Positions 1 through 53,743 of a stretch of 53,743 nucleotides of DNA are shown piece after piece. The stretch spans positions 1 to 53,743 of the forward strand of contig JBQTJJ010000096.1 in assembly GCA_052387235.1 (NCBI GenBank), in the 5' to 3' direction. The notes beneath the pieces were generated by a model. That model saw nothing but the letters and a program-made list of their open reading frames with translations. It had not been told where the DNA came from and ran no database searches. How positions within the stretch are numbered: position 1 is the stretch's first letter; each line of letters begins with the position of its first letter. The position numbers were made by a program, and so were the translations under genes. This DNA comes from Actinomycetota bacterium (GTDB lineage Bacteria; Actinomycetota; Acidimicrobiia; Acidimicrobiales; GCA-2861595).

Positions 1-352
1 GGCCCCGGTCGATGGAGTCCTGCACGGAGGCCACGATCAGGCGGTGGCCGACGCCGGTGGTGCGGCGGTCGCGGAAGGCCAGCACCTCGTCGAAGTTGTG
101 GCCGGTGTCGATGTGCATGACCGGGAACGGCAACGGGCCGGGGGCGAACGCCTTCTCGGCCAGGTGCAGCAGCACCGCCGAGTCCTTACCGCCGCTGAAC
201 AGCAGGGCCGGGCGCTCGAACTCGGCCGCCACCTCGCGCAGGATGAACACCGCCTCCGCCTCCAGGGCGTCGAGGTGGTCGGGGACCGGCCGCGTGGACG
301 CCGGCTCGAGGTCCAGCTCGTCGAGGAAGGAAAGGGGTGCCGTCGCGGTCAT
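1..352 (-). CDS. cysD: sulfate adenylyltransferase subunit 2 (CysD), N-terminal part; runs off the left window edge
   Basis: My own minus-strand translation from ATG at 352 (GGAGGG 7 nt upstream) gives [14 protein letters not shown]...[24 protein letters not shown]...[14 protein letters not shown]. This contains the SGGKDS PP-loop and HIDTGH motif of CysD. It lies directly downstream of cysH. It is absent from the ORF track because it has no stop codon in the window. Confidence 0.85.
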
Positions 353-387
353 CGTGCCGCCCTCCAGGGGTTCACGGGGTCGGGGCC

Positions 388-1074
388 TCACGCATGGAGG
401 CCGCATTCGGTCTTGTCCCTGCCGGACCAGCGTCCGGCCCGGGGGTCCTCGCCCGGCGCCACCGGACGCGTGCACGGCCAGCAGCCGACGGACGGGTAGC
501 CCCGCTCGGCGAGGGGGTTCACCGGCAGGTCGTGGTCGGTGATGTAGCCGGCCACGTCGGCGTCGGTCCACGTGGCCAGGGGGTTGATCTTCACGAGGGA
601 GCGGCCCAGGTCCCACGACACCACCGGGGCGTTGGCCCGGGTGGGGGCGTCGACCCTGCGCAGGCCCGTGATCCAGGCCTGCCTGCCCTCCAGGGCCCGG
701 GCCAGCGGCTCCACCTTCCGGACGCCGCAGCAGCCCTCCACGTCGGTCTGCCACCGGTTGTCCGGCTCGACGAGGGGATGCATGATCCGCAGGTTGAGGT
801 CGTAGCGCCGGCGGACCTGCTCCACGAACCAGAGCGTCTCGGCGAAGTGGTACTGGGTGTCGAGGAACACCACCTCGATGCCGGGCGCGGCCTGCTCGGC
901 GATGTCGATGAGCACCGCGTCCTGGAACGAGCCCGCCAGCACCAGGCCCGTGCCGAACCGCTCGGCCGCCCACTTCACGGCGGCGCCGGCCGGCGCCGCC
1001 TCGAGCCGGGCCGAGACGGCGGCCAGCTCGTCCAGGTCGGGGACGGCGCCCGCGGGGATGGCGGTGCCGGTCAC
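388..1074 (-). CDS. cysH: adenosine 5'-phosphosulfate / PAPS reductase (CysH, Fe-S type)
   Basis: This is the C-terminal 228 aa of track ORF 388..2595: VTGTAIPAG...[12 protein letters not shown]...[10 protein letters not shown]...SVGCWPCT...ECGLHA. The CC...CxxC cysteines are typical of APS-reductase-type CysH. The GTG start at 1074 overlaps the sirA stop (GTGA). Confidence 0.9.
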
Positions 1075-2864
1075 GACCCGGCGCACTCCCCGGCCCCGAC
1101 CTCGGCCACGTAGGGCCCGGTCTCGTCGTAGTCGACGTAATAGCTGGGGTCCTCGTCGGGGAGGGGGAACACGTCGAGGTCGGCCAGCTCGGCGCCGACG
1201 GCGTCGGCGCCGCCCGAGCGGGCCAGCCAGGACGTGAACGACTCGCCCGGCTCCCGCTCGGCCGCGAAGCGCCCGACCACCCGCACGGTGGCGACGCCCG
1301 CCGCCTTGGCCGGCAGCCGCACCGCCTTGCGCCCGAACTCGATGGCCTCCAGGCCCACGTGCCCGCCGAGGAGCATCTGGTACCCGGGCGCCGGCCGCTT
1401 GTGGGCCCGGCGCTCGATGCCCACGAAGCCGATGTCGGCCACGTGGTGCTGCCCGCACGAGTTGGTGCAGCCCGAGATGTTGATGCGGACGCTGCCCACG
1501 TCGGCCAGGCCGGCCTCCTCCAGGGCGGCGCCGATGGCGTCGGCCAGGCCCCGCGACTGGGTGACGGCCAGGTTGCAGGTGTCGGCCCCGGGGCAGCTCA
1601 CCACGTCGCGCGCCAGCTCGGCGCCGGGCTCGGCCATGCCGATGGCGTCGAGGCGGGCGTGCAGCACGGGGAGCTGCTCCTCGGTGAGGTCGCGGAACAC
1701 GAAGTTCTGGCGGTTGGTGACCCGGACCTCGGCGCCGAGCTCGCGCTGGATGGCGGCGACGGCCCGGAACTGGTCCGAGGTGACGTCGCCGAGGCGTGCG
1801 TAGGCGTAGGCCGACACCGTGCCCTTGGCGTTGCCCCGCACCACGTTGGCGTCCTCCCAGCGCGTATACGGGTCGCGGGAGCGGAACACCACGTCGGTGC
1901 CCCAGCCCATGGGGGTGGGGGAGGCGGTGGAGGTGCCGGCCGGGCTGTCCCCGTGCTCGCGCACGTGGTCGGGGATGGACGGCGACCAGGTGGTGGACGC
2001 CAGCAGGAGCTTGCGCTCCTTGAGGATGCGGGTCCGCACCTGCTCGGCGCCCATGGTGTCGATCAGCCACTTCATGCGGGCCCGGAGCTTGTTGTCCCGG
2101 TTGCCGTAGTGGTCGAAGGTGCGCAGGACGGCCTCGAGGGTGGGCAGCAGGTCCTCGCGGGGGGTGAACTCCTCGAGGGCCACGGCCGGGTGGGGGTTGG
2201 CGCCCAGGCCGCCGGCGAAGAAGACCCGGAAACCGGCCTCCACGGTGCCGTCGGCGGTGGGCCGGTTGACGGCGATGACACCGATGTCGTTGAACATGGC
2301 CTGGCCGCAGTCGGTGACGCAGCCCGAGAAGTTGATCTTGAACTTGCGGGGCAGGCGCTGGGCGTAGGGGTTGCGCAGGAAGTGCCGGAAGGCGGCCTCG
2401 GCCCACGGGCTGATGTCGAGGACCTCGTAGGGGCAGGCGCCGGCCAAGTGGCAGCCGGTGACGTTGCGCACGGTGTCGCCGCACGCCTCCCGGCTGGTGA
2501 GGCCCACCACGGCCAGGTCGCGCAGCAGCGCCGGCACCCGCTCCAGCTGGACGAAGTGGAACTGGATGTTCTGGCGGGTGGTGATGTGGCCCCATCCCCG
2601 CGAGTACTCCTCGCCGATGTGGGCCATCTGCTCCAGTTGCTCGGGTCGCAGGTCGCCGTAGGGGACCTTGATCCGCACCATCTGGTTGTGGCCGCCCTGG
2701 CGCTGGCCGTAGATGCCGTTGTTGAGGCGGAAGATCCGGAACCGGTCCTCCTCCAGGTCGCCGGCCAGGTACCGGGCCAGCATGGTCTCGAACTTCTCGA
2801 TGTCGGCCAGGGCGGCCGGGCTGATGGCGCCCGGGCCCACTTCCACGTCGATGGTCTGGCTCAT
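1071..2864 (-). CDS. sirA: ferredoxin-dependent sulfite reductase (NirA/SirA family)
   Basis: Track ORF 1071..3032 was trimmed to the ATG at 2864, which has GGAGG 7 nt upstream. The sequence MSQTIDVEV...[11 protein letters not shown]...TTRQNIQFH...[15 protein letters not shown]...[14 protein letters not shown] shows nitrite/sulfite reductase 4Fe-4S/siroheme motifs. Confidence 0.9.
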
Positions 2865-2960
2865 GCGGGGGCCTCCTTCCCGGGTCCGGCGTGCTCGTTT
2901 CGCAGCGAGAGCGCCGGCCGGCGTTGGCGAGCGTCTCTCATGGTACGCCGATTCGTGAGA

Positions 2961-2974
2961 AACCCGATCGGATT
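2961..2974. promoter_or_regulatory. candidate operator half of a pair: AACCCGATCGGATT (near-palindrome)
   Basis: It lies in the relatively AT-rich 245-bp divergent sirA/subI intergenic region. It shares the CCGATCGGATT core with the site at 3031-3043, with centres 69 bp apart. Confidence 0.45.
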
Positions 2975-3030
2975 CCTCAACATTCTGGCCGGGGACGGCC
3001 CGGGGCCGCCAGTCCGACGATACCTGACTC

Positions 3031-3043
3031 ATCCGATCGGATT
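3031..3043. promoter_or_regulatory. candidate operator: ATCCGATCGGAT(T), a perfect 12-bp palindrome
   Basis: ATCCGATCGGAT equals its own reverse complement. It sits just upstream of a possible subI promoter (TTGTGT-N18-TACCGT). Confidence 0.45.
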
Positions 3044-3109
3044 TGTGTTGAAAGGGCGGCGGCGGCTACCGTTCCTTTGGCAACCGAATCAGTTGGAAAG
3101 GGAAGGCAC

Positions 3110-4141
3110 GTGGAGCACGCGACGAGAGGCGGGTCCGTGGCGGTGGTCCTCCTGGCCCTGGTCCTGGCCGCCTGCGGGGGTGGCGGCGGGAACGGCGACG
3201 CCGGGCCCGCCGCCGACGGCGCCGGCCTCCCGGCCGCCGAGCTCACCCTGGTGGCGTACTCCACGCCCCAGGAGGCCTACGACGAGATCATCGAAGCCTT
3301 CCGGGACACGCCGGCTGGCAGGAACATCACCTTCACGAAGTCCTACGGCGCCTCGGGCGAGCAGAGCCGGGCCGTGGCGTCGGGCCTGGCCGCCGACGTG
3401 GTGGCCTTCTCCCTGGAGCCGGACATGACCCGGCTGGTGAAGGCGGGCCTGGTGGCCGGGGACTGGGCCGCGGGCGAGCACGAGGGCATGGTCACCGACT
3501 CGCTCGCCGTGTTCGTGGTGCGCAAGGGCAACCCCAAGGGCATCGAGACCTGGGCCGACCTGGTGGAGGACGGCGTGGAGGTCATCACCCCCAACCCGTT
3601 CACGTCGGGCGGGGCCCGCTGGAACGTGATGGCCGCCTACGGCCAGGCCAGCAGGGTGGGCACGGCCCACGACGACGGCGTGGCCTACCTGCACGACCTG
3701 TTCGGCAACGTCCCGGTCCAGGACGACACGGCCCGCAAGTCCCTGCAGACCTTCACGTCCGGCAAGGGGGACGTGCTGCTCGCCTACGAGAACGAGGCCA
3801 TCTTCGCCCAGCAGAAGGGCCAGGCCATCGACTACGTGGTCCCCGACGACACCATCCTGATCGAGAACCCGGTGGCCGTCACCTCCTCCAGCAAGCACCC
3901 CGAGCAGGCCCGGGCCTTCGTCGAGTTCCTCTACGGCGCCAAGGCCCAGGGCATCTTCGCCGCCAACGGCTACCGGCCCGTGGTGGCCGGCGTGGACGGC
4001 GCCCGGGAGTTCGAACAGCCGTCCGGCGTGTTCGACATCGAGAAGCTGGGCGGGTGGGCCGAGGTGACGAGGCGCTTCTTCGACCCGGCCGCCGGCGTGA
4101 TGGCCGAGGTGGAGCGCAAGATCGGCGTGTCGGTTGGCTAG
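3110..4141 (+). CDS. subI: sulfate/thiosulfate ABC transporter substrate-binding lipoprotein
   Basis: Track ORF 2891..4141 was trimmed to the GTG at 3110, which follows GGAAAGGGAAGG. A lipobox is present (LVLAACGG). The sequence TLVAYSTPQEAY...SGEQSRAV...TPNPFTSGGARWN is typical of the Sbp/CysP family. Confidence 0.85.
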   Translation: MEHATRGGSVAVVLLALVLAACGGGGGNGDAGPAADGAGLPAAELTLVAYSTPQEAYDEIIEAFRDTPAGRNITFTKSYGASGEQSRAVASGLAADVVAFSLEPDMTRLVKAGLVAGDWAAGEHEGMVTDSLAVFVVRKGNPKGIETWADLVEDGVEVITPNPFTSGGARWNVMAAYGQASRVGTAHDDGVAYLHDLFGNVPVQDDTARKSLQTFTSGKGDVLLAYENEAIFAQQKGQAIDYVVPDDTILIENPVAVTSSSKHPEQARAFVEFLYGAKAQGIFAANGYRPVVAGVDGAREFEQPSGVFDIEKLGGWAEVTRRFFDPAAGVMAEVERKIGVSVG

Positions 4142-4982
4142 CGCGGTCCCGGTCGCGCTGGGCGGCGGTTCCCGGGCCGGAGGGAGGGGGGGCCTGGCCG
4201 GTCTGAACCGGGGGTCCCTGCTCGGCACCGGGCTGGCCACCCTGTGGCTCAGCCTGCTGGTCCTCATCCCGCTCGGGGCGGTGGTGTGGCGGGCCAGGGA
4301 GGACGGCGCCGGCCGGTTCTGGGACGCCGTCACCGCGCCCGAGGCGGCCGCCGCCATCCGCCTCACGGTGGGCGCCTCGGCCCTGGTGGCCCTGGTGAAC
4401 GTGGTGTTCGGCACCCTCATCGCCTGGGTCCTCGTGCGCGACGAGTTCCGGGGCAAGCGGGTGGTGGAGGCGCTGATCGACCTGCCCTTCGCGCTGCCCA
4501 CCATCGTGGCCGGCCTGGTGCTGCTGGCCCTCTACGGCAACGACAGCCCGGTGGGCCTGAACCTGGCCTACACCCGGGCCGGCGTGGTGGTGGCCCTCCT
4601 GTTCGTCACCCTGCCCTTCGTGGTCCGCACCGTGCAGCCCGTGCTGCTCGAGTTCGACCGGGACATGGAGGAGGCTGCCGCCTCGCTCGGCGCCGGCCGG
4701 CTCACCGTGTTCCGCCGCATCGTGCTCCCCAACCTGCTGCCCGCCATCTCGGCCGGAACCGCCCTGGCTTTCGCCCGGGCCATCAGCGAGTTCGGCTCCA
4801 CCGTGCTGATCTCCGGCAACCTGCCCTTCAAGACCCAGGTGGCGGCCGTGCACATCTTCGGCCAGATCGAGACCGACAACACCACCGGCGCGGCGGCGGT
4901 GGCCACCGTGCTCCTCGTCGTGGCCCTCGTCGTCCTGGTCGGCCTCGACCTGCTCCAGCGCTGGGCCGCCCGCCGTGCGTGA
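4134..4982 (+). CDS. cysT: sulfate ABC transporter permease CysT
   Basis: Track ORF with multiple TM segments. It carries the ABC permease EAA-like motif EEAAASLGAGRLTVFRRIVLPN. The start (TTG at 4134) is uncertain. Confidence 0.85.
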   Translation: MASAVPVALGGGSRAGGRGGLAGLNRGSLLGTGLATLWLSLLVLIPLGAVVWRAREDGAGRFWDAVTAPEAAAAIRLTVGASALVALVNVVFGTLIAWVLVRDEFRGKRVVEALIDLPFALPTIVAGLVLLALYGNDSPVGLNLAYTRAGVVVALLFVTLPFVVRTVQPVLLEFDRDMEEAAASLGAGRLTVFRRIVLPNLLPAISAGTALAFARAISEFGSTVLISGNLPFKTQVAAVHIFGQIETDNTTGAAAVATVLLVVALVVLVGLDLLQRWAARRA

Positions 4983-5781
4983 GCGGACCTCCACCAGGCT
5001 GGGCTTGCGGGTGGTGGCCCTCGCCTACCTGGCCTTCCTCCTCGTCCTGCCCGTCGGCCTGGTGGGGTGGCGGACCTTCGAGGGCGGCCTGGGCCCGGTG
5101 CTCGACGCGCTGGGCGACCCCTCCGTCCTCCACGCCTTCCGGGTCACGGCCGTCGTGGCGTTCTGGACGGTCGTGCTGAACACCGTGTTCGGGGTGGGTG
5201 TGGCCGTGCTGCTGGTCCGCCATCGCTTCCCCGGCCACCGCGTCCTGAGCGCACTGATCGACCTGCCCCTCGCCGTCTCGCCCGTGGTGGTGGGCCTGGC
5301 CCTCATCCTGGTCTACGGCCGCTACGCCCCCGTCGGCGGGTGGCTGGACGACCAGGGCATCCAGGTCGTGTTCGCCCTGCCGGCCATGGTGCTGGCCACC
5401 GTGTTCGTCTCCCTGCCGCTGGTGGTGCGGGAGGTGGCGCCCGTGCTGGAGGAGATCGGCATCGAGCAGGAGCAGGCGGCGTGGACCCTGGGCGCCGGCC
5501 GGTTCCAGACCTTCCGCCGCATCACCCTCCCCGCCATCCGCTGGGCCCTGCTCTACGGCGTGGTGCTCACCCTGGCCCGGGCCATGGGCGAGTACGGTGC
5601 CGTGGCGGTGGTGTCCGGCCGGCTGGTGGACAAGACCCAGACGGTGACACTCGTGGTGGAGGAGCGCTTCCAGAACTTCGACCAGACCACCGCCTACGCC
5701 GCCTCGGTCGCCCTCGCCGCCGTCGCCGTCGTCATCCTGGTGGTCATCAGCCTCGTCCGCCCCGAGGGGAGAGAGCGATGA
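4975..5781 (+). CDS. cysW: sulfate ABC transporter permease CysW
   Basis: Track ORF with the motif EQEQAAWTLGAGRFQTFRRITLPA. The GTG start overlaps the end of cysT by 8 nt. Confidence 0.85.
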   Translation: MRERTSTRLGLRVVALAYLAFLLVLPVGLVGWRTFEGGLGPVLDALGDPSVLHAFRVTAVVAFWTVVLNTVFGVGVAVLLVRHRFPGHRVLSALIDLPLAVSPVVVGLALILVYGRYAPVGGWLDDQGIQVVFALPAMVLATVFVSLPLVVREVAPVLEEIGIEQEQAAWTLGAGRFQTFRRITLPAIRWALLYGVVLTLARAMGEYGAVAVVSGRLVDKTQTVTLVVEERFQNFDQTTAYAASVALAAVAVVILVVISLVRPEGRER

Positions 5782-5865
5782 CGGCGCCGGATGGGGCTGG
5801 GGTCCCCATCTCGGCGAGGAGGCCGGGGTTGGGGCCCCGGCCGGGGAGAGAGCGATGAGACCCTC

Positions 5866-6828
5866 ATGAGCATCCGGGCAGCGCATGTCACCAAGCGGTT
5901 CGGCGACTTCGTGGCCCTCGACGACGTGTCGGTGGACATCCCCACCGGCTCGCTGACGGCCCTGCTGGGACCGAGCGGGGGAGGGAAGTCCACCCTGCTG
6001 CGCATCATCGCCGGCCTGGAGCACCCCGACGAGGGGTCGGTGGAGATCGCGGGCGAGGACTCCACCGAGCTGCCGCCCCAGCGCCGCAACGTGGGCTTCG
6101 TGTTCCAGCACTACGCCGCCTTCAAGCACCTCAACGTCCGTCGCAACGTGGCCTTCGGGCTCGAGATCCGCAAGCGCCCCAAGGACGAGGTGCGCCGGCG
6201 GGTGGACGAGCTGCTCGAGCTGGTGCACCTCGAGCAGTTCGCCGACCGGCTCCCGTCCCAGCTGTCGGGCGGGCAGCGCCAGCGGATGGCCCTGGCCCGG
6301 GCCCTGGCCGTGGAGCCCAGCGTCATGCTGCTGGACGAGCCCTTCGGCGCCCTCGACGCCCAGGTCCGCAAGGAGCTGCGGGACTGGCTGCGCCGCCTGC
6401 ACGACGAGGTCCACGTCACCACCGTGTTCGTCACCCACGACCAGGAGGAGGCCATGGACGTGGCCGACGAGATCGTGGTGATCAACAACGGCGTGGTGGA
6501 GCAGTCCGGCTCCCCCGACGACCTCTACGACCGGCCCGCCAACGACTTCGTGATGAGCTTCCTCGGCCCCGTGACCCGGCTGAACGGCGCCCTGGTGCGC
6601 CCGCACGACCTCGAGGTCTTCACCGCGCCCGACACCGGCACGGTGCCGGCCCGGGTGGAGCGGCTCGTGCGGCTCGGCTTCGAGGTCCGGGCCGACCTGG
6701 TGGCCGGCGGCGAGGAGCTGTGGGTGCAGCTCACGCGCGGGGAGGCCGACCGCCTCCGCCTGGTGCCGGGCACCGAGATCCACCTCCGGGCCATGGTCCC
6801 CCCATCCGTGCCGGCCCCGGCCCGCTGA
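5866..6828 (+). CDS. cysA: sulfate ABC transporter ATP-binding protein CysA
   Basis: Track ORF 5791..6828 was trimmed to the ATG at 5866 ([13 protein letters not shown]). It has Walker [10 protein letters not shown], the signature [15 protein letters not shown] and Walker B MLLDEPF. Confidence 0.9.
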
Positions 6829-6832
6829 GCCG

Positions 6833-7312
6833 GTGCGGGTCTCGGCCAGGGTCGACTACGCGGTGCGGGCGCTGGCCGAGCTGGCTGCGGCCGGCGAGGG
6901 CCCCGTGAAGGGCGACGCCATCGCCACCCGCCAGGGCGTGCCCGTCAACTTCCTGGAGAACATCCTGGCCGACCTGCGCCGGGCCGGGATCGTCGCCAGC
7001 CAGCGGGGAGCGGTGGGGGGCTACTGGCTGGCGGTGCCGGCCGGGAGCGTGACGGTGGCCGACGTCATCCGCACCGTGGAGGGTCCGCTGGCCGACGTGC
7101 GGGGCGAGGCCCTGGAGGACCTCGACTACCCGGGCCCGGCCGAGTCGCTCCGGGCCGTCTGGGTCGCCACCCGGGCCAGCCTGCGGGCCGTGCTCGAGCA
7201 GGTCACCATCGCCGACGTCGCCGCCGGCCGGCTGCCCGACGTGGTGCAGCGCCTGACCGCCACCGACGACGCCTGGGTCCGCCGCCGGGAGAGCCCGACC
7301 CCCAGGAGCTAG
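6833..7312 (+). CDS. Rrf2-family transcriptional regulator (no cysteines, CymR-like)
   Basis: MRVSARVDYAVRALAELA...FLENILADLRRAGIVASQRGAVGGYWLA is the Rrf2 winged-helix signature. The 159-aa protein contains no Cys at all. It starts 4 nt after cysA. Confidence 0.85.
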   Translation: MRVSARVDYAVRALAELAAAGEGPVKGDAIATRQGVPVNFLENILADLRRAGIVASQRGAVGGYWLAVPAGSVTVADVIRTVEGPLADVRGEALEDLDYPGPAESLRAVWVATRASLRAVLEQVTIADVAAGRLPDVVQRLTATDDAWVRRRESPTPRS

Positions 7313-7437
7313 GACCCGCTCCGGCGGGGAGGCCGGACGCCCGCGGGACGGCGCCGGATGCCGGAAACGGATCCACACCGGAGGGCCGGGCGCCACGAGC
7401 AGTTCGGGCCCGACTGAGCGGAATCTCCCCCGCGCGC

Positions 7438-7466
7438 TCAAGTTCCGGGCGCCGGCGCGCCGAAAC
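7438..7466 (+). promoter_or_regulatory. candidate sigma-28 (FliA/WhiG)-type promoter TCAAGTTC-N13-GCCGAAAC
   Basis: It resembles TAAAGTTT-N11-GCCGATAA. The same motif recurs at 39392-39419, upstream of the second riboswitch. Confidence 0.4.
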
Positions 7467-7473
7467 ACTTCCC

Positions 7474-7580
7474 AACGGAACACCCACGAAACGGCAAAGC
7501 CGGGGAAACCCGGTGACGCAAAGCCACGGACCTCACGGAGCTTCACCGCTCGCAAGGCAGCCGGGCTACCGAACGGGGGC
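7474..7580 (+). promoter_or_regulatory. c-di-GMP-I (GEMM-I) riboswitch aptamer
   Basis: The sequence reads ACGGCAAAGCC-GGG-GAAA-CCC-GGU-GACGCAAAGCCACGG...CAGCCGGGCUACCGAACG. This matches the remembered GEMM-I core (GGCAAACC, a GNRA-capped stem, GGGACGCAAAGCC, ...AGCGGGGUUACCGA of Vc2). Confidence 0.8.
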
Positions 7581-7584
7581 GCAG

Positions 7585-7628
7585 TTGCCTCCCAGTGGGC
7601 TGGATGGCGGAAACGCCTGGGGAGGCAA
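7585..7628 (+). promoter_or_regulatory. Shine-Dalgarno-sequestering hairpin (expression platform)
   Basis: TTGCCTCCC (7585-7593) is the exact reverse complement of GGGAGGCAA (7620-7628). The latter contains the RBS of the ATG at 7634. An inner GGCG-GAAA-CGCC stem-loop lies at 7606-7617. Confidence 0.6.
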
Positions 7629-7633
7629 TTTCG

Positions 7634-8485
7634 ATGGCACGTGCCCGCAAGGTCCTCGGTTCGATCGTCGTGGCCCTGCTCGCTCTCACCGTCGTCCTGG
7701 CGCAGCCCGCCTCGGCCGACGACGCCGGCGACGAGGGTGCCTTCCTCGTCAAGCTGAACGACCTGCGGGCCTCCAAGGGCCTCGGCAGCCTCGCCCCCAA
7801 CGGCGCGCTCACCTCCGTGGCCCGGACCTGGTCGGCCGGCATGGCCGCCGCCGGCTCGATCTCCCACAACCAGAACCTGGCCGCCCAGGCCCCGTCGGAG
7901 TGGGCCCGGCTGGGTGAGAACGTGGGCATGGGCATGGACGTCCAGGGCCTGCACGACGCCTTCGTGAACAGCCCCGCCCACTACAAGAACATGGTCGACG
8001 GCGCCTTCACCTCGGTCGGCATCGGCGTGGTCCGCGACGGCGGCGGCAAGATCTTCGTCACCGTCAACTTCATGACCTCCAAGGCTGCGCCGGCCCCCGC
8101 GCCGGCCCCCGCCCCCGTCGCCCAGGCCGCGCCGGCCCCCGCTCCGGCCCCCGCCCCCGCCCCCGCCCCGGCGCCGGCCCGCCCCGCCCCCGTCGCGGCC
8201 CCGGCCCCCGTCCCCGCCGCACCGGCTCCGGTGGAGCCCGTGGCCGAGCCGGCCCCCGCCGCCGCCCCCGTGGCCGCCGAGCCGGCCCCGGTGGCCCCGG
8301 CCGCCGCCCCGGTCACGTCGCCGGCCCGCCGCACCGCCATGGTGACCCCGGCCGCCTCGACCGACGGCTCCCCCCGGACGGCCCTCGCCCTGGTGGGCCT
8401 CGGCCTGGTCCTCACGATGCTGGCCTCCGGCCTGGTGATCCCCCGCCGCCGCCGGGCCCAGGCGCCCGCCCTGGCCCGCCGGTAG
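7634..8485 (+). CDS. secreted, membrane-anchored CAP/SCP (PR-1-like) domain protein with Pro/Ala-rich linker
   Basis: Track ORF 7595..8485 was trimmed to the ATG at 7634. It has a signal peptide (LLALTVVLAQPASA). CAP-like motifs are present (LNDLRASKGL...SHNQNL...GENVGMG...NSPAHYKNM). A PA-rich linker follows, then a C-terminal TM segment and RRRR. Confidence 0.75.
   Translation: MARARKVLGSIVVALLALTVVLAQPASADDAGDEGAFLVKLNDLRASKGLGSLAPNGALTSVARTWSAGMAAAGSISHNQNLAAQAPSEWARLGENVGMGMDVQGLHDAFVNSPAHYKNMVDGAFTSVGIGVVRDGGGKIFVTVNFMTSKAAPAPAPAPAPVAQAAPAPAPAPAPAPAPAPARPAPVAAPAPVPAAPAPVEPVAEPAPAAAPVAAEPAPVAPAAAPVTSPARRTAMVTPAASTDGSPRTALALVGLGLVLTMLASGLVIPRRRRAQAPALARR
8084..8322 (+). repeat. low-complexity coding repeat (Pro-Ala linker, GCC/CCC/GCG-rich)
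   Basis: It translates to [36 protein letters not shown]... and lies inside the CAP-domain gene. Confidence 0.8.
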
Positions 8486-8540
8486 CGCTCTCGGGCCCGG
8501 ACGCCCCGGCGCCCAGGAACCCCCGCTCCGGCGGGGTGAC

Positions 8541-8584
8541 GACGAAGGCAGCCACCCCACCGAGCGGGGCGGTTGCCTTCCGTC
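8541..8584. terminator. imperfect hairpin between convergent genes (probable bidirectional terminator)
   Basis: GACGAAGGCAGCCACCCC pairs with GGGGCGGTTGCCTTCCGTC across a 7-nt loop, with one bulge and two non-canonical pairs. There is no U-tract. Confidence 0.4.
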
Positions 8585-8601
8585 GCGTCCGGGCCCCTGC
8601 G

Positions 8602-9711
8602 TCAGTTGGCCTGGTCGCGCCGGACCCGCTCCACCACCCGCGGCGCCCGCCGGCCGACCCCCTCGGTGGGCGCCAGCGGGTCGGCGTTGCCGCCGCCGCC
8701 GAGGGGGGAGTCGAGGTGGAAGAGGGTGGCGTGGGCCTGCTGGTGGGCGAGGGGGGAGAAGAGGTCGGTGGCCACGAACCTGGCCCTGATGGCGGCCAGG
8801 GTGGCCGGGTCGGGGACGTGCTTCTGGTTGAAGTAGTGCTCCTGGTAGATGAACTCGTGGGCCGCCCCCTGGTCGGACAGGGCGGTGGCCATCTCCTCGG
8901 TCATGGCGCCGTTGCCGCACAGGTAATAGCGGGTGCCGCCGAGCGCATCGAGCAGGGGCGGCACCGACTCGGTGAGCCGGCCCCGCAACCCGGCCCACGC
9001 CGGCGGGGGTTGCGACAGGGAGATCCGGTAGGTGAAGTTCGGGTAGCGGCGGGCCAGGGCGTCGAGCTCGTCGGTGAGGCAGACGTCGTCCTCGAGGCGC
9101 AGGCCCCAGAACAGCTGGATGCGTCCCCCGAAGCCCTCCCCCAGCAGGTGCGCGGCCAGCGAGTGGAAGGGGCCGACGCCCACGCCGGTGGCCATGAGCA
9201 CCAGGCCCCGCTCGTCGTCGGGCGGCACCATCGACCGGCCGGTGGGGCCCCGGAAGCTGACGACCTCGCCCGGCTGGCACGAGCCGAGGTAGCGGGAGAT
9301 GGGACCGTCGGGGACGACCCGGACGAGCAGGTCGAACACGCCCTCGGTGCCGGGCGGGGACAGGATGCAGTACGGGCTGCGGGCGTAGCCCACGCCCTCG
9401 AGCACGTACTCGATGCCCACGAACTGGCCCGGCTCGTGCTCGAAGGGCCCGCCGTCGACGACGCGGAGCCCGATGCGCACCGTGCCGGTGGGGGTGACGG
9501 GCGTCACGCGCACCACCTCGGCCCGGCGCTCGTAGCGGCTCTTCCTGCTCCAGCCGCCGGCCGGCGTGACGGTGGCCGCCTCCTCGGCCGTCAGCCGTCC
9601 CGGCAGAGGGGCGGGGACGCCGCCGCCGGGCGCTCCCGGTCCGGGTCCCCGGCCCTGGCCACCGCCGCCGTCCCCGGTCCGTGCCGAGTGGCGCAAGCCC
9701 GACAACCTCAC
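8602..9711 (-). CDS. FNR-like FAD/NAD(P)-binding oxidoreductase with C-terminal extension (paralog 1)
   Basis: This is the tail of track ORF 8602..10914: RSPYCILSP...VSFRGPTGRSM...LVLMATGVGVGPF...YYLCGNGAMTEEM. I chose the GTG at 9711 as start because GGAGGAGG lies 7 nt upstream. It shows substantial similarity (by-eye alignment) to the CDS at 11464-12465. Confidence 0.75.
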   Translation of the reverse strand: MRLSGLRHSARTGDGGGGQGRGPGPGAPGGGVPAPLPGRLTAEEAATVTPAGGWSRKSRYERRAEVVRVTPVTPTGTVRIGLRVVDGGPFEHEPGQFVGIEYVLEGVGYARSPYCILSPPGTEGVFDLLVRVVPDGPISRYLGSCQPGEVVSFRGPTGRSMVPPDDERGLVLMATGVGVGPFHSLAAHLLGEGFGGRIQLFWGLRLEDDVCLTDELDALARRYPNFTYRISLSQPPPAWAGLRGRLTESVPPLLDALGGTRYYLCGNGAMTEEMATALSDQGAAHEFIYQEHYFNQKHVPDPATLAAIRARFVATDLFSPLAHQQAHATLFHLDSPLGGGGNADPLAPTEGVGRRAPRVVERVRRDQAN

Positions 9712-9794
9712 CCTTCGGCCTCCTCCGGAGCTGCCGTCTCCCGGTGCAAGGATACCGTCCGGTCCGTTCCCGCCCCGGCGCCCGCCGCCCGCCG

Positions 9795-10586
9795 TCAGAG
9801 GGGCGCCGGCGCGTACACGTTCATCGACGTCTCCCGCAGGAAGCCCACCAGGCCCAGGTTGGCCCGCCGGGCGATCTCCACCGCCAGCGACGACGGCCCG
9901 CTGACGGCTGCCACCACCGCGAACCCCGCCGCCCACGCCTTCTGCACCATCTCGAACGAGGCCCGCCCGCTCACGAAGAGGCCGAGGCCGCTGGCGGGCA
10001 GGGCCCCGTCCAGCAGCAGCCGGCCCACCACCTTGTCGACCGCGTTGTGGCGGCCGATGTCCTCCCGCACCAGGGCGACGCCGCCGCCGGCCGGGTCGAA
10101 CACGGCGGCGGCGTGCACCGAACCGGTCGACTCGAACAGGGGCTGGTGCGCCCGCACCGCCGCCGGCACCGAGGCCAGCACGGCCTGGTCGGGCGCCACC
10201 GCCGGCGGCAGGGGCGCCAGCCGGTCCGCCAGCTGGTCGATCGACTCCCGCCCGCACAGCCCGCACGCCGAGGTGGTGGTGCCGAGGCGGGGCTCGGGTG
10301 CCGGCGCCCGCCCGGCGGTGTCGACGTCCACCACGTTGAACCCGGTGTCGACGGCGGGGCCGGTGGCGCAGTAGCGGACCCGGCGCACGGGAGCGCCGGC
10401 CAGCCTGCCGTCGGAGAACAGCAACCCCACCGCCAGCTCGAAGTCGTGCCCCGGCGTGCGCATGGTGGTGGCCACCAGGTGCCCGTCCAGGCGGACCTCG
10501 AGCGGCTCCTCCACGATCACGCGGTCCGGCACGGCACCACGTCCGGCCCTGGCCACGAGGACCTGCGCCGTCCGTCCCCGAGCCAC
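9795..10586 (-). CDS. fdhD: formate dehydrogenase accessory sulfurtransferase FdhD
   Basis: Track ORF containing TTMRTPGHDFELAVGLLFSDG...SACGLCG...EDIGRHNAVDKVVG, which are FdhD family motifs. Confidence 0.9.
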   Translation of the reverse strand: MARGRTAQVLVARAGRGAVPDRVIVEEPLEVRLDGHLVATTMRTPGHDFELAVGLLFSDGRLAGAPVRRVRYCATGPAVDTGFNVVDVDTAGRAPAPEPRLGTTTSACGLCGRESIDQLADRLAPLPPAVAPDQAVLASVPAAVRAHQPLFESTGSVHAAAVFDPAGGGVALVREDIGRHNAVDKVVGRLLLDGALPASGLGLFVSGRASFEMVQKAWAAGFAVVAAVSGPSSLAVEIARRANLGLVGFLRETSMNVYAPAPL

Positions 10587-10650
10587 CCGCCCACCCTAAT
10601 TGGGCGTCCATCTCCCAGAACAGGGTCAGGGGGTGGCCCACTATTGGGAA

Positions 10651-11460
10651 ATGGACGGCGGTAGCCTCGGCGCCGTGGACGACCGGCAGGTGATCGACGC
10701 CTTTCTCAGGGACGGGGCCAAGCGCTCCTTCGGACCGTCCCTGCACATCGAGGGGGACACGCTGTTCCTCAGCGGGTGGTGGCACGCCGCCATGCGGGTG
10801 GAGGACGGCGTGTACGCGGTCCGCAACGAGGAGCCGCGGGAGGAGGCGCCGGCGCTGGGCGAGCTGGTGGCCGCCCTGAGGGAGCTGGGCCTGTCGGAGG
10901 TGGCGGTGGACCATCCCCTGATCCAGCCGATCACCTACACCGAGCTGTCGCTGGGCCAGGTGTCGTGGGCCCTGTGGGCCACGGACCTCGAGACCGGCGA
11001 CGCCGCCCTGCGCCGCCGGGCCGGCGCCGAGACCTTCCTCACCGACTCGCCCTTCGCCGGGCCGGAGGAGCCGGTGTCGGCCGACTTCAGCGCCGAGCTG
11101 GGCGGGGCCCGCCGGGTCGCCGGCCTGCCCGCCGCCCTGGTGCTCACGGTCGGGATCGAGCCCGAGCGGGTCACGGAGCTGGGCCGGACCCTCGATGACG
11201 TGCGCATCGAGTCCCGCACGTTCGAGGGCTTCCCGCCGAGCGCCTGCGGGGCCCTGATCCCCGGCGTGATCGTCGTCGACGCCAGCGGCGCCACCGGCCG
11301 CGAGTTCATCATCGAGCTGCGCACCGAGGCGTGCGGCCGGTTCATCCCGGTGGCCGCCGTCACCGAGGCGGCCGAGCCCCCGCCGGGCGCGGACGAGACG
11401 CTCGACCCCCGGGTCCCCCCCGCCGTGTGGGCGCCGGTGCTGCGGGCCCTGCTCCCCTGA
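10651..11460 (+). CDS. hypothetical protein
   Basis: Track ORF 10600..11460 was trimmed to the ATG at 10651. It has coding-like composition and fills the gap between fdhD and the second FNR-like gene. I recognise no motif. Confidence 0.55.
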   Translation: MDGGSLGAVDDRQVIDAFLRDGAKRSFGPSLHIEGDTLFLSGWWHAAMRVEDGVYAVRNEEPREEAPALGELVAALRELGLSEVAVDHPLIQPITYTELSLGQVSWALWATDLETGDAALRRRAGAETFLTDSPFAGPEEPVSADFSAELGGARRVAGLPAALVLTVGIEPERVTELGRTLDDVRIESRTFEGFPPSACGALIPGVIVVDASGATGREFIIELRTEACGRFIPVAAVTEAAEPPPGADETLDPRVPPAVWAPVLRALLP

Positions 11461-11463
11461 GGG

Positions 11464-12465
11464 TTACGTCAGCCGCCTCCTCGACCGCTGCCGCACCGGC
11501 CGCTCGGGGATGAACAGCCCCGCCTCCTGGTGGGCGTGGGGCGTGAACAGGTCGTGGGCCACGAACCGGTCGCGGAGCTGGGCCAGGGCCCGGGGGTCGG
11601 GCCGGTACCTCACGTTGAAGTAGGTCTCGGTGTAGATCAGGAGCTTGTCGACGCCGAGGTCGGACATGGCCGAGTGCATCTCCTCGATCATGGCCCCGTT
11701 GCCCACCAGGTAGAAGTGCTTGTCGCCCAGCGTCGGCAGCAGGGGCGGCACCGACTCGGTGATGCGGCCCCGCAACCCGCGCCAGCCCCGGGGGGGCTGC
11801 GACAGCGAGATCTCGTAGCTGAAGCCGGGATGGGAGGCCAGCTCGTCGAGCTCCTCCTGCAGGCAGATGTCGTCGGCCAGGCGCAGGCCCCAGTACAGCG
11901 TGATGGGGCGGTCGAACCCGTTGGCCAGCAGGTGCTCGGACAGGCCGAGCAGGGGGCCGACGCCCACGCCGGTGGCCATCAGCACCAGCTCGGTGCCGTC
12001 CTCCTTCGGGATCATGGACCGGCCGCTCGGGCCCCGGAACGTGATCTCGTCGCCGGCCGACAGCTCCGACAGGTAGATCGACACCGGCCCCTCCGGGACC
12101 AGGCGGACCAGCAGCTGGAAGGTCCGGCTGGCGTCGGGCGGCGAGAGGATGCAGTACGGGCTGCGCCGGGGACCCACCTCGGGGATGTCGGTGCGGATGC
12201 CCACGAAGTAGCCGGGCCGGTAGTTGAAGGGGTGCTCGTCGACGACCTCGAACGTGAGGCGGACGGTGCCGGTGGAGGTGAGGGGCTCGTAGGCCGTGAG
12301 GCGGGCCCGGCGGTCGTAGCGGTCGGAGCGCTGGAGGCGGCGCTCGGGGGCGCTGCGGGTGAGGGGGTACCCGGGCTTCGGAGGGAGGACGAAGATGTCC
12401 GGGGGCGGGAGGTACGGACGGCCGGGCGGCGGCTCGGGCCTGGCCGGGACCGGTCCCTTGTCCAT
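11464..12465 (-). CDS. FNR-like FAD/NAD(P)-binding oxidoreductase with C-terminal extension (paralog 2)
   Basis: Track ORF 11464..12471. I prefer the ATG at 12465, which has AAGGAG 8 nt upstream. Motifs are RSPYCILSP...ITFRGPSGRSM...LVLMATGVGVGPL...FYLVGNGAMIEEM. Confidence 0.8.
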   Translation of the reverse strand: MDKGPVPARPEPPPGRPYLPPPDIFVLPPKPGYPLTRSAPERRLQRSDRYDRRARLTAYEPLTSTGTVRLTFEVVDEHPFNYRPGYFVGIRTDIPEVGPRRSPYCILSPPDASRTFQLLVRLVPEGPVSIYLSELSAGDEITFRGPSGRSMIPKEDGTELVLMATGVGVGPLLGLSEHLLANGFDRPITLYWGLRLADDICLQEELDELASHPGFSYEISLSQPPRGWRGLRGRITESVPPLLPTLGDKHFYLVGNGAMIEEMHSAMSDLGVDKLLIYTETYFNVRYRPDPRALAQLRDRFVAHDLFTPHAHQEAGLFIPERPVRQRSRRRLT

Positions 12466-12592
12466 GATCACGACTCCTTTGCTCCTCCCGAGATCATCGC
12501 GCTCCCGGCGGACCGATCTGCGCAGAGTGCCCGTGCTTCGTACGGTCCGGCTCCGCCGCCCGGATGGCCCGGTTCCGCCCGGTCGGTCCCGG

Positions 12593-12985
12593 TCACTCGT
12601 AGCCGGTGGCCCAGTCCCCCTCCTCCACGTCCCAGTCCGTGGGGTCGCCGGCCAGCTGGACGCTGACGTGGGTCATGGCCGACCCGGGGGTGGCGCCGTG
12701 CCAGTGCCACTCGCCGCCACTGGTGGCCACCACGTCGCCGGCCACCACCTCCTGGCGCCCGGACGCCGTCCCCACCACGCCCCGTCCGGCGACGATGTGG
12801 AGCAGCTGGCCCGAGGCATGGACGTGGGGCCGGGTGCGCACGCCGGCCGGGAAGTGCACGGCGAACACCCGGGGCCCGTCGGCGAACGGGCTGGCGAGGG
12901 GCTGGATGCGGGCGTCGCCCTGGAACCAGGTGCGGGCCTCCTCGGGCACCTCGCCCCTGGCCTCGTCGATGTGGTCCAGCTCCAT
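12593..12985 (-). CDS. cupin domain protein
   Basis: This is the tail of track ORF 12593..13522, from the ATG at 12985 (GGAGG 5 nt upstream). PHVHASGQLLHIVAGRG...GGEWHWHGA is a cupin His motif. Confidence 0.75.
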   Translation of the reverse strand: MELDHIDEARGEVPEEARTWFQGDARIQPLASPFADGPRVFAVHFPAGVRTRPHVHASGQLLHIVAGRGVVGTASGRQEVVAGDVVATSGGEWHWHGATPGSAMTHVSVQLAGDPTDWDVEEGDWATGYE

Positions 12986-13022
12986 CGTCACCTCCGGATC
13001 GGGCGGGGGGGCCATCCTGCCA

Positions 13023-15863
13023 TCAGGCCGGTGGCACGCGGACCACCATGATCGCCATGTCGTCGTCGGGCGCGCCGTCCACGAAGTCGGTCGCGGCCTC
13101 CTCCACCCGCTCGGCCACGGCTGCGGCACCGGCGTCGCCGATGCCGGCGAGCACGGCGGCGATGCCCTCGTCGCCGAACTGGCGCCGGCCCCGGTGGCGC
13201 TCGGTGATGCCGTCGGTGAAGGCCACCAGGAGGTCGCCGGGGCCCAGGTGCACCTCCACCTCGGTGAGGGCGACGTCCTCCAGCAGGCCCAGGAGGTCGC
13301 CCGGCACGCCCACGGTCTCCACCGAGCCGTCCCGGCGCCGGACCAGCGGGCACGGGTGGCCGGCGGTGCAGACGGTGGCCCGCACCCCGTCGCCCTCCCG
13401 GTAGAGGGAGATGGCCACGACGGTGCAGAAGCGGGGCTCGAGGTGCCAGGCCGGCCCCTGGGCGGCGGCCTCGTCGGCCGAGGCCCGCAGGAGCAGGTCG
13501 TTGAGGTGGTGGAGCACGGCACCCGGCGACGGGTCGCCCAGGGCCCGCGACCGGATGGTGTGGCGGGCCAGGCCGGTGACGGCGGCCGCTTCCACGCCCT
13601 TGCCGCACACGTCGCCGACGGCCACGAACCAGCCCGACCCGGTGGCGAAGACGTCGAAGAAGTCCCCGCCCACGTCGAGGCCCTCGCCGGCGGCCACGTA
13701 GCGCCCGCCGAACTCGACGCCGTCGGCGGACGGCAGCACGGGCGGCAGCAGGCTGGCCTGCAGGGCCCGGGCCACGTGGCTGCGCTCGGTGAACAGCTGG
13801 GCGTTGGCGACGGCGCCGCCGGCCCGCTCGGCCAGGTCCTGGGCCAGGGAGAAGTCCGCCTCGGAGATCACCCGTCCCTGCTCGTTGGCCATGGCCATGG
13901 CGCCCACCACCCTCCCGCCGGCCCGCAGGGCCACCACCATGGCCGAGCCCAGGCCGAGCGTCCGCAGCAGCCGGGCGTGCTCGGCGTCGCGGGCCACGGC
14001 GTCGAGCAGCTCGGGCGCCACGACCTGGAACAGGATCGGCTCGCCCGTGGCCAGGCAGGAGCCGAGGCCGGGGTCGCCGACCTGGACGGGCCAGCGCCGG
14101 TGCAGCTCGCAGGCCAGCTCCCGCTTGGCGGGGTCGGCGTGCTCGGCCGTGACGAACACGGGGCGCCCGTCCTCGACGAGGTGGATGGAGCACCAGTCGG
14201 CCAGGCGGGGGACCACCAGCGCGGCCAGGCGGTGGAGGGTCTGGGAGACCTCGAGCGAGGCGTTGAGGAGCGCCGACGCCTCGGCCAGGAAGGCGAAGCG
14301 CTCGTGGTCGCGGCGCTCGGACTCGTGGAGCCGGGCCCGGTCCAGGGCCTGGGCCGCCTGGGTGGCGAGGGCGGTGAGGAAGGCCCGGTCGGCGGCGGGG
14401 AACTCCTGGGACTGGCGGAACCCGACGGCCACGGCGCCCAGCACCCGCCCGGGCTCCGGCTCGAGGGGGAGGATGGCGGTGGCCTTGCGCTCCGCCGCGA
14501 ACCGGCTGAACACGGGATAGCGCTCGTCGCACTCCTCGGCCGAGTGGAGGTAGACGGCCCGGCCGGTGCGGATGGACTCGCTGGCGGGCACGTCGTCCGA
14601 GAGGGCGAAGCGACCCCAGCGCCGCTCGACCTCGGACGAGTAGCCCACGGCCCGGAGGATCTCCACCGTCTCGCCGTCCGGCTGGAGGAGGCAGAACGAG
14701 CCGGTGGCGGCGCCGAGCAGCGCCAGGCCGCGGCCCAGGATCACGTCGGCCACCTGCAGCGAGTCGACGGCCCGGGACAGCCCGGCCGTGACCTCCTGGA
14801 GGCCCGCCAGCCGGGCCGCGGCCTGCTCGGCCACGGTGCGGGCCGTGCGCTCGGTGGCCAGCACCTCGTCGTCGGCCCGGCGCTGCGGAGGGCCCGCGGC
14901 CGCCGCGGGTGGCGACAGCGGGAACGGGCAGGGCCGGGGGGCCGACCCGTTGACCTGGCGCTCCACCTCGCCCGCGAACCAGCGGCGGTAGGCGCTCAGC
15001 TCGTCGGACGGCGCCAGGCTGAGGAGCGCGCCGCGGCGGCAGAAGGTGGCCACCTGCTCCAGCACGGACGTGAGGTGCCACAGGTCGGGGACGAGGTCCG
15101 GGGGGAGGCCGAGGCTGACGTCCATGAGGCGGTGGCCGGCGGCGGCGGCCCGGTGGGTGGCCTCGCGGACCGCCAGCCTGGCATCGGCGTGGCGCTCCAG
15201 CACCTCCTCGACCAGCCGGATCAGCGGGGTCGGCACGGTGTAGGCGATGTCCTGGTCGGCGAGGGTGAGCACCTGGAACTCGCGCACCAGGTCGTCGAGG
15301 TTGAGGTCGCTGGCCAGGGCGAGGCGCACCGGGACGGCCACCAGGCGGACGGGGACGATGCCGGCGCCGGTGGCCGGCGCCCGGCGCTCGTTGGCCCGGT
15401 GCTCGGTGCCGTCCGGCCCGCCGGTGGCCACCTCCATCCACACCGTCTTGCCGGCGTCGGTGGTGTCCACGCCCCAGCGGTCGGCCACGGACGAGACCAC
15501 GAGCAGGCCCCGGCCGGTCATGCTCTCCACGTCGAGGACCTCGTCGACGGACGCCGGCCGGCCCTGGCCGGCGCCGTCGGCCAGGGCCGCGTGCCAGGGC
15601 AGGCTCACCTCCCGTGGGCTCTCGTCCCGCACCTCGGCCCGGACGCCGGCGCCCCGCCGCTCGAGCACCACCTGGAGGTCGGTGCGGGCATGGAGCACGG
15701 CGTTGGCGACCAGCTCGGAGACGCCGAGGGCGACGTCGTCGGCCAGCGCCTCCAGGCCCCACGAGACGAGCACCTCCCGGACGGCGCGCCGGGCCCGGGC
15801 CGCGCTGGCCAGCTCCGGGGCCAGCCGGACCGACGTGGTGCCAGGAACTCCCCCCGGGTGCAC
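13023..15863 (-). CDS. OsaC-like multidomain regulator: N-terminal RsbW-type HATPase kinase, unknown region, two GAF domains, C-terminal PP2C/SpoIIE phosphatase
   Basis: Track ORF 13023..15980. The N-terminus ARRAVREVLVSWGL...ELVANAVLHA...GRGLLVVSSVADRWG is anti-sigma-kinase-like. The C-terminus GGDFFDV...GDVCGKGVEAA...FTDGITE...DDDMAIMVVR is PP2C-like. The start is uncertain: GTG at 15863 is preferred, with alternatives at 15953 and 15980. Confidence 0.8.
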   Translation of the reverse strand: MHPGGVPGTTSVRLAPELASAARARRAVREVLVSWGLEALADDVALGVSELVANAVLHARTDLQVVLERRGAGVRAEVRDESPREVSLPWHAALADGAGQGRPASVDEVLDVESMTGRGLLVVSSVADRWGVDTTDAGKTVWMEVATGGPDGTEHRANERRAPATGAGIVPVRLVAVPVRLALASDLNLDDLVREFQVLTLADQDIAYTVPTPLIRLVEEVLERHADARLAVREATHRAAAAGHRLMDVSLGLPPDLVPDLWHLTSVLEQVATFCRRGALLSLAPSDELSAYRRWFAGEVERQVNGSAPRPCPFPLSPPAAAAGPPQRRADDEVLATERTARTVAEQAAARLAGLQEVTAGLSRAVDSLQVADVILGRGLALLGAATGSFCLLQPDGETVEILRAVGYSSEVERRWGRFALSDDVPASESIRTGRAVYLHSAEECDERYPVFSRFAAERKATAILPLEPEPGRVLGAVAVGFRQSQEFPAADRAFLTALATQAAQALDRARLHESERRDHERFAFLAEASALLNASLEVSQTLHRLAALVVPRLADWCSIHLVEDGRPVFVTAEHADPAKRELACELHRRWPVQVGDPGLGSCLATGEPILFQVVAPELLDAVARDAEHARLLRTLGLGSAMVVALRAGGRVVGAMAMANEQGRVISEADFSLAQDLAERAGGAVANAQLFTERSHVARALQASLLPPVLPSADGVEFGGRYVAAGEGLDVGGDFFDVFATGSGWFVAVGDVCGKGVEAAAVTGLARHTIRSRALGDPSPGAVLHHLNDLLLRASADEAAAQGPAWHLEPRFCTVVAISLYREGDGVRATVCTAGHPCPLVRRRDGSVETVGVPGDLLGLLEDVALTEVEVHLGPGDLLVAFTDGITERHRGRRQFGDEGIAAVLAGIGDAGAAAVAERVEEAATDFVDGAPDDDMAIMVVRVPPA

Positions 15864-15951
15864 CCGCCAATTGTGCCGACCGCACCGGGCGCGGAGCGAG
15901 TCGGGCCGGGAAACCGGTTGCGCGCCGGCCCGGCCCGGACGACGCTGGGGC

Positions 15952-16094
15952 ATGCCCGCCGGCGCCCTCGACGTGGCCATCCGCCGGGCGCGGGTGGACG
16001 ACGTGGCGGCGGTGGTCGAGCTGTCGGCCGCCGTGGCAGCCGAGGGGCGCTGGATAGGCCGGGAGCAGGTGGACCCTGCCGAGCGCCGTAGCGC
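15952..16094 (+). pseudogene. possible remnant of a GNAT acetyltransferase N-terminus
   Basis: MPAGALDVAIRRARVDDVAAVVELSAAVAAEGRWIGREQVDPAERR looks like a GNAT N-terminus. Past 16095 the frame degenerates into S/R-rich sequence antisense to mobA. Confidence 0.25.
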
Positions 16095-16715
16095 TCAGCT
16101 CGGGGGCCGGAGCCGGGCCAGCTCCAGGTCCGACGCGGTGTTGATGTTGAGGAGCTCGTCGTCGACGGTCTCTACCGCGATGGCGTCCAGCTCGCTCAGC
16201 AGGGCCGTCATGCGCCGCACGCCCCTGGCCATGAGGCGCCGGCAGGCGTCCAGGGTGGCCTCCCGGGGGTAGCGGGCGCACAGGGGCTGGAGCCGGCGGT
16301 CGGTGGCGGCTACCGCCCGTCCCGCCGGCGCCGCCACCAGGCGGTCCAGCACCGGACCGGCGAAGGGGAGGTCGCAGGCCAGTACCAGGACGTCGTCGGT
16401 GTCGACGGCATCGAGGCCGGTGGCCAGGGCGTTCATCGGGCCCCGGATGCCGTCGCCGTCGAGGACCACGGGGACGTCGAGGGCGGGGAGGCCCACGCCC
16501 GGGCGGCTCACGACCACCACCGGATGGCACCGGGCGGCGAGGAGGTCGACGGCCCGCTCCGTGAGGGTACGGCCCCGGACCACCACCGTTGCCTTCGGCC
16601 GCCCGAGCCGGCTGCCGCTGCCGCCGGCGAGGACCAGGCCGGCGAGGGACGAATCGGCACGGGTCACGGGAACGACGGTAGCCAACCGGGCGGGCAGGTC
16701 GGCGCTTCCCCGCAC
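16095..16715 (-). CDS. mobA: molybdenum cofactor guanylyltransferase (MobA-like NTP transferase)
   Basis: Track ORF containing LAGLVLAGGSGSRLGRPKA...PMNALATGL...VLACDLPF. The start is uncertain. The GTG at 16715 lies inside the 65-bp repeat, and an alternative GTG is at 16667. Confidence 0.8.
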   Translation of the reverse strand: MRGSADLPARLATVVPVTRADSSLAGLVLAGGSGSRLGRPKATVVVRGRTLTERAVDLLAARCHPVVVVSRPGVGLPALDVPVVLDGDGIRGPMNALATGLDAVDTDDVLVLACDLPFAGPVLDRLVAAPAGRAVAATDRRLQPLCARYPREATLDACRRLMARGVRRMTALLSELDAIAVETVDDELLNINTASDLELARLRPPS

Positions 16716-16764
16716 TCCCGAGTAAATAACTCGCCAAATTGGCGAGTTATTTACTCGGGACGGG
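16700..16764. repeat. 65-bp repeat, copy 1, containing a perfect AT-rich palindrome (16717-16759; 21-bp arms, 1-nt centre)
   Basis: The palindrome is CCCGAGTAAATAACTCGCCAA-A-TTGGCGAGTTATTTACTCGGG. 61 of 65 positions are identical to 20981-21045 in direct orientation. GC is about 47%, against about 70% in the flanks. Confidence 0.95.
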
Positions 16765-16786
16765 AGGCATCGGGTGCTTGTTCCCG

Positions 16787-16815
16787 TTGTCGTCGGAAGT
16801 AGTGGCGGCTATCTT
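16787..16815 (+). promoter_or_regulatory. candidate housekeeping-type promoter TTGTCG-N17-TATCTT for the giant surface-protein gene
   Basis: The -10 fits the actinobacterial TANNNT pattern. It lies about 40 nt upstream of the ATG at 16855 and downstream of the palindrome. Confidence 0.35.
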
Positions 16816-16854
16816 TCGGACGACCCGGCGCCGCTCGGGTCGCCGGGAGGCCCG

Positions 16855-19800
16855 ATGGGGGACCAGGACTACCGCGGTCGGTCCTTCCCAGAAGCCGCGA
16901 TCAGGGACATGGAGGACGCCGTGGCCAGCGAGGGACGGACCGCTTCATTCGCGCCGCCCGGGAGTCGGCTCCGCGCCACCCGGACGGTCGCTGCGCTGGG
17001 CACCGCCGCCGCGGTGGTGGTGGGCGGCCTCGCCATCCCCACGGTCTGGTCGGCCGCCACCGGCCGGGGTCGGGCGCCGGCGGCGCCGGACGCCACCGCC
17101 ACGGTCGCGCGGGCCTACGCCCAGCTCCCGTTGCGGTTCGAGCCGAACCGGGGCCAGTCCGGCCAGGGCGTGCAGTTCCTGGCGCGCGGCGCCGGCTACA
17201 CCGCCTTCATCTCCGGCGCCGGGTCGGTCCTGCGCGTCGGCGGCGCCGACGTCCCCATGACGATGGTGGGCGCCGATCCCGGCGCTCCCGCCGCTACCGG
17301 CCGCCGGCTCCCGGGCGTGACCAACTACCTGAACGGCGCCGACCCGAAGGGCTGGCTCACCGGCGTCCCCGGCTTCGACCGGGTCCGGTTCGACGGCGTC
17401 TACCCCGGCATCGACCTGGTGTACCGGGGCCAGGGCCGCTCCCTGAAGTACGACTTCGTGGTCGCACCGGGCGCCGACCCCGGCCGCATCGCACTGGAGC
17501 TGGGGCCGCCGTCGACGGTGTCGATAGAGCCCGGCGGCGACCTGGTCGTCGCCACGCCCGCCGGCGACGTCCGCCACGAGAAGCCGTACGTGTACCAGGA
17601 CGTCGACGGGAAGCGCCGCACCGTGACCGGGTCCTACGTCCGGCGGGCCGACGGCCACATCGGCTTCCGCCTCGGCACCTTCGACCGGTCCCGCGCCCTG
17701 GTGATCGACCCGGTCGTCGCCTACTCCACCCTGCTCGGTGGCAGCGGGTCCGACTCGGGCCTGGCGGTGGCGGTCGACGGGGCCGGGAGCGCCTTCGTCG
17801 CCGGGCAGACGGCCGCGTCCAACTTCCCCACCGTGGGCCCGGCCCAGGGGGCGCTCTCGGGCGCCAGCGACGCCTTCGTGACCAAGCTCAACCCGGCCGG
17901 AACGGACCTCGTCTACTCCACCTTCCTGGGTGGCGGCAACGTCGAGGCGGCCAACGGCATCGCCGTCGACGCCTCGGGCAACGCCTACGTCACAGGCGAG
18001 ACCCGCTCCGACAACTTCCCCACGGTGGCGCCGATCCAGGCCGCCCGCGGCGGCGGTACCTGCGGGACGGCCCCCAACACCTTCCCGTGCCCCGACGTGT
18101 TCGTGGCCAAGCTGAACGCCACCGGGTCGGCCCTCCTCTACGGCACCTACCTTGGGGGCAGCGCGTCCGACGTCGGTCGTGCCGTCGCCGTCGACGGGTC
18201 CGGCAGCGCCTACGTCACCGGCGACACGGCATCGACCGCCTTTCCCCGGGTGGGCGCCCTCCAGAACACCAAGGGCGCCGGCACCAGCAGTGACGCCTTC
18301 GTCTCCAAGCTCAACGCCGCCGGCTCGGCCCTCACCTACTCCACCTTCCTGGGCGGGGGCCAGGCCGACGTCGGGCGCGGCATCGCCGTCGACGCCGCAG
18401 GCAACGCGCACGTCACCGGGGACGCCTCGTCCACCGACTTCCCGGTGGCCAGCGCCCTCCAGGGCACCAGCGCCGGCGGCGGGGACGCGTTCGTGACCAA
18501 GTTCAACCCGGCGGGCTCGGCCCACCTGTACTCCACGTACCTCGGCGGCGCCGGCGCCGACGCCGGCCGGGCCATCGCCCTCGACCCGTCGGGCAGCGCC
18601 TACGTGGCCGGGAGCACGGCATCGGAGAACTTCCCGGTCGCATCCGCCTTCCAGGGCGCCAAGCCCGGTGGCGACGACGGCTTCGTCACCAAGCTGGACG
18701 CAGCCGGGGCCGCCCTCGTGTACTCGACCTATCTCGGCGGTCTCGGCCCCGACTCGGCCAACGGGATCGCCGTGGACGGGTCGGGAAGCGCCCATGTGGG
18801 GGGCACCACGTCGTCGACGGACTTCCCCGTCGCGGCACCGGTGGCGGTCCGGGCCGGGAGCGGCGACGCCTTCGTGGCGCAGCTCGCGCCGGCGGGCAAC
18901 GGGCTGGTGCACGCCGCCCCGTTCGGCGGCAGCGCCAACGACTCGGGCCACGGCATCGCCGTCGACGCCGCTGGCTCGTCGTACCTCGCCGGCCAGGCCG
19001 CCCCGTTCATCGACGAGATCACCGACGACTTCCCCACCGTCAACGCGCTGCGGGCCAGCTTCGCCGGCAGCAACGACGCCTTCGTGACCAAGATCTCCCC
19101 CCTGCCCGCCGGCCTTCCCCTCGTCACCGCGCTGTCGCCGAGGAGCGGCCCCGCGGGGACCTCCGTCCTGCTGAGCGGGTCCGGCCTGTCCGGGGCCACC
19201 GCCGTCCGCTTCGGCTCCGTCGCCGCCACGTCGTTCTCGGTGCTCTCGGCCGCCCAGATCCGGGCCGTCGCGCCCGCCCAGGCCGCGGCCGCGGCCACCG
19301 TCACCGTCACCACGCCGGCGGGCACCTCGCCGCCGAACCCGGCGGCCCGCTACACCTACGGCGAGGGAACGTGGGAGCTCACGGGCGCCCAGGCCACGGC
19401 CCGCGTCGCCACTCGTTCGGTCCTGCTGGCCGACGGCAGGGTCCTCCTCGCCGGCGGCCGGGACCGCCAGAACGGCACGGCGGTCGCCTCGGCCGAGGTC
19501 TACGACCCGAAGACCGGCACGTGGGCCCTCACCGGTTCCATGACCGTGGGCCGGACGGCCCACACGGCCACCCTGCTGCGCAACGGCAAGGTGCTGGTGA
19601 CCGGGGGCGCCACGGGCAACCTGACCACCAACGCGCAGCCCCAGCTGGCCACGGCCGAGCTGTTCGACCCGGCCACGGGGACCTGGAGCGCCACCGGCAC
19701 CATGGCCACCAGCCGCTACCTCCACTCCGCCCACCTCCTCCGCGACGGCCGGGTGCTGGTGGCCGGCGGCCGGTTCTGCGCCTCCCCGCCGCCCGCCTCC

Positions 19801-21006
19801 TGCGACTTCACCCAGTTCACGGCCTCGGCCGAGATCTACGACCCCGCCACCGGCGCCTTCACCGCCACCGGCAGCATGAGCGTGCCCCGCCACACCACCG
19901 AGGCCACCATCCTCAACGACGGCCGCATCCTCATCCCGGCCGGCTTCGGTGGCCCCTCCAGCGGGCACAACTCGGCCGACGTCTTCGACCCGGCCACCAA
20001 CACCTGGACGCCCACGGGCCCGCTCAACATCGGTCGCTCCCGGCAGGGCGCGGTCACCCTCAGGGACGGGCGGGTCCTGATCGCGGGCGGGTTCAGCGGC
20101 GCCAACACCGCCGAGCTGTACGACCCGGCCACCAACAAGTGGACGCTCACCGGCAGCCCCAACTCCAGCGGCCGGAACAACTTCTTCATGGGCCTGCTGC
20201 CCAACGGCCGGGTGCTGCTCGCCGGCGGTGGGCCGGGCGGCTTCACGGCAGAGATCTACGACCCGGGGACCGGGCGGTGGACCTCGGGCGGCACCATGCA
20301 CACGTCGCGGGGCATCGCCGGCACGCCGTACAACAGCGTCCGGCCGGTGCTGCTGTCGAGCGATCCCTTCAAGGTCGAGGCCGACCCGGCCGTCTGCGGC
20401 AGCAACTGCCTCAAGATGCTGCTGGCCGGCGAGAGCGACGACCGCCGGGCCGAGCTGTACCTGCCGGCCGCCGCCGTCACCGACAAGGGCTACTGGACCG
20501 TCGCCAGCGACGGCGGCATCTTCGCCTTCGGCGGTGCCCAGTTCCACGGCTCCACCGGCGCCATCCGGCTCAACCAGCCGGTGGTGGGCATGGCGGCCAC
20601 GCCGTCGGGCAGGGGCTACTGGCTGGTGGCCAGCGACGGCGGCATCTTCGCCTTCGGCGACGCCGCCTTCCGCGGCTCCACCGGCGGCGTCCGGCTCAAC
20701 CGCCCGGTGGTCGGCATGGCCGCCACCCGCACCGGAAAGGGCTACGCCCTGGTCGCCTCGGACGGTGGCATCTTCGCCTTCGGCGACGCCCAGTTCCACG
20801 GCTCCACCGGCGCCCTCCGGCTCAACCAGCCAGTGGTGGGCATGGCCGCCACGCCCTCCCTCGGCGCCTTCAACGGGTACTGGCTGGTGGCGGCCGACGG
20901 TGGCATCTTCGCCTTCGGCGACGCCAGCTTCCACGGCTCCACCGGCGCCATCCGCCTCAACCGGCCCATGGTGGGCATGGCGGCGCTTCCCCGCGCTCCC
21001 GAGTAA
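16855..21006 (+). CDS. giant secreted/anchored surface protein: N-terminal TM anchor, SBBP beta-propeller repeats, IPT/TIG domain, Kelch-type propeller, four C-terminal 42-45-aa repeats
   Basis: Track ORF 16774..21006 was trimmed to the ATG at 16855 (GGGAGG 4 nt upstream). It has repeated ...[20 protein letters not shown]...G.AVD..GNAYVTG.T.S.NFP (SBBP-like). [19 protein letters not shown]...[10 protein letters not shown] is IPT-like. GRVLLAGG...[11 protein letters not shown] is Kelch-like. [23 protein letters not shown] occurs four times. Confidence 0.85.
20488..20990 (+). repeat. four tandem coding repeats (126, 126, 135 and about 116 nt)
   Basis: GGCTACTGG...GACGGCGGCATCTTCGCCTTCGGCG...GGCTCCACCGGCG...CTCAACC...GTGGGCATGGC recurs at 20488, 20614, 20740 and 20875. 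Confidence 0.9.
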
Positions 21007-21045
21007 ATAACTCGCCAATACGGCGAGTTATTTACTCGGGACGGG
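20981..21045. repeat. 65-bp repeat, copy 2, containing the AT-rich palindrome (20998-21040; 19-bp arms, 5-nt loop); probable bidirectional terminator position
   Basis: The palindrome is CCCGAGTAAATAACTCGCC-AATAC-GGCGAGTTATTTACTCGGG. It contains the TAA stop (21004-21006) of the giant gene and ends 8 nt from the valS stop codon. Confidence 0.95.
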
Positions 21046-21047
21046 GG

Positions 21048-23552
21048 TCAGGCGACGGCGGGGTCGGCGAGGGTGACCTCGACCGACGGGGCGTCGGCCT
21101 CCTCCAGGCGCAGCTCGGCCACCGAGCCGGCGTCGCAGAGGTCGGCCTCGGCCGCGGCCAGGGCGTCGAGGCGGGCCCGGGAGTCGCGGACCACGACCAC
21201 CGAGACCGGGGCCCGCTGGGACAGCTTGGCCTCGCTCTTGGCCTTGCGGACGGCCCGGAGGACGGCGCTGGCCACCTCGAGCACGAGGGGGTCGCCGGCG
21301 CCGGCGCCAACCAGCTCGGCCGCCGTGGGCCACGGGCCGCGGTGGACCGAGCCCTGCTGCCACCACGACCACACCTCCTCGGCCACGAAGGGCAGGAAGG
21401 GGGCGAACAGGCGGTGGAAGGCGGAGAGGGCCAGGCCCAGGGTGGCGGTGGCCGACCCGCCCCCGGCGCCGCCCCGGTAGGCCCGGTTCTTCACCAGCTC
21501 CACGTAGTCGTCGCAGAAGGACCAGAAGAAGGCCTCGGTGCGCTCGAGGGCCCGGGCATAGTCGTAGCCCTCGAAGGCGGTGGTGGCCTCGTCCACCAGC
21601 CGGGCCAGGCCGGCCAGGAGGGCGACGTCGAGGGGCGCCGAGGGCGATCCCTCGGCCCGGGGCAGCGACAGGACGAACTTGGAGGCGTTGAGGACCTTGA
21701 TGGACAGGCGCCGGCCGTTCTTCATCTGGTTCTCGTCGAAGGCGGTGTCGGTGCCGGGCCGGCCGTTGGCGGCCCAGTAGCGCACCGCGTCGGAGCCGTA
21801 CTGCTCCAGCAGGGCCATGGGCGTGACGACGTTGCCCTTCGACTTGGACATCTTCTTGCGGTCCGGGTCGAGGATCCAGCCCGAGATGGTGGCGTCGGTC
21901 CACGGGAGCGAGCCGTCGTGGAGGTGGTAGGAGCGGACCACGGTGGAGAACAGCCAGGTGCGGATGATGTCGTGGGCCTGGGGCCGGACGTCGAAGGGGA
22001 AGACCATGGCGAACAGCTCGTGGTCGACGCCCCAGCCGCCGGCGATCTGGGGCGTGAGCGACGACGTGGCCCACGTGTCCATGACGTCCGGGTCGGCGGT
22101 GAACCCGCCCGGCCGGTCCCGCTGGTCCTCGGTGTAGCCGGGCGGGACAGCGGTGGAGGGGTCGACCGGCAGCGACTCCTCGGTGGCCCGGATGGGCTGG
22201 TCGAACGCCGGCCCCCCGTCGGCGTCCACCGGGTACCAGATCGGGAAGGGAACGCCGAAGAAGCGCTGGCGGCTGATGAGCCAGTCGCTGTTGAGGCCGT
22301 CGACCCAGTTCTCGTACCGGGCCTGCATGAACGGCGGGTGCCAGCTCAGCTCCCGGCCCTTGTCCTTCAACGCCTCCTTGTGGTCCAGCACGTTGATGAA
22401 CCACTGGCGGCTGGTGACGATCTCGAGGGGGCGGTCGCCCTTCTCGAAGTACTTGACGGGATGGGTGATGGGGCGGGGCTCGCCCACCAGGTCGCCCGAC
22501 GCCGTCAGCCGGTCGACGATCCGGGCGCGGGCCTGCTTGGCGGTGGCGCCGGCCAGCTCCCGCCACGCGTCGCCCTCGGGGACGCCGTCGGGCGGCGTCT
22601 CGAGGACCCGGCCGTCCCGGCCCAGCATGCTGCGCACGGGCAGGTCCAGCTCGCGCCACCAGACCACGTCGGTGAGGTCGCCGAAGGTGCAGATCATGGC
22701 GATGCCGGAGCCCTTCTCCGGGTCGGCCAGCTCGTGGGCCAGGATCGGGACCTCCACGCCGAACAGCGGCGTGGGCACGGTGGAGCCGAAGCGGGGCCCG
22801 AAGCGTTCGTCGTCGGGGTGGGCCACCAGGGCGACGCACGCCGGGATGAGCTCGGGCCGGGTGGTCTCGATCTCGACGTCGCCGAAGCGGATGCGGTGGT
22901 AGGCGCCGGCCGTCTCCCGGTCCTCCAGCTCGGCCTGGGCCACCGCCGTCTGGAAGTCCACGTCCCAAAGCGTGGGCGCGACCCGCTGGTAGGCGGTCCC
23001 GCCGTCCAGCAGGCGCAGGAACGCCAGCTGGGAGACCTTCTGGGTCTGGTCGCCGATGGTGGTGTAGGTGGTGCTCCAGTCGACCGAAAGGCCCAGGCGG
23101 CGGAACAGGTCCTCGAAGGCCCGCTCGTCCTCGGCGGTGAGCCGGTGGCACAGCTCCACGAAGTTGGGTCTGGACACCGGCTGCTGGTGCTTCGCCTTCG
23201 GGCCCGGTGGGTCGAGGTCGGGCTCGTAGGCGAGGTGCGGGTCGCACCGGACGCCGAAGTAGTTCTGGACGCGCCGTTCCGTGGGGAGGCCGTTGTCGTC
23301 CCACCCGATCGGGTAGAAGACCTGCTTCCCCCGCATGCGCCAGAACCGGGCCAGCGTGTCGGTGTGGGTGTACGAGAACACGTGCCCCACGTGCAGCGAC
23401 CCGCTGACCGTGGGTGGCGGGGTGTCGACGGAGAAGACCTCGGAGCGAGGGCCCCGCCGCTCGAATGCGTACGTGCCCTGCTCCTGCCAGCGCGCCGCCC
23501 AGCGCGCCTCGAGGCCCTCGAGCGACGGTTTTTCCGGGACGTTGGCGGCCAT
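21048..23552 (-). CDS. valS: valine--tRNA ligase
   Basis: Track ORF 21048..23597 was trimmed to the ATG at 23552 (MAANVPEKPSLEGLE). Motifs are PPTVSGSLHVGHV (HIGH), KMSKSKGNVV (KMSKS) and WDDNGLPTE. Confidence 0.9.
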   Translation of the reverse strand: MAANVPEKPSLEGLEARWAARWQEQGTYAFERRGPRSEVFSVDTPPPTVSGSLHVGHVFSYTHTDTLARFWRMRGKQVFYPIGWDDNGLPTERRVQNYFGVRCDPHLAYEPDLDPPGPKAKHQQPVSRPNFVELCHRLTAEDERAFEDLFRRLGLSVDWSTTYTTIGDQTQKVSQLAFLRLLDGGTAYQRVAPTLWDVDFQTAVAQAELEDRETAGAYHRIRFGDVEIETTRPELIPACVALVAHPDDERFGPRFGSTVPTPLFGVEVPILAHELADPEKGSGIAMICTFGDLTDVVWWRELDLPVRSMLGRDGRVLETPPDGVPEGDAWRELAGATAKQARARIVDRLTASGDLVGEPRPITHPVKYFEKGDRPLEIVTSRQWFINVLDHKEALKDKGRELSWHPPFMQARYENWVDGLNSDWLISRQRFFGVPFPIWYPVDADGGPAFDQPIRATEESLPVDPSTAVPPGYTEDQRDRPGGFTADPDVMDTWATSSLTPQIAGGWGVDHELFAMVFPFDVRPQAHDIIRTWLFSTVVRSYHLHDGSLPWTDATISGWILDPDRKKMSKSKGNVVTPMALLEQYGSDAVRYWAANGRPGTDTAFDENQMKNGRRLSIKVLNASKFVLSLPRAEGSPSAPLDVALLAGLARLVDEATTAFEGYDYARALERTEAFFWSFCDDYVELVKNRAYRGGAGGGSATATLGLALSAFHRLFAPFLPFVAEEVWSWWQQGSVHRGPWPTAAELVGAGAGDPLVLEVASAVLRAVRKAKSEAKLSQRAPVSVVVVRDSRARLDALAAAEADLCDAGSVAELRLEEADAPSVEVTLADPAVA

Positions 23553-23572
23553 GATGGGGTTACCGTACCTGC

Positions 23573-24934
23573 GTGCTGCGCCTCCACGACACTGCATCGG
23601 GTGCTGTACGCGAGCTCGGGCTCCGCGATCCGGGCCGGGTCTCGATGTATGTCTGCGGTCCCACCGTCTACGGGCCGCCCCACATCGGCCACGGCCGCCA
23701 ACTGCTGGTGTACGACGTCCTCCGCCGCTACCTGGAGTGGACCGGCCTCGATGTGCGCCACGTCTCCAATGTCACCGACATCGACGACAACATCATCAAG
23801 CGGGCCAACGAGGAGGGCCGGTCGTGCGACGACGTGACGGCCGAGTTCGAGAAGGCCTGGTACGACGCCGTCGACGCCCTGGGCGTGCTGCGGCCCCACG
23901 AGGACCCGCACGCCACCGCCTACGTGGCCGAGATGGTGGGCCTCATCGGGGAGCTGGTGGCGCGGGGCATCGCCTACGAGCTGGCCGACGGCGTGTACTT
24001 CGGCGTGGAGGCGGTGGACGGCTACGGGCTGCTGGCCCGGCAGTCGCTGGCTTCCCTGCGAGCCGGCGAGCGGGTCGACCTGGTGGAGGGCAAGCGGTCC
24101 CCGTTCGACTTCGTCCTGTGGAAGCGGGCCAAGCCGGGGGAGCCCGAGTGGGACTCGCCCTGGGGCGCCGGCCGCCCGGGCTGGCACACCGAGTGCGTGG
24201 TGATGTCGCTCCAGCTGCTGGGCGACGGCTTCGACCTCCACGCCGGCGGGCTCGATCTCCAGTTCCCGCACCACGAGAACGAGCGGGCCCAGGCCGTGGC
24301 CCTCGGGCACGAGTTCTCCCGCCACTGGATGCACCACGCCTTCGTGGAGACGGCGGGGGAGAAGATGTCGAAGTCGCTCGGCAACTTCACCACCCTGCCC
24401 GACCTGCTGTCGCGCACCGACCCCCGGGCCTACCGGCTGGTGGTGCTCCAGTCCCACTACCGCTCACCCCTCGACGTGATGCCCGAGAACATCGGCAACG
24501 CCGAACGGGCCCTGGCCAAGCTCGACGAGCTCCACCGGCGGTGGGCCATGGAGGAGGGGCGGCCACCCGACGCGGCGGCCGATCCGGCGGCGCTCGGGCA
24601 GTTCAGGGCGTGCATGGACGACGACCTGTCCACGCCGGCCGCCACCGGGCTGCTGTTCGACCTGGTGGGCCGGGCCAACGCCGCCCTGGCCGCCGGCGAC
24701 ACCGCCGGCGCGGCGCCGGCGGTGGCGGCCGCCTTCGAGATCGCGGCCGCCCTCGGGCTGGCTCCGAAGGCGGCGGACACCGCCCTCGACGACGAGACCC
24801 GCCGGCTGGTGGCGGCGCGTGACGACGCCCGGGCGGCCCGGGATTTCGCCCGGTCCGACGCCATCCGCGCCGAGCTCACGGCCCGGGGCTGGGTCGTCCA
24901 GGACACGCCCGCCGGCACCACCGTCCACCGCTGA
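23573..24934 (+). CDS. cysS: cysteine--tRNA ligase
   Basis: Track ORF with motifs MYVCGPTVYGPPHIGHGR (HIGH), GWHTECV and KMSKSLGNF. Confidence 0.9.
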   Translation: MLRLHDTASGAVRELGLRDPGRVSMYVCGPTVYGPPHIGHGRQLLVYDVLRRYLEWTGLDVRHVSNVTDIDDNIIKRANEEGRSCDDVTAEFEKAWYDAVDALGVLRPHEDPHATAYVAEMVGLIGELVARGIAYELADGVYFGVEAVDGYGLLARQSLASLRAGERVDLVEGKRSPFDFVLWKRAKPGEPEWDSPWGAGRPGWHTECVVMSLQLLGDGFDLHAGGLDLQFPHHENERAQAVALGHEFSRHWMHHAFVETAGEKMSKSLGNFTTLPDLLSRTDPRAYRLVVLQSHYRSPLDVMPENIGNAERALAKLDELHRRWAMEEGRPPDAAADPAALGQFRACMDDDLSTPAATGLLFDLVGRANAALAAGDTAGAAPAVAAAFEIAAALGLAPKAADTALDDETRRLVAARDDARAARDFARSDAIRAELTARGWVVQDTPAGTTVHR

Positions 24935-25071
24935 TCTTTCGCGGTAGCGCCTCCTGACGCGGCGGTCTTTCGCTGCTAACGTCTTCGCGCGGAGACTTGC
25001 TGCACGCACGACGCAGTCGCACGGAGGGCATTCTCCTCAGAAGCAGTCGGACGAGAAGGAGGATCGCCATC

Positions 25072-25272
25072 GTGGCGACCGGAACGGTCAAGTGGTTCAA
25101 CGCAGAGAAGGGCTACGGCTTCATCTCACAGGCTGAGGGTGCGGACGTGTTCGTGCACTTCAGCGCGATCCAGACGAACGGGTACCGTTCGCTGGAGGAA
25201 GGTCAGCAGGTGGAGTTCGAGGTCCAGGAAGGCCCGAAGGGCCTGCAGGCGGCCAGCGTCCGCCCGCTCTGA
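25072..25272 (+). CDS. cspA: cold-shock protein (CspA family)
   Basis: The GTG at 25072 follows [26 protein letters not shown]...DVFVHFSAI contains the RNP1 and RNP2 motifs. It is preceded by a leader region of about 137 nt after cysS. Confidence 0.9.
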
Positions 25273-25311
25273 GCCGGCCTTCCGGGCAGCGCCCGGACAA
25301 AGCGACATAGG

Positions 25312-25340
25312 AGCGCCCCTGTCCGGTGGACAGGGGCGCT
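25312..25340. terminator. 13-bp perfect hairpin between convergent cspA and ECF sigma genes
   Basis: AGCGCCCCTGTCC-GGT-GGACAGGGGCGCT. There is no strong U-tract, as is common in high-GC actinobacteria. Confidence 0.6.
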
Positions 25341-25366
25341 TCGCGTGTGCAGCGGGGCCGAGCGAC

Positions 25367-26854
25367 CTACCCGGGCGGGGGAGCCACCGCGCCGTCACCG
25401 TCCACCGCTTCGGTGACCACCTCCGAGGCCGCCTCGGCCCCGGCCGCCTCGGCGCCGGCCGCGGCCTGGGCGCCGGCCGACGTGAGCGCCGTGGCCTCGT
25501 CCGCCGGAGCGGGGCCGGTGGGCGGGCTGCTCGGGAGCTGGCATCCGAGCTGGACGCCGAAGACACGGAAGCTGGGGCAGGTGGCGAGGCCGGCGGTGAG
25601 GTCGGCCGTCACCGACACGGTCGCCATGTCGACGTTGACGTCTCCCCGGGCCAGGCCCTCCAGCTCGGCCGGGTCGGGCGGCTCCAGCTCGGGAAGGGCG
25701 TCGGGCAGGGCGGTCACGGCGTCGGCGATGCCGGTGGCGGCCCTGGCGCCCTCGGCCACCAGTGCCGCCGCCAGGTCGACCGGCGCCCCGTCGGGCCCGG
25801 CCGAGGCCGCGGCGCTGAAGGTGGCGTGGGATCCCGGGGGAGCGGCGGAACCGCGACCGTTGAGGTTGACGGCGCCCACGCCCACGAAGCCCGCCACCAG
25901 CAGGGCCACCGATGCCACCGAGGTGACGAAGGGGGTGGGCAGGACGACCGCAGCCCCGATGCCGACCCCGATGGGCGCGGCCGCGCCCGTGGCCGCGGCG
26001 GCGCCCGAGGTGGCGGTGGTGGTGAGGCCGGTTGAGGTGGCGCCGGCCGAGGCCGAGGCGGTGGTGGAGAGCTGCCACTTCCCGACGACCAGAGCGGCCA
26101 GCCCGGCCGGCAGCGGCAGCACGGCCCGGCGAAGACCGGGGGCCACGTCGTCCAGCTCGGCCAGCCGGGACCGGCAGGGATCGCAGCCGGCGAGATGCTG
26201 GTCGACCTTGGAGATGTCGCGCGGGGACAGGGCCCCGGCGGCGTAGGCACCGAGCCGGTTCACCGTCTCCCGGCAGACCGCCCCCACCTCGCTCTGGCGC
26301 AGGTGGGCCTGGAGGTACCGCTGTCGCAGCCCCGCTCGGGCCCGCACCGCCAGCTGGGCCACGCCGTTGGCCGACACCCCGAGCAGGCCGGCCACCTCGC
26401 GTGGGGGGATCCCCTCCACCTCGGTGAGCCACAGGACGGACCGCCAGCGCTCGGGCAGGCTCCGGAACGCGCGGGCCACCAGCAGGGCGTCCGTGTCGGC
26501 CACCATCAGCTCGGACGGCTCGTTGCCCAGCACCGACCAGTCGTACTGGTCCCGGGGGTCGGTGGGCCGCACCCGGCCGCCCCGCCGCAGCGCGTCGATG
26601 GCGGCGTTGCGCACCGCTGCCAGCAGGTAGGGGAGGAAGTAGTCGGCGGCGTGGAGCCGGTCGGGGAGGGCCTGGAACACCCGGGTGAACGCGTCGCTGA
26701 CGGCGTCCGCGGCGTCGTCGGGATTGGCGGTGACGGCCAGGGCCATGCGCCAGGCCGCCTCGGCGTGGCGGCGGTACAGGGCCTCGAACGCCTCGAGGTC
26801 GCCGGCGCCGGCGCGGCCCGCGAGATCGGCGTCAGTCGCCTCGTCCTGCACCAT
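25367..26854 (-). CDS. ECF sigma factor fused to zf-HC2 (ZAS) anti-sigma domain, TM segment and Ala/Gly/Thr-rich extracytoplasmic tail
   Basis: Track ORF 25367..26875; I prefer the ATG at 26854 (GAGGG 6 nt upstream). Sigma region 2 is AFEALYRRHAEAAWRMA...DAFTRVF. Region 4 is ERWRSVLWLTEVEGIPPREVAGLLGVSANGVAQLAVRAR. It is followed by C-x24-H-x3-C-x2-C (CRETV...DQHLAGCDPC) and a hydrophobic segment. Confidence 0.8.
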   Translation of the reverse strand: MVQDEATDADLAGRAGAGDLEAFEALYRRHAEAAWRMALAVTANPDDAADAVSDAFTRVFQALPDRLHAADYFLPYLLAAVRNAAIDALRRGGRVRPTDPRDQYDWSVLGNEPSELMVADTDALLVARAFRSLPERWRSVLWLTEVEGIPPREVAGLLGVSANGVAQLAVRARAGLRQRYLQAHLRQSEVGAVCRETVNRLGAYAAGALSPRDISKVDQHLAGCDPCRSRLAELDDVAPGLRRAVLPLPAGLAALVVGKWQLSTTASASAGATSTGLTTTATSGAAAATGAAAPIGVGIGAAVVLPTPFVTSVASVALLVAGFVGVGAVNLNGRGSAAPPGSHATFSAAASAGPDGAPVDLAAALVAEGARAATGIADAVTALPDALPELEPPDPAELEGLARGDVNVDMATVSVTADLTAGLATCPSFRVFGVQLGCQLPSSPPTGPAPADEATALTSAGAQAAAGAEAAGAEAASEVVTEAVDGDGAVAPPPG

Positions 26855-27040
26855 CGCCTGCCCTCGATGCCGCATTCTGCACGTCGCTCCGGTGGGCCCG
26901 ATCCCTCACCCTTTGTGGTGTTCTTGCCAGCGTACCGGGGCCCGACCGAAAAGGCACCACCCAGGGAGACATTTCTCCCAGCGCCTGGGGCGCGCCGGCA
27001 GGGATCGTCTGCCCGGCGCGGGCAGGTCCCAAACCCCTTG

Positions 27041-28057
27041 CTATTTTTCGGGGGAAAGGATGACTTTAACTGGTCCGACAGAGGTATCCAGATCGTCGAG
27101 GGCGGCGCCGGCGTCCGCCAGTGGCCGGACCTCGCAGGTGGCCACGATCCCGTCCACCGCTCCGGCCGCCACCGCCTCGACGGCGGCCGCGAACTCGGCG
27201 TCGGTGTAGGCGATGGACGGCGCCACGTCCACCTCCTTCACCACCCAGAGCAACCCCGGCATGGGCACGGCCTGGCCCGGCCCCACCACGCCCAGCACCA
27301 CCACCTGGCCCCCCGGGGCCGCCGTCTCCACCGCCTGTCCCGGTCCGGCCGGGCTGCCTGTCGCCTCGAACACGACGTCGGGCGGGCCGCCGAGGGCGCC
27401 GGCCAGCCGGCCGGCGCCGTCGACCACGGCCGCGCCGAGGGAGGCGGCCGCCGCGGCCCGGGCCGGCCGGGGCTCGGCCACGGCCAGGCGGGTGACGCCG
27501 GCCCGCAGCAGCGCCGCCACCGCCAGCAGGCCCACCGAGCCGGCGCCGAGGACGGCGACGGCCAGGTCCGGGGCGCCGGCGGCCCGGCTGCGGCCGACGG
27601 CGTGGAGCGCCACCGCGTACGGCTCGACCAGGGCGCCGGCCTCCGGGCCGACCGTGGCGGGCAGCGGGTGGCACGACGAGGCCGGGACGGCCACCCGCTC
27701 GGCCCAGCCGCCGGCGCGCAGCCCCATGCCCAGCGAAGTCGTCAGCTGCAGCGGGCACAGGTTGCCCCGGCCGGCCAGGCACGACGGGCAGGCGCCGCAG
27801 CGCCGGGCCGGGAGGACGGCCACCCGGGTGCCGTCGGCCGGTCCGGCCCGGTCGGGGTCGCCGCCCACCACCGTGCCGGCGAACTCGTGGCCCAGCACGG
27901 CGCCGGCCGGGAGGAGCCCGGAGGCCCGCAGGTGCTGGTCGCTCCCGCAGATCCCGCACCGCTCCACCGCCACCACCACCTCGCCCGCGCCGGCGACCGG
28001 CTCGGCCCGGTCCTCCACGGCGAACCGGCCGTCCGCGGTCACGGCCACGGCGCGCAT
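27041..28057 (-). CDS. zinc-binding alcohol dehydrogenase (MDR family)
   Basis: Track ORF 27041..28252 was trimmed to the ATG at 28057. Motifs are CGICGSDQH, GHEFAG, CGACPSCLAGRGNLC and LGAGSVG. Confidence 0.85.
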   Translation of the reverse strand: MRAVAVTADGRFAVEDRAEPVAGAGEVVVAVERCGICGSDQHLRASGLLPAGAVLGHEFAGTVVGGDPDRAGPADGTRVAVLPARRCGACPSCLAGRGNLCPLQLTTSLGMGLRAGGWAERVAVPASSCHPLPATVGPEAGALVEPYAVALHAVGRSRAAGAPDLAVAVLGAGSVGLLAVAALLRAGVTRLAVAEPRPARAAAAASLGAAVVDGAGRLAGALGGPPDVVFEATGSPAGPGQAVETAAPGGQVVVLGVVGPGQAVPMPGLLWVVKEVDVAPSIAYTDAEFAAAVEAVAAGAVDGIVATCEVRPLADAGAALDDLDTSVGPVKVILSPEK

Positions 28058-28118
28058 GGGTGACTGTACGGCCGGTCGGGGCGGTGGGGACGCCGGGAGC
28101 CTGCCATCATGGCCGGTG

Positions 28119-29339
28119 ATGGCCGGGTTCTCCCTGGAGCTCGACGACGAGCAGCTCCAGCTCCAGAGGTGGGTCCACGAGTTCGCCGAGACCGTCGTGC
28201 GGCCGGTGGCGGCCGAGTGGGACGAGCGGGAGGAGACCCCGTGGCCGGTCATCGAGCAGGCGGCCGAGGTCGGCCTCTACTCGCTCGAATTCCTGGCCAA
28301 CGCCTTCGCCGACCCCACCGGGCTGCTCATCCCGGTGGTGATGGAGGAGATGGCCTGGGGCGACGCCGGCATCGCCCTCGCCATCTTCGGCACCACCCTC
28401 GGCGTCTCGGGGATCATGCGCAACGGCACGCCCGAGCAGGTGGCGGAATGGCTGCCGCGCTGCTTCCGTGACGACCACGACAAGGTGGCGGTGGCCGCCT
28501 TCGCCGTCTCCGAGCCCGACGCCGGATCGGACGTGAGCTCGCTGCGCACCAGGGCCGTCCACGACGAGGCCACCGGCGAGTGGGTGCTCGACGGCACCAA
28601 GACGTGGATCACCAACGGCGGCATCGCCGGCGTCCACGTCATCGTGGCCTCGGTGGATCCCGAGCTGGGGTCCCGCGGCCAGGCCAGCTTCGTGGTGCCG
28701 CCCGGGACGGCCGGGCTGTCCCAGGGGCAGAAGTTCAAGAAGATGGGCATCCGGGCCTCCCACACGGCCGAGGTGGTGCTCGACGGATGCCGGGTGCCGG
28801 GCCGCTGTTTGCTGGGCGGCAAGGAGCGCCTCGACGAGCGGCTGGCCCGGGTCCGGGAGGGCCGGAGCAGCGGGCGCAGCCAGGCCGCCATGGCGACGTT
28901 CGAGGCGTCGCGGCCGGCGGTGGGGGCCCAGGCGCTCGGCATCGCCAGGGCCGCCTACGAGCACGCCCTCGAGTACGCCAAGCACCGCCGCCAGTTCGGC
29001 CGGGCCATCATCGAGAACCAGGCCATCGCCTTCAAGCTGGCGGACATGAGGATGCTCATCGACGCCTCCCGCCTCCTCGTCTGGCGGGCGGCGTGGATGA
29101 GCCGCAACGGCCAGGGCTTCACCGCCGGCGAGGGCTCCATGTCCAAGCTCTTCGCCGGGGAGACGGCGGTGAAGGTCACCGACGAGGCCATCCAGATCCT
29201 CGGCGGCTACGGCTACGTCCGGGACGAACCGGTGGAGCGCTGGCACCGCGACTCGAAGATCTACACGATCTTCGAGGGCACGTCCGAGATCCAGCGCCTC
29301 ATCATCGCAAGAGCCATATCGGGCCTACATATTTCGTGA
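28119..29339 (+). CDS. acyl-CoA dehydrogenase
   Basis: This is the tail of track ORF 27213..29339, from the ATG at 28119. Motifs are FAVSEPDAGSD, KTWITNGG, QFGRAIIENQAIAFKLADM and IFEGTSEIQRLIIAR. Confidence 0.9.
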   Translation: MAGFSLELDDEQLQLQRWVHEFAETVVRPVAAEWDEREETPWPVIEQAAEVGLYSLEFLANAFADPTGLLIPVVMEEMAWGDAGIALAIFGTTLGVSGIMRNGTPEQVAEWLPRCFRDDHDKVAVAAFAVSEPDAGSDVSSLRTRAVHDEATGEWVLDGTKTWITNGGIAGVHVIVASVDPELGSRGQASFVVPPGTAGLSQGQKFKKMGIRASHTAEVVLDGCRVPGRCLLGGKERLDERLARVREGRSSGRSQAAMATFEASRPAVGAQALGIARAAYEHALEYAKHRRQFGRAIIENQAIAFKLADMRMLIDASRLLVWRAAWMSRNGQGFTAGEGSMSKLFAGETAVKVTDEAIQILGGYGYVRDEPVERWHRDSKIYTIFEGTSEIQRLIIARAISGLHIS

Positions 29340-29542
29340 TCCGGGGGATCGGCCCGGGCCCCGGAAACGGCCTCTCGTCCCTATTCACCGGGCGCGCCGA
29401 GCGCGGGCGCCCGACGCAGGCGAGCCGACCGGGCCCGAACCCCGGGCGCCGGGTACCCCTGAAGACGCCCGGCCCCGTCGCCCGACGAGCTGCCCGAGGT
29501 GCTCACGGAGATCTCCGCCCGCCTCGTCCACCAGCGCGATTC

Positions 29543-29583
29543 CGCGTGCAGAAACCGCCCGGCCAGGGCGGTTTCTGCACGCG
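29543..29583. terminator. 18-bp perfect hairpin between convergent genes
   Basis: CGCGTGCAGAAACCGCCC-GGCCA-GGGCGGTTTCTGCACGCG. Confidence 0.6.
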
Positions 29584-29618
29584 AAACGGGGAACCGTACG
29601 CACGGGAGCCGGGCGCCG

Positions 29619-30617
29619 TCAGACGTGCAGCACGGCGGCGCCGTGCACCCGGTCGTGGGCGAGGTCCCGCAGGGCCCGGTCGGCGTCACCCAGCGCGTAG
29701 GCCGTCGTCTCGACGCGCAGGCCGATGCGGGCCGCCAGGTCCAGGAAGGCTCTGCCGTCGGCGCGCGTGTTGGCGGTGACGCTGCGGACCTGGCGCTCCT
29801 GGAAGAGGTGATCGGCGTAGCGGAGGGGCGGGATGTCGCTGAGGTGGATGCCGGCGATGGCGACGGTGCCGCCACGGTCGAGTGCCGACAGGGCGACCGG
29901 GACGATCTCGCCGGCGGGGGCGAAGATGATGGCGGCATCCAGTGCCTCGGGTGGCGGGTCGTACGTGTCGCCCGCCGAGGCGGCGCCGAGGTCGAGTGCG
30001 AGCCGGCGGGCCGGCTCGGAGCGGGTCATCACGTGGACCCGTGCCCCTTCGGCCACCGCGACCTGCGCCGCGAGGTGGGCGGAGGCGCCGAACCCGAACA
30101 CGCCCAGCCTTCCACCCGGGGGGAGCTCGGCCCGGCGCAGGGCCCGGAAGCCGATGATGCCGGCGCACAGGAGGGGAGCGGCGTGCTCGTCGTCGAATGC
30201 GGGCGGGATCTCGTAGGCGAAGCGCTCGTCGACGACGGCGTGCTCGGCGTAGCCGCCGTCGGCGTCCCAGCCCGTGAAGAGCGGCGACAGGCACAGGTTC
30301 TCGTCGCCGCGGAGGCAGAACCGGCAGGTGCCGCAGGTGGACCGGAGCCAGGCGATCCCGACCCGGTCGCCGACGGCGAACCGGCTTGTGGCCGGCCCCA
30401 GTGCGTCGACGACGCCCACGATCTCGTGGCCTGGCACCGTGCGCGGCCGTCTCGGAGCGAGATCGCCCTCGGCCAGGTGCAGATCCGTCCGGCACACCCC
30501 GCACGCAGCCACGCGTACACGCAGCTCACCGTCGCCCGGTTGCGGAGGGTCCCGATCGATCGCGGCCATCGGCGACCCGTCGATCGGCCCCGGTGTGTGC
30601 ACCACCCACGCCTTCAC
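29619..30617 (-). CDS. zinc-binding alcohol dehydrogenase (MDR family)
   Basis: This is the tail of track ORF 29619..31400, from the GTG at 30617 ([11 protein letters not shown]). Motifs are [30 protein letters not shown] and GFGASAH. Confidence 0.85.
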
Positions 30618-30721
30618 GTAGATACGAGTCTGCGCCGGCGGCGCTGGAATTGCGAGGTCGGGCGGAGGCTGCGGTCCCTGGGCCCCGGCGGAGGTTGCGG
30701 TCCCGGCATGGCGCCCCGCCC

Positions 30722-31582
30722 TCAGACGTAGCGCCCCATGGCGGCCACGGCCGAGGCGCCGTAGCCCCCGCCGAAGATCACGGCGTGCACGAGCAGCGGC
30801 AGGACCTGCCAGAGCTCGACGCGCTCCTCGTGTCCCTCGGCCAGCGGCGTCGCCTCCTCGTAGGCGGCGAGGAAGGCCGGGCCGGGCGCGCCGAAGAGCC
30901 GGAGCATGGCGAGGTCGATCTCGCGGTGGCCGCCGTAGGCGGCGGGGTCGACGAGCCACGGGCGCCCGCCGGCGCCGGTCATCACGTTGCCGGTCCACAG
31001 GTCGCCGTGCAGCCGGGCCGGCGGCTCGGGCGGCCCGGCCAGCTCGGGCAGGCGGGCGGCGAGCCTGTCGAGCAGGCCCGGCGCCGCGGGCGGCAGCGCC
31101 CCGCGGTCGGCGGCCATGCGAGCGAGGGGCTCGAGCCGGCGGGTCACGTAGAACGAGGGCCAGTCGTCGCACGGGTCGTTGGGCAGTGTGAGCGGCCCGA
31201 GCACGAGGTCGTGGCCGCCGCCGTGGGCGGGGGCGCCGGCGGCGTGGAGCGCGGCCAGGCCCCGGCCGAGGTCCTCCTCGGTCCCCGTCGTGCGGTGGCC
31301 GGGCTCCACCCACGACAGGGCCAGGAAGCGCGGGCCCCCGGGTTCGTCGGCGACGGCGAGCACGTCGGGGACGGGGAGGGCGCCGGCCCGGGCCAGCCAT
31401 GCCAGCCCCTCGGCCTCGCGGGAGTAGGCGTGCGGCGCGGCATCGGCTGCGGTCTTGACGAACACCCGGGTCCCACCTGCCAGCTCGGCCGCGTAGGCGT
31501 CGTTGAGGTCGCCGCCGGCCATCGGACGCAGGTCGGCGACGGGCGAGTCGAGGGCGCCGGCCAGGGCGTCAGCGAGGCGCAC
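30722..31582 (-). CDS. fructosamine/ketosamine-3-kinase family protein
   Basis: This is the tail of track ORF 30722..31975, from the GTG at 31582. Motifs are [21 protein letters not shown] and [11 protein letters not shown]. Confidence 0.8.
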
Positions 31583-32054
31583 GCAGCTCGGCCAGCAGGC
31601 CCGTGCAGGCGGCGTCGACGAGGTCGATGACGCGGTCGAACCCGTCACCCTCGCCGTAATAGGGATCGGGCACGTCGAGGTCGGACGCCCCGGCGGAGGC
31701 GGGGTCGAACTCCCGCAGCAGGCGGACCTTGGCCCGGTCGGCCTCGGTGCGGGCCAGGCGGCGCAGGTCGCGGGCGTTGGCCGCGTCGCAGGCCAGGACG
31801 AGGTCGAAGTCGTCGAAATCGCCGGCCCGCACCTGCCTGGCCCTGCCGTCGACCCGGAGGCCGCGGCGGGCGCCGGCCTCCACCGATCGCGGGTCGGGGC
31901 CGTTGCCCACGTGCCAGCCGCCCGTGCCCGCACTGTCGATGACGATCTCGTCCTCGAGCCCCGCCTCGCGCACACGGGCCCGCATGATCGCCTCGGCCGT
32001 CGGCGATCGGCAGATGTTCCCCATGCAGACGAAGAGGATGCGGCTGGGGGCCAT
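31569..32054 (-). CDS. low-molecular-weight protein-tyrosine phosphatase
   Basis: This is the tail of track ORF 31569..33773, from the ATG at 32054. ILFVCMGNICRSP is the CX5R(S) P-loop, and DVPDPYYG is present. Confidence 0.9.
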   Translation of the reverse strand: MAPSRILFVCMGNICRSPTAEAIMRARVREAGLEDEIVIDSAGTGGWHVGNGPDPRSVEAGARRGLRVDGRARQVRAGDFDDFDLVLACDAANARDLRRLARTEADRAKVRLLREFDPASAGASDLDVPDPYYGEGDGFDRVIDLVDAACTGLLAELRAPR

Positions 32055-32159
32055 GCGCGCCCACCCTAAAGGGCCTGCGCGCCTACCGGCTCGGACGTGG
32101 CAGCCTTCGACCGGGCGCAACGGACGCGGGCGCATCGGACGCAGGACGGGAAGAGCATC

Positions 32160-33956
32160 GTGCGAGACATCCTCAGAATCATCCGCTACACGTGGGACCT
32201 GAAGCGCTACTACCTGGCCATCGCGGTGTTCGTCGTGGCCGTGTCGCTCCTCAACCAGGCCAACCCGTTCCTGCTGCGGTACCTCGTCGACGCCGTCGTC
32301 GAGAAGGGCACGGGGAAGTCGGTCGCCACCAGCCGGCTGGTGGTGCTCCTCAGCCTCCTGCTCTCGGCCGGGGTGCTGATCTCGATCGTCACCAACGTCC
32401 AGGGCTACATCGGCGACCGGTTGGGGGCGAAGCTGCAGACCCTGCTCAGCCAGCGCTACTACGACCACCTCCTGGAGCTTCCGCTCGAGTTCTACGACAA
32501 CTCGGTCACCGGAGAGGTGACGGCCCGGCTGGAGCGCAGCATCGCCGGCATCTCCCAGCTGGTGCAGGCGATGGCGAACAACTTCATCAACTTCTTCCTC
32601 AGCAGCCTGTTCACGCTCGTGATCCTGGCCCGCTACTCGCCGCTGGTCGCCCTCCTGCTGGCCGCGCTGTTCCCCCTCTACATCTGGCTCACGACGCGGA
32701 CGAGCCGCAGCTGGCAGGAGAAGCAGGCCGGGATCAACAAGGAGTCCGACTTCGGCAACGGGCGGTTCGTCGAGGTGATCGGCAACATCAGGGTGGTCAA
32801 GTCGTTCGTCAACGAGCCCCGCGAGCGGGCCGTCTTCGCCCGGGCCCGGCGGTCGATCGAGGAGCAGACGAGGCTCCAGTCGCTGGAATGGCACCGCAAC
32901 GACGTGTGGCGGGGTTTCAGCCTCAACCTCATCTTCTTCGCCATCTACGCCATCATCATCTGGCAGGCGTTCAACGGGACGTTCGGGCCCATCGAGACGT
33001 CGATCGGCACCGTGGTGCTGATGCTGCAGCTGTCGCTGCAGGCCCAGTTCCCCTTGTTCGCGTCGTCGTTCATCGTCGACCAGATCCAGCGTGCCAACGC
33101 CGACAGCAAGGACTTCTTCGGCGTCATGGACCTCACACCCGCCATCCGGGACGCGCCGGGTGCGGCCGACCTGGAGGTGACGGCCGGCAAGGTGGAGTAC
33201 CGGGACGTGTCGTTCCGGTACCAGGGCGGCGAGCCCGTCCTCACGGGGGTCTCGTTCTCCGTCGAGCCGGGCACCAAGGTGGCATTGGTGGGCGAGAGCG
33301 GCGAGGGGAAGACCACCGTCGCCAACCTGCTGCTGCGCTTCTACGAGCCGACCGCCGGCCTGATCTCCATCGACGGCACCGACATCGCCGCCGTCACCCA
33401 GCGGTCCCTGCGTCGCAGCGTCGGCGTCGTCTTCCAGGAGCCCGCCCTCTTCTCCGGCTCGGTGTACGAGAACATCAGCTACGGGACCGAGGCGGCCACC
33501 CACGAGCAGGTCGTGGCGGCGGCCCGGGCCGCCAACGCCCACGGCTTCGTCGAGCGGCTCCCGAAGGGATACGACACCCAGGTCGGCGAGCGGGGGGTGA
33601 AGCTGTCGGGCGGCCAGAAGCAGCGCATCGCCATCGCCCGCGCCCTCGTCAAGGACCCGCCCATCCTCATCCTCGACGAGGCCACCAGCTCCCTGGACAG
33701 CAAGGCCGAGCGCGAGGTGCAGGGCGCGCTCGAGCACCTCATGCAGGGTCGGACGACGATGATCATCGCCCACCGCCTCTCGACCATCCAGAACGTGGAC
33801 GTGGTCGTCGGCATCCGCAACGGCGTGGTGGCCGAGATGGGGTCGCCGGCCGAGCTGGCCGAGGGGGACGGCATCTACGCCGAGCTGTTGCGGCTCCAGG
33901 CCCCGACGACGGCCAACAAGGCCAAGCTCAAGGCGTACGACATCGCCGGCATCTGA
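32160..33956 (+). CDS. ABC exporter, fused permease/ATPase (MsbA/MdlB-like)
   Basis: Track ORF 32097..33956. It has six predicted TM segments followed by an NBD with GESGEGKTT, LSGGQKQRIAIARAL and ILILDEATS. The start is the GTG at 32160 or at 32097. Confidence 0.85.
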   Translation: MRDILRIIRYTWDLKRYYLAIAVFVVAVSLLNQANPFLLRYLVDAVVEKGTGKSVATSRLVVLLSLLLSAGVLISIVTNVQGYIGDRLGAKLQTLLSQRYYDHLLELPLEFYDNSVTGEVTARLERSIAGISQLVQAMANNFINFFLSSLFTLVILARYSPLVALLLAALFPLYIWLTTRTSRSWQEKQAGINKESDFGNGRFVEVIGNIRVVKSFVNEPRERAVFARARRSIEEQTRLQSLEWHRNDVWRGFSLNLIFFAIYAIIIWQAFNGTFGPIETSIGTVVLMLQLSLQAQFPLFASSFIVDQIQRANADSKDFFGVMDLTPAIRDAPGAADLEVTAGKVEYRDVSFRYQGGEPVLTGVSFSVEPGTKVALVGESGEGKTTVANLLLRFYEPTAGLISIDGTDIAAVTQRSLRRSVGVVFQEPALFSGSVYENISYGTEAATHEQVVAAARAANAHGFVERLPKGYDTQVGERGVKLSGGQKQRIAIARALVKDPPILILDEATSSLDSKAEREVQGALEHLMQGRTTMIIAHRLSTIQNVDVVVGIRNGVVAEMGSPAELAEGDGIYAELLRLQAPTTANKAKLKAYDIAGI

Positions 33957-34007
33957 TCGCGGGCCGCGACCAGCGCCGGCACACCTGGGCCGGGGCCGGC
34001 CCTTCGG

Positions 34008-34874
34008 TCAGCGCTCGGACGCGTAGCGGGCCTCGACCGCGTAATGGCGGTCCAGCTCCACCACCGGGCTGAACTCGTCGAACGACATCACCAGGTCGAG
34101 GTCGTCGCGCAGCGTCCCCCGCTCGTGGAGCACGGCATAGGCCCGGGCCATCTGCCGGGCCGCGGCCAGCAGGCCGGTCAGGGGCGAGACGATCAGGTCG
34201 AAGCCGAGGTCGTGCAGTTCGGCCGGGGTGCGCAGGGGCGTGCGGCCCCCCTCGATCATGTTGGCCACCCGCACGCACCCCGGAGTGGCGGCGGCGATGG
34301 CCTCCATCTCCTCGGCTGACTCCGGCGCCTCGACGAACACGGCGTCGACGCCGAGGTCGGCCGCCATGCGGGCCCGCTCGCACGCCTCCTCCAGGTCCAC
34401 GGCGGCCCGCGCGTCGGTGCGGGCCGTGACGAAGAGCTGGTCCCGCGTGTCCACCGCCGCCCTGAGCTTGGCCAGCCACTCCTCCCGGGCCACCACCCGC
34501 TTGCCTGCCATGTGGCCGCACTTCTTGGGCCACACCTGGTCCTCCAGGAAGATGCCGGCGCCGCCCGCCTCCTCGTAGAGCTGCACCGTCCGGATGGTGT
34601 TCAGCGGGTTCCCGTAGCCGGTGTCGCCGTCCACCACCACCTGGGCCCCGGGCACGGTGCGGCAGACCCGCCGGGCCACCTCGGCCATCTCGCTCTGGGT
34701 CAGGTAGCCGAAGTCCGGCAGGCCCAGGAGGGTGGCCGACGTGCAGTAGCCGGACAGGAACAGGGCGTCGAAGCCGGCTGCCACCGCCAGCCTGGCGGAC
34801 AGGGCGTCGAAGCAGCCGGCAAGGACGACGGTCTCCCCGCCGGCCAGCCGGTCCCGGAGGGCTCGGCCGTTCAT
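34008..34874 (-). CDS. isocitrate lyase / PEP mutase superfamily enzyme (methylisocitrate lyase-like)
   Basis: Track ORF with motifs VVVDGDTGYGN, IFLEDQVWPKKCGHMAGK, ARTDA and NMIEGGRTP. Confidence 0.8.
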   Translation of the reverse strand: MNGRALRDRLAGGETVVLAGCFDALSARLAVAAGFDALFLSGYCTSATLLGLPDFGYLTQSEMAEVARRVCRTVPGAQVVVDGDTGYGNPLNTIRTVQLYEEAGGAGIFLEDQVWPKKCGHMAGKRVVAREEWLAKLRAAVDTRDQLFVTARTDARAAVDLEEACERARMAADLGVDAVFVEAPESAEEMEAIAAATPGCVRVANMIEGGRTPLRTPAELHDLGFDLIVSPLTGLLAAARQMARAYAVLHERGTLRDDLDLVMSFDEFSPVVELDRHYAVEARYASER

Positions 34875-34912
34875 GCCGGGAGACTACGACCGCCGGGCAC
34901 GGCGACACGCTC

Positions 34913-35407
34913 CTACGAGGGGGGAAGGCTCACCCGCTGCGACGGCGCCGGCACGGGGACGGTGTCGCCCGGGCCCAGGAAGTACGGGACGATCACGGTG
35001 CTGACGTTCCGGAAGGGCTGGAGGGCCCGGGCGATGCGCCTGGCGCTCCTGCGATGCAGGGGGAGGTGCCACCAGCGGTAGTCCATCTCGGGCAGCACCA
35101 CGATGAGGTCGCCCCGCTCCTCCGCCTCCTCGCCGATCATGCGCCGCACGGCCGACAGGAAGCTGCCGCTGGCCGCGTCACGGATGTGCAGCGGCAGCCA
35201 GGTGAGGCCCAGCCCGATCCACTCGTCGGCCAGCCTGCGCGTCTCCGCCGGGTCGACGGCCAGGTGCAGGGCCCGGAGCTCGGTCTGGGGGAGGTGGGCC
35301 AGGAAGCGCAGCGCCGGGAGGACCCGGCGGTCGAGCCTCGCCACCAGCAGCACGGCCGTGGGCCGGCGCGCCGTGCCTCGCTCGGACGCGGTCCCGAGGC
35401 CGCTCAC
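34913..35407 (-). CDS. stand-alone paralog of the cytoplasmic C-terminal domain of the adjacent APC permease
   Basis: This is the tail of track ORF 34913..36043. The GTG at 35407 overlaps the permease stop (GTGA). AVLLVARLDRRVLPALRFLAHL...LIVVLPEM...VSTVIVPYFL aligns by eye with VVVLVGRVHRGTIKALEYARSL...VTIVIPEF...VVTSVPYHL of the permease tail. Confidence 0.65.
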   Translation of the reverse strand: MSGLGTASERGTARRPTAVLLVARLDRRVLPALRFLAHLPQTELRALHLAVDPAETRRLADEWIGLGLTWLPLHIRDAASGSFLSAVRRMIGEEAEERGDLIVVLPEMDYRWWHLPLHRRSARRIARALQPFRNVSTVIVPYFLGPGDTVPVPAPSQRVSLPPS

Positions 35408-37272
35408 CTCTCCGGCCCCGGATCCTCGAGGTGGTAGGGCACCGACGTGACGACGGTGTCCTTCCGGAACAGCAGCGCCAGCTTGAGGGCGGCCGCGCTC
35501 TGGTTGTGGAGCAGCTGGGTGGGCGAGAGGAGCCGGCCCGTGACGAACTCGGGGATGACGATGGTGACGGTGTCGTCGTTCCACCGCTCGTCCAGCTCGT
35601 CGAGATAGCGCTCGACGGCCGGCGTGAGCTCCCGGTAGGGCGACGGGACGACCTCGAGGGGGATGTCGAAGCGGAAGTCCTTCCACTGCCGCTCGATCTC
35701 CTCCATCTCGCCGTCCCCGTCGAGGACGTGCACGGCGGCCAGGTGGTTCGGCCGGAGGGAGCGGGCGTACTCCAGGGCCTTGATGGTGCCGCGGTGGACG
35801 CGGCCCACGAGCACGACCACGGTGTGGTTGACCACGCGCGGGCGAACCTCGTCCGGCGACACGGCCAGGATGCCCCGCACCCGCGTGTAGTGCCGCTTGA
35901 TGCTGACGAAGAGCACGATGATCGCCGGCACCACCACGATGGGGAGCCAGGCCCCGACCGCGAACTTGGTGACGGCGACGATCAGCAGCACCACCAGGGT
36001 GGCCGTCGCGCCCACGGCGTTGATGACGACGCCGCGCTGCCACCCCCGCTCCCGGAGGCGCAGGTGGTGGCGCACCATGCCCGACTGGCTGAGGGTGAAC
36101 GAGGTGAACACGCCGACGGCGTACAGGGGGATGAGGAGGGTGGTGAGCCCGCCGAAGGCCACGAGGAGGGCGCCGGCGGCGACGGCGAGGAAGACGATGC
36201 CGTTGGAGAACACCAGGCGGTCGCCCCGGTTGGCGAACTGCCGGGGCAGGTACCCGTCCCGGGCCACGATGCTGGCCAGCCGGGGAAAGTCCACGTAGGC
36301 GGTGTTGGCGGCGAGGATCAGGATGCCGGCGGTGGCGAACTGCAGCAGGGTGTGCAGAGGTCCGACACCGAACACGGCCCGCCCCAGCTGCGAGATCACC
36401 GTCTCCTCGTGGGTCGGGTACGGCGCCAGGTGGTACGCCAGGATGGAGACCCCGAGGAACAGGGTCCCCAGGATGAAGCCCATGGCCGTGAGGGTGGTGG
36501 CCGCGTTCTTGGACTCGGGCCGGCGGAAGGCGGGCACGCCGTTGGAGATGGCCTCGACGCCGGAGAGGGCCACAGCTCCGGACGAGAAGCCACGGAGCAC
36601 CAGGAAGAGCGAGAGGGAGCCTCCGATCTCGCGCACCTCCTCGGCCCGCTCGGCGTCGAAGGGCACCGGCGCGATGCTCTCACCGAAGAACTCCCGCGCC
36701 AGCCCGTACGCCACCATCAGCGTCAGGGTCACGATGTAGATGTAGGTGGGGGCGGCGAACATCTTCCCCGACTCCTTGAGGCCTCGGAGGTTGCCGGCCG
36801 TGAGCAGGACGACGAAGAAGAGACAGAGCAGGACCCGCTTGTCCTCGAGGCCGCGGAAGGCGTCCAGTGAGATGATGGCGGCGACGCCGGCCGACACCGA
36901 CACCGCCACCGTCAGGATGTAGTCCACGAGGAGCGAGGCGCCCGCCACCAGGGACGGGTACTCGCCCAGGTTCTCCCGGCTCACGATGTAGGCGCCACCG
37001 CCGCTCGGGTAGGCGAAGATGGTCTGGCGGTAGGAGGCGACGACGATGGCCAGCAGGACGGCCACCGCGATGGCCATCGGGACCAGCTTGTCGAGTCCGA
37101 GGGCGAGGCTCGAGGCACCCACCGCCGTGACGAACAGGATCTCCTCGGTGGCGTACGCCGTCGACGAGATCGGGTCGGAGGAGAAGGTGGCCAGCGCGAT
37201 CGTCTTCGGGAGCCGCTGGTGGTCGGCCTCGGCCGACGACAGCGGCCGGCCCACCAGCAGGCGCTTCGCCAT
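35404..37272 (-). CDS. APC-superfamily permease with about 190-aa cytoplasmic C-terminal domain
   Basis: Track ORF 35404..37338 was trimmed to the ATG at 37272. MAKRLLVGRPLSS...LPKTIALATFSSDPISSTAYATEEIL is followed by about 12 TM segments and a soluble tail. Confidence 0.85.
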   Translation of the reverse strand: MAKRLLVGRPLSSAEADHQRLPKTIALATFSSDPISSTAYATEEILFVTAVGASSLALGLDKLVPMAIAVAVLLAIVVASYRQTIFAYPSGGGAYIVSRENLGEYPSLVAGASLLVDYILTVAVSVSAGVAAIISLDAFRGLEDKRVLLCLFFVVLLTAGNLRGLKESGKMFAAPTYIYIVTLTLMVAYGLAREFFGESIAPVPFDAERAEEVREIGGSLSLFLVLRGFSSGAVALSGVEAISNGVPAFRRPESKNAATTLTAMGFILGTLFLGVSILAYHLAPYPTHEETVISQLGRAVFGVGPLHTLLQFATAGILILAANTAYVDFPRLASIVARDGYLPRQFANRGDRLVFSNGIVFLAVAAGALLVAFGGLTTLLIPLYAVGVFTSFTLSQSGMVRHHLRLRERGWQRGVVINAVGATATLVVLLIVAVTKFAVGAWLPIVVVPAIIVLFVSIKRHYTRVRGILAVSPDEVRPRVVNHTVVVLVGRVHRGTIKALEYARSLRPNHLAAVHVLDGDGEMEEIERQWKDFRFDIPLEVVPSPYRELTPAVERYLDELDERWNDDTVTIVIPEFVTGRLLSPTQLLHNQSAAALKLALLFRKDTVVTSVPYHLEDPGPER

Positions 37273-37302
37273 GTTCAGCACACGACCATTCCAGCCTGTC
37301 CG

Positions 37303-37362
37303 CGCATCAAGAAGGCGTAAGAATCGGTCGCGACGCATCAGGAAGGCGTAAAGATCGGTTCG
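37303..37362. promoter_or_regulatory. two direct repeats, CGCATCA(A/G)GAAGGCGTAA(GA/AG)ATCGGT, 31 bp apart (candidate response-regulator binding sites)
   Basis: The copies start at 37303 and 37334, with about 24 of 26 positions identical. They lie in the 89-bp divergent region between the APC permease and the histidine kinase, in a locally AT-richer stretch. Confidence 0.5.
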
Positions 37363-38498
37363 TGGCCCGTGCTCGCCTGACGTCCGAGCCCCGACCGGTG
37401 CTCGGCATCACGCTCGGCATCGTCCTCGTGGTCGTGGTGAGCGCGGCGCTCGTGCCGGTGCGGTCGGACGTCACCAGGGCGTCGCCGGCCGTGGCGCTCG
37501 TCATCCCGATCGTGCTGGCCGGCCTCGTCGGCGGCCGCGCCGGCGCCCTGGTCGTCGTCCCCGTCGCCGCCGCGGTGTTCAACGTGGTGTTCATCGAGCC
37601 GCACTGGACGTTCAAGGTCGACGCGCTCGAGGACGGCGTGGCGCTGGCGGTGTTCACCCTGGTGGCCCTCGTCGTCGGGACGCTGGTGGTGCAGGAGGGC
37701 GAGCGGCGCCAGTCGGCCGAGGAGCGGGCCGCCGAGCTCGAGAGCCTGAACGTCGAGCTCCAGGCCGTCCAGCGCGAGCGGGAGCTCCTGGAGGAGGAGG
37801 CCACCCGCGCCGCCGTGCTGGAGCGGGTCGACGTGCAGCGCGCCGCCCTGCTCCGGTCGGTCTCCCACGACCTGCGCACGCCGCTGGCCACGATCCGCGC
37901 CGTCGTCTCCGACCTGCTGGGCGGGCCCGCCTACGACGACGCCACCCGGACCGAGTTGCTCGGCCTGGTCGCGGACGAAGTCGAGCGCCTCGATCGCCTG
38001 GTCGCCAACCTGCTGAACCTGAGCCGCATCGAGGCCGGCGCCCTGCGCCCGGACCGCCAGGCCGTGGCCCTCGACGAGCTGGTGGGCGACACGGCCCGGC
38101 GCCTCGACCGGCTGTTCACCCGGAGCCGGCTGCAGATCGACCTGCCGGCCGGGCTGGCCCTCGTCGACGGCGACTACACCCAGCTCGAGCAGGTGGTGAC
38201 CAACCTGCTCGAGAACGCGGCCCGGCATGCCCCTCGGGGCTCGACCGTTCGTGTCGGGGGACGCGAGGCCGATGGCGTCGTCGAGGTGTGGGTGGACGAC
38301 GAGGGTGCCGGCATCCCGCCCTTCGAGCGCCAGCGCATCTTCGAGCCGTTCCGCCGGGGCGAGGGCAGCGCCTCGAGCGGCGTGGGGCTGGCCATCTGCA
38401 AGGGGATCGTGGAGGCGCACGGCGGCCGGATCGAGGCCACCGCCGCGCCCAGCGGGGGCGCCCGCTTCCGCTTCAGCGTGCCGAGACGACATGACTGA
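37362..38498 (+). CDS. sensor histidine kinase, KdpD C-terminal type (DUF4118-like membrane domain, HisKA, HATPase_c) lacking the KdpD N-terminal sensor domains
   Basis: Track ORF with motifs SVSHDLRTPLATI (H-box), LLENAARHAP (N-box), DDEGAGIP and GVGLAICKGIVEAHGG. The start is uncertain: GTG at 37362, with an alternative at 37398. Confidence 0.85.
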   Translation: MARARLTSEPRPVLGITLGIVLVVVVSAALVPVRSDVTRASPAVALVIPIVLAGLVGGRAGALVVVPVAAAVFNVVFIEPHWTFKVDALEDGVALAVFTLVALVVGTLVVQEGERRQSAEERAAELESLNVELQAVQRERELLEEEATRAAVLERVDVQRAALLRSVSHDLRTPLATIRAVVSDLLGGPAYDDATRTELLGLVADEVERLDRLVANLLNLSRIEAGALRPDRQAVALDELVGDTARRLDRLFTRSRLQIDLPAGLALVDGDYTQLEQVVTNLLENAARHAPRGSTVRVGGREADGVVEVWVDDEGAGIPPFERQRIFEPFRRGEGSASSGVGLAICKGIVEAHGGRIEATAAPSGGARFRFSVPRRHD

Positions 38499-39243
38499 CG
38501 GCCACGATCTGATCCTCGTGGTGGACGACGAGCCCGGCATCGTCCGGGCCCTGAGCGCCGCCCTCCGGGCGCGGGGCCACGTCGTGTCGGTGGCCACCAC
38601 CGGCGCCGAGGCGCTCACCGAGACGGCGACCCGGCCGCCGGCCGTCATCGTCCTCGACCTCGGTCTCCCCGACATCGACGGGATCGAGGTGTGCCGCCAG
38701 ATCAGGACCTGGAGCGAGACGCCGATCATCGTGCTCACGGCCGAGGGGGCCGAAGGCCCGAAGGTGCAGGCTCTGGACGCCGGCGCCGACGACTACGTGA
38801 CCAAGCCGTTCTCGACCCCGGAGCTGCTGGCCCGGGTCCGGGTGGCCCTGCGTCATCGCCGCCCGGTACCGCAGGGCGAGGCCCAGCCCGTGCTCCAGGT
38901 GGGCGAGATCGCCATCGACGTCGCCGAGCACCGGGTCGCGATCCGGGGCAGGACGGTGGACCTCACGCCGAAGGAGTTCGCGTTCCTGGTGGCGCTGGCC
39001 CGCCGCCCCGGCCGTGTGCTCACGCACCGGATGCTGCTCACCGAGGTGTGGGGCCCGGAGTACGGGCGCGAGACCCAGTACCTGCGCGTCTACGCCAGCA
39101 CCCTGCGCAAGAAGCTCGAGGACGACCCCGGCCACCCGCACCTCGTCACCGAGCCGGGGGTCGGGTACCGCCTCGTCGACCCCGGCGAGGCAGGGGAGGG
39201 GTCGGCCGACGAAGGCGGGCGCGGGAGCGGCGGGGCGTCGTGA
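38491..39243 (+). CDS. OmpR/KdpE-family response regulator
   Basis: The ATG at 38491 overlaps the kinase end by 8 nt. Motifs are ILVVDDEP...VIVLDLGLPDIDG...GADDYVTKPF and a winged-helix C-terminus (TPKEFAFL...GVGYRL). Confidence 0.9.
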   Translation: MTDGHDLILVVDDEPGIVRALSAALRARGHVVSVATTGAEALTETATRPPAVIVLDLGLPDIDGIEVCRQIRTWSETPIIVLTAEGAEGPKVQALDAGADDYVTKPFSTPELLARVRVALRHRRPVPQGEAQPVLQVGEIAIDVAEHRVAIRGRTVDLTPKEFAFLVALARRPGRVLTHRMLLTEVWGPEYGRETQYLRVYASTLRKKLEDDPGHPHLVTEPGVGYRLVDPGEAGEGSADEGGRGSGGAS

Positions 39244-39245
39244 GC

Positions 39246-39274
39246 GCGGCGGCCGGGTTCCTCCGGGCCGCCGC
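39246..39274 (+). terminator. GC-rich hairpin after the response regulator gene
   Basis: GCGGCGGCC(GG)-GTTCCT-(CC)G-GGCCGCCGC. It has a 9-bp outer stem plus 2 inner pairs. Confidence 0.45.
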
Positions 39275-39391
39275 CGTGGATCTCGGCCTCTGCCCACGGG
39301 TCTCACGCGCTCGGAGCAACGTCCTGCCCGTTCGGCGGGACCGTCGGATTCGGGACTGACGGCCCTACCACCGAAATGTGGCCGGAAGCGG

Positions 39392-39419
39392 TCAAGTTCC
39401 GGCGCGGCGGTGCCGATCA
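39392..39419 (+). promoter_or_regulatory. candidate sigma-28 (FliA/WhiG)-type promoter TCAAGTTC-N12-GCCGATCA
   Basis: The same motif occurs at 7438-7466. It sits about 8 nt upstream of the start of the second GEMM-I aptamer. Confidence 0.4.
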
Positions 39420-39426
39420 GACGGGG

Positions 39427-39503
39427 TCAGCGAAAACGGCAAACCCGTCGCAAGGCGGGGACGCAAAGCCACGGGACCCACGCGGTCAGCCGGGCTACCG
39501 AAC
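39427..39503 (+). promoter_or_regulatory. c-di-GMP-I (GEMM-I) riboswitch aptamer
   Basis: The sequence reads ACGGCAAACC-CGUC-GCAA-GGCG-GGGACGCAAAGCCACGGGACCCACGCGGUCAGCCGGGCUACCGAACG. It has a GNRA-capped P1b stem, an exact GACGCAAAGCC core and an AGCCGGGCUACCGA 3' element. It ends directly at the SD GAGGAG (39504-39509). Confidence 0.85.
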
Positions 39504-39517
39504 GAGGAGCAACCACG

Positions 39518-39688
39518 ATGGTTGACGCGCCGAGCGCGCCCTTCGGCGGCGTGCGCCGCCTGGCGACGCGCCTGTTCAACTCCGAGCACCACACCGATGA
39601 GTCGGCGTTCGCATGGCTGTGTGACGACCCGGTCTTCGCTGTGGCGGCGGCCGGCCTGTCGCCGCGGGTGCGTCCCGGTCGGCCCTGA
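39518..39688 (+). CDS. small hypothetical protein (56 aa) downstream of the riboswitch
   Basis: The ATG lies 8 nt after GAGGAG. The product is MVDAPSAPFGGVRRLATRLFNSEHHTDESAFAWLCDDPVFAVAAAGLSPRVRPGRP. No motif is recognised. It is followed by an ACCTGCCGG...CCGGCAGGT hairpin. Confidence 0.45.
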   Translation: MVDAPSAPFGGVRRLATRLFNSEHHTDESAFAWLCDDPVFAVAAAGLSPRVRPGRP

Positions 39689-39796
39689 CGGGTACCTGCC
39701 GGGTCGCCGGGTCGCCGGCCGACCGCGCCGGCAGGTAGCGGGACCGGTCGCCAGGGCCACCAGCTCCGCTACCACGAGGGGCCGCCCCCGGGTGCG

Positions 39797-40681
39797 TCAC
39801 GAGGCGTCGGAGCCGGCCCGGCCGCGGGCCTCGACGGCGGCGTCGGCCGCCTTGCCGGCGGCCTCCCGCGCGGTGGCGGCGGTGCGCTCTGCGTCGTCAA
39901 GCTCGGCAGCCAGCTTCTCGGCCTTGCGGGCGGCGCGCTCGGCTTCGGCCGCGGCCGAGGCTGCGGCGGAGCGGAGCTCCTCCGCCCGCCGCTCGGCCTG
40001 GGTGGCCGAGCGCTCGGTCCGCCGGGCGTGGTGCTCGGCCTCGTCCGCCTCGGCCCGCCGGCGCCGGCGGGCCAGCTCGTCGCCCGGGTCGGCCCCGGCC
40101 GCCGGCGGTGCGTCCCCGGCCGGCTCGGCCCTCGGGCTCGCGGTCGTGCGCGCCGGCGCCGGCGGCCGGGCCGCGGTCGGCAGGGAGAAGCCTTCCAGGC
40201 CGAAGCCGGGCGCCTGGTGGTCGGCGTCGAGCACCCCGGCCAGGAGGGGACCGGCCACGGCCGGGTCCACCACGGCGGCACGCAGGGTGGCGGCCATGCG
40301 CTGGCGGGCGGCGTCGCCCCCGGCCTTCCCGGCTGCCTCCAGCTGCGACGAGGCGGCGGCGGTGACCGCGTCGACCGCCTTCCGCTCGGCCGCCTGGGCC
40401 GGCCGCAGCCCGGAGGCGTCGCCCCGAAGGGCCTGCTCCGTGGCCGCCCGCAGGTCCCGGCCGGCGTCGAGCACCGTCTCGACCAGCGCGGGCCGGTCCC
40501 GGGCCACCAGGTTCAGGGCCCAGGCGGTTGCGGGCGGCCGGCGCAGCCTGGCCACCACCGCCGCCTCCTCCCGCTGCTTCCCGGCCCGCAGCTCCCTGAC
40601 CAGCGCGTCGCGGGCGGCGGTGAACTCCTCGGGCTGGAGGGAGTAGAGGTCCCGGGCCCGGTCGGGCACGGCGTCGGCCAT
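39797..40681 (-). CDS. hypothetical protein with Ala/Arg/Glu-rich coiled-coil-like C-terminus
   Basis: Track ORF 39797..40711 was trimmed to the ATG at 40681 (MADAVPDRARDLYSLQPEEFTAARDALVRELR...). Confidence 0.6.
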   Translation of the reverse strand: MADAVPDRARDLYSLQPEEFTAARDALVRELRAGKQREEAAVVARLRRPPATAWALNLVARDRPALVETVLDAGRDLRAATEQALRGDASGLRPAQAAERKAVDAVTAAASSQLEAAGKAGGDAARQRMAATLRAAVVDPAVAGPLLAGVLDADHQAPGFGLEGFSLPTAARPPAPARTTASPRAEPAGDAPPAAGADPGDELARRRRRAEADEAEHHARRTERSATQAERRAEELRSAAASAAAEAERAARKAEKLAAELDDAERTAATAREAAGKAADAAVEARGRAGSDAS

Positions 40682-40740
40682 GCGCCATTCTCGCCGGACC
40701 GGGCGGCGCAACCGCGCCCGGTCTCGCGGGAGCCGCCGTA

Positions 40741-41790
40741 GTGTTGGCCCGGATGTGCGGGGGCCTCGACCAGGGCGGGCAGTGGCACGCCCGCGGCGTG
40801 TCCCGCCGCCGCTTCCTCGCGGCGGGAGCGGCCGGCATCGTGCTGCTGGGACGGGTCCGGCCGGCGGCGGCCGAGGAGACGGTGGACCTGGACGGCCTGG
40901 CCGTCATTCCCCGCGCCTCGTGGGGCGGCGACCTCGCGCCTCGCGCCCCGATCCCCGCCGAGCCCGAGGTGCGCTACCTCCTCGTGCACCACTCGGTGGA
41001 CCCCGGCAACGACTACGCCCCCGCCGACGTGGCCCGCATCCTCCGGGGCTTCGTGGCCTTCCACACCTCGTCGAAGGGCTGGCCCGACCTGGCCTACAAC
41101 TTCATGGTCGACCGCTTCGGCCGGGTGTGGGAGGGCCGGACCGGGAGCCTCGCCGGCCCGGTGGCCGGCGACGCCACGGGCGGCAACCAGGGCTATGACC
41201 AGCTGTGCTGCTTCGTCGGCAACCACCAGGCGGGCCAGCCCTCGGCCGAGGCGTTCGCCGCCATGTCCCGCCTCCTGGCCGTCATGGCCCGCCGCTACGG
41301 CGTTCCCCTCGGGCCCGGCGCCACCACCTCGTTCACGTCCCGGGGCTCCAATCTCCATCCGGCCGGCACCGTGGTCACGACACCCACCATCGCCGGCCAC
41401 CGCGACATGAGCCGCACCCAGTGCCCGGGCGACCTGGTGGCGGCCCGCCTCGGGGAGCTGCGCCTGCTGGCCGCGGGCGGGGCCGGGACCGCCCGTCCCG
41501 CACCGCTCGACCGCCCCACGTCCACCACGGCCCCGCCTCCGCCGGCCGTCGCATCGACCGCGCCCCCGGCCGGGCCGGCATCCACGGCCCCGCCGGCCCC
41601 GTCCTCCACCGCGCCCCCGACCACGCCGGCGCCGGCCCGGCCCGGAGGCGGGCGGGCGGCGGGCGCCGGGAAAGCGGCCGGCACGGACGGCGTGGGGCCG
41701 GCCGCCGCCGTGGCCGCGGTTGGCGTGGCCGCGGCGGCAGCGGCCGGCGGCGGCACGTGGGCCCGCCGGCGCCGCCGGCCCGAGCCCTGA
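40741..41790 (+). CDS. N-acetylmuramoyl-L-alanine amidase (Amidase_2/PGRP domain), Tat-exported, with Pro/Thr-rich linker and C-terminal TM anchor
   Basis: Track ORF. SRRRFLAAGAAG is a twin-arginine motif. The catalytic region reads LLVHHS...WPDLAYNFMVDRFGRVWEGR...IAGHRDMSRTQCPG. The C-terminus is AAVAAVGVAAAAAAGGG...RRRRRP. The start is uncertain. Confidence 0.8.
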   Translation: MLARMCGGLDQGGQWHARGVSRRRFLAAGAAGIVLLGRVRPAAAEETVDLDGLAVIPRASWGGDLAPRAPIPAEPEVRYLLVHHSVDPGNDYAPADVARILRGFVAFHTSSKGWPDLAYNFMVDRFGRVWEGRTGSLAGPVAGDATGGNQGYDQLCCFVGNHQAGQPSAEAFAAMSRLLAVMARRYGVPLGPGATTSFTSRGSNLHPAGTVVTTPTIAGHRDMSRTQCPGDLVAARLGELRLLAAGGAGTARPAPLDRPTSTTAPPPPAVASTAPPAGPASTAPPAPSSTAPPTTPAPARPGGGRAAGAGKAAGTDGVGPAAAVAAVGVAAAAAAGGGTWARRRRRPEP

Positions 41791-41872
41791 CCCGCCCGGT
41801 TGCCGGCCCACCCGGCGTCGGTGAGACTCGCCCGGACCAGGGCACCGGCCCCGGGCGAGGGAGGGGTCCGAC

Positions 41873-42814
41873 GTGGGGCGGGCGAGGGCGATCGTCACCG
41901 TGGGCCTGGCGCTCGGGGCCATGGCGGTGGGCGCATGCCGCGGGGGCGGCCCCGCTCCCGCGCCCCCGTCGTCGACGGGGCCGGCGCCGGCATCCTCGGC
42001 CCCGACCACGGCCGCCGAGGGGTTCGGGCCTCCCGAGCTGCTGGGCCAGGTGGACGACCCGGCCGTGGCCGAGAGCAGCGGCCTGGCCGCGTCCCGCCGC
42101 AACCCGGGTCTGCTGTGGACGCACAACGACTCGGGTGACGAGCCCCGGATCTACTGCCTCACGGCCGGGGGCGCCCGCTGCGGCACCTGGGACGTCACCG
42201 GCGCCAGCGCCCGGGACTGGGAGGACATGGCGGCCGGCCCCGGGCCGGTGGCCGGGACGTCCTACCTGTACCTGGGCGACATCGGCGACAACAACCGCAA
42301 CCAGCCCCAGGTCGTGGTGTACCGCGTCGCCGAGCCGGCGGCCCCGGCGCCGGCGCCGGCGCCGGGGCGGGCGGCGACGGCGCCGGCCGAGCGCATCGTG
42401 CTCCGGTACGAGGACGGTCCCCACGACGCCGAGGCCCTGCTCGTGCACCCCACCACCGGCGATCTGTACGTCGTCACCAAGGCCGTCTCGGGCGCGGCCG
42501 TCTACAAGGCCGCGGCCGGCACCGGCGTGCTGCGGCGCATCGCCGGCTTCGGCCTCGGCATCGGCGAGCTGGTCACAGGGGGCGACATCGCCCCGGACGG
42601 GCGCCGGGTGGCGATCTGCACCTACTACCAGGCCTACGAGCTGACCCTCCCGGCCGGCGCCGGCTTCGACGACGTCTGGGACCAGGACCGCCGGCCGTTG
42701 GCGCTGGCGGCCCGGGCCCAGGGCGAGGCCATCGCCTACCGCCTCGACGGCCGGGCCCTCCTCACCACCAGCGAGCGCTCGCCCTTCCCGCTCCACCAGG
42801 TCGTGCGGCGCTGA
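41873..42814 (+). CDS. hypothetical lipoprotein (beta-propeller-like)
   Basis: Track ORF. The GTG follows GGGAGGGG. A lipobox is present (LGAMAVGAC). Further sequence is SSGLAASRRNPGLLWTHNDSGD...YLGDIGDN. Confidence 0.65.
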   Translation: MGRARAIVTVGLALGAMAVGACRGGGPAPAPPSSTGPAPASSAPTTAAEGFGPPELLGQVDDPAVAESSGLAASRRNPGLLWTHNDSGDEPRIYCLTAGGARCGTWDVTGASARDWEDMAAGPGPVAGTSYLYLGDIGDNNRNQPQVVVYRVAEPAAPAPAPAPGRAATAPAERIVLRYEDGPHDAEALLVHPTTGDLYVVTKAVSGAAVYKAAAGTGVLRRIAGFGLGIGELVTGGDIAPDGRRVAICTYYQAYELTLPAGAGFDDVWDQDRRPLALAARAQGEAIAYRLDGRALLTTSERSPFPLHQVVRR

Positions 42815-42827
42815 GCCACAATCCGGC

Positions 42828-43643
42828 GTGGCCGTGATCGTCCCCATCGAGGACCCGGTCGACGAGCGGGTCTCGGACTACGTCGGCCTCACCGACCCCG
42901 ACCTGCGCCGGCGGCGGGAGCGGCCCGGCGACGGGGACGGGGGGTTCTTCATCGCCGAGGGGCTGACGGTGATCCGCCAGCTCCTGCGCTCGCCGTACCG
43001 CGTCCGCTCCCTCCTGCTCACGCCCCGACGGCTGGCCGCCCTGGAGGACGTGCTGGGCGGCGTCGACGCCCCCGTCTACGTCGGCGCCCAGGAGGTGGTC
43101 AACGCCGTCTCCGGCTTCCACCTCCACCGGGGCGCCATCGCCTCGGCCGACCGAGCCGCCCTGCCCGACCTCGCCACGCTGGTGGCGGCAGCCGACCTGG
43201 TGGTGGTCACCGAGGGCATCAACGACCACGAGAACCTGGGGGCCCTGTTCCGCAACGCCGCCGCCTTCGGCGCCGGCGCCGTCCTCCTCGACCCGACCTC
43301 GGCCGACCCCCTCTACCGGCGGTCGATCCGGGTGTCCATGGGGCAGGTCCTGCGGGTGCCGTTCGGCCCGGCCCGGCCGTGGCCCGACGCCCTCGGCCAC
43401 CTCCGCCGCCTCGGCTTCGAGGTCCTCGCCCTCACGCCGGCCGCCGGCGCCGAGCCCCTGGACGGCGTCGCCCGTCGGCCCCGCCAGGCCGTCCTGGTCG
43501 GCGCGGAGGGGCCCGGGCTCACGCCGGCCGCCCTGGCCGCCGCCGGCCGCCGGGTCCGCATCCCCCTGGCCGCCGGCGTCGACTCCCTCAACGTGGCCAC
43601 CGCCGCCGCCATCGCGCTGCACCACCTGGCCCGGGCCCCCTGA
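42828..43643 (+). CDS. TrmH/SpoU-family RNA 2'-O-methyltransferase
   Basis: Track ORF with motifs NDHENLGALFRNAAAFG, VGAEGPGL and IPLAAGVDSLNVATAAAIALH. Confidence 0.85.
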   Translation: MAVIVPIEDPVDERVSDYVGLTDPDLRRRRERPGDGDGGFFIAEGLTVIRQLLRSPYRVRSLLLTPRRLAALEDVLGGVDAPVYVGAQEVVNAVSGFHLHRGAIASADRAALPDLATLVAAADLVVVTEGINDHENLGALFRNAAAFGAGAVLLDPTSADPLYRRSIRVSMGQVLRVPFGPARPWPDALGHLRRLGFEVLALTPAAGAEPLDGVARRPRQAVLVGAEGPGLTPAALAAAGRRVRIPLAAGVDSLNVATAAAIALHHLARAP

Positions 43644-43679
43644 CGCCCGGCGTGCTGGTGGCCGGTCACGTGCCGGTGC

Positions 43680-45263
43680 TCAGTGCGTGTCGGGGACCAG
43701 GAGGGGCTCGCCGGCGCCGGCGCCCGGGGCGGCGGGCGGCACGGGGGCGTGCGCCGGCGACTCGGAGGGGAGGAATCGGGCGACGAGGCCGGCGGCCACC
43801 AGCACCACCACCGCGGCCACGGTGAGCGCCAGCCCCATGGCGTCGACGAAGGAGCTCCTGGCCGCGGCGGCGACGGCCTCGCCGCCGGCGGTCATGCCGC
43901 TGCTGACCTGGAGGGCGCCGCCCAGCGAGCTGCGGGCCACGGCGGCCAGGGTGGGGGAGAGGCGCTCGATCGAGGGGCCGAGGCCGGCGGTGTAGTGGGA
44001 CGCGAACAGGCTGCCGAGCACGGCCACGCCCAGGGCCCCGCCCAGCTCGCGGGTGGTGTCGTTCACGGCCGATCCCACGCCGGCCTTGCCCTGGGGCAGC
44101 GACGCCATGATCGACGTGGTGGCCGGCGCCATGGACGTGGCCATGCCCACGGCCAGCACCACCAGCGACACCGCCAGCTGGGGGTACCCGGTGGTGGTGC
44201 CGGCGGCCGACAGCAGGCCCAGTCCCGCCGCCACCAGGGTGAGGCCGCTCGCCACCACCCGCCTCGGCCCGAAGCGCTCCACCAGCCGGGCGCTGAGGGG
44301 CGCCACCGTCATGAGGGTGAGCGCCACCGGCAGCGTGCGGATGCCGGCCTGGAGGGCGGTGTAGCCCTTGACCAGCTGGAGGTACTGGGTGAGCAGGAAG
44401 AAGGTGCCGAACATGGCGAAGAAGACGAGCGTGATGGCGGCGCTGGCGGCGCTGAAGCGGGGGTTGCGGAAGTAGCGCAGGTCCAGCATGGGATCGGTCG
44501 TGCGCAGCTCCCACGCCCCGAACGCCATCAGCACGGCGACGGCGGCGGCGGCCGTGAGGAGGGTGGGCGCCGCCGTCCAGCCGTGGGTGGGCGCCTCGAT
44601 GATGGCGTAGAGCAGCAGGCCGAGGCCGGCGATCGACAGGCCGGCTCCCACCGGGTCGAGCGGGAGGCGGTCGGGGTCGCGCGACGTGGGCACCAGGCGA
44701 TGGCCGCCCACCAGCGCCACCGCGATCACGGGCAGGTTCACGAGGAACACCGACCCCCACCAGAAGTGCTGGAGCAGCCAGCCCCCCGCGATGGGACCGA
44801 TGGCGGCGCCGGCGCCGGCGAAGCCGGCCCAGACGGCGATGGCGCGGGCCCGCTCCCGGGGCGGGAACACCGAGGTGAGGATGGACAGCGTGGCCGGCAT
44901 GACCAGCGCTGCGCCCACGCCCATCACGGCCCGGGTTGCGACCAGGTGCACGGGCTCGGTGGCGAGGGCCGAGACCCCCGAGCCGGCGGCGAAGATCACC
45001 AGCCCGGCCGTGAGGGCGCCCTTGCGGCCGAAGCGGTCGCCCAGCGCCCCGGCCGTGAGCAGGAGGCCGGCGAAGACGAGGGCGTAGGCGTCGACGATCC
45101 ACTGCAGCTCGGTGGCGCTGGCGTCCAGGTCGCGCACCAGCGTGGGGAGCGCCACGTTCAGCACCGTGTTGCCCACGATGATCATGACCAGGCTCAGGCA
45201 GAGCACGGCCAGGACCCACCACCGGGACGGCTCGCGTGCCCCCAGCTGCCCGGTATCGGCCAT
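43680..45263 (-). CDS. MFS transporter, DHA2 (EmrB/QacA, 14-TMS) family
   Basis: Track ORF 43680..45413. Motifs are NVALPTLVRDLDAS...QWIVDAYALVFAGLLLTAGALGDRFGRK. The start is the ATG at 45263 or at 45326. Confidence 0.85.
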   Translation of the reverse strand: MADTGQLGAREPSRWWVLAVLCLSLVMIIVGNTVLNVALPTLVRDLDASATELQWIVDAYALVFAGLLLTAGALGDRFGRKGALTAGLVIFAAGSGVSALATEPVHLVATRAVMGVGAALVMPATLSILTSVFPPRERARAIAVWAGFAGAGAAIGPIAGGWLLQHFWWGSVFLVNLPVIAVALVGGHRLVPTSRDPDRLPLDPVGAGLSIAGLGLLLYAIIEAPTHGWTAAPTLLTAAAAVAVLMAFGAWELRTTDPMLDLRYFRNPRFSAASAAITLVFFAMFGTFFLLTQYLQLVKGYTALQAGIRTLPVALTLMTVAPLSARLVERFGPRRVVASGLTLVAAGLGLLSAAGTTTGYPQLAVSLVVLAVGMATSMAPATTSIMASLPQGKAGVGSAVNDTTRELGGALGVAVLGSLFASHYTAGLGPSIERLSPTLAAVARSSLGGALQVSSGMTAGGEAVAAAARSSFVDAMGLALTVAAVVVLVAAGLVARFLPSESPAHAPVPPAAPGAGAGEPLLVPDTH

Positions 45264-45548
45264 GGAGGGGCCAACCGCCCCCGCCCGGCGTCCATTCCCG
45301 GACCGTCCTCGGCGGATCGGGGTCATCGCGCACCTATGTCCAAGTTGCGCAGGTGAGAAGGAACAAGGGTCGGGGAAGGAGAACCCTGCTCCATGAAGGC
45401 GCCCGCGTCGCAACCGAGCAGGCCCAGCCGGCGCCCCCCGGAGCCGGTCCGGCCCCAGCCGGCCCGCCGGCCGGGCGTCGGCCTCCTGGCGGCCCAGGCC
45501 CGGCGCCGGCGCTTCCGGCGCACCGACCTGCGGTAGGGCCCCGAGGCG

Positions 45549-46673
45549 TCAGGCGCCGCCGGCGGGGCGGTGCTCGATCACGGAGCGGGCGGCGTCGCCC
45601 GTCTCCATCCCGTCCAGGGCGTCGTTGACCTCGTCGAGGGTGATGCGGCGCGACACCAGCTCGTCCAGCAGGAGCCGGCCCCCGAGGTAGTGCTCGAGAA
45701 GGACCGGGACGTCCCGGCGGGGGTTGGACGAGCCGTACCAGCAGCCCCTGACGGTCTTGGAGGCGAGGACCAGTCCGAAGAAGGCGGGGATGGCGACGGT
45801 GACGTCCATGGCCGGGACGCCCACCAGCACGGCCTGGCCGCCCCGCCTGGTCATGGTGATGGTCTGGTCGATGGTGCGCTGGAGGCCCACCACCTCGAAG
45901 CCCACGTCCACCCCGCGCTGGCCGGTGAGGGCCATCACCCCCGACACCGCGTCGCCGGCGCCGGCATCGACCGCGTGGGTGGCCCCGAACCGCACGGCCA
46001 GGTCGAGCTTGGCGGGGTTGGTGTCGACGGCGATGATCCGGCCCGCGCCGGCGATGCGGGCGCCCTGGACCACGTTGAGCCCCACGCCCCCGCAGCCCAC
46101 CACCGCCACCGTGTCGCCCGCTCCTACCGACGCGGTGCGCAGCGCCGCGCCCACGCCGGTCAGCACCGAGCAGCCCAGGAGCGCGGCCACGGTGAGGTCG
46201 AGGTCGCCCGGCAGCGGGACCACTCCGGTCTCGGGGACGACGACGACCTCGGCGAAGGTGCCGGTGGCCGCCATCTGGTAGAGGTGCCCGCCGCCCGAGC
46301 GGAACCGGGTGGTACCGTCGAGCAGCCCGCCCGACGCCATGGTGACGGTGGCCTGCTCGCACAGGTGGCCCTCGCCCCGCAGGCAGAAGAAGCACTGGCC
46401 GCACTGGGGCACCCAGCAGACCAGGACGTGGTCGCCGGGCTGCACGCTGGTGACGCCGGGCCCGACCGCCTCCACCACGCCGGCGCCCTCGTGGCCCAGC
46501 ACGGCCGGCGTCTGCATCATCATCACGCCGCTGCGGGCCGACAGGTCCGAGTGGCACACGCCCGAGGCCGCGACCCGCACGAGCACCTCGCCGGCGTGGG
46601 GCGCCTCCACCTCCACGTCGGTGCGGATCTCGAGCGGCTGCCCCACCTGGGTGAGGACGGCGGCCCGGACCAT
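45549..46673 (-). CDS. zinc-dependent alcohol dehydrogenase (class III / mycothiol-dependent formaldehyde dehydrogenase-like)
   Basis: Track ORF 45549..46907 was trimmed to the ATG at 46673. Motifs are GVCHSDL, GHEGAGVV, CGQCFFCLRGEGHLC and VGCGGVGLN. Confidence 0.85.
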   Translation of the reverse strand: MVRAAVLTQVGQPLEIRTDVEVEAPHAGEVLVRVAASGVCHSDLSARSGVMMMQTPAVLGHEGAGVVEAVGPGVTSVQPGDHVLVCWVPQCGQCFFCLRGEGHLCEQATVTMASGGLLDGTTRFRSGGGHLYQMAATGTFAEVVVVPETGVVPLPGDLDLTVAALLGCSVLTGVGAALRTASVGAGDTVAVVGCGGVGLNVVQGARIAGAGRIIAVDTNPAKLDLAVRFGATHAVDAGAGDAVSGVMALTGQRGVDVGFEVVGLQRTIDQTITMTRRGGQAVLVGVPAMDVTVAIPAFFGLVLASKTVRGCWYGSSNPRRDVPVLLEHYLGGRLLLDELVSRRITLDEVNDALDGMETGDAARSVIEHRPAGGA

Positions 46674-46687
46674 GGTGGGACCGGAAT

Positions 46688-46978
46688 CTACCGCCCTGCC
46701 TCGCGGTCCTCGCGCTCGGCCGCCTTGACGGCGTAGCCGAAGACGATCCCGGGCGCGAGGGTGACGGTGCTGCCGATCAGCGACGCCACCACGATGGTGA
46801 CGGTGGCGGCCGGGAAGTCGGTGGCGAACCCGACGGCGAAGGCCACCACCGCCAGCAGCACCAGCCCGTAGCCCACCCGCTTGCCGGTGGCGGCCCACCG
46901 GGCCCACTGGGCCCGCCGGGCCCGCACGGGGTCGACCGGCGGCGGTCGGGTGTCGTCGCCGGTCACCATGGCCACCAT
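46688..46978 (-). CDS. small two-TM membrane protein (hypothetical)
   Basis: This is the tail of track ORF 46688..47935. The product is MVAMVTGDD...GYGLVLLAVVAFAVGFA...VTIVVASLIGSTVTLAPGIVFGY. It overlaps the end of the glycosyltransferase gene. Confidence 0.55.
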   Translation of the reverse strand: MVAMVTGDDTRPPPVDPVRARRAQWARWAATGKRVGYGLVLLAVVAFAVGFATDFPAATVTIVVASLIGSTVTLAPGIVFGYAVKAAEREDREAGR

Positions 46979-48012
46979 CCTGCCTGGTCGAGCAGGTCCC
47001 GGATGCGGCCGGGGAGGTCGGGGAGGGCGAAGTGGCGGCGGGCCACGGCCTGGTTGCGGTCCAGCAGGGCCGGATCGGGCCTGCGCAGCCAGGCGTCGAG
47101 CGGCGCCGGGTCGTCCGCCGGGAACCAGGTGAAGCCGAAGGCGCGGAGCTCGGCCGCCACCGGGTACGGGGCGACGGCCAGGGGCCGGCGGTGGAGCGCC
47201 GATTCGACGACCGGGTTCCCGAAGCCCTCCCAGCTGGAGGGGAACACCACGGCGTCGCACGCGGCGTAGGCGTCGGCCACGGTGGCGCCGGGGAGGTCGG
47301 GGAAGCCCCGCAGGACCGGCACCCGGGCCGCCGCCGCCAACCGGTCCACCTCGGGGCCGAAGCCCTCCTCGGCCGGCCCCAGCAGCCAGTAGGCGGCGTC
47401 CAGGGCCTCGGCCAGGGCCAGGGCGGCGGGGACGCCCTTGCGGGCCAGGGCCCGCGTGGGCTGCAGCACCAGGCGCCGGCCGCCGCCCACCCCCAGGGCG
47501 GCCCGGGTCTGCTCCCGCCGGCCGGCCGGCGGCTCGGGGTCGAAGGCGTTGCGGATGGTGCGGGCCTCGATGCCGTGCCCGGCCAGCTGCTCCCGGCTGA
47601 GGTCGTTGATCGTCACGTGGGCCCAGGCCGGGTCGTCGGGCGGCGGCGGGAAGCCGGCGAAGCGCTCCCGCTGCCACGGCAGGTCGTGGTGGCGGAGCAC
47701 GGCCCGCCGGCCGCGGAGCACGTCCGCGACCACTGTCGCGGCGGCCGGGTTGAGGGGCAGGGAGCACAGGTTCTCCACCACCACCAGGCCGGCGCCGGCC
47801 AGCGCCTCGGCCACCTCGCCGGCCGACGGCGGTTCCGCGGCGTCGATGCCCAGCCCCGGGAGCACCACGCCGGCGGTGCCGCCGCCCGCCACCGTCCGCA
47901 CGTCGAAGCCGAGCTGCCCGAGGGCCCAGCCCCACTTGGCCGCCTCCACCGACACGCCGTCGGGCCCGCCCAGGCGGAACGAGACGATGGCGGCGCAGGG
48001 GCGCCCGGTCAC
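46963..48012 (-). CDS. glycosyltransferase (GT-B, GT4-like)
   Basis: This is the tail of track ORF 46963..48609. The GTG at 48012 overlaps the upstream stop (GTGA). The sequence reads ...RLVLQPTRALARKGV...VVFPSSWEGFGNPVVESA. Confidence 0.75.
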   Translation of the reverse strand: MTGRPCAAIVSFRLGGPDGVSVEAAKWGWALGQLGFDVRTVAGGGTAGVVLPGLGIDAAEPPSAGEVAEALAGAGLVVVENLCSLPLNPAAATVVADVLRGRRAVLRHHDLPWQRERFAGFPPPPDDPAWAHVTINDLSREQLAGHGIEARTIRNAFDPEPPAGRREQTRAALGVGGGRRLVLQPTRALARKGVPAALALAEALDAAYWLLGPAEEGFGPEVDRLAAAARVPVLRGFPDLPGATVADAYAACDAVVFPSSWEGFGNPVVESALHRRPLAVAPYPVAAELRAFGFTWFPADDPAPLDAWLRRPDPALLDRNQAVARRHFALPDLPGRIRDLLDQAGWWPW

Positions 48013-48599
48013 CCGCCGGCGCCGGGCGCGGCGGCGGCGTCGCTCCCCGACCGGGCCGCCGACGACCTCGTCCGGCGCCCCGCCGCCGGCGCCAGGAGGT
48101 GGACAGCCACGTCGGCCGCGCCCACCGCCGCCAGCAGGTCGCCGAAGGACAGCACCTCGCGCAGGGGCGCCACCGGGATCACGTCGGCCAGCCCGGCCAG
48201 CCGGTCGGACGGCCGCTCGAGGTGGTGGCGGCCGGACAGCTGCACGTCGCCGGCCCGCCCCGGCTCGGCCACGCCGGCCCGCTCCAGGGCCGACGCCCGC
48301 ACCGGCATGCCCCCGTTCAGCGCCATCACGACCAGGTTGAGGGCGATGCCGGCTGCCACCAGCCACATGCCCACCGTGGCCAGGTTGGCCAGGGCGAAGG
48401 CCAGCAGGAGCCCGAACGAGACCAGCAGCAGGGTGCCGGCGCCCGCTCCGTCCATGCGGCCGGCGGCGAGCTGGAGGGCCAGGCCGGCGACCAGCAGCGC
48501 CTCGGCCCGAAGCGACCGCCGGGCCAGGTGGTGGAAGCGGCCCCCGGCCAGCAGGCCGACGGCCAGGCCCGCGGCCACGGCCAGGAGCGTGAACCGCAT
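48009..48599 (-). CDS. integral membrane protein (DUF5317-like)
   Basis: Track ORF 48009..48629 was trimmed to the ATG at 48599 (MRFTLLAVAAGLAVGLLAGG). It has four to five TM segments and then ...VLSFGDLLAAVGAADV. Confidence 0.6.
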   Translation of the reverse strand: MRFTLLAVAAGLAVGLLAGGRFHHLARRSLRAEALLVAGLALQLAAGRMDGAGAGTLLLVSFGLLLAFALANLATVGMWLVAAGIALNLVVMALNGGMPVRASALERAGVAEPGRAGDVQLSGRHHLERPSDRLAGLADVIPVAPLREVLSFGDLLAAVGAADVAVHLLAPAAGRRTRSSAARSGSDAAAAPGAGG

Positions 48600-48756
48600 C
48601 GCCGGCCAAGGTAGTGCCCCATCAGGCACCGTTCGCCGCGCTCACGACGGCCAGGACCACCGCTGGCGTCGTTCTCGTCCTCGACGCACGCAGTGTGCGC
48701 CTTCGTCCTGCGGCCTTGCCAGCAGCGCCCCCGGCTCGCCGTGAGCATCGCCGACG

Positions 48757-50627
<1,871 letters not shown>

Positions 50628-50639
50628 AGCCCCGGACGC

Positions 50640-50906
50640 TCAGTAGGCCCGCCTGGCCTGGCTGCGCTGGAGCAGCCACACGATCAGCGCCGCGCACAGC
50701 ACGGCGAGGAGCCAGCCGCCGGGCCGGCCGAGCAGCACGTTGCCCACCAGGCCGCCCAGGAGCGAGCCGCCCACCCCCACCAGGATGGTCATCCCGATGG
50801 ACATGGGATTGGGTCCGGGCACGGCCAGCCGGCCGAGCGCGCCGATAATGAGGCCACCGATGACGAGACTGAGGATGAAGGCGATCACGCCCCTACTCTT
50901 CCGCAT
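50640..50906 (-). CDS. GlsB/YeaQ/YmgE-family transglycosylase-associated membrane protein
   Basis: This is the tail of track ORF 50640..51686, from the ATG at 50906. The product is VIAFILSLVIGGLIIGALGRLAVPG...MTILVGVGGSLLGGLVG. Confidence 0.75.
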   Translation of the reverse strand: MRKSRGVIAFILSLVIGGLIIGALGRLAVPGPNPMSIGMTILVGVGGSLLGGLVGNVLLGRPGGWLLAVLCAALIVWLLQRSQARRAY

Positions 50907-50933
50907 CCGCGCCTTCTTTACACCGCGGGCCTC

Positions 50934-51662
50934 GTGAGCATCCGGTCCGAGACCCGCGGCCCCGTCCGGCTCGTCACCATCGACCGGCCCGAGCGCCGCA
51001 ACGCCCTCGACGCGCCGGCGTGCGAGGACCTGCTGGAGGCGCTCGCCCCGGCCGGGCCGCCCGGCACCCGGGTCGTGGTCCTGGCCGGTGCCGGCGGCCA
51101 CTTCTGCGCCGGCGCCGACGTGTCGGCCGTGCCCGACGCCCGGTTCCTCGCCGCCCTTCGGGCCGTGCTGGACGCCATCGTGGCCCTGCCCGTGCCCGTG
51201 ATCGCGGCGGTGGAGGGCGTGGCCCTCGGCGCCGGCCTGCAGCTGGCCGTGGCCTGCGACCTGCGGGTGGCGGCGCCGGATTCCCGCTTCGGGGTCCCGG
51301 CCGCCAAACTGGGACTCGTGATGGACCACGCCAGCATCCAGCGCGTGGCCCTGCTGGCGGGGCACGGGCCGGCCCGGGCCCTGCTGCTGGCGGCCGAGGA
51401 GATCGACGGCGCGGCCGCCCTGCGCCTCGGCCTGGCCCAGCGGGCCGGTGGGGTCGCCGGGGCCCTGGTGTGGGCCGATCACATCGCCACCCTCGCCCCT
51501 CTCGCCATCGCCGGCCACAAGCTGGCCCTGAACCGGCTGGAGCCGGCCCTCGCCGACCCGGACGTGGAGCAGGCCCGGCAGCGGGCGTGGTCCAGCGCCG
51601 ACCTGGCCGAGGGCGTGGCCGCCTTCGGGCAGCGCCGCCCGCCCCGGTTCGAGGGGAGCTGA
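50934..51662 (+). CDS. enoyl-CoA hydratase/isomerase family protein
   Basis: Track ORF with motifs VTIDRPERRNAL, LAGAGGHFCAGADV and EGVALGAGLQLAVACDL. Confidence 0.85.
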   Translation: MSIRSETRGPVRLVTIDRPERRNALDAPACEDLLEALAPAGPPGTRVVVLAGAGGHFCAGADVSAVPDARFLAALRAVLDAIVALPVPVIAAVEGVALGAGLQLAVACDLRVAAPDSRFGVPAAKLGLVMDHASIQRVALLAGHGPARALLLAAEEIDGAAALRLGLAQRAGGVAGALVWADHIATLAPLAIAGHKLALNRLEPALADPDVEQARQRAWSSADLAEGVAAFGQRRPPRFEGS

Positions 51663-51666
51663 GGGG

Positions 51667-52419
51667 GTGCTCCTGGCCGCCTCCAATCCCGGCCACTTCG
51701 TGGCCTTCGGGGCAGGGATGCTGTCGTTCCTGTCGCCGTGCGTGCTCCCGCTGGTGCCCGGCTACCTGTCACTGATGTCGGGCGTGGGGACGGCCGAGCT
51801 GGCAGTGGCCACCAGGACCGACACCCGCAAGCTGCTGCGCTCCACCCTGCTGTTCGTGGCCGGCTTCACCGTGGTGTTCGTGGCCCTCGGGGCCGCGGCC
51901 AGCGCGGTGGGTCAGGTCCTGATCGACCACCAGCGCGGGCTCAACCAGATCGCCGGGGCGGTGGTGATCGTGATGGGCCTGGCCATGGCCGGCGTGGTGG
52001 CGCCCGCGTTCATGCAGCGGGAGCGGCGGGTCCACGTGTCACCCGCCAGGCTGGGGTCGGCGGCGCCACCGGTGATGGGCATGGCCTTCGCCTTCGGCTG
52101 GACGCCGTGCCTGGGCCCGGTGCTGGCGTCGGTCCTCTCCCTGGCCGCCACCGAGGCCACCCTGGGCCGGGGCGTGACCCTGCTGCTGGCCTACTCCCTC
52201 GGCCTGGGGGTCCCGTTCGTGGCCACCGGCGTGGCCTTCGGGCGCCTGGCCGGGACCCTCGGGTGGGTGAAGCGCCACGCCCGGGCCATCAACCTGGTGT
52301 CGGGGCTGCTGCTCGCCGCCTTCGGCGTCCTCCTGTTCACCAACCGCCTGTCCCGCATGTCGGGCTGGATGGTGCGCTTCATGGACGACGTGGGGCTGGG
52401 CTGGCTGATCGGCCTCTAG
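51667..52419 (+). CDS. ccdA: cytochrome c biogenesis protein CcdA (DsbD-family thiol-disulfide transporter)
   Basis: Track ORF with motifs FLSPCVLPLVPGYLS and FGWTPCLGPVLASVL, plus six TM segments. Confidence 0.85.
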   Translation: MLLAASNPGHFVAFGAGMLSFLSPCVLPLVPGYLSLMSGVGTAELAVATRTDTRKLLRSTLLFVAGFTVVFVALGAAASAVGQVLIDHQRGLNQIAGAVVIVMGLAMAGVVAPAFMQRERRVHVSPARLGSAAPPVMGMAFAFGWTPCLGPVLASVLSLAATEATLGRGVTLLLAYSLGLGVPFVATGVAFGRLAGTLGWVKRHARAINLVSGLLLAAFGVLLFTNRLSRMSGWMVRFMDDVGLGWLIGL

Positions 52420-53603
52420 GAACGCGCTGATCTGCGGGTCGGCTGCCAACCGGCGCCGTCCGGCGCGACGGTGTAGCTCACGCCGTCGTCGTTCTTGACC
52501 AGGCCACCCCACACGAGCATCTCCCGGCCCGTCCACACCGCGGTCGCCGTGCGCCTGCCGCCGAGAGGCGCAGCGGCGATCGGCTGCCAGGACCGAGTGA
52601 CCGGGCTGTACGCGGCCCCGTCGGCCAGGAACTCGAACCCGGGGCCGGCCCCGCCCCACACGACCAGCTCCCGTTCGGTCCATGCCGACGCCACGCCCGA
52701 GCGGGCGGCGAGCGGAGGTGAGGGGAGTGGGAACCAGTCGTCGGTCCGGGGGTTGTAGGCGGCGCCGTCGGAGAACGCGGTCGCCTCGTCGGCCCCGCCC
52801 CAGACGAGCACCAGGTGTCCGGTCCACACCGCCGTGTGCCCACCGCGGGCGGCGAGCGGCGACCCGGCGAGCAGTCGCCAGCTGTCGGCCCCGACGTCGT
52901 ACGCGGCGCCGTCCGCCGCATGGGTCCCGGCGCCGCTGCCGCCCCACACCACCATCTCGTCGCCGGTCCAGACAGCCCGGGCGCCGACACGGGGGCTCAG
53001 CGGTGAGGCACGCAGCCGGCGCCACGTGTCGTTGGACGGGTCGTAGGCGGCCCCCTCGCCGGACAGCGCCGCCCCCGCGCCCCCTCCCCAGAGGAGCATC
53101 TCCGAACCGGTCCAGACCGCGGCCTGCCCCGCGCCGGGAGGCAACGGCGCGGGTGGGAGCACGCGCCAGCGGTCGCGCCCGGGGTCGTAGGCAGCCCCGT
53201 CGGCGAAGAAGCTGGTCTGCGCGCTCCCGCCCCACACGAGCATCTCGGTGCCGGTCCAGGCCACCGCCGCGTCGCTGCGGGCCGCGAGCGGCGACGGGCC
53301 GAGCGGCCGCCACTCGTCAGTTGCCGGGTCGTACACCGCACCGTCGCCCTCGGGCTCGGGGACCTCCGTGTCGCACCGGGGATCGCCGCACCGCACGGCG
53401 CCACCCCACACGACCAGCTTCTCGCCCGTCCAGACCGCGGCGCGCCCGGCGCGCAGGCTCAGGCCCGAGTCCGCGAGGGGGCGCCATCGCTCGGCCTCCT
53501 CCCCCCGCTCCGGCGCCGTGCCCGGCACGGGGGTGGTCGAGTCGGAGCAGGCGATGAGCGCAGGTACGACCGCCACCAGGACCAGGCGGTGGAGGCGGCG
53601 CAT
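52416..53603 (-). CDS. Kelch-like beta-propeller lipoprotein
   Basis: Track ORF 52416..53705 was trimmed to the ATG at 53603. A lipobox is present (ALIACS). There are about seven repeats of AAVWTG.EM.VWGG....DGAAYDP..D.W..L. Its stop overlaps the ccdA stop (CTAG). Confidence 0.75.
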   Translation of the reverse strand: MRRLHRLVLVAVVPALIACSDSTTPVPGTAPERGEEAERWRPLADSGLSLRAGRAAVWTGEKLVVWGGAVRCGDPRCDTEVPEPEGDGAVYDPATDEWRPLGPSPLAARSDAAVAWTGTEMLVWGGSAQTSFFADGAAYDPGRDRWRVLPPAPLPPGAGQAAVWTGSEMLLWGGGAGAALSGEGAAYDPSNDTWRRLRASPLSPRVGARAVWTGDEMVVWGGSGAGTHAADGAAYDVGADSWRLLAGSPLAARGGHTAVWTGHLVLVWGGADEATAFSDGAAYNPRTDDWFPLPSPPLAARSGVASAWTERELVVWGGAGPGFEFLADGAAYSPVTRSWQPIAAAPLGGRRTATAVWTGREMLVWGGLVKNDDGVSYTVAPDGAGWQPTRRSARS

Positions 53604-53743
53604 CCGCGCTCCTCGTGCCGCGCGGGAGGCCGCCCTACGGGCCTGCGAGTCAACTACCTGCTCGGAAGGGGCGACGCCGGTCTGCCCGGGGTTCCTTGAA
53701 TTCACTTGTCCGGTAAGGGTTCCTTTCGGATCGACAAGCAGAC

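Follow-up and report, generated by a model that had tools for sequence, protein, structure and literature searches.

The window, by which we mean the whole 53.7-kb stretch of DNA analysed here, has a G+C content of 74.4%, and its cysteinyl-tRNA synthetase (CysS) is 78-79% identical to proteins from Acidimicrobiales MAGs, which places the host among the uncultured members of that order. At the locus under study a gene for a CAP-domain protein (283-aa ORF) is preceded on the same strand by a sulfate ABC transporter and an Rrf2-family regulator. On its 3' side the neighbouring ORF runs towards it, so the CAP gene is monocistronic. The feature upstream of it is a c-di-GMP-I (GEMM-I) riboswitch aptamer followed by a predicted translational expression platform, whose parts are collected in Table 1.

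The CAP domain occupies aa 41-146 and matches PF00188 at 63.4 bits (cut-off 21.1) over profile positions 4-117 of 117. By hydropathy, it is preceded by an N-terminal hydrophobic, signal-like segment (signal peptide), and followed by a linker rich in proline and alanine (aa 150-245, 73% P+A), a second hydrophobic segment suited to an anchor (aa 249-270) and a terminal RRRR tail. The protein is thus predicted, from these two hydrophobic segments, to be tethered to the cell surface, in agreement with the membrane-anchored CAP-domain protein of the original prediction. Database searches returned 250 homologues at E<=1e-10, with a top identity of 71%; those that carry names come from Acidimicrobiales, Acidimicrobiia or Actinomycetota MAGs. 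A PDB sequence search with the CAP domain as query matched no solved structure. To our knowledge, bacterial CAP/YkwD-like proteins have no established function.

Table 1. Features of the riboswitch-CAP locus, and the promoter-like motif of a second aptamer, in window coordinates
Feature	Position	Strand	Remarks
sigma-28/WhiG-type promoter-like motif	7438..7466	+	TCAA (7438-7441), 17-nt spacer, GCCGAAAC (7459-7466)
c-di-GMP-I (GEMM-I) aptamer	7483..7573	+	RF01051; P1a 7494-7519, P1b 7522-7567
P1 5' strand CCCACG	7483..7488	+	invariant in long leaders; alternative partner of GUGGG
GGCAAAGCC	7493-7501	+	aptamer string named in the original prediction
CCGGG-GAAA-CCCGG hairpin	7500-7513	+	GAAA tetraloop at 7505-7508
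GGUGACGCAAAGCC	7512-7525	+	string named in the original prediction
CAGCCGGGCUACCGAACG	7558-7575	+	string named in the original prediction
P1 3' strand and G-run, CG-AAC-GGGGGC	7570..7580	+	anti-anti-SD (SD mimic); GGGGG at 7575-7579
anti-SD strand AGUUGCCUCCC	7583..7593	+	11-bp helix with 7620-7630 in the MFE fold; used in swap tests
conserved GUGGG	7595..7599	+	complement of CCCAC (7483-7487); second half of anti-P1 strand
inner hairpin GGCG-GAAA-CGCC	7606..7617	+	loop of anti-SD:SD helix; sequence and length vary among lineages
SD strand GGGAGGCAAUU	7620..7630	+	SD core GGGAGG 8 nt 5' of ATG
CAP gene	7634..8485	+	ATG at 7634; 283-aa ORF
second-aptamer promoter-like motif	39392-39419		TCAA-N16-GCCGATCA

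A scan of the whole window with Rfam 15 at gathering thresholds placed an RF01051 (c-di-GMP-I) match at 7483-7573 on the forward strand, scoring 69.1 bits against a gathering threshold of 35 (E 1.6e-11) and spanning the full model (positions 1-87 of 87). Its 3' end is 60 nt from the CAP start codon, and both lie on the same strand. An earlier reading of the letters had proposed a GEMM-I aptamer here; the covariance model bears it out at about twice the gathering score, far beyond chance, and every sequence string then cited lies where it had been placed. Two of its measurements need correction: the aptamer begins at 7483 and not at 7438, and the stated leader length of 320 bp spans the whole intergenic region (7313-7633), the promoter-like motif implying an untranslated leader of about 160 nt. 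The GUGG element, the role of the G-run as a P1 strand, the promoter-like motif, a second aptamer in the window and the sign of regulation had all been overlooked.

In the RF01051 alignment, G7493, A7520 and C7569 fall on conserved G, A and C positions of the model, and we take them to be the equivalents of the ligand-contacting G20, A47 and C92 of Vc2, a numbering that follows the Vc2 crystal structures and the naming of family RF03167. Across 46 relatives the aptamer helices covary, with 91.8% of alignment cells paired and nine pairs changed on both sides; 0/500 shuffles reached these values, and slid controls were 25-52% paired. The GAAA tetraloop on P1a is present and invariant among the relatives. 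The tetraloop-receptor region reads CCUCAC...GCAAGG in the window versus CCUAA...UAUGG in most relatives, and carries mismatch marks in the model alignment. Folding stability of the whole leader is unremarkable compared with shuffled sequences (z = 0.17), so the evidence for the element is the model match and its conservation, not folding energy. The aptamer belongs to a known class: it has the RF01051 score, covarying helices, the GNRA tetraloop, the diagnostic G/A/C bases and a place in the 5' UTR, although its tetraloop receptor is atypical; binding of c-di-GMP is predicted.

A second aptamer of the RF01051 clan lies at 39429-39503 and scores best against the variant family RF03167. We rejected its assignment to that family (the GGC variant), since its diagnostic base is A, not G (GACGCAAAGCC), as in RF01051; the higher score probably reflects competition between the two models.

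The riboswitch-CAP unit recurs well beyond the window. Thirteen loci encoding CAP homologues 47-71% identical to the window protein were compared, and in 12 the CAP gene is immediately preceded by an RF01051 match above gathering; the remaining locus, from Microthrixaceae, has an intergenic region of 88 bp. Genes flanking the unit vary from locus to locus without shared synteny, so the unit is kept on its own and not as part of a syntenic block. Scanning metagenome contigs with the pattern CGAAACGGCAANNNNGGGGAAACCC yielded 78 further loci, and all 20 sampled leaders exceeded the RF01051 gathering threshold. A CAP ORF follows 50 of the 67 distinct leaders with enough downstream DNA, counts that are not independent because the set was collected by pattern and its members are phylogenetically related. 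The remaining leaders precede secreted glycoside-hydrolase-like proteins, PAS-GGDEF-EAL proteins, a 667-aa secreted protein and small Cys-rich ORFs, and a few clearly unrelated leaders contain intrinsic terminators. All riboswitch-bearing relatives lie on Acidimicrobiia-like contigs, in which c-di-GMP-I riboswitches are clearly abundant; Acidimicrobiia are a group with few cultured members. Our literature search returned no description of c-di-GMP riboswitches in Streptomyces or other Actinomycetota. In the library searched, it also returned none of a riboswitch linked with CAP/YkwD/SCP genes or with a sigma-28-type promoter, which does not prove these links to be novel.

Forty-six distinct 'long' leaders share one plan. 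It begins with a promoter-like motif, a spacer of ~20-25 nt, CCCACG and an aptamer ending CUACCGAA; it continues 3' of the aptamer with YGGGGGC, a short loop, a C/U-rich anti-SD, (A/C)GUGG(G) and a variable hairpin; and it closes with the SD, a 5-13 nt spacer and the start codon. In the window, CCCACG (7483-7488) pairs with CG (7570-7571) and GGG (7575-7577), CCC 7483-7485 lying opposite 7575-7577. Including this extension, P1 is 95% paired in the 46-leader set, with both sides invariant; outside the set the extension covaries, as UCCA/UGGA (L035/L064), AUCA/UGA (L055, L073) and CCCG/CGGG (L042, L072, L083). These matched changes identify the G-run as the outer 3' strand of P1.

The second conserved element, GUGG, is present in 44 of the 46 long leaders (L022 and L054 lack it) and in 17 of 19 platform clusters defined at 75% platform identity. 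It co-occurs with the CCA|CG flank 5' of the aptamer (contingency table [[49,5],[3,13]], p = 8e-8, among related sequences). Two other roles for it were considered and set aside. The GTG at 7595 is in frame as an alternative start in the window, and indels in relatives (e.g. L076, L012) break that frame. Pairing of GUGG with the CCAC of P1b (GCCACGG) finds no support: half of the relatives carry GCUACGG together with the same GUGG, and the single GUAGG variant (L091) has GCCACGG.

Further into the leader, TTGCCTCCC (7585-7593) and GGGAGGCAA (7620-7628) are perfectly complementary over 9 nt. The original prediction had read this as an SD-sequestering platform, and two kinds of evidence uphold it. 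With P1 enforced in RNAfold, an anti-SD:SD hairpin forms in every leader among those listed. In addition, the duplex of an anti-SD with the SD strand of the same leader is the more stable one: own duplexes average -15.0 kcal/mol versus -11.8 for foreign ones (0/5000 permutations), and among 17 cluster representatives the means are -13.96 and -11.12 kcal/mol (0/20000 permutations). Duplex-energy permutation tests were used in place of column-wise pair counts because the SD regions of different lineages were not correctly aligned by MAFFT. Sequences flanking the SD core diverge yet remain complementary (GUUGCC/GGCAAU in the window, CUCAGCC/GGCUGAG in L017, AGCGCC/GGCGCU in L010, CUUUCGC/GCGAAG in L060), a complementarity that is not demanded by ribosome binding. 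No intrinsic terminator was found in 7000-9000, and a U-tract is absent 3' of the hairpin; terminator-based transcription attenuation is therefore rejected.

It had also been suggested that the G-run might compete for the anti-SD, and this is supported. On the 46-leader alignment the helix between the nearly invariant G-run and the C/U-run is 97.4% paired, and the core CCAC:GUGG pairs are possible in 44-46 of the 46 sequences. When transcripts are cut after GUGG, so that they lack the SD strand, the unconstrained MFE structure combines CCCAC:GUGGG with G-run:anti-SD in 43 of 44 leaders; the mean advantage of this nascent alternative fold over the best P1-enforced fold is 10.4 kcal/mol (window, -51.8 versus -42.2). 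The same two helices appear unprompted in many full-length leaders when the SD is forced single-stranded. For the SD strand (7620-7628), enforcing P1 gives unpaired probabilities no higher than 0.08, versus 0.18-0.97 in the alternative fold. CCCAC, the G-run and GUGG hardly vary in this set, so that the support for the P1 extension and for the putative CCCAC:GUGGG pairing comes from conservation, co-occurrence and predicted energies, and not from compensatory changes.

Energies of the full-length leader bear on how such a switch might operate. For the window, the SD-sequestered fold is the MFE structure (-71.7 kcal/mol), followed by the alternative fold (-68.1) and the fold with P1 enforced (-67.6); among the relatives listed, the SD-sequestered fold is likewise lower, by 1-13 kcal/mol, in the ligand-free calculation. 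A purely thermodynamic two-state switch was accordingly judged insufficient: the SD-sequestered fold is minimal with or without P1, and such a switch would never turn ON. Because the SD-sequestered fold is the ligand-free equilibrium minimum, the decision is probably taken co-transcriptionally, that is, under kinetic control.

The sign of regulation is suggested by a natural set of shorter leaders. In those of orthologous CAP genes the SD lies within the 3' strand of P1 itself (UCCA...UGGAGG-N6-AUG in L035/L064, ACCA...UGGGAGG in L087), an arrangement read straight from the sequence, as MFE folds recovered the aptamer of these leaders poorly. With the SD inside P1 in short leaders, where stabilising P1 by ligand could do nothing but hide it, and with P1 consuming the competitor of the anti-SD in long ones, both designs point to c-di-GMP-dependent repression of translation (OFF). 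Pairing schemes that would free the SD when P1 forms were sought, and none was found.

We therefore consider it fairly likely that the element is a canonical class-I c-di-GMP riboswitch acting as a kinetically controlled translational OFF switch of a surface CAP gene. Without ligand, the nascent strand formed by GCCUCC (7587-7592) and GUGGG (7595-7599) would pair with both strands of P1, its partners being GGGGGC (7575-7580) and CCCAC (7483-7487), respectively. This would destroy the binding pocket and tie up the anti-SD, such that the SD would emerge free and ribosomes could load; the ON state would be a co-transcriptional trap captured by ribosome loading. In the presence of ligand, c-di-GMP would bind the aptamer as soon as it is complete and lock P1, leaving the anti-P1 strand unpaired; once the SD strand has been transcribed, the 11-bp anti-SD:SD hairpin would shut the ribosome-binding site.

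Other accounts of the same leader have to be weighed against this one. The hairpin could be a constitutive translational damper, with the ligand exerting most of its control via Rho-dependent termination or mRNA decay; as a damper would have it, the MFE structure sequesters the SD in both states, and with no intrinsic terminator present any transcriptional effect would need Rho. We regard this as unlikely, as it leaves unexplained both the complementarity of one strand to the two strands of P1, retained in 17 of 19 divergent platform types, and the fusion of SD and P1 in the short leaders. An ON switch, in which c-di-GMP binding exposes the SD, appears less probable still. Class-I c-di-GMP riboswitches of both signs are known (Vc1 is an example), and a 'default OFF' state is conceivable given that the ligand-free equilibrium fold already hides the SD; an ON switch is nevertheless hard to reconcile with a P1 that, once stabilised, frees the SD in none of the schemes found, that uses up the G-run, the sole conserved competitor for the anti-SD, that leaves the SD almost fully paired when enforced, and that contains the SD in the short leaders of orthologous genes.

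Some GEMM-I variants recognise other ligands, and the best score of the window's second aptamer is against one such family, so that the ligand might be 3'3'-cGAMP or some other molecule, as in the variant classes. That the aptamer upstream of the CAP gene senses anything other than c-di-GMP is nonetheless very improbable: its three diagnostic bases are those of c-di-GMP binders, RF01051 itself is its best family, and even the second aptamer has A at the position that distinguishes RF03167. Least credible of all is a decaying relic with no regulatory role, given a high-scoring match to the full-length model and the retention of aptamer, platform and promoter-like motif in lineages whose CAP proteins share only 47-71% identity.

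Several known systems resemble the proposed OFF switch in part. Vc2, in the Vibrio cholerae tfoY leader, is the structural reference for RF01051 and reportedly lowers translation of the downstream gene. It shares with the window element the aptamer class, the three-helix junction, the GAAA tetraloop on P1a, the G/A/C ligand positions and a location in the 5' UTR; the differences are the relay platform here (G-run as SD mimic, anti-SD with GUGG, SD), the Acidimicrobiales host and the CAP-domain target. In Clostridioides difficile, two OFF switches, Cd1 (flgB operon leader) and that of the zmpI/PPEP-1 leader, link the sigma-28 (SigD) motility programme and a secreted protein to low c-di-GMP. The window resembles them in joining a sigma-28-type motif to a putative OFF switch on a secreted or tethered protein. 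However, the C. difficile switches terminate transcription, whereas the window leader lacks a terminator and control is predicted at the ribosome-binding site; the order differs too, the C. difficile riboswitch preceding the sigma-28 gene and the window riboswitch being itself preceded by a sigma-28-type promoter motif. A parallel for the platform is the E. coli thiM TPP riboswitch, in which a strand of the closing helix holds the anti-SD in the ligand-free state and ligand releases the anti-SD onto the SD. The same anti-SD/anti-anti-SD logic is proposed here, except that the competitor has two parts, one for each strand of P1, and that the energies point to kinetic and not equilibrium control.

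The aptamer is an ordinary sensor that would not surprise a specialist, and the value of the locus lies in the module built around it. The platform offers a clean, conserved case of a competitor strand that can pair with both strands of P1, with predicted kinetic control, and the long relay, together with the natural short leaders that place the SD inside P1, provides a comparative series for the evolution of expression platforms. A whole Acidimicrobiia clade of CAP proteins appears to be wired to c-di-GMP, which would make low c-di-GMP a condition under which to search for their phenotype.

The promoter-like motif upstream of the leader suggests that transcription may respond to the same messenger. 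From the position of the motif, transcription probably starts near 7473, about 10 nt 5' of P1; no sigma-70-type promoter was found in 7000-9000. Searching the 100 nt upstream of leaders for (CTCA or T[AC]AA)-N16-17-NCCGA recovered the motif at 51 of 68 leaders, versus 34 of 7557 background 100-nt windows (0.45%) from the same contigs, with its CCGA end usually 19-26 nt 5' of the aptamer's CGAAAC. Published actinobacterial sigma-28 consensus sequences are T(A/C)AA-N16-GCCGATAA for WhiG2 and CTCA-N16-17-GCCGAACT for WhiG1/FliA (PMC12871210), and the motifs of both window aptamers fit the published WhiG form (-35 T(A/C)AA or CTCA, 16-17 nt, -10 GCCGA). WhiG is kept inactive by the anti-sigma factor RsiG loaded with c-di-GMP, and RsiG occurs in three of four Acidimicrobiales species (PMC8325347); neither report mentions riboswitches or CAP genes.

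The RsiG-(c-di-GMP)-WhiG system resembles the proposed switch in that c-di-GMP shuts off expression, there from sigma-28-family promoters whose consensus the window motifs fit. It differs in being protein-based and in acting on transcription initiation, unlike a riboswitch, and neither whiG nor rsiG was found in the window. Since WhiG is held by RsiG and c-di-GMP in Actinomycetota, a two-layer use of one messenger is suggested, and the presence of the motif before both window aptamers and three quarters of the relatives hints in the same direction. If the motif is a real WhiG-type promoter, high c-di-GMP would shut both transcription and translation of the CAP gene. As a tentative proposal, which we would not yet rate as the probable one, c-di-GMP in Acidimicrobiia may gate one gene twice, through RsiG-WhiG promoter shut-off and riboswitch translational shut-off, with the encoded proteins appearing only when c-di-GMP is low. 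Such a two-layer switch, if true, would be coherent and would confine to low c-di-GMP not only the CAP proteins but also a small secreted hydrolase-like set encoded behind the same module. It would also provide the first physiological setting for bacterial CAP proteins, a low-c-di-GMP state of the dispersal or motility type.

Within the 53.7-kb window, no whiG, rsiG or GGDEF/EAL genes were found; the sole sigma factor found there is of the ECF type and carries a fused anti-sigma domain, and no sigma-28-family gene is present. The GCCGA form of the promoter-like motif occurs three times on the two strands of the window, twice just upstream of the aptamers and once inside a coding region.

Besides the aptamer preceding the CAP-domain gene, the window carries, within 39392-39688, a second member of the c-di-GMP-I clan, whose top Rfam family is RF03167 (the GGC variant; 70.4 bits vs. 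59) and in which the diagnostic base is an A instead of a G (GACGCAAAGCC). Neither an anti-SD hairpin nor a GUGG accompanies this aptamer, and the short ORF downstream, which has a high third-position GC content and no Pfam match, is followed by a convergent gene. Three multidomain proteins encoded elsewhere in the window, all of them unusual, are listed with these elements below.

Second c-di-GMP-I-clan aptamer with its flanking elements, and multidomain proteins, in the window
Feature	Position	Strand	Remarks
c-di-GMP-I-clan aptamer	39429-39503	+	Rfam
TCAA-N16-GCCGATCA motif	39392-39419		upstream of aptamer
GAGGAG	39505-39510		directly 3' of aptamer
56-aa ORF	ATG at 39518		downstream of aptamer
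985-aa protein	13023-15980	-	HATPase_c_2 + GAF + SpoIIE phosphatase
1410-aa protein	16774-21006	+	DUF7948 + SBBP + TIG + Kelch
502-aa protein	25367-26875	-	ECF sigma fused to zf-HC2 anti-sigma domain

Small ORFs, ∼60 amino acids long and rich in cysteine pairs (for example MTCVHCDS... or VRCPHCDRR...), lie downstream of c-di-GMP-I-type aptamers in the metagenome-contig leaders L021, L067 and L089, where the SD is located immediately 3' of the aptamer; these ORFs constitute an unnamed, small zinc-ribbon-like target of c-di-GMP riboswitches. Aptamers of this type also precede other non-CAP genes among the related leaders (L026, L039, L051, L060, L088; L042, L052, L072; L020), several of which contain the full G-run/anti-SD/GUGG platform. 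Based on inspection of the translations by eye, without profile searches, the targets include secreted glycoside-hydrolase-like proteins, PAS-GGDEF-EAL proteins and one secreted protein of 667 amino acids; the presence of PAS-GGDEF-EAL genes behind aptamers would place c-di-GMP turnover under riboswitch control. In a further leader, L085, an aptamer-like sequence is interrupted between P1a and the GCAAAGCC segment by an insertion of ∼50 nt containing two hairpins.

In two related CAP-homologue loci, L004 and L010, the opposite strand encodes a large PAS-GGDEF-EAL protein ∼2.6 kb past the CAP gene, two genes downstream of the riboswitch-CAP unit. Another such locus, L003, harbors three consecutive CAP-domain genes (3001-6558), only the first of which is associated with an RF01051 match at the gathering threshold. 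The L002 riboswitch is preceded by a DnaB helicase gene (230-2734) whose intein contains a LAGLIDADG endonuclease domain.

In the largest platform cluster, which includes L012, L019, L023, L076 and L082, a conserved UUCCC just 5' of the AUG provides a third possible partner for the G-run, and the predicted minimum free energy structure is a single long hairpin spanning the platform from G-run to start codon. In the SD-sequestered state of this cluster, an inner CUCGUG/CGCGAG hairpin contains the GUGG in paired form.

Follow-up and report, generated by a model that had tools for sequence, protein, structure and literature searches.

Palindromic repeats flanking a giant surface-protein gene belong to a dispersed element of Acidimicrobiia with a terminator-like layout

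We analysed a window of 53,743 nt (the whole stretch of DNA under study), in which the gene for a giant secreted or surface-type protein is bracketed by two nearly identical palindromic repeats, called here copies 1 and 2 of element E. Its neighbours in the window are mobA, valS, cysS and the gene of a SpoIIE/GAF protein, and the gene annotation of the window shows no integrase, transposase or cassette array near the repeats. The features are:

16095-16667, minus strand: mobA-like molybdenum cofactor guanylyltransferase gene, 190 aa, GTG start at 16667
16689-16769, unstranded: copy 1 of E, perfect palindrome at 16716-16760, covariance-model score 72.7 bits, between the divergent giant gene and mobA
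16855-21006, plus strand: giant secreted/surface-type protein gene, with DUF7948, SBBP repeats, TIG, Kelch repeats and four 42-aa C-terminal repeats
20970-21050, unstranded: copy 2 of E, perfect palindrome at 20997-21041, 70.8 bits, between the convergent giant gene and valS
21048-23597, minus strand: valS (valine-tRNA ligase), NF000540, 1364 bits
29532-29594, unstranded: weaker E-like perfect palindrome, CGCGTGCAGAAACCGCCC-GGCCA-GGGCGGTTTCTGCACGCG, 31.2 bits, E-value about 1e-6

Direct comparison within the window bore out the first-pass annotation of the pair: 16700-16764 and 20981-21045 are identical at 61 of 65 positions, lie 4281 nt apart from start to start and share a 43-nt core of 46.5% GC (given there as about 47%). 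In a repeat search the similarity reaches further, over 81 nt with 89% identity (16689-16769 and 20970-21050). The arms, previously put at 21 and 19 nt, each prove one longer: copy 1 has perfect 22-nt arms (16716-16737 and 16739-16760) with 1 nt between them, and in copy 2 the perfect arms are 20 nt long (TCCCGAGTAAATAACTCGCC) and enclose the loop AATAC. All three core differences between the copies fall in the loop, as had been observed. The 19-mer arm occurs only four times in the window, always within the two copies (0 by chance, 100 shuffles), and GAGTAAATA, with at most one mismatch, was found in the window only at these same arm sites. For copy 1, the unit recognisable at the level of the family covers about 16708-16768, and the similarity specific to the window pair spans 16689-16769. 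The small dyad CGAGT-N5-ACTCG described for each arm is present, but the window copies form a dyad of dyads only because the inner stem here happens to be ACTCGCC, and the unrelated stems found elsewhere lack it. The palindrome at 29532-29594 has the same layout of A-tract, GC stem and T-tract in another sequence and, judged by its letters, is not a member of the family.

The longest open reading frame of the giant gene runs from 16774 to 21006; the ATG at 16855, with GGGAGG ahead of it, is the likelier start. The frame ends on the GAG-TAA of copy 2 (21001-21006), in agreement with the earlier claim that this copy provides the stop, which lies inside E, and its final 7 codons (ALPRAPE*) come from the repeat flank and E; the valS stop (21048-21050) lies 7 nt past the other end. 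An orthologue of the giant gene in nzgw85, at a different locus, ends in VGMATASFG* without E. On the other side, mobA homologues are 190-191 aa long and the gene of the relative L219 begins at the equivalent GTG, which places the mobA start at 16667 and leaves about 50 nt between it and the palindrome of copy 1; the overlap formerly reported between copy 1 and the start of mobA was thus an artefact of the longest reading frame (GTG at 16715). A conserved TACCGT at 16675-16680, 7 nt upstream of this start, is likely to be the -10 box of a leaderless mobA transcript.

Both window repeats are copies of a perfect palindrome of 45-60 nt that is dispersed in one Acidimicrobiia clade. When GTDB species genomes were searched for CCGAGTAAATA-N10-40-TATTTACTCGG, 41 of the 45 matches fell in five Acidimicrobiia MAGs, and the family comprises at least five such MAGs and seven further contigs of one metagenome, seven copies from which carry the window's own inner stem. 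The suggestion of a REP/MITE-like dispersed element is upheld to the extent that the palindrome occupies dozens of sites in related genomes, beside unrelated genes. Its outer arms (..CTCCCGAGTAAATA / TATTTACTCGGGAG..) are AT-rich and invariant, an invariance that is partly a product of how the copies were found, the arms having been fixed by the search pattern. The arms enclose a GC-rich inner stem of 7-8 bp with a loop of 3-5 nt. Each genome has its characteristic stem sequence, which differs from those of other genomes and is self-complementary in every case. The half-sites, AT-rich and 11-14 nt long, stand in a background of 74% GC and are spaced by 19 nt in 54 of 58 copies, and the consensus of 54 copies (CTCCCGAGTAAATA...) has a perfect stem and no GTAG. 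The density of E is about one per 20-70 kb in contigs that were picked because they contain it. Since most genes of the window have neither E nor a similar hairpin, E is not the general terminator.

The arms are paired in 114 of 115 occurrences. Over 54 copies, the proportion of pairing cells is 90.4%, compared with 32-45% in slid controls, and double-sided changes amount to 175 cells, against 73 in shuffles. Every pair of the inner stem covaries, G-U pairs are nearly absent, compensated variants also occur in the outer arms (GAGTACATA/AATGTACTC and GAGGAAATA/TATTTCCTC), and the fold energies reach z values of -6 to -8. The scarcity of G-U pairs, together with an unbiased loop orientation, would fit a palindrome acting at the DNA level as well as one acting as RNA. 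Rfam returned only sub-threshold microRNA-type matches at the two window copies, which we read as chance matches to a long hairpin.

Copies of E are found no more than about 40 nt from the 3' ends of genes that are unrelated and mainly housekeeping, among them ilvC, gltB, aconitase, valS, ADH and larA, with a preference for convergent gaps (21 convergent, 18 tandem and 4 divergent contexts); outside the window they are singletons or bracket housekeeping genes. The stop codon falls inside E, at -6 or -10, in 29 of 60 adjacent genes and 9-38 nt off in the others, E thereby providing the stop of about half of the genes that abut it. The GC stem is followed by UAUUUACU, and AGUAAAUA stands ahead of the stem on the other strand, which is the classical layout of a terminator; it can be read straight from the inner stem and TATTTACT (5 T of 8). 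A terminator scan in which stems are extended maximally passed over E, since the T-tract is absorbed into the full stem. We consider it somewhat more probable than not (roughly 0.6) that E is a REP/TRIT-like palindromic repeat that has the layout of a bidirectional intrinsic terminator and undergoes concerted evolution within genomes. Its role would be that of a bidirectional intrinsic terminator or of a 3'-end hairpin. Such a role for copy 2 fits the layout and the positions of the family, and copy 1, between divergent genes, probably has no terminator job. In the orthologous hairpin of the relative L222, the A/T tracts are lost and the pairing is kept, which speaks for the hairpin as such rather than for the U-tract. 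Mycobacterial RNA polymerase requires a U-tract (Czyz et al. 2014, PMC3993855).

Between orthologous sites, flank identity is 76-92%, but in 7 of 11 pairs only 4-8 of the 19 nt of the inner part agree; one pair differs by a flip of the loop alone. An 87-nt indel containing E separates contigs that are 97-98% identical, and orthologous copies persist across about 80-85% ValS divergence. The spread of E and its homogenisation within genomes may proceed by hairpin-driven template switching, gene conversion or some enzyme. A more specific proposal, which we put forward only tentatively, is that E is a modular self-homogenising palindrome, whose AT-rich arms anchor wholesale swaps of the 19 nt to the current type of the genome, flips in place, and copy-paste with some flank to new 3' ends. 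If this were true, Acidimicrobiia would possess an enzyme dedicated to recognising hairpins, or else a specific pathway of hairpin-primed template switching, and rewritten C-termini and stop codons in about half of the neighbouring genes would be a by-product of E.

Alternatively, E could be a purely selfish mobile element of the REP/MITE kind, whose movement depends on a dedicated enzyme with its gene elsewhere (e.g., a RAYT/IS200-like HUH transposase), in which case the 3'-end sites would be tolerated insertions and any terminator activity incidental. We regard this as rather unlikely, although the dominant inner stem of each genome suggests bursts from a master copy, the presence of E varies between relatives 96-98% identical, in one pair the palindrome has turned round at its site, stop codons within E imply that it inserted into the final codons of genes, and copy 1 is located where a terminator is useless. 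However, no transposase adjoins any copy of E, and a tblastn search of about 2 Mb of contigs (about 0.47 Mb of them from E-bearing genomes) with the E. coli RayT protein as query, which is a weak test, gave one spurious match, to an HtrA-like gene. There is no GTAG-type head, and the empty-site comparisons of the window with L219 and of L121 with L107 (indels of 54 and 87 nt) show no target-site duplication of 2 nt or more. The units gained or lost carry variable, non-consensus flanks (54, 65-81 and 87 nt), unlike elements with defined ends, and orthologous copies are long-lived.

It is improbable, in our view, that E is the site of a dimeric DNA-binding protein (a global regulator, a nucleoid protein or a recombination site) with half-sites at a fixed 19-nt spacing. 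Half-sites that are constant across genomes and AT-rich against the GC-rich background, their regular spacing, and changes that are strictly Watson-Crick with hardly any G-U would all suit such a site, but its spacer need not be self-complementary, yet always is and covaries. Moreover, isolated half-sites were not found, the arms being paired almost without exception, the copies stand at 3' ends and not at promoters, and L222 changes both half-sites and keeps the hairpin.

The history of the locus can be followed in related genomes. In L224-L227 and L002, mobA follows valS directly, and there is no giant gene; the spacer holds E in L225 and L226 and a decayed copy in L224, and none in L227 and L002. 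Four relatives carry the giant gene where the window does and in like orientation: L222 and L223, with the order valS-giant-mobA, and L219 and L220, with giant-mobA. An orthologous E stands at the 3' end of valS in L001, L223, L225 and L226; L224 has it in decayed form, and in L222 its outer arms have been re-paired. Because E is present in relatives where mobA directly follows valS, copy 2 is the old copy at the end of valS and older than the giant gene. The genomes bearing the giant gene are monophyletic in both the MobA and the ValS tree, and those without it form a sister clade and an outgroup, which makes its absence ancestral and not a result of excision; the gene entered the valS-E-mobA spacer once, in the ancestor of a subclade. 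At this insertion, the last codons of the giant gene may have been exchanged for the antisense of the old spacer, the TAA of E becoming its stop.

Copy 1 is missing at the orthologous site in L219 (the nearest relative, MobA 96%), L220 and L222; a 54-nt indel, which is E, separates the window from L219, and L223 has a degenerate copy at this site. Among nine window-type copies compared in both orientations (72 comparisons), only the window pair has a common 28-nt flank. Copy 1 may have been copied recently from copy 2, or have arisen from it by gene conversion, along with 10-25 nt of flank. By its distribution, it could have been gained recently or be an old duplicate that was lost on three occasions, with the degenerate copy in L223 at the same site.

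The first-pass annotation had also considered a cassette boundary, with excision or inversion of the 4.3-kb gene through recombination between the repeats. In its full form this model makes the repeats att-like or attC-like borders, by which the giant gene may also once have been delivered; we regard it as very improbable. In its favour, a single accessory-type gene is enclosed by 81-nt direct repeats that are inverted repeats as well, some relatives have adjacent valS and mobA and no giant gene, and the nzgw85 orthologue occupies a different locus. Against it, the core is a hairpin that commonly follows unrelated genes, four relatives have the gene at one site and in one orientation, three of them without the second repeat, and the absence of the gene elsewhere is ancestral. 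Besides, other copies of E are single or bracket housekeeping genes, no integrase is nearby, and the perfect palindrome lacks attC-type extrahelical bases and R''/R' core sites. The giant surface-protein gene is here a stable, vertically inherited insertion rather than a cassette.

Transcription termination in high-GC Actinomycetota is not settled: they have few canonical terminators, and the sole conserved motif so far described, TRIT, which is the closest analogue of E, is confined to Mycobacterium and has little Term-seq support, its predicted sites in M. tuberculosis overlapping only 2-4% of Term-seq 3' ends (bioRxiv 10.1101/2022.06.01.494293). A second, independent conserved palindrome that overlaps stop codons, in a distant class, suggests either a recurrent solution or a recurrent genomic parasite, and E is the cleaner test case, its A/U tracts being separable from the GC stem. 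For annotation, E marks true 3' ends and explains short, lineage-specific C-terminal tails; it also breaks short-read assemblies (L001 stops inside E) and causes false N-terminal extensions, as at the mobA start.

Among known systems, attC sites of integron cassettes are likewise palindromic, with conserved outer and variable inner parts, homogeneous within species, and placed directly 3' of reading frames, sometimes containing the stop codon. E differs in having no integrase, tandem array or extrahelical bases, in bracketing a gene that is not mobile among relatives, and in that most of its variants lack RYYYAAC/GTTRRRY cores, GTTATTT occurring only in the variant of the window genome. Unlike a MITE, it shows no target-site duplication in the window/L219 or L121/L107 comparison. 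With canonical bidirectional intrinsic terminators, E shares the 7-8-bp GC-rich stem, the 3-5-nt loop, the location between convergent genes, and a pair of flanking tracts, one U-rich (UAUUUACU, 5 U of 8) and the other A-rich and complementary to it; unlike them, it is a sequence-conserved repeat under concerted evolution, and its stem runs 12-20 bp past the A/U tracts. REP sequences have been proposed to act in mRNA 3'-end stabilisation and in termination. Like the REP/BIME/REPIN elements with RAYT of Enterobacteria, Pseudomonas and Stenotrophomonas, E is a short extragenic palindrome in many dispersed copies, mostly at 3' ends or between convergent genes, with species-specific variants and long-lived orthologous copies. 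It departs from them in lacking a GTAG head, in being perfect rather than imperfect, and in having outer arms conserved between genera around a variable centre, the reverse of what a head plus hairpin recognised by a RAYT would lead one to expect. TRIT, present in 147 copies in M. tuberculosis, is mostly bidirectional and tied to gene termini, at around -8 over the stop (Gardner et al. 2011, PMC3152330). Both are palindromic hairpins of conserved sequence, repeated at gene termini in high-GC actinobacterial genomes, mostly bidirectional in layout and in a narrow position overlapping the stop; the likeness drawn here is one of description, TRIT being reported only from Mycobacterium and E found in Acidimicrobiia. 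E further differs from TRIT in being perfectly palindromic, with a conserved part that is AT-rich and an inner stem specific to each genome, and in an apparently lower copy number. E appears to be undescribed, though of a known kind.

The direct repeats that flank the giant gene, a secreted/surface-type protein gene, were confirmed: 16700-16764 and 20981-21045 are identical at 61 of 65 positions with a spacing of 4281 bp, and all three differences within the 43-nt core (46.5% GC, in a window of ~74% GC) lie in the loop. The similarity of the pair reaches 81 nt at 89% identity (16689-16769 versus 20970-21050), which delimits the two copies of the palindromic element, hereafter E. The arms are perfect in both copies, but their lengths are 22 nt in copy 1, around a single base, and 20 nt in copy 2, around the loop AATAC, instead of the 21 and 19 nt first reported. 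The features are as follows.

Left of the giant gene, - strand: MobA-like guanylyltransferase gene (mobA)
16689-16769: E copy 1
Between the E copies, + strand, ending at 21006: giant gene; product of 1383-1410 aa with DUF7948, SBBP, TIG and Kelch domains and four 42-aa C-terminal repeats
20970-21050: E copy 2
Right of the giant gene, - strand: valS, with cysS next
29532-29594: third perfect palindrome, arms of 18 nt, loop GGCCA; A-tract, GC stem and T-tract as in E, sequence different

The host is an Acidimicrobiales bacterium whose ValS has a best match of 84% and no record in an exact-protein look-up. The palindrome arm has no other site in the window (chance expectation 0), and the fold energy of either strand, as RNA or DNA, gives z = -6 to -8 against shuffles. 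A covariance model built from the E family recovered copies 1 and 2 in the window plus one weak look-alike, the palindrome at 29532-29594, which lies ~25 nt from the stop of a minus-strand ORF (29619-31400) and is probably an ordinary bidirectional terminator. An assembly chimera is an unlikely source of the pair, since the copies differ at 4/65 positions and the arrangement recurs in the independent assemblies L222 and L223, contigs of related genomes.

The annotated overlap of copy 1 with mobA turned out to be a longest-ORF artefact, as homologues, 190-191 aa long, begin at the GTG that corresponds to 16667. TACCGT (16667-16680 region, - strand) is found 7 nt upstream of this GTG, and in all relatives as GGCTAC(C/G)GTCG. 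The sequence suggests that the mobA transcript may be leaderless, with TACCGT-N7-GTG as a candidate promoter, and that its putative -10 box sits at the border of the inserted giant gene. Directly downstream of mobA lies a large regulator (13023-15980, - strand) with HATPase_c_2, two GAF and SpoIIE (PP2C) phosphatase domains. Two riboswitch aptamers, both on the + strand and above the gathering threshold, were also found: c-di-GMP-I (RF01051, 69 bits) at 7483-7573 and its GGC variant (RF03167, 70 bits) at 39429-39503. The four 42-aa repeats of the giant protein (20466-20993; 36-letter repeat sequence not shown) are seen again at the C-terminal ends of further large proteins from related genomes (L107, L111, L130, L066 and L141).

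E is a dispersed family. The outer-arm pattern CCGAGTAAATA-N10-40-TATTTACTCGG gave 45 loci in GTDB species genomes, 41 of them in five Acidimicrobiia MAGs; the other four (Nostochopsis, Glaciecola and two clostridia) were taken as unrelated hairpins with the 11-mer in common by chance, because their surroundings are AT-rich as opposed to the 74% GC of the host. The window's exact inner stem, the GC stem between the AT-rich outer arms, had no match in these genomes (one per species), which places the source genome outside this set. A metagenome scan with this stem found seven further copies on seven large contigs of a single sample. L001, the contig of the closest relative, breaks off just past the valS stop, inside a palindrome (4993-5042) that has the outer arms of E and another inner stem; perfect palindromes of the E type are probably a cause of breaks in short-read assemblies. 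Every E-bearing genome has a dominant inner stem.

Dominant inner stem of E by genome
SC-S bin.62: AGGTCCGG
N_bin.10 and M3-S bin.196: GGTCACCG
ant_bin.349: ACCACCGG
nzgw85: GGGTGTCG
Window-type metagenome: ACTCGCC

The small dyad noticed within each arm is present, but only as a by-product of the ACTCGCC variant. No match to the 71-nt unit was found by BLAST among plasmids and phages, and a pattern scan of IMG/VR gave one match, on a 42-49% GC contig with the inner part unpaired, which was taken as chance.

In an alignment of 54 distinct copies, 90.4% of cells pair (32-45% when partners are slid), with 175 double-sided changes versus 73 in shuffles. Covariation extends to every one of the eight inner-stem pairs, and G-U pairs and mismatches are almost nil. 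The search pattern fixed the outer arms, whose invariance is in part due to the search, and left the inner 19 nt free, so that the complementarity of the inner stem is not a search artefact. A relaxed search also found compensated outer-arm variants in L226 (GAGTACATA/AATGTACTC), L130 (GAGGAAATA/TATTTCCTC) and L222 (CCCTGGAGGAAAG/CTTCCCTCCAGGG).

By the calls of a simple GC3-based gene caller, which was first validated on the window, E copies lie between convergent (21), tandem (18) or divergent (4) genes or at contig edges (11). The stop codon falls within E for 29 of 60 adjoining gene 3′ ends, as GAG-TAA (n=18) or AGT-AAA-TAA/TAG (n=11), and the remaining 31 end 9-38 nt before it; in the window, the giant ORF stops at the GAG-TAA of copy 2 and valS stops 7 nt from its opposite side. 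No sign of a strand-specific function was found in the loop orientation relative to the upstream gene (T-rich 15, A-rich 14) or in the stem-base variants TTTC/GGGA versus TCCC/GAAA, both being unbiased. The genes adjoining or bracketed by E have no relation to one another, and most are housekeeping genes (ilvC, gltB, aconitase, aminotransferase, ADH, larA). This is the outcome under which the first-pass annotation itself would drop its idea that the pair bounds an excisable or invertible 4.3-kb cassette, and we abandon that idea. One neighbour of another type is a DUF559/AbiEi_4-domain (AbiEi-like) gene bracketed by two E copies (L127, 912-1929); the bracket is conserved in the window-type metagenome and in SC-S bin.62 (L091, 6762-7781), with no gene called inside in L091.

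The history of the valS-mobA locus was reconstructed from MobA homologues and their contigs and from NJ trees of both gene products. The outgroup L002 and the sister clade (L224-L227) have mobA directly after valS. In L225, E occupies the space between the two genes and its GAG-TAA is the valS stop; in L226 it is there as the compensated variant and in L224 in decayed form, and L227 and L002 have no E at this position. As E was already at the valS 3′ end in relatives with adjacent valS and mobA, copy 2 is older than the arrival of the giant gene. The giant-gene genomes (the window, L219, L220, L222 and L223; in the ValS tree also L001) group as a single clade, and the orientation of the gene is the same wherever visible, which indicates one insertion. 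In L223, the final codons of the giant gene (..PLPRLE*) are the antisense of the spacer that lies 3′ of E in L224 (ACGGGGATGGGGGGC), and the nzgw85 orthologue, at another locus, ends in VGMATASFG* without E. From these, the incoming gene would have lost its last few codons, and may now read into the old spacer and E.

At the giant/mobA junction, the site of copy 1, only the window has an intact E; L223 has a degenerate one, and L219, L220 and L222 have none. The L219 MobA is 96% identical to that of the window, and relative to L219 the window has a 54-nt insertion/deletion, which is E. Of the nine window-type copies, the window pair alone has similar flank outside the family consensus (24/28 on the left), and this flank is more alike between them than between copy 2 of the window and its orthologue in L223. 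From the absence in relatives and the common flank, we infer that recent copying or conversion between copies 1 and 2 took place; an old duplication followed by three losses of copy 1 is a lesser possibility. No function is obvious for copy 1 in its present place between divergent genes, and its loss from most relatives is in line with this.

Across eleven pairs of orthologous sites, flanks are 76-92% identical and outer arms identical, and just 4-8 positions of the inner 19 nt match in seven pairs (e.g., L123 versus L128). Between L085 (405) and L103 (4191), with flanks 96-97% identical, the sole difference in E is the loop, GAAAC versus GTTTC, i.e., the palindrome is inverted in place. An 87-nt segment with E in L121 is missing from L107 (flanks 97-98% identical), and its best match, near flank included, is another copy, L107_7778. 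No target-site duplication was seen in the L121/L107 and window/L219 empty-site comparisons. Together, these sequence comparisons indicate that E copies would evolve in concert and spread by copy-paste that takes some flank along, unlike a transposon with defined ends.

As to function, the symmetric layout of E (A-rich tract, 7-8-bp GC stem, short loop, U-rich tract; UAUUUACU) is that of a bidirectional intrinsic terminator, and a U-tract is reported as necessary for mycobacterial RNAP (PMC3993855). Given this layout, the 3′-end bias and the convergent-gene bias, we prefer, with moderate confidence, a predicted role as such a terminator. In the ancestral valS-E-mobA order, E would separate valS from the likely leaderless mobA promoter. 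Against termination stand the L222 variant, which is without A/U tracts, the fact that most window genes are without such a hairpin, and the small overlap of TRIT predictions with mapped 3′ ends in M. tuberculosis (bioRxiv 10.1101/2022.06.01.494293). Other readings were rejected: a DNA-uptake sequence as half-sites are not found alone (arms paired in 114/115 occurrences), a MITE for the lack of target-site duplication at the two empty sites compared, an attC site for the perfect palindrome and the lack of a nearby integrase or of a cassette array, and likeness to CIRCE (GCACTC...GAGTGC) on spacing.

Neither copy matched a bacterial Rfam family in gathering or E-value mode, with sub-threshold microRNA-type hairpin matches only, and a full-text literature search gave no description of E. 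A tblastn search for RayT (E. coli query; about 2 Mb of contigs, ~0.47 Mb of it from E-bearing genomes, hence a weak test) returned a spurious match in an HtrA-like gene and no RAYT. REP/REPIN is the next closest system, from which E differs in being without the GTAG head. The closest is TRIT, a conserved and mostly bidirectional palindrome at the termini of genes; its centre falls just within the stop codon, and reports of it are from Mycobacterium only (PMC3152330).

Follow-up and report, generated by a model that had tools for sequence, protein, structure and literature searches.

A candidate promoter–riboswitch–small protein unit in Acidimicrobiia: a c-di-GMP-I aptamer ahead of a conserved 56-aa protein gene

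Features of the locus and identity of the aptamer

The window, that is, the whole stretch of 53,743 nucleotides analysed here, stems from an uncultured organism. On its forward strand the locus under study comprises an A-rich patch, a putative promoter of the WhiG/sigma-28 type, an aptamer of the c-di-GMP-I clan, a small protein gene with its Shine-Dalgarno (SD) sequence, a GC-rich hairpin and a single copy of a hairpin-forming repeat unit, and it is bordered by a convergent gene (Table 1). A sequence-only reading of the window had described here a second c-di-GMP-I riboswitch at 39427-39503, an SD sequence GAGGAG with an ATG at 39518, a 56-aa ORF as the only plausible cargo, a hairpin behind this ORF, and a convergent gene at 39797. 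Nearly all of this was recovered. The aptamer span was right to within 2 nt, and every quoted aptamer string (GGCAAACC, CGUC-GCAA-GGCG, and GGGACGCAAAGCC...AGCCGGGCUACCGA) is found in the sequence; the SD sequence (39504-39509), the ATG and the ORF with its quoted sequence (39518-39688) were reproduced; the convergent gene is real, with a GC3 of 0.95 and homologs in Acidimicrobiales MAGs; and the hairpin is present at 39693-39737, but unremarkable in itself. The first riboswitch, relative to which this one is the second, is an RF01051 match at 7483-7573. The description of the 56-aa frame as the only ORF ahead of the convergent gene holds less strictly, since mechanical calling gives two further forward-strand ORFs, one of 49 aa from 39376 and one of 422 aa from 39378. 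Both were discarded as high-GC artefacts, the 422-aa ORF running antisense to the convergent gene.

Table 1. Coordinates of observed and predicted features in the window.
Feature	Position	Strand	Basis or remark
Sister unit, same window	7438..8485	+	promoter motif 7438-7463, c-di-GMP-I aptamer 7483-7573, CAP/SCP-domain protein gene 7595-8485
A-rich patch GAAAT	39373..39377	+	12-14 nt upstream of the -35 element
Putative WhiG/sigma-28-type promoter	39392..39419	+	-35 TCAA(G) 39392-39396, 15-nt spacer past the G, -10 GCCGATCA 39412-39419
Predicted transcript start and 5' strand of extended P1 helix (GUCA)	39426..39429	+	sigma-28 promoter geometry
c-di-GMP-I-clan aptamer	39429..39503	+	RF03167, 70.4 bits
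Shine-Dalgarno sequence GAGGAG	39504..39509	+	adjoins 3' strand of P1
56-aa small-protein gene	39518..39688	+	homologs, codon-position entropy, dN/dS
GC-rich hairpin past stop codon	39693..39737	+	-41.9 kcal/mol; candidate terminator without U tract
43-nt hairpin-forming repeat unit, single copy	39737..39779	+	core GGTCGCCAGGGCCACC, exact match 39746-39761
Convergent gene, 294-304 aa, no Pfam domain	39797..40711	-	recurrent, not universal neighbour

A cmscan search against Rfam identified the aptamer as a match to RF03167 (c-di-GMP-I-GGC, clan CL00126; 70.4 bits versus a gathering score of 59, E = 1.1e-14) that covers the full length of the model (positions 1-80 of 80), with a weaker overlapping match of the same clan being suppressed in the output. 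The assignment to the class I c-di-GMP clan was thus correct in the earlier description, whereas RF01051, the model proposed there, is not the top-scoring one. RF03167 also scored highest in most loci of the family described below, and in each family locus with a complete upstream region the aptamer reached 60.8-68.9 bits; in three loci (L022, L158, and L160) RF01051 was the best model (60.9-66.4 bits versus a gathering score of 35). The nucleotides G20, A47, and C92 (Vc2 numbering) are those that contact the ligand in crystal structures, and "GGC" presumably denotes the nucleotides at positions 20, 47, and 92, with G47 as the defining change. Their equivalents in the window aptamer are G39438, A39465, and C39498, and each of the 14 family loci keeps all three canonical nucleotides. 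The consensus of RF03167 is GACGCGAAGCC; GACGCAAAGCC, as in RF01051, is found instead in the window and throughout the 14 family loci, with an A at the consensus G that marks the specificity variant. Since the canonical A stands at this position, the most natural interpretation of the window RNA is that of an ordinary c-di-GMP binder, despite its top score with RF03167. Both aptamer hairpins were recovered by RNAalifold across the family and show compensatory changes, namely one G-C to A-U double change and several G-C/G-U changes in closely related sequences with little variation.

The small gene and its family

The homolog search that had been proposed for the 56-aa peptide retrieved approximately 20 sequence clusters of 46-87 aa, with homologs sharing 40-75% identity with the window ORF and with Acidimicrobiales/Acidimicrobiia MAGs as the only named organisms. 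A set of 185,579 species genomes contained the peptide motif in one record only. Searching genome and metagenome contigs with a three-sequence peptide alignment yielded nothing, the patterns being over-specific and a query of 56 aa too short for the strict tblastn threshold. The 18-mer GGGYTACCGAACGAGGAG gave 16 loci, of which the ten most plausible were scanned with Rfam; these contained no riboswitch and look like chance matches.

The sequence-only reading had asked whether the peptide always follows a GEMM-I element, and this is so in all 22 short-form loci that were fetched (window included; about 14 distinct, related sequences, five loci being truncated inside the aptamer where their contig ends), where the aptamer ends 14-18 nt ahead of the ATG. 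Acidimicrobiia MAGs with the unit include GCA_036262515.1 and GCA_030155045.1 as well as those of L026 and L069. Each fetched locus carries one short-form copy. The N-terminal extensions of two database proteins (P0062 and P0063) are the aptamer translated in frame. The flanking genes vary by locus and include the convergent 304-aa gene, a fatty-acid hydroxylase, a short-chain dehydrogenase, a GAF histidine kinase, and an MMPL transporter; apart from the small ORF, no downstream feature is constant. Among 120 loci from other lineages with an identical 38-nt aptamer core, the peptide is found in a single one (L069, Acidimicrobiia) and therefore is not a by-product of the RNA. Two long-form paralogs contain the peptide core within proteins of 87-88 aa, without an aptamer and overlapping a response-regulator gene. 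A link to the KdpDE-like two-component pair adjacent to the window gene was considered and is no more than a weak lead, as the regulator coupled to the long form is just 34% identical to that of the window, which amounts to generic similarity.

The conserved core spans approximately residues 10-42 and follows the pattern xRRLxxRLF...ESA(F/I)xWLxxDP(V/I)F. At R14, E28, S29, A30, W33, L34, D37, P38, and F40, which are invariant, the first two codon positions have zero entropy and the third has about 1 bit, so that the proposed check for synonymous substitutions turned out positive: changes at conserved residues are synonymous and confined to the third codon position. The synonymous fraction is 0.41 in frame, the two alternative frames giving 0.28 and 0.20, and dN/dS amounts to 0.3-0.46 for close pairs; free evolution of the linker and the C-terminal tail raises the pooled pN/pS to 0.61. 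The ATG, the SD sequence, and the reading frame are retained in all distinct sequences, with length differences of whole codons. The window ORF has an overall GC3 of 0.86, with 0.95 in its first 30 codons and about 0.7 in its last 15. On this comparative evidence, the 56-aa ORF is a real conserved protein gene and not a chance ORF. A fortuitous frame behind an orphan or decaying riboswitch might be suspected in a genome of 74% GC, in which long open frames are common, the more so as this frame runs open through the 224 codons before its stop and the region is overlapped by numerous spurious ORFs. Given an aptamer that scores over the complete model, homologs at the above identities, a coding substitution pattern, and a constant position behind the aptamer, such an origin is hardly credible.

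The earlier description had left the choice between a microprotein and a small RNA, and the homologs, the coupling to the aptamer, and the synonymous substitutions favour the microprotein. An untranslated ORF within a riboswitch-controlled sRNA, with the conservation reflecting RNA sequence or structure, would be compatible with the short predicted transcript (about 300 nt) trailed by hairpins, the low AF2 confidence for the peptide, and the lack of a match to known protein families. We nevertheless regard the sRNA as quite improbable: the invariant codons vary at the third position only and the synonymous excess is frame-specific, an SD sequence and an in-frame ATG occur at fixed spacing in every locus, the ORF region has no conserved RNA helix beyond a weak 4-bp contact, and the long-form paralogs carry the peptide core without an aptamer.

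In line with the sequence-only reading, which saw no recognisable motif, the protein has no Pfam, NCBIfam, or PDB match, and the PDB profile search returned non-significant matches only (ArfA at E 0.4-0.8). An AF2 model based on a 20-sequence alignment consists of three short helices with a pLDDT of 63.7 and a pTM of 0.26, values too low for a meaningful fold search. The window protein has a GRAVY of -0.12 and no hydrophobic segment, and most family members combine a GRAVY below 0 with a pI of 10-12. It is a soluble protein, in most cases strongly basic and probably helical, and is expected to act by binding a partner. Of the two motifs of PilZ-type receptors, R14-x3-R18 is present and nearly invariant, but (D/N)xSxxG is missing, with only S29 conserved; Pfam found no PilZ domain, and 46-56 aa are too short for the PilZ fold. 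The idea of a RiPP precursor, prompted by a PGM1-like ATP-grasp gene near the peptide gene in L023 and L032, was likewise abandoned, as the window, L001, L022, and L028 lack this gene.

Downstream of the gene, the hairpin at 39693-39737 has a z-score of only -1.0 versus shuffles of the same GC-rich stretch, and a terminator scan found nothing. Strong post-stop hairpins occur in L026/L069 (21 bp), L158 (13 bp), and L022 (with a U tract), and none was seen in L023-25. The 43-nt repeat unit forms a tandem array of 3.9 copies at the equivalent place in L002. Homologs of the convergent gene point towards the peptide gene in L002, L026, L034-36, and probably L001, and missing in L022, L023-25, L028-30, and L031; the nearest homolog in the genome collection (L020, 54% identity) has neither synteny nor an aptamer. 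This distribution bears on the possibility that the riboswitch acts in antisense, with c-di-GMP gating read-through against the convergent gene and the small ORF being incidental. Convergent genes follow the unit in L001, L002, L026, L034-36, L022, L028-30, and L037 as well as in the window, where the gene is less than 110 nt away, the post-ORF hairpin lacks a U tract, and c-di-GMP riboswitches are, of all classes, the one most frequently oriented in antisense (PMC9943018). Yet the convergent partner is a different gene in different lineages, the next gene lies on the same strand in L023-25 and L031, in L026/L069, L158, and L022 a strong hairpin stands between the ORF and the convergent gene, and the conservation of the ORF on the protein level would be left unexplained. 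Antisense action as the main function thus appears unlikely, and an effect on the convergent gene could be a secondary one. A leader peptide or uORF that links the riboswitch to a downstream structural gene is very unlikely: in L023-25 the fatty-acid hydroxylase gene does start on the same strand 50 nt past the stop codon, and no clear hairpin intervenes, but no same-strand gene follows in the window and most other loci, and the 30-residue core is kept across different downstream genes, which is unusual for leader peptides.

Promoter and proposed mode of control

The sequence TCAA-N16-GCCGATCA at 39392-39419 fits the published WhiG2 query, which consists of a -35 element T(A/C)AA, a 16-nt spacer, and a -10 element GCCGA(TAA) at most 200 bp from the start codon (PMC12871210). 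In its relaxed form, T(C/A/T)AA-N16-GCCGA, the motif lies upstream in 13 of the 14 distinct family loci versus 3-4 of 118 control aptamers, always 20-23 nt ahead of GGCAAA in these 13; the exact query matches just seven of the 14. Five loci from four lineages have TTAA as their -35 element, and in L158 this element is degenerate. The pattern TCAAGTTC-N11-14-GCCGA occurs only twice in the window (7438 and 39392; 0.00 expected), once ahead of each riboswitch. The motif starts at the very coordinate, 39392, at which the region singled out by the sequence-only reading begins, and was not interpreted there. Based on the motif, the promoter would be recognised by a sigma factor of the WhiG/sigma-28 type, to which FliA and SigD also belong. 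Genes for WhiG and RsiG are absent from the 53.7-kb window, and the sole sigma factor seen is of the ECF type and fused to a zf-HC2 domain. RsiG is a c-di-GMP-dependent anti-WhiG factor from which WhiG is set free only at low c-di-GMP. It has been reported in three of four Acidimicrobiales species (PMC8325347).

In all family loci an invariant GUCA(G/A/C)CGA begins 8-9 nt past GCCGAT, and the 6-7 nt ahead of it vary freely between loci. From the geometry of sigma-28 promoters, transcription is predicted to start at about 39426, at the first helix of the aptamer. An A-rich patch, GAAAT or GAAAAT, occupies the same position in the window, L001, L023/25, L031, L021, L032, and L026/L069, is intergenic in some loci and located within the end of the upstream gene in others, and is a possible UP element or activator site. 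At the other end of the aptamer, GGAG precedes the ATG in every family locus, 0-3 nt past the GAC/GAG that closes the putative extended P1.

These features likely constitute a self-contained unit of a WhiG/sigma-28-type promoter, a 5'-terminal aptamer, a translationally controlled 56-aa gene, and trailing hairpins. In this unit, RNA initiated by the promoter would open directly with the canonical c-di-GMP-I aptamer, whose closing helix would adjoin, with its 3' strand, the SD sequence of the translated gene, and one or two GC-rich hairpins would follow the stop codon. As the 14-nt gap between aptamer and ATG offers no space for a terminator, c-di-GMP would exert its control at the initiation of translation, and mRNA stability or Rho action may be affected in consequence. 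A conserved anti-SD helix was not found, and the predicted unpaired probability of the SD sequence ranges from 0.06 to 0.73 between homologs. Single-sequence folds are inconsistent between homologs. Across the family, RNAalifold recovered the aptamer hairpins only, plus a weak 4-bp CGGC/GCCG contact with the Arg-Arg codons, which was rejected as expression platform.

Regarding the direction of the switch, it is somewhat more likely that binding of c-di-GMP shuts translation off than that it turns it on. A locked P1 and a compact aptamer beside the SD sequence, within the 30S footprint, would block translation. This direction agrees with the promoter, because WhiG leaves RsiG only at low c-di-GMP, and would make the protein a sharply gated "low c-di-GMP" output. 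The second messenger thus probably acts twice on the unit, at the WhiG-type promoter and at the riboswitch. If the promoter assignment is true, c-di-GMP would reach one gene by two routes, the RsiG-WhiG switch and the riboswitch, which could give an ultrasensitive off-switch or a band-pass filter. A more speculative extension, which we consider rather unlikely, is that the microprotein itself belongs to the c-di-GMP/WhiG circuit, either as an FlgM-like feedback partner of WhiG/RsiG, as a response-regulator connector, or as a minimal c-di-GMP-binding peptide that would use the invariant RRLxxR arginines and the tryptophan. The connector idea fits the translational coupling of the long-form paralogs to an OmpR-type regulator. 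If any of these were correct, a two-layer c-di-GMP gate, consisting of sigma-factor release and riboswitch, would lie over a regulator of the same pathway.

For uncultured organisms there are few direct clues to the targets of a second messenger, and the cargo of its riboswitches is one of them. Here the one cargo that stays constant is a small protein without annotation, which suggests that uncalled small genes are what some of the c-di-GMP riboswitches regarded as "orphan" or "antisense" serve. For the Acidimicrobiia, a common but little-studied lineage of soil and water, it provides a defined candidate effector of c-di-GMP signalling.

Comparison with known systems

Like the c-di-GMP-I riboswitches (GEMM-I; RF01051/CL00126), for example Vc2 of Vibrio cholerae, the window RNA has a two-hairpin aptamer with a GNRA tetraloop (GCAA), lies 5' of an ORF on the same strand, and keeps the GGCAAAC, GACGCAAAGCC, and GGGCUACCGAA cores with the canonical equivalents of G20, A47, and C92. 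It differs from the Vc2 type in its best model (RF03167), a very short second hairpin, its predicted place at the extreme 5' end of the transcript, 14 nt from the ATG, and a cargo of 46-56 aa from an unannotated family. With RF03167 it shares the peripheral architecture and the closing P1, but not the consensus GACGCGAAGCC, which is replaced by GACGCAAAGCC.

FlgM, an anti-sigma-28 factor of about 97 aa, is largely unstructured or helical, is expressed from a sigma-28-dependent promoter, feeds back on its sigma factor, and is secreted via the flagellar apparatus. The likeness to the Acidimicrobiia protein is one of functional analogy only, a small protein gene behind a putative promoter of the sigma-28 type, and is a lead rather than a result; the sequences are not similar (no Pfam match).

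The promoter motif T(A/C)AA-N16-GCCGA(TAA) corresponds to that of the WhiG/RsiG system, with RsiG being reported in Acidimicrobiales, and in Rubrobacter the WhiG regulon includes genes of c-di-GMP turnover (PMC12871210/PMC8325347). A WhiG-type promoter that drives a c-di-GMP riboswitch is mentioned in neither PMC12871210 nor PMC8325347, and the word "riboswitch" occurs in neither.

The sequence-only reading had called a riboswitch-controlled microprotein or sRNA an unusual c-di-GMP effector output, and it now appears less unusual in view of the CD1980.2 family of Clostridioides difficile, 58-aa proteins encoded behind the c-di-GMP-I riboswitches Cdi1_6 and Cdi1_8-11 (2026 preprint, bioRxiv 10.64898/2026.06.10.731418). 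These proteins are described as membrane-associated, each genome carries about 5-7 near-identical copies, and homologs outside C. difficile are lacking according to the authors; their genes are repressed by c-di-GMP via premature transcription termination (bioRxiv 10.64898/2026.06.10.731418). The Acidimicrobiia family, set apart here by description, is hydrophilic and mostly basic (window protein: GRAVY -0.12, no hydrophobic stretch), and the 14-nt gap in the window, which lacks room for a terminator, points to translational control instead. Both families have in common that a small protein of about 50-60 aa, previously unannotated or "hypothetical", is the sole cargo of a class I riboswitch.

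The aptamer and the coding sequence behind it

A cmscan of the whole window (G + C content 74%) against Rfam 15 yielded two riboswitches and no other match. The second was assigned to RF03167 (c-di-GMP-I-GGC), with the weaker overlapping match of the same clan suppressed in the output; the sequence-only reading, which had proposed RF01051 (c-di-GMP-I), thus had the clan right but not the best model. The Rfam consensus sequences of the two models differ at one informative core position (GACGCAAAgCc in RF01051 versus GACGCGAAgCc in RF03167), which we take to be A47 of Vc2, stacked between both ligand guanines; “GGC” presumably denotes G20/G47/C92. At this position the core reads GACGCAAAGCC in the window and in all 14 distinct family loci. 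The window RNA has the canonical G20/A47/C92 set (39438, 39465, and 39498) and is therefore predicted to bind c-di-GMP. The higher score of RF03167 probably reflects peripheral features in common (a short second hairpin and a modelled P1), and RF01051 is the best model for three relatives. The window RNA is an ordinary c-di-GMP-I aptamer.

All other elements read from the sequence, i.e., Shine-Dalgarno (SD) sequence, start codon, 56-aa open reading frame (ORF) with the translation quoted, convergent gene, and hairpin, were recovered as well. Given the base composition, however, the hairpin is unexceptional (z = -1.0), and a scan for canonical terminators was negative. Two mechanical ORFs (49 and 422 aa) overlap this stretch; the latter, which begins within the promoter and crosses the convergent gene in antisense, was rejected as riboswitch cargo and is a high-GC artefact. 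A hairpin-forming unit of 43 nt (GCGGAATCGGTCGCCAGGGCCACCGGCTCCGCGACCAGAGTTA) occurs once in the window and in 3.9 tandem copies between peptide core and convergent gene of the related locus L002, whose ORF extends into the repeats and reaches 87 aa.

Features of the two riboswitch units, their surroundings, and related loci (window coordinates unless a locus is named)
Feature	Location	Strand	Remarks
Promoter motif, first unit	7438-7466		TCAAGTTC-N13-GCCGAAAC
RF01051	7483-7573	+	69.1 bits
CAP/SCP-domain (PF00188) protein gene	7595-8485		296 aa; first unit, 7438-8485
HATPase_c_2 (anti-sigma-kinase-like), two GAF, SpoIIE/PP2C phosphatase	13023-15980	-	985 aa
ECF sigma factor fused to zf-HC2 anti-sigma domain	25367-26875	-	502 aa
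422-aa mechanical ORF	39378-40646	+	Rejected
RF03167	39429-39503	+	70.4 bits (gathering score 59), E 1.1e-14, full model length
SD GAGGAG	39504-39509	+	Sequence
ATG of 56-aa ORF	39518	+	Sequence
Stop of 56-aa ORF	39686-39688	+	Sequence
Hairpin after ORF	39693-39737	+	Fold -41.9 kcal/mol
43-nt unit	~39737-39779		One copy
43-nt unit	L002 238-405		3.9 copies
Convergent gene	39797-40711	-	GC3 0.95 (coding-type), homologs in other assemblies
MIase/DUF3303-like gene (PF02426)	L001 5868-6158; L023 4708-5004; L026 3266-3562; L031 3568-3867; L032 2755-3051	Same as unit	96-99 aa
Long form	L159 3162-3428	-	87-88 aa
Long form	L162 719-982	+	87-88 aa

Coding signature and linkage to the aptamer

The frame of the ORF is open over 224 codons, which is little evidence at 74% GC. 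Its GC3 (0.95 across the first 30 codons, like the neighbouring genes, and lower in the C-terminal tail; 0.86 overall) offers some help towards a predicted gene status, and comparison with homologs is decisive. By word-indexed search the relatives P0002 (75% identical) and P0003 were retrieved; profiling 1.84 billion representatives added ten matches, of which nine are small proteins (46-135 aa), and another profile search gave a list of 20 clusters. The organism names attached to the homologs are Acidimicrobiales MAGs only. The common core is xRRLxxRLF(P)-(6-10 aa)-ESA(F/I)(A/S)WLxxDP(V/I)F, with M1, A30, W33, L34, D37, P38, and F40 invariant. In two database proteins an N-terminal extension (KRQT..GTQSHG..VSRATER) is the aptamer translated in frame, a first sign that the RNA keeps its register in distant relatives.

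In a codon alignment of 13 sequences, the columns of invariant residues vary at the third codon position alone, where the entropy is 0.8-1.5 bits against zero at the first two; Trp and Met, with their single codons, are the exceptions. All length differences are whole codons. Of the pairwise differences, 41% are synonymous in the annotated frame, compared with 28% and 20% in the two alternative frames. Close pairs have dN/dS values of 0.3-0.46 (window/L001 0.38, L001/L002 0.30, L037/L036 0.30, L032/L026 0.34), and the pooled pN/pS of 0.61 is explained by a linker and tail that are free to vary. The homolog search and substitution comparison proposed earlier, together with the aptamer linkage, thus support a microprotein, the alternative having been a small RNA, and the ORF very probably encodes a translated protein.

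The DNA of the loci of 13 peptide clusters and of motif matches comprised 21 short-form loci plus the window, or about 14 distinct sequences. Wherever the upstream region was complete, a clan CL00126 match of 60.8-68.9 bits, exceeding the gathering score, was present. The truncated aptamers of L034-36, whose contigs start within the element, also exceeded the gathering score, and L002/L003 retain only the last ~46 nt of the aptamer, which were recognised by eye. The proposed check whether the peptide always follows a GEMM-I element was therefore positive at all short-form loci compared, the aptamer end lying always 14-18 nt from the ATG. Downstream neighbours differ between loci: they are a convergent homolog of the 304-aa gene (window, L002, L026, L034-36, probably L001), a fatty-acid hydroxylase on the same strand 50 nt away (L023-25), a short-chain dehydrogenase (L031), and a convergent GAF histidine kinase (L022) or MMPL transporter (L028-30). 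An identical 38-nt aptamer core is shared by 120 loci from many phyla, of which L069, from an Acidimicrobiia MAG, is the only one to encode the peptide. A degenerate DNA pattern of the peptide core matched four metagenome contigs and, of 185,579 species genomes, L069 alone.

Every short form examined is tied to the riboswitch. The long-form paralogs on L159 (one of these four contigs) and L162 (from the same sample as L002) have the core RRL..FPP..ESAI(A/S)WLxxDPVF with additional N- and C-terminal segments, without aptamer or WhiG motif; in both, the stop codon shares an ATGA with the start codon of an OmpR-family response regulator gene. This occurrence without a riboswitch argues for the core as a protein module. 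In five different contexts an MIase-like gene lies upstream of the riboswitch unit, separated from it in L023/24 and L031 by another gene (164-238 aa); it is absent from this position in the window.

Promoter and proposed switching mechanism

Upstream, the aligned loci share T(C/A/T)AAG, exactly 15 variable nt, GCCGAT(N2), 6-7 variable nt, and the invariant GUCA(G/A/C)CGA opening the aptamer. This matches the actinobacterial WhiG2 target consensus T(A/C)AA-N16-GCCGATAA, which equals the flagellar sigma-28 consensus (PMC12871210; PMC8325347). A relaxed motif was found at 13 of the 14 distinct family loci, always 20-23 nt before GGCAAA, and at 4 of 118 control aptamers (exact published query: 7 and 3, respectively). 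TCAAGTTC-N11-14-GCCGA has exactly two copies in the window (7438 and 39392; chance expectation 0.00), one just upstream of each riboswitch, so that a WhiG-type promoter appears common to both units. From promoter geometry the transcript is predicted to start at ~39426, which would make the P1 strand its 5' end. In its c-di-GMP-loaded state RsiG sequesters WhiG; it has been reported in three of four Acidimicrobiales species (PMC8325347). We infer transcription by a WhiG-type sigma factor, which would place the unit under c-di-GMP control already at the transcription level.

The window (39350-39391) and L001 (6192-6233) hardly differ in the ~40-60 nt 5' of the -35 element, which read TTCGrGACTGACGGCCCTACCwCCGAAATGTGGCCGGAwGCGG, whereas no conservation is seen in the DNA behind the ORF. 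More distant loci also have the GAAAT patch, and the stretch may be a regulator binding site. Unrelated c-di-GMP-I aptamers of L048 (Rubrobacter marinus) and L060 (uncultured Actinomycetes) follow near-perfect sigma-28 promoters (TTAAAGGTTTCTCATCGACGTGCCGATAAT in L048), and the pairing may thus occur elsewhere in the Actinomycetota with other cargo.

Since there is no terminator space between aptamer and ATG, the switch must work at translation initiation. P1 is extendable by 5' GUC with 3' GAC, the latter being GAG in the window and GAU in L023 and L031; GGAG follows 0-3 nt downstream, and folding of the homologs found no conserved anti-SD helix. On the simplest reading, the SD would be accessible by default; ligand binding would close P1 and pack the aptamer against the SD within the 30S footprint, reducing initiation. 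Such an OFF switch would reinforce the WhiG-RsiG logic and restrict expression to low c-di-GMP, whereas an ON switch would produce a band-pass response; the OFF direction is only slightly favoured.

The peptide and comparison with known systems

The family is hydrophilic, without membrane segment, and in most members very basic (pI 10-12); the window protein is near neutral (pI 6.7). AF2 modelled three short helices with a low pLDDT of 63.7, and searches of Pfam, NCBIfam, and PDB gave no match. An RxxxR motif is present and the second PilZ motif absent. The peptide is expected to act through partner binding; as leads only, its sigma-28-type promoter recalls FlgM, and the coupling of the long forms to a response regulator points towards signalling proteins.

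A literature search found no paper connecting c-di-GMP riboswitches with Acidimicrobiia, the word “riboswitch” is absent from the WhiG/RsiG papers (PMC12871210, PMC8325347), and none of the matches listed for c-di-GMP, riboswitch, and WhiG treats their pairing. In June 2026 a preprint described small proteins as the cargo of riboswitches in C. difficile, according to its authors without homologs outside the species (bioRxiv 10.64898/2026.06.10.731418). Those proteins are described as membrane-associated, multicopy, and termination-controlled, whereas the Acidimicrobiia family has no membrane segment and a predicted translational platform. The unit thus brings together a new small-protein family, a predicted translational platform at the extreme 5' end of the RNA, and, probably, promoter-level c-di-GMP control as a second layer.
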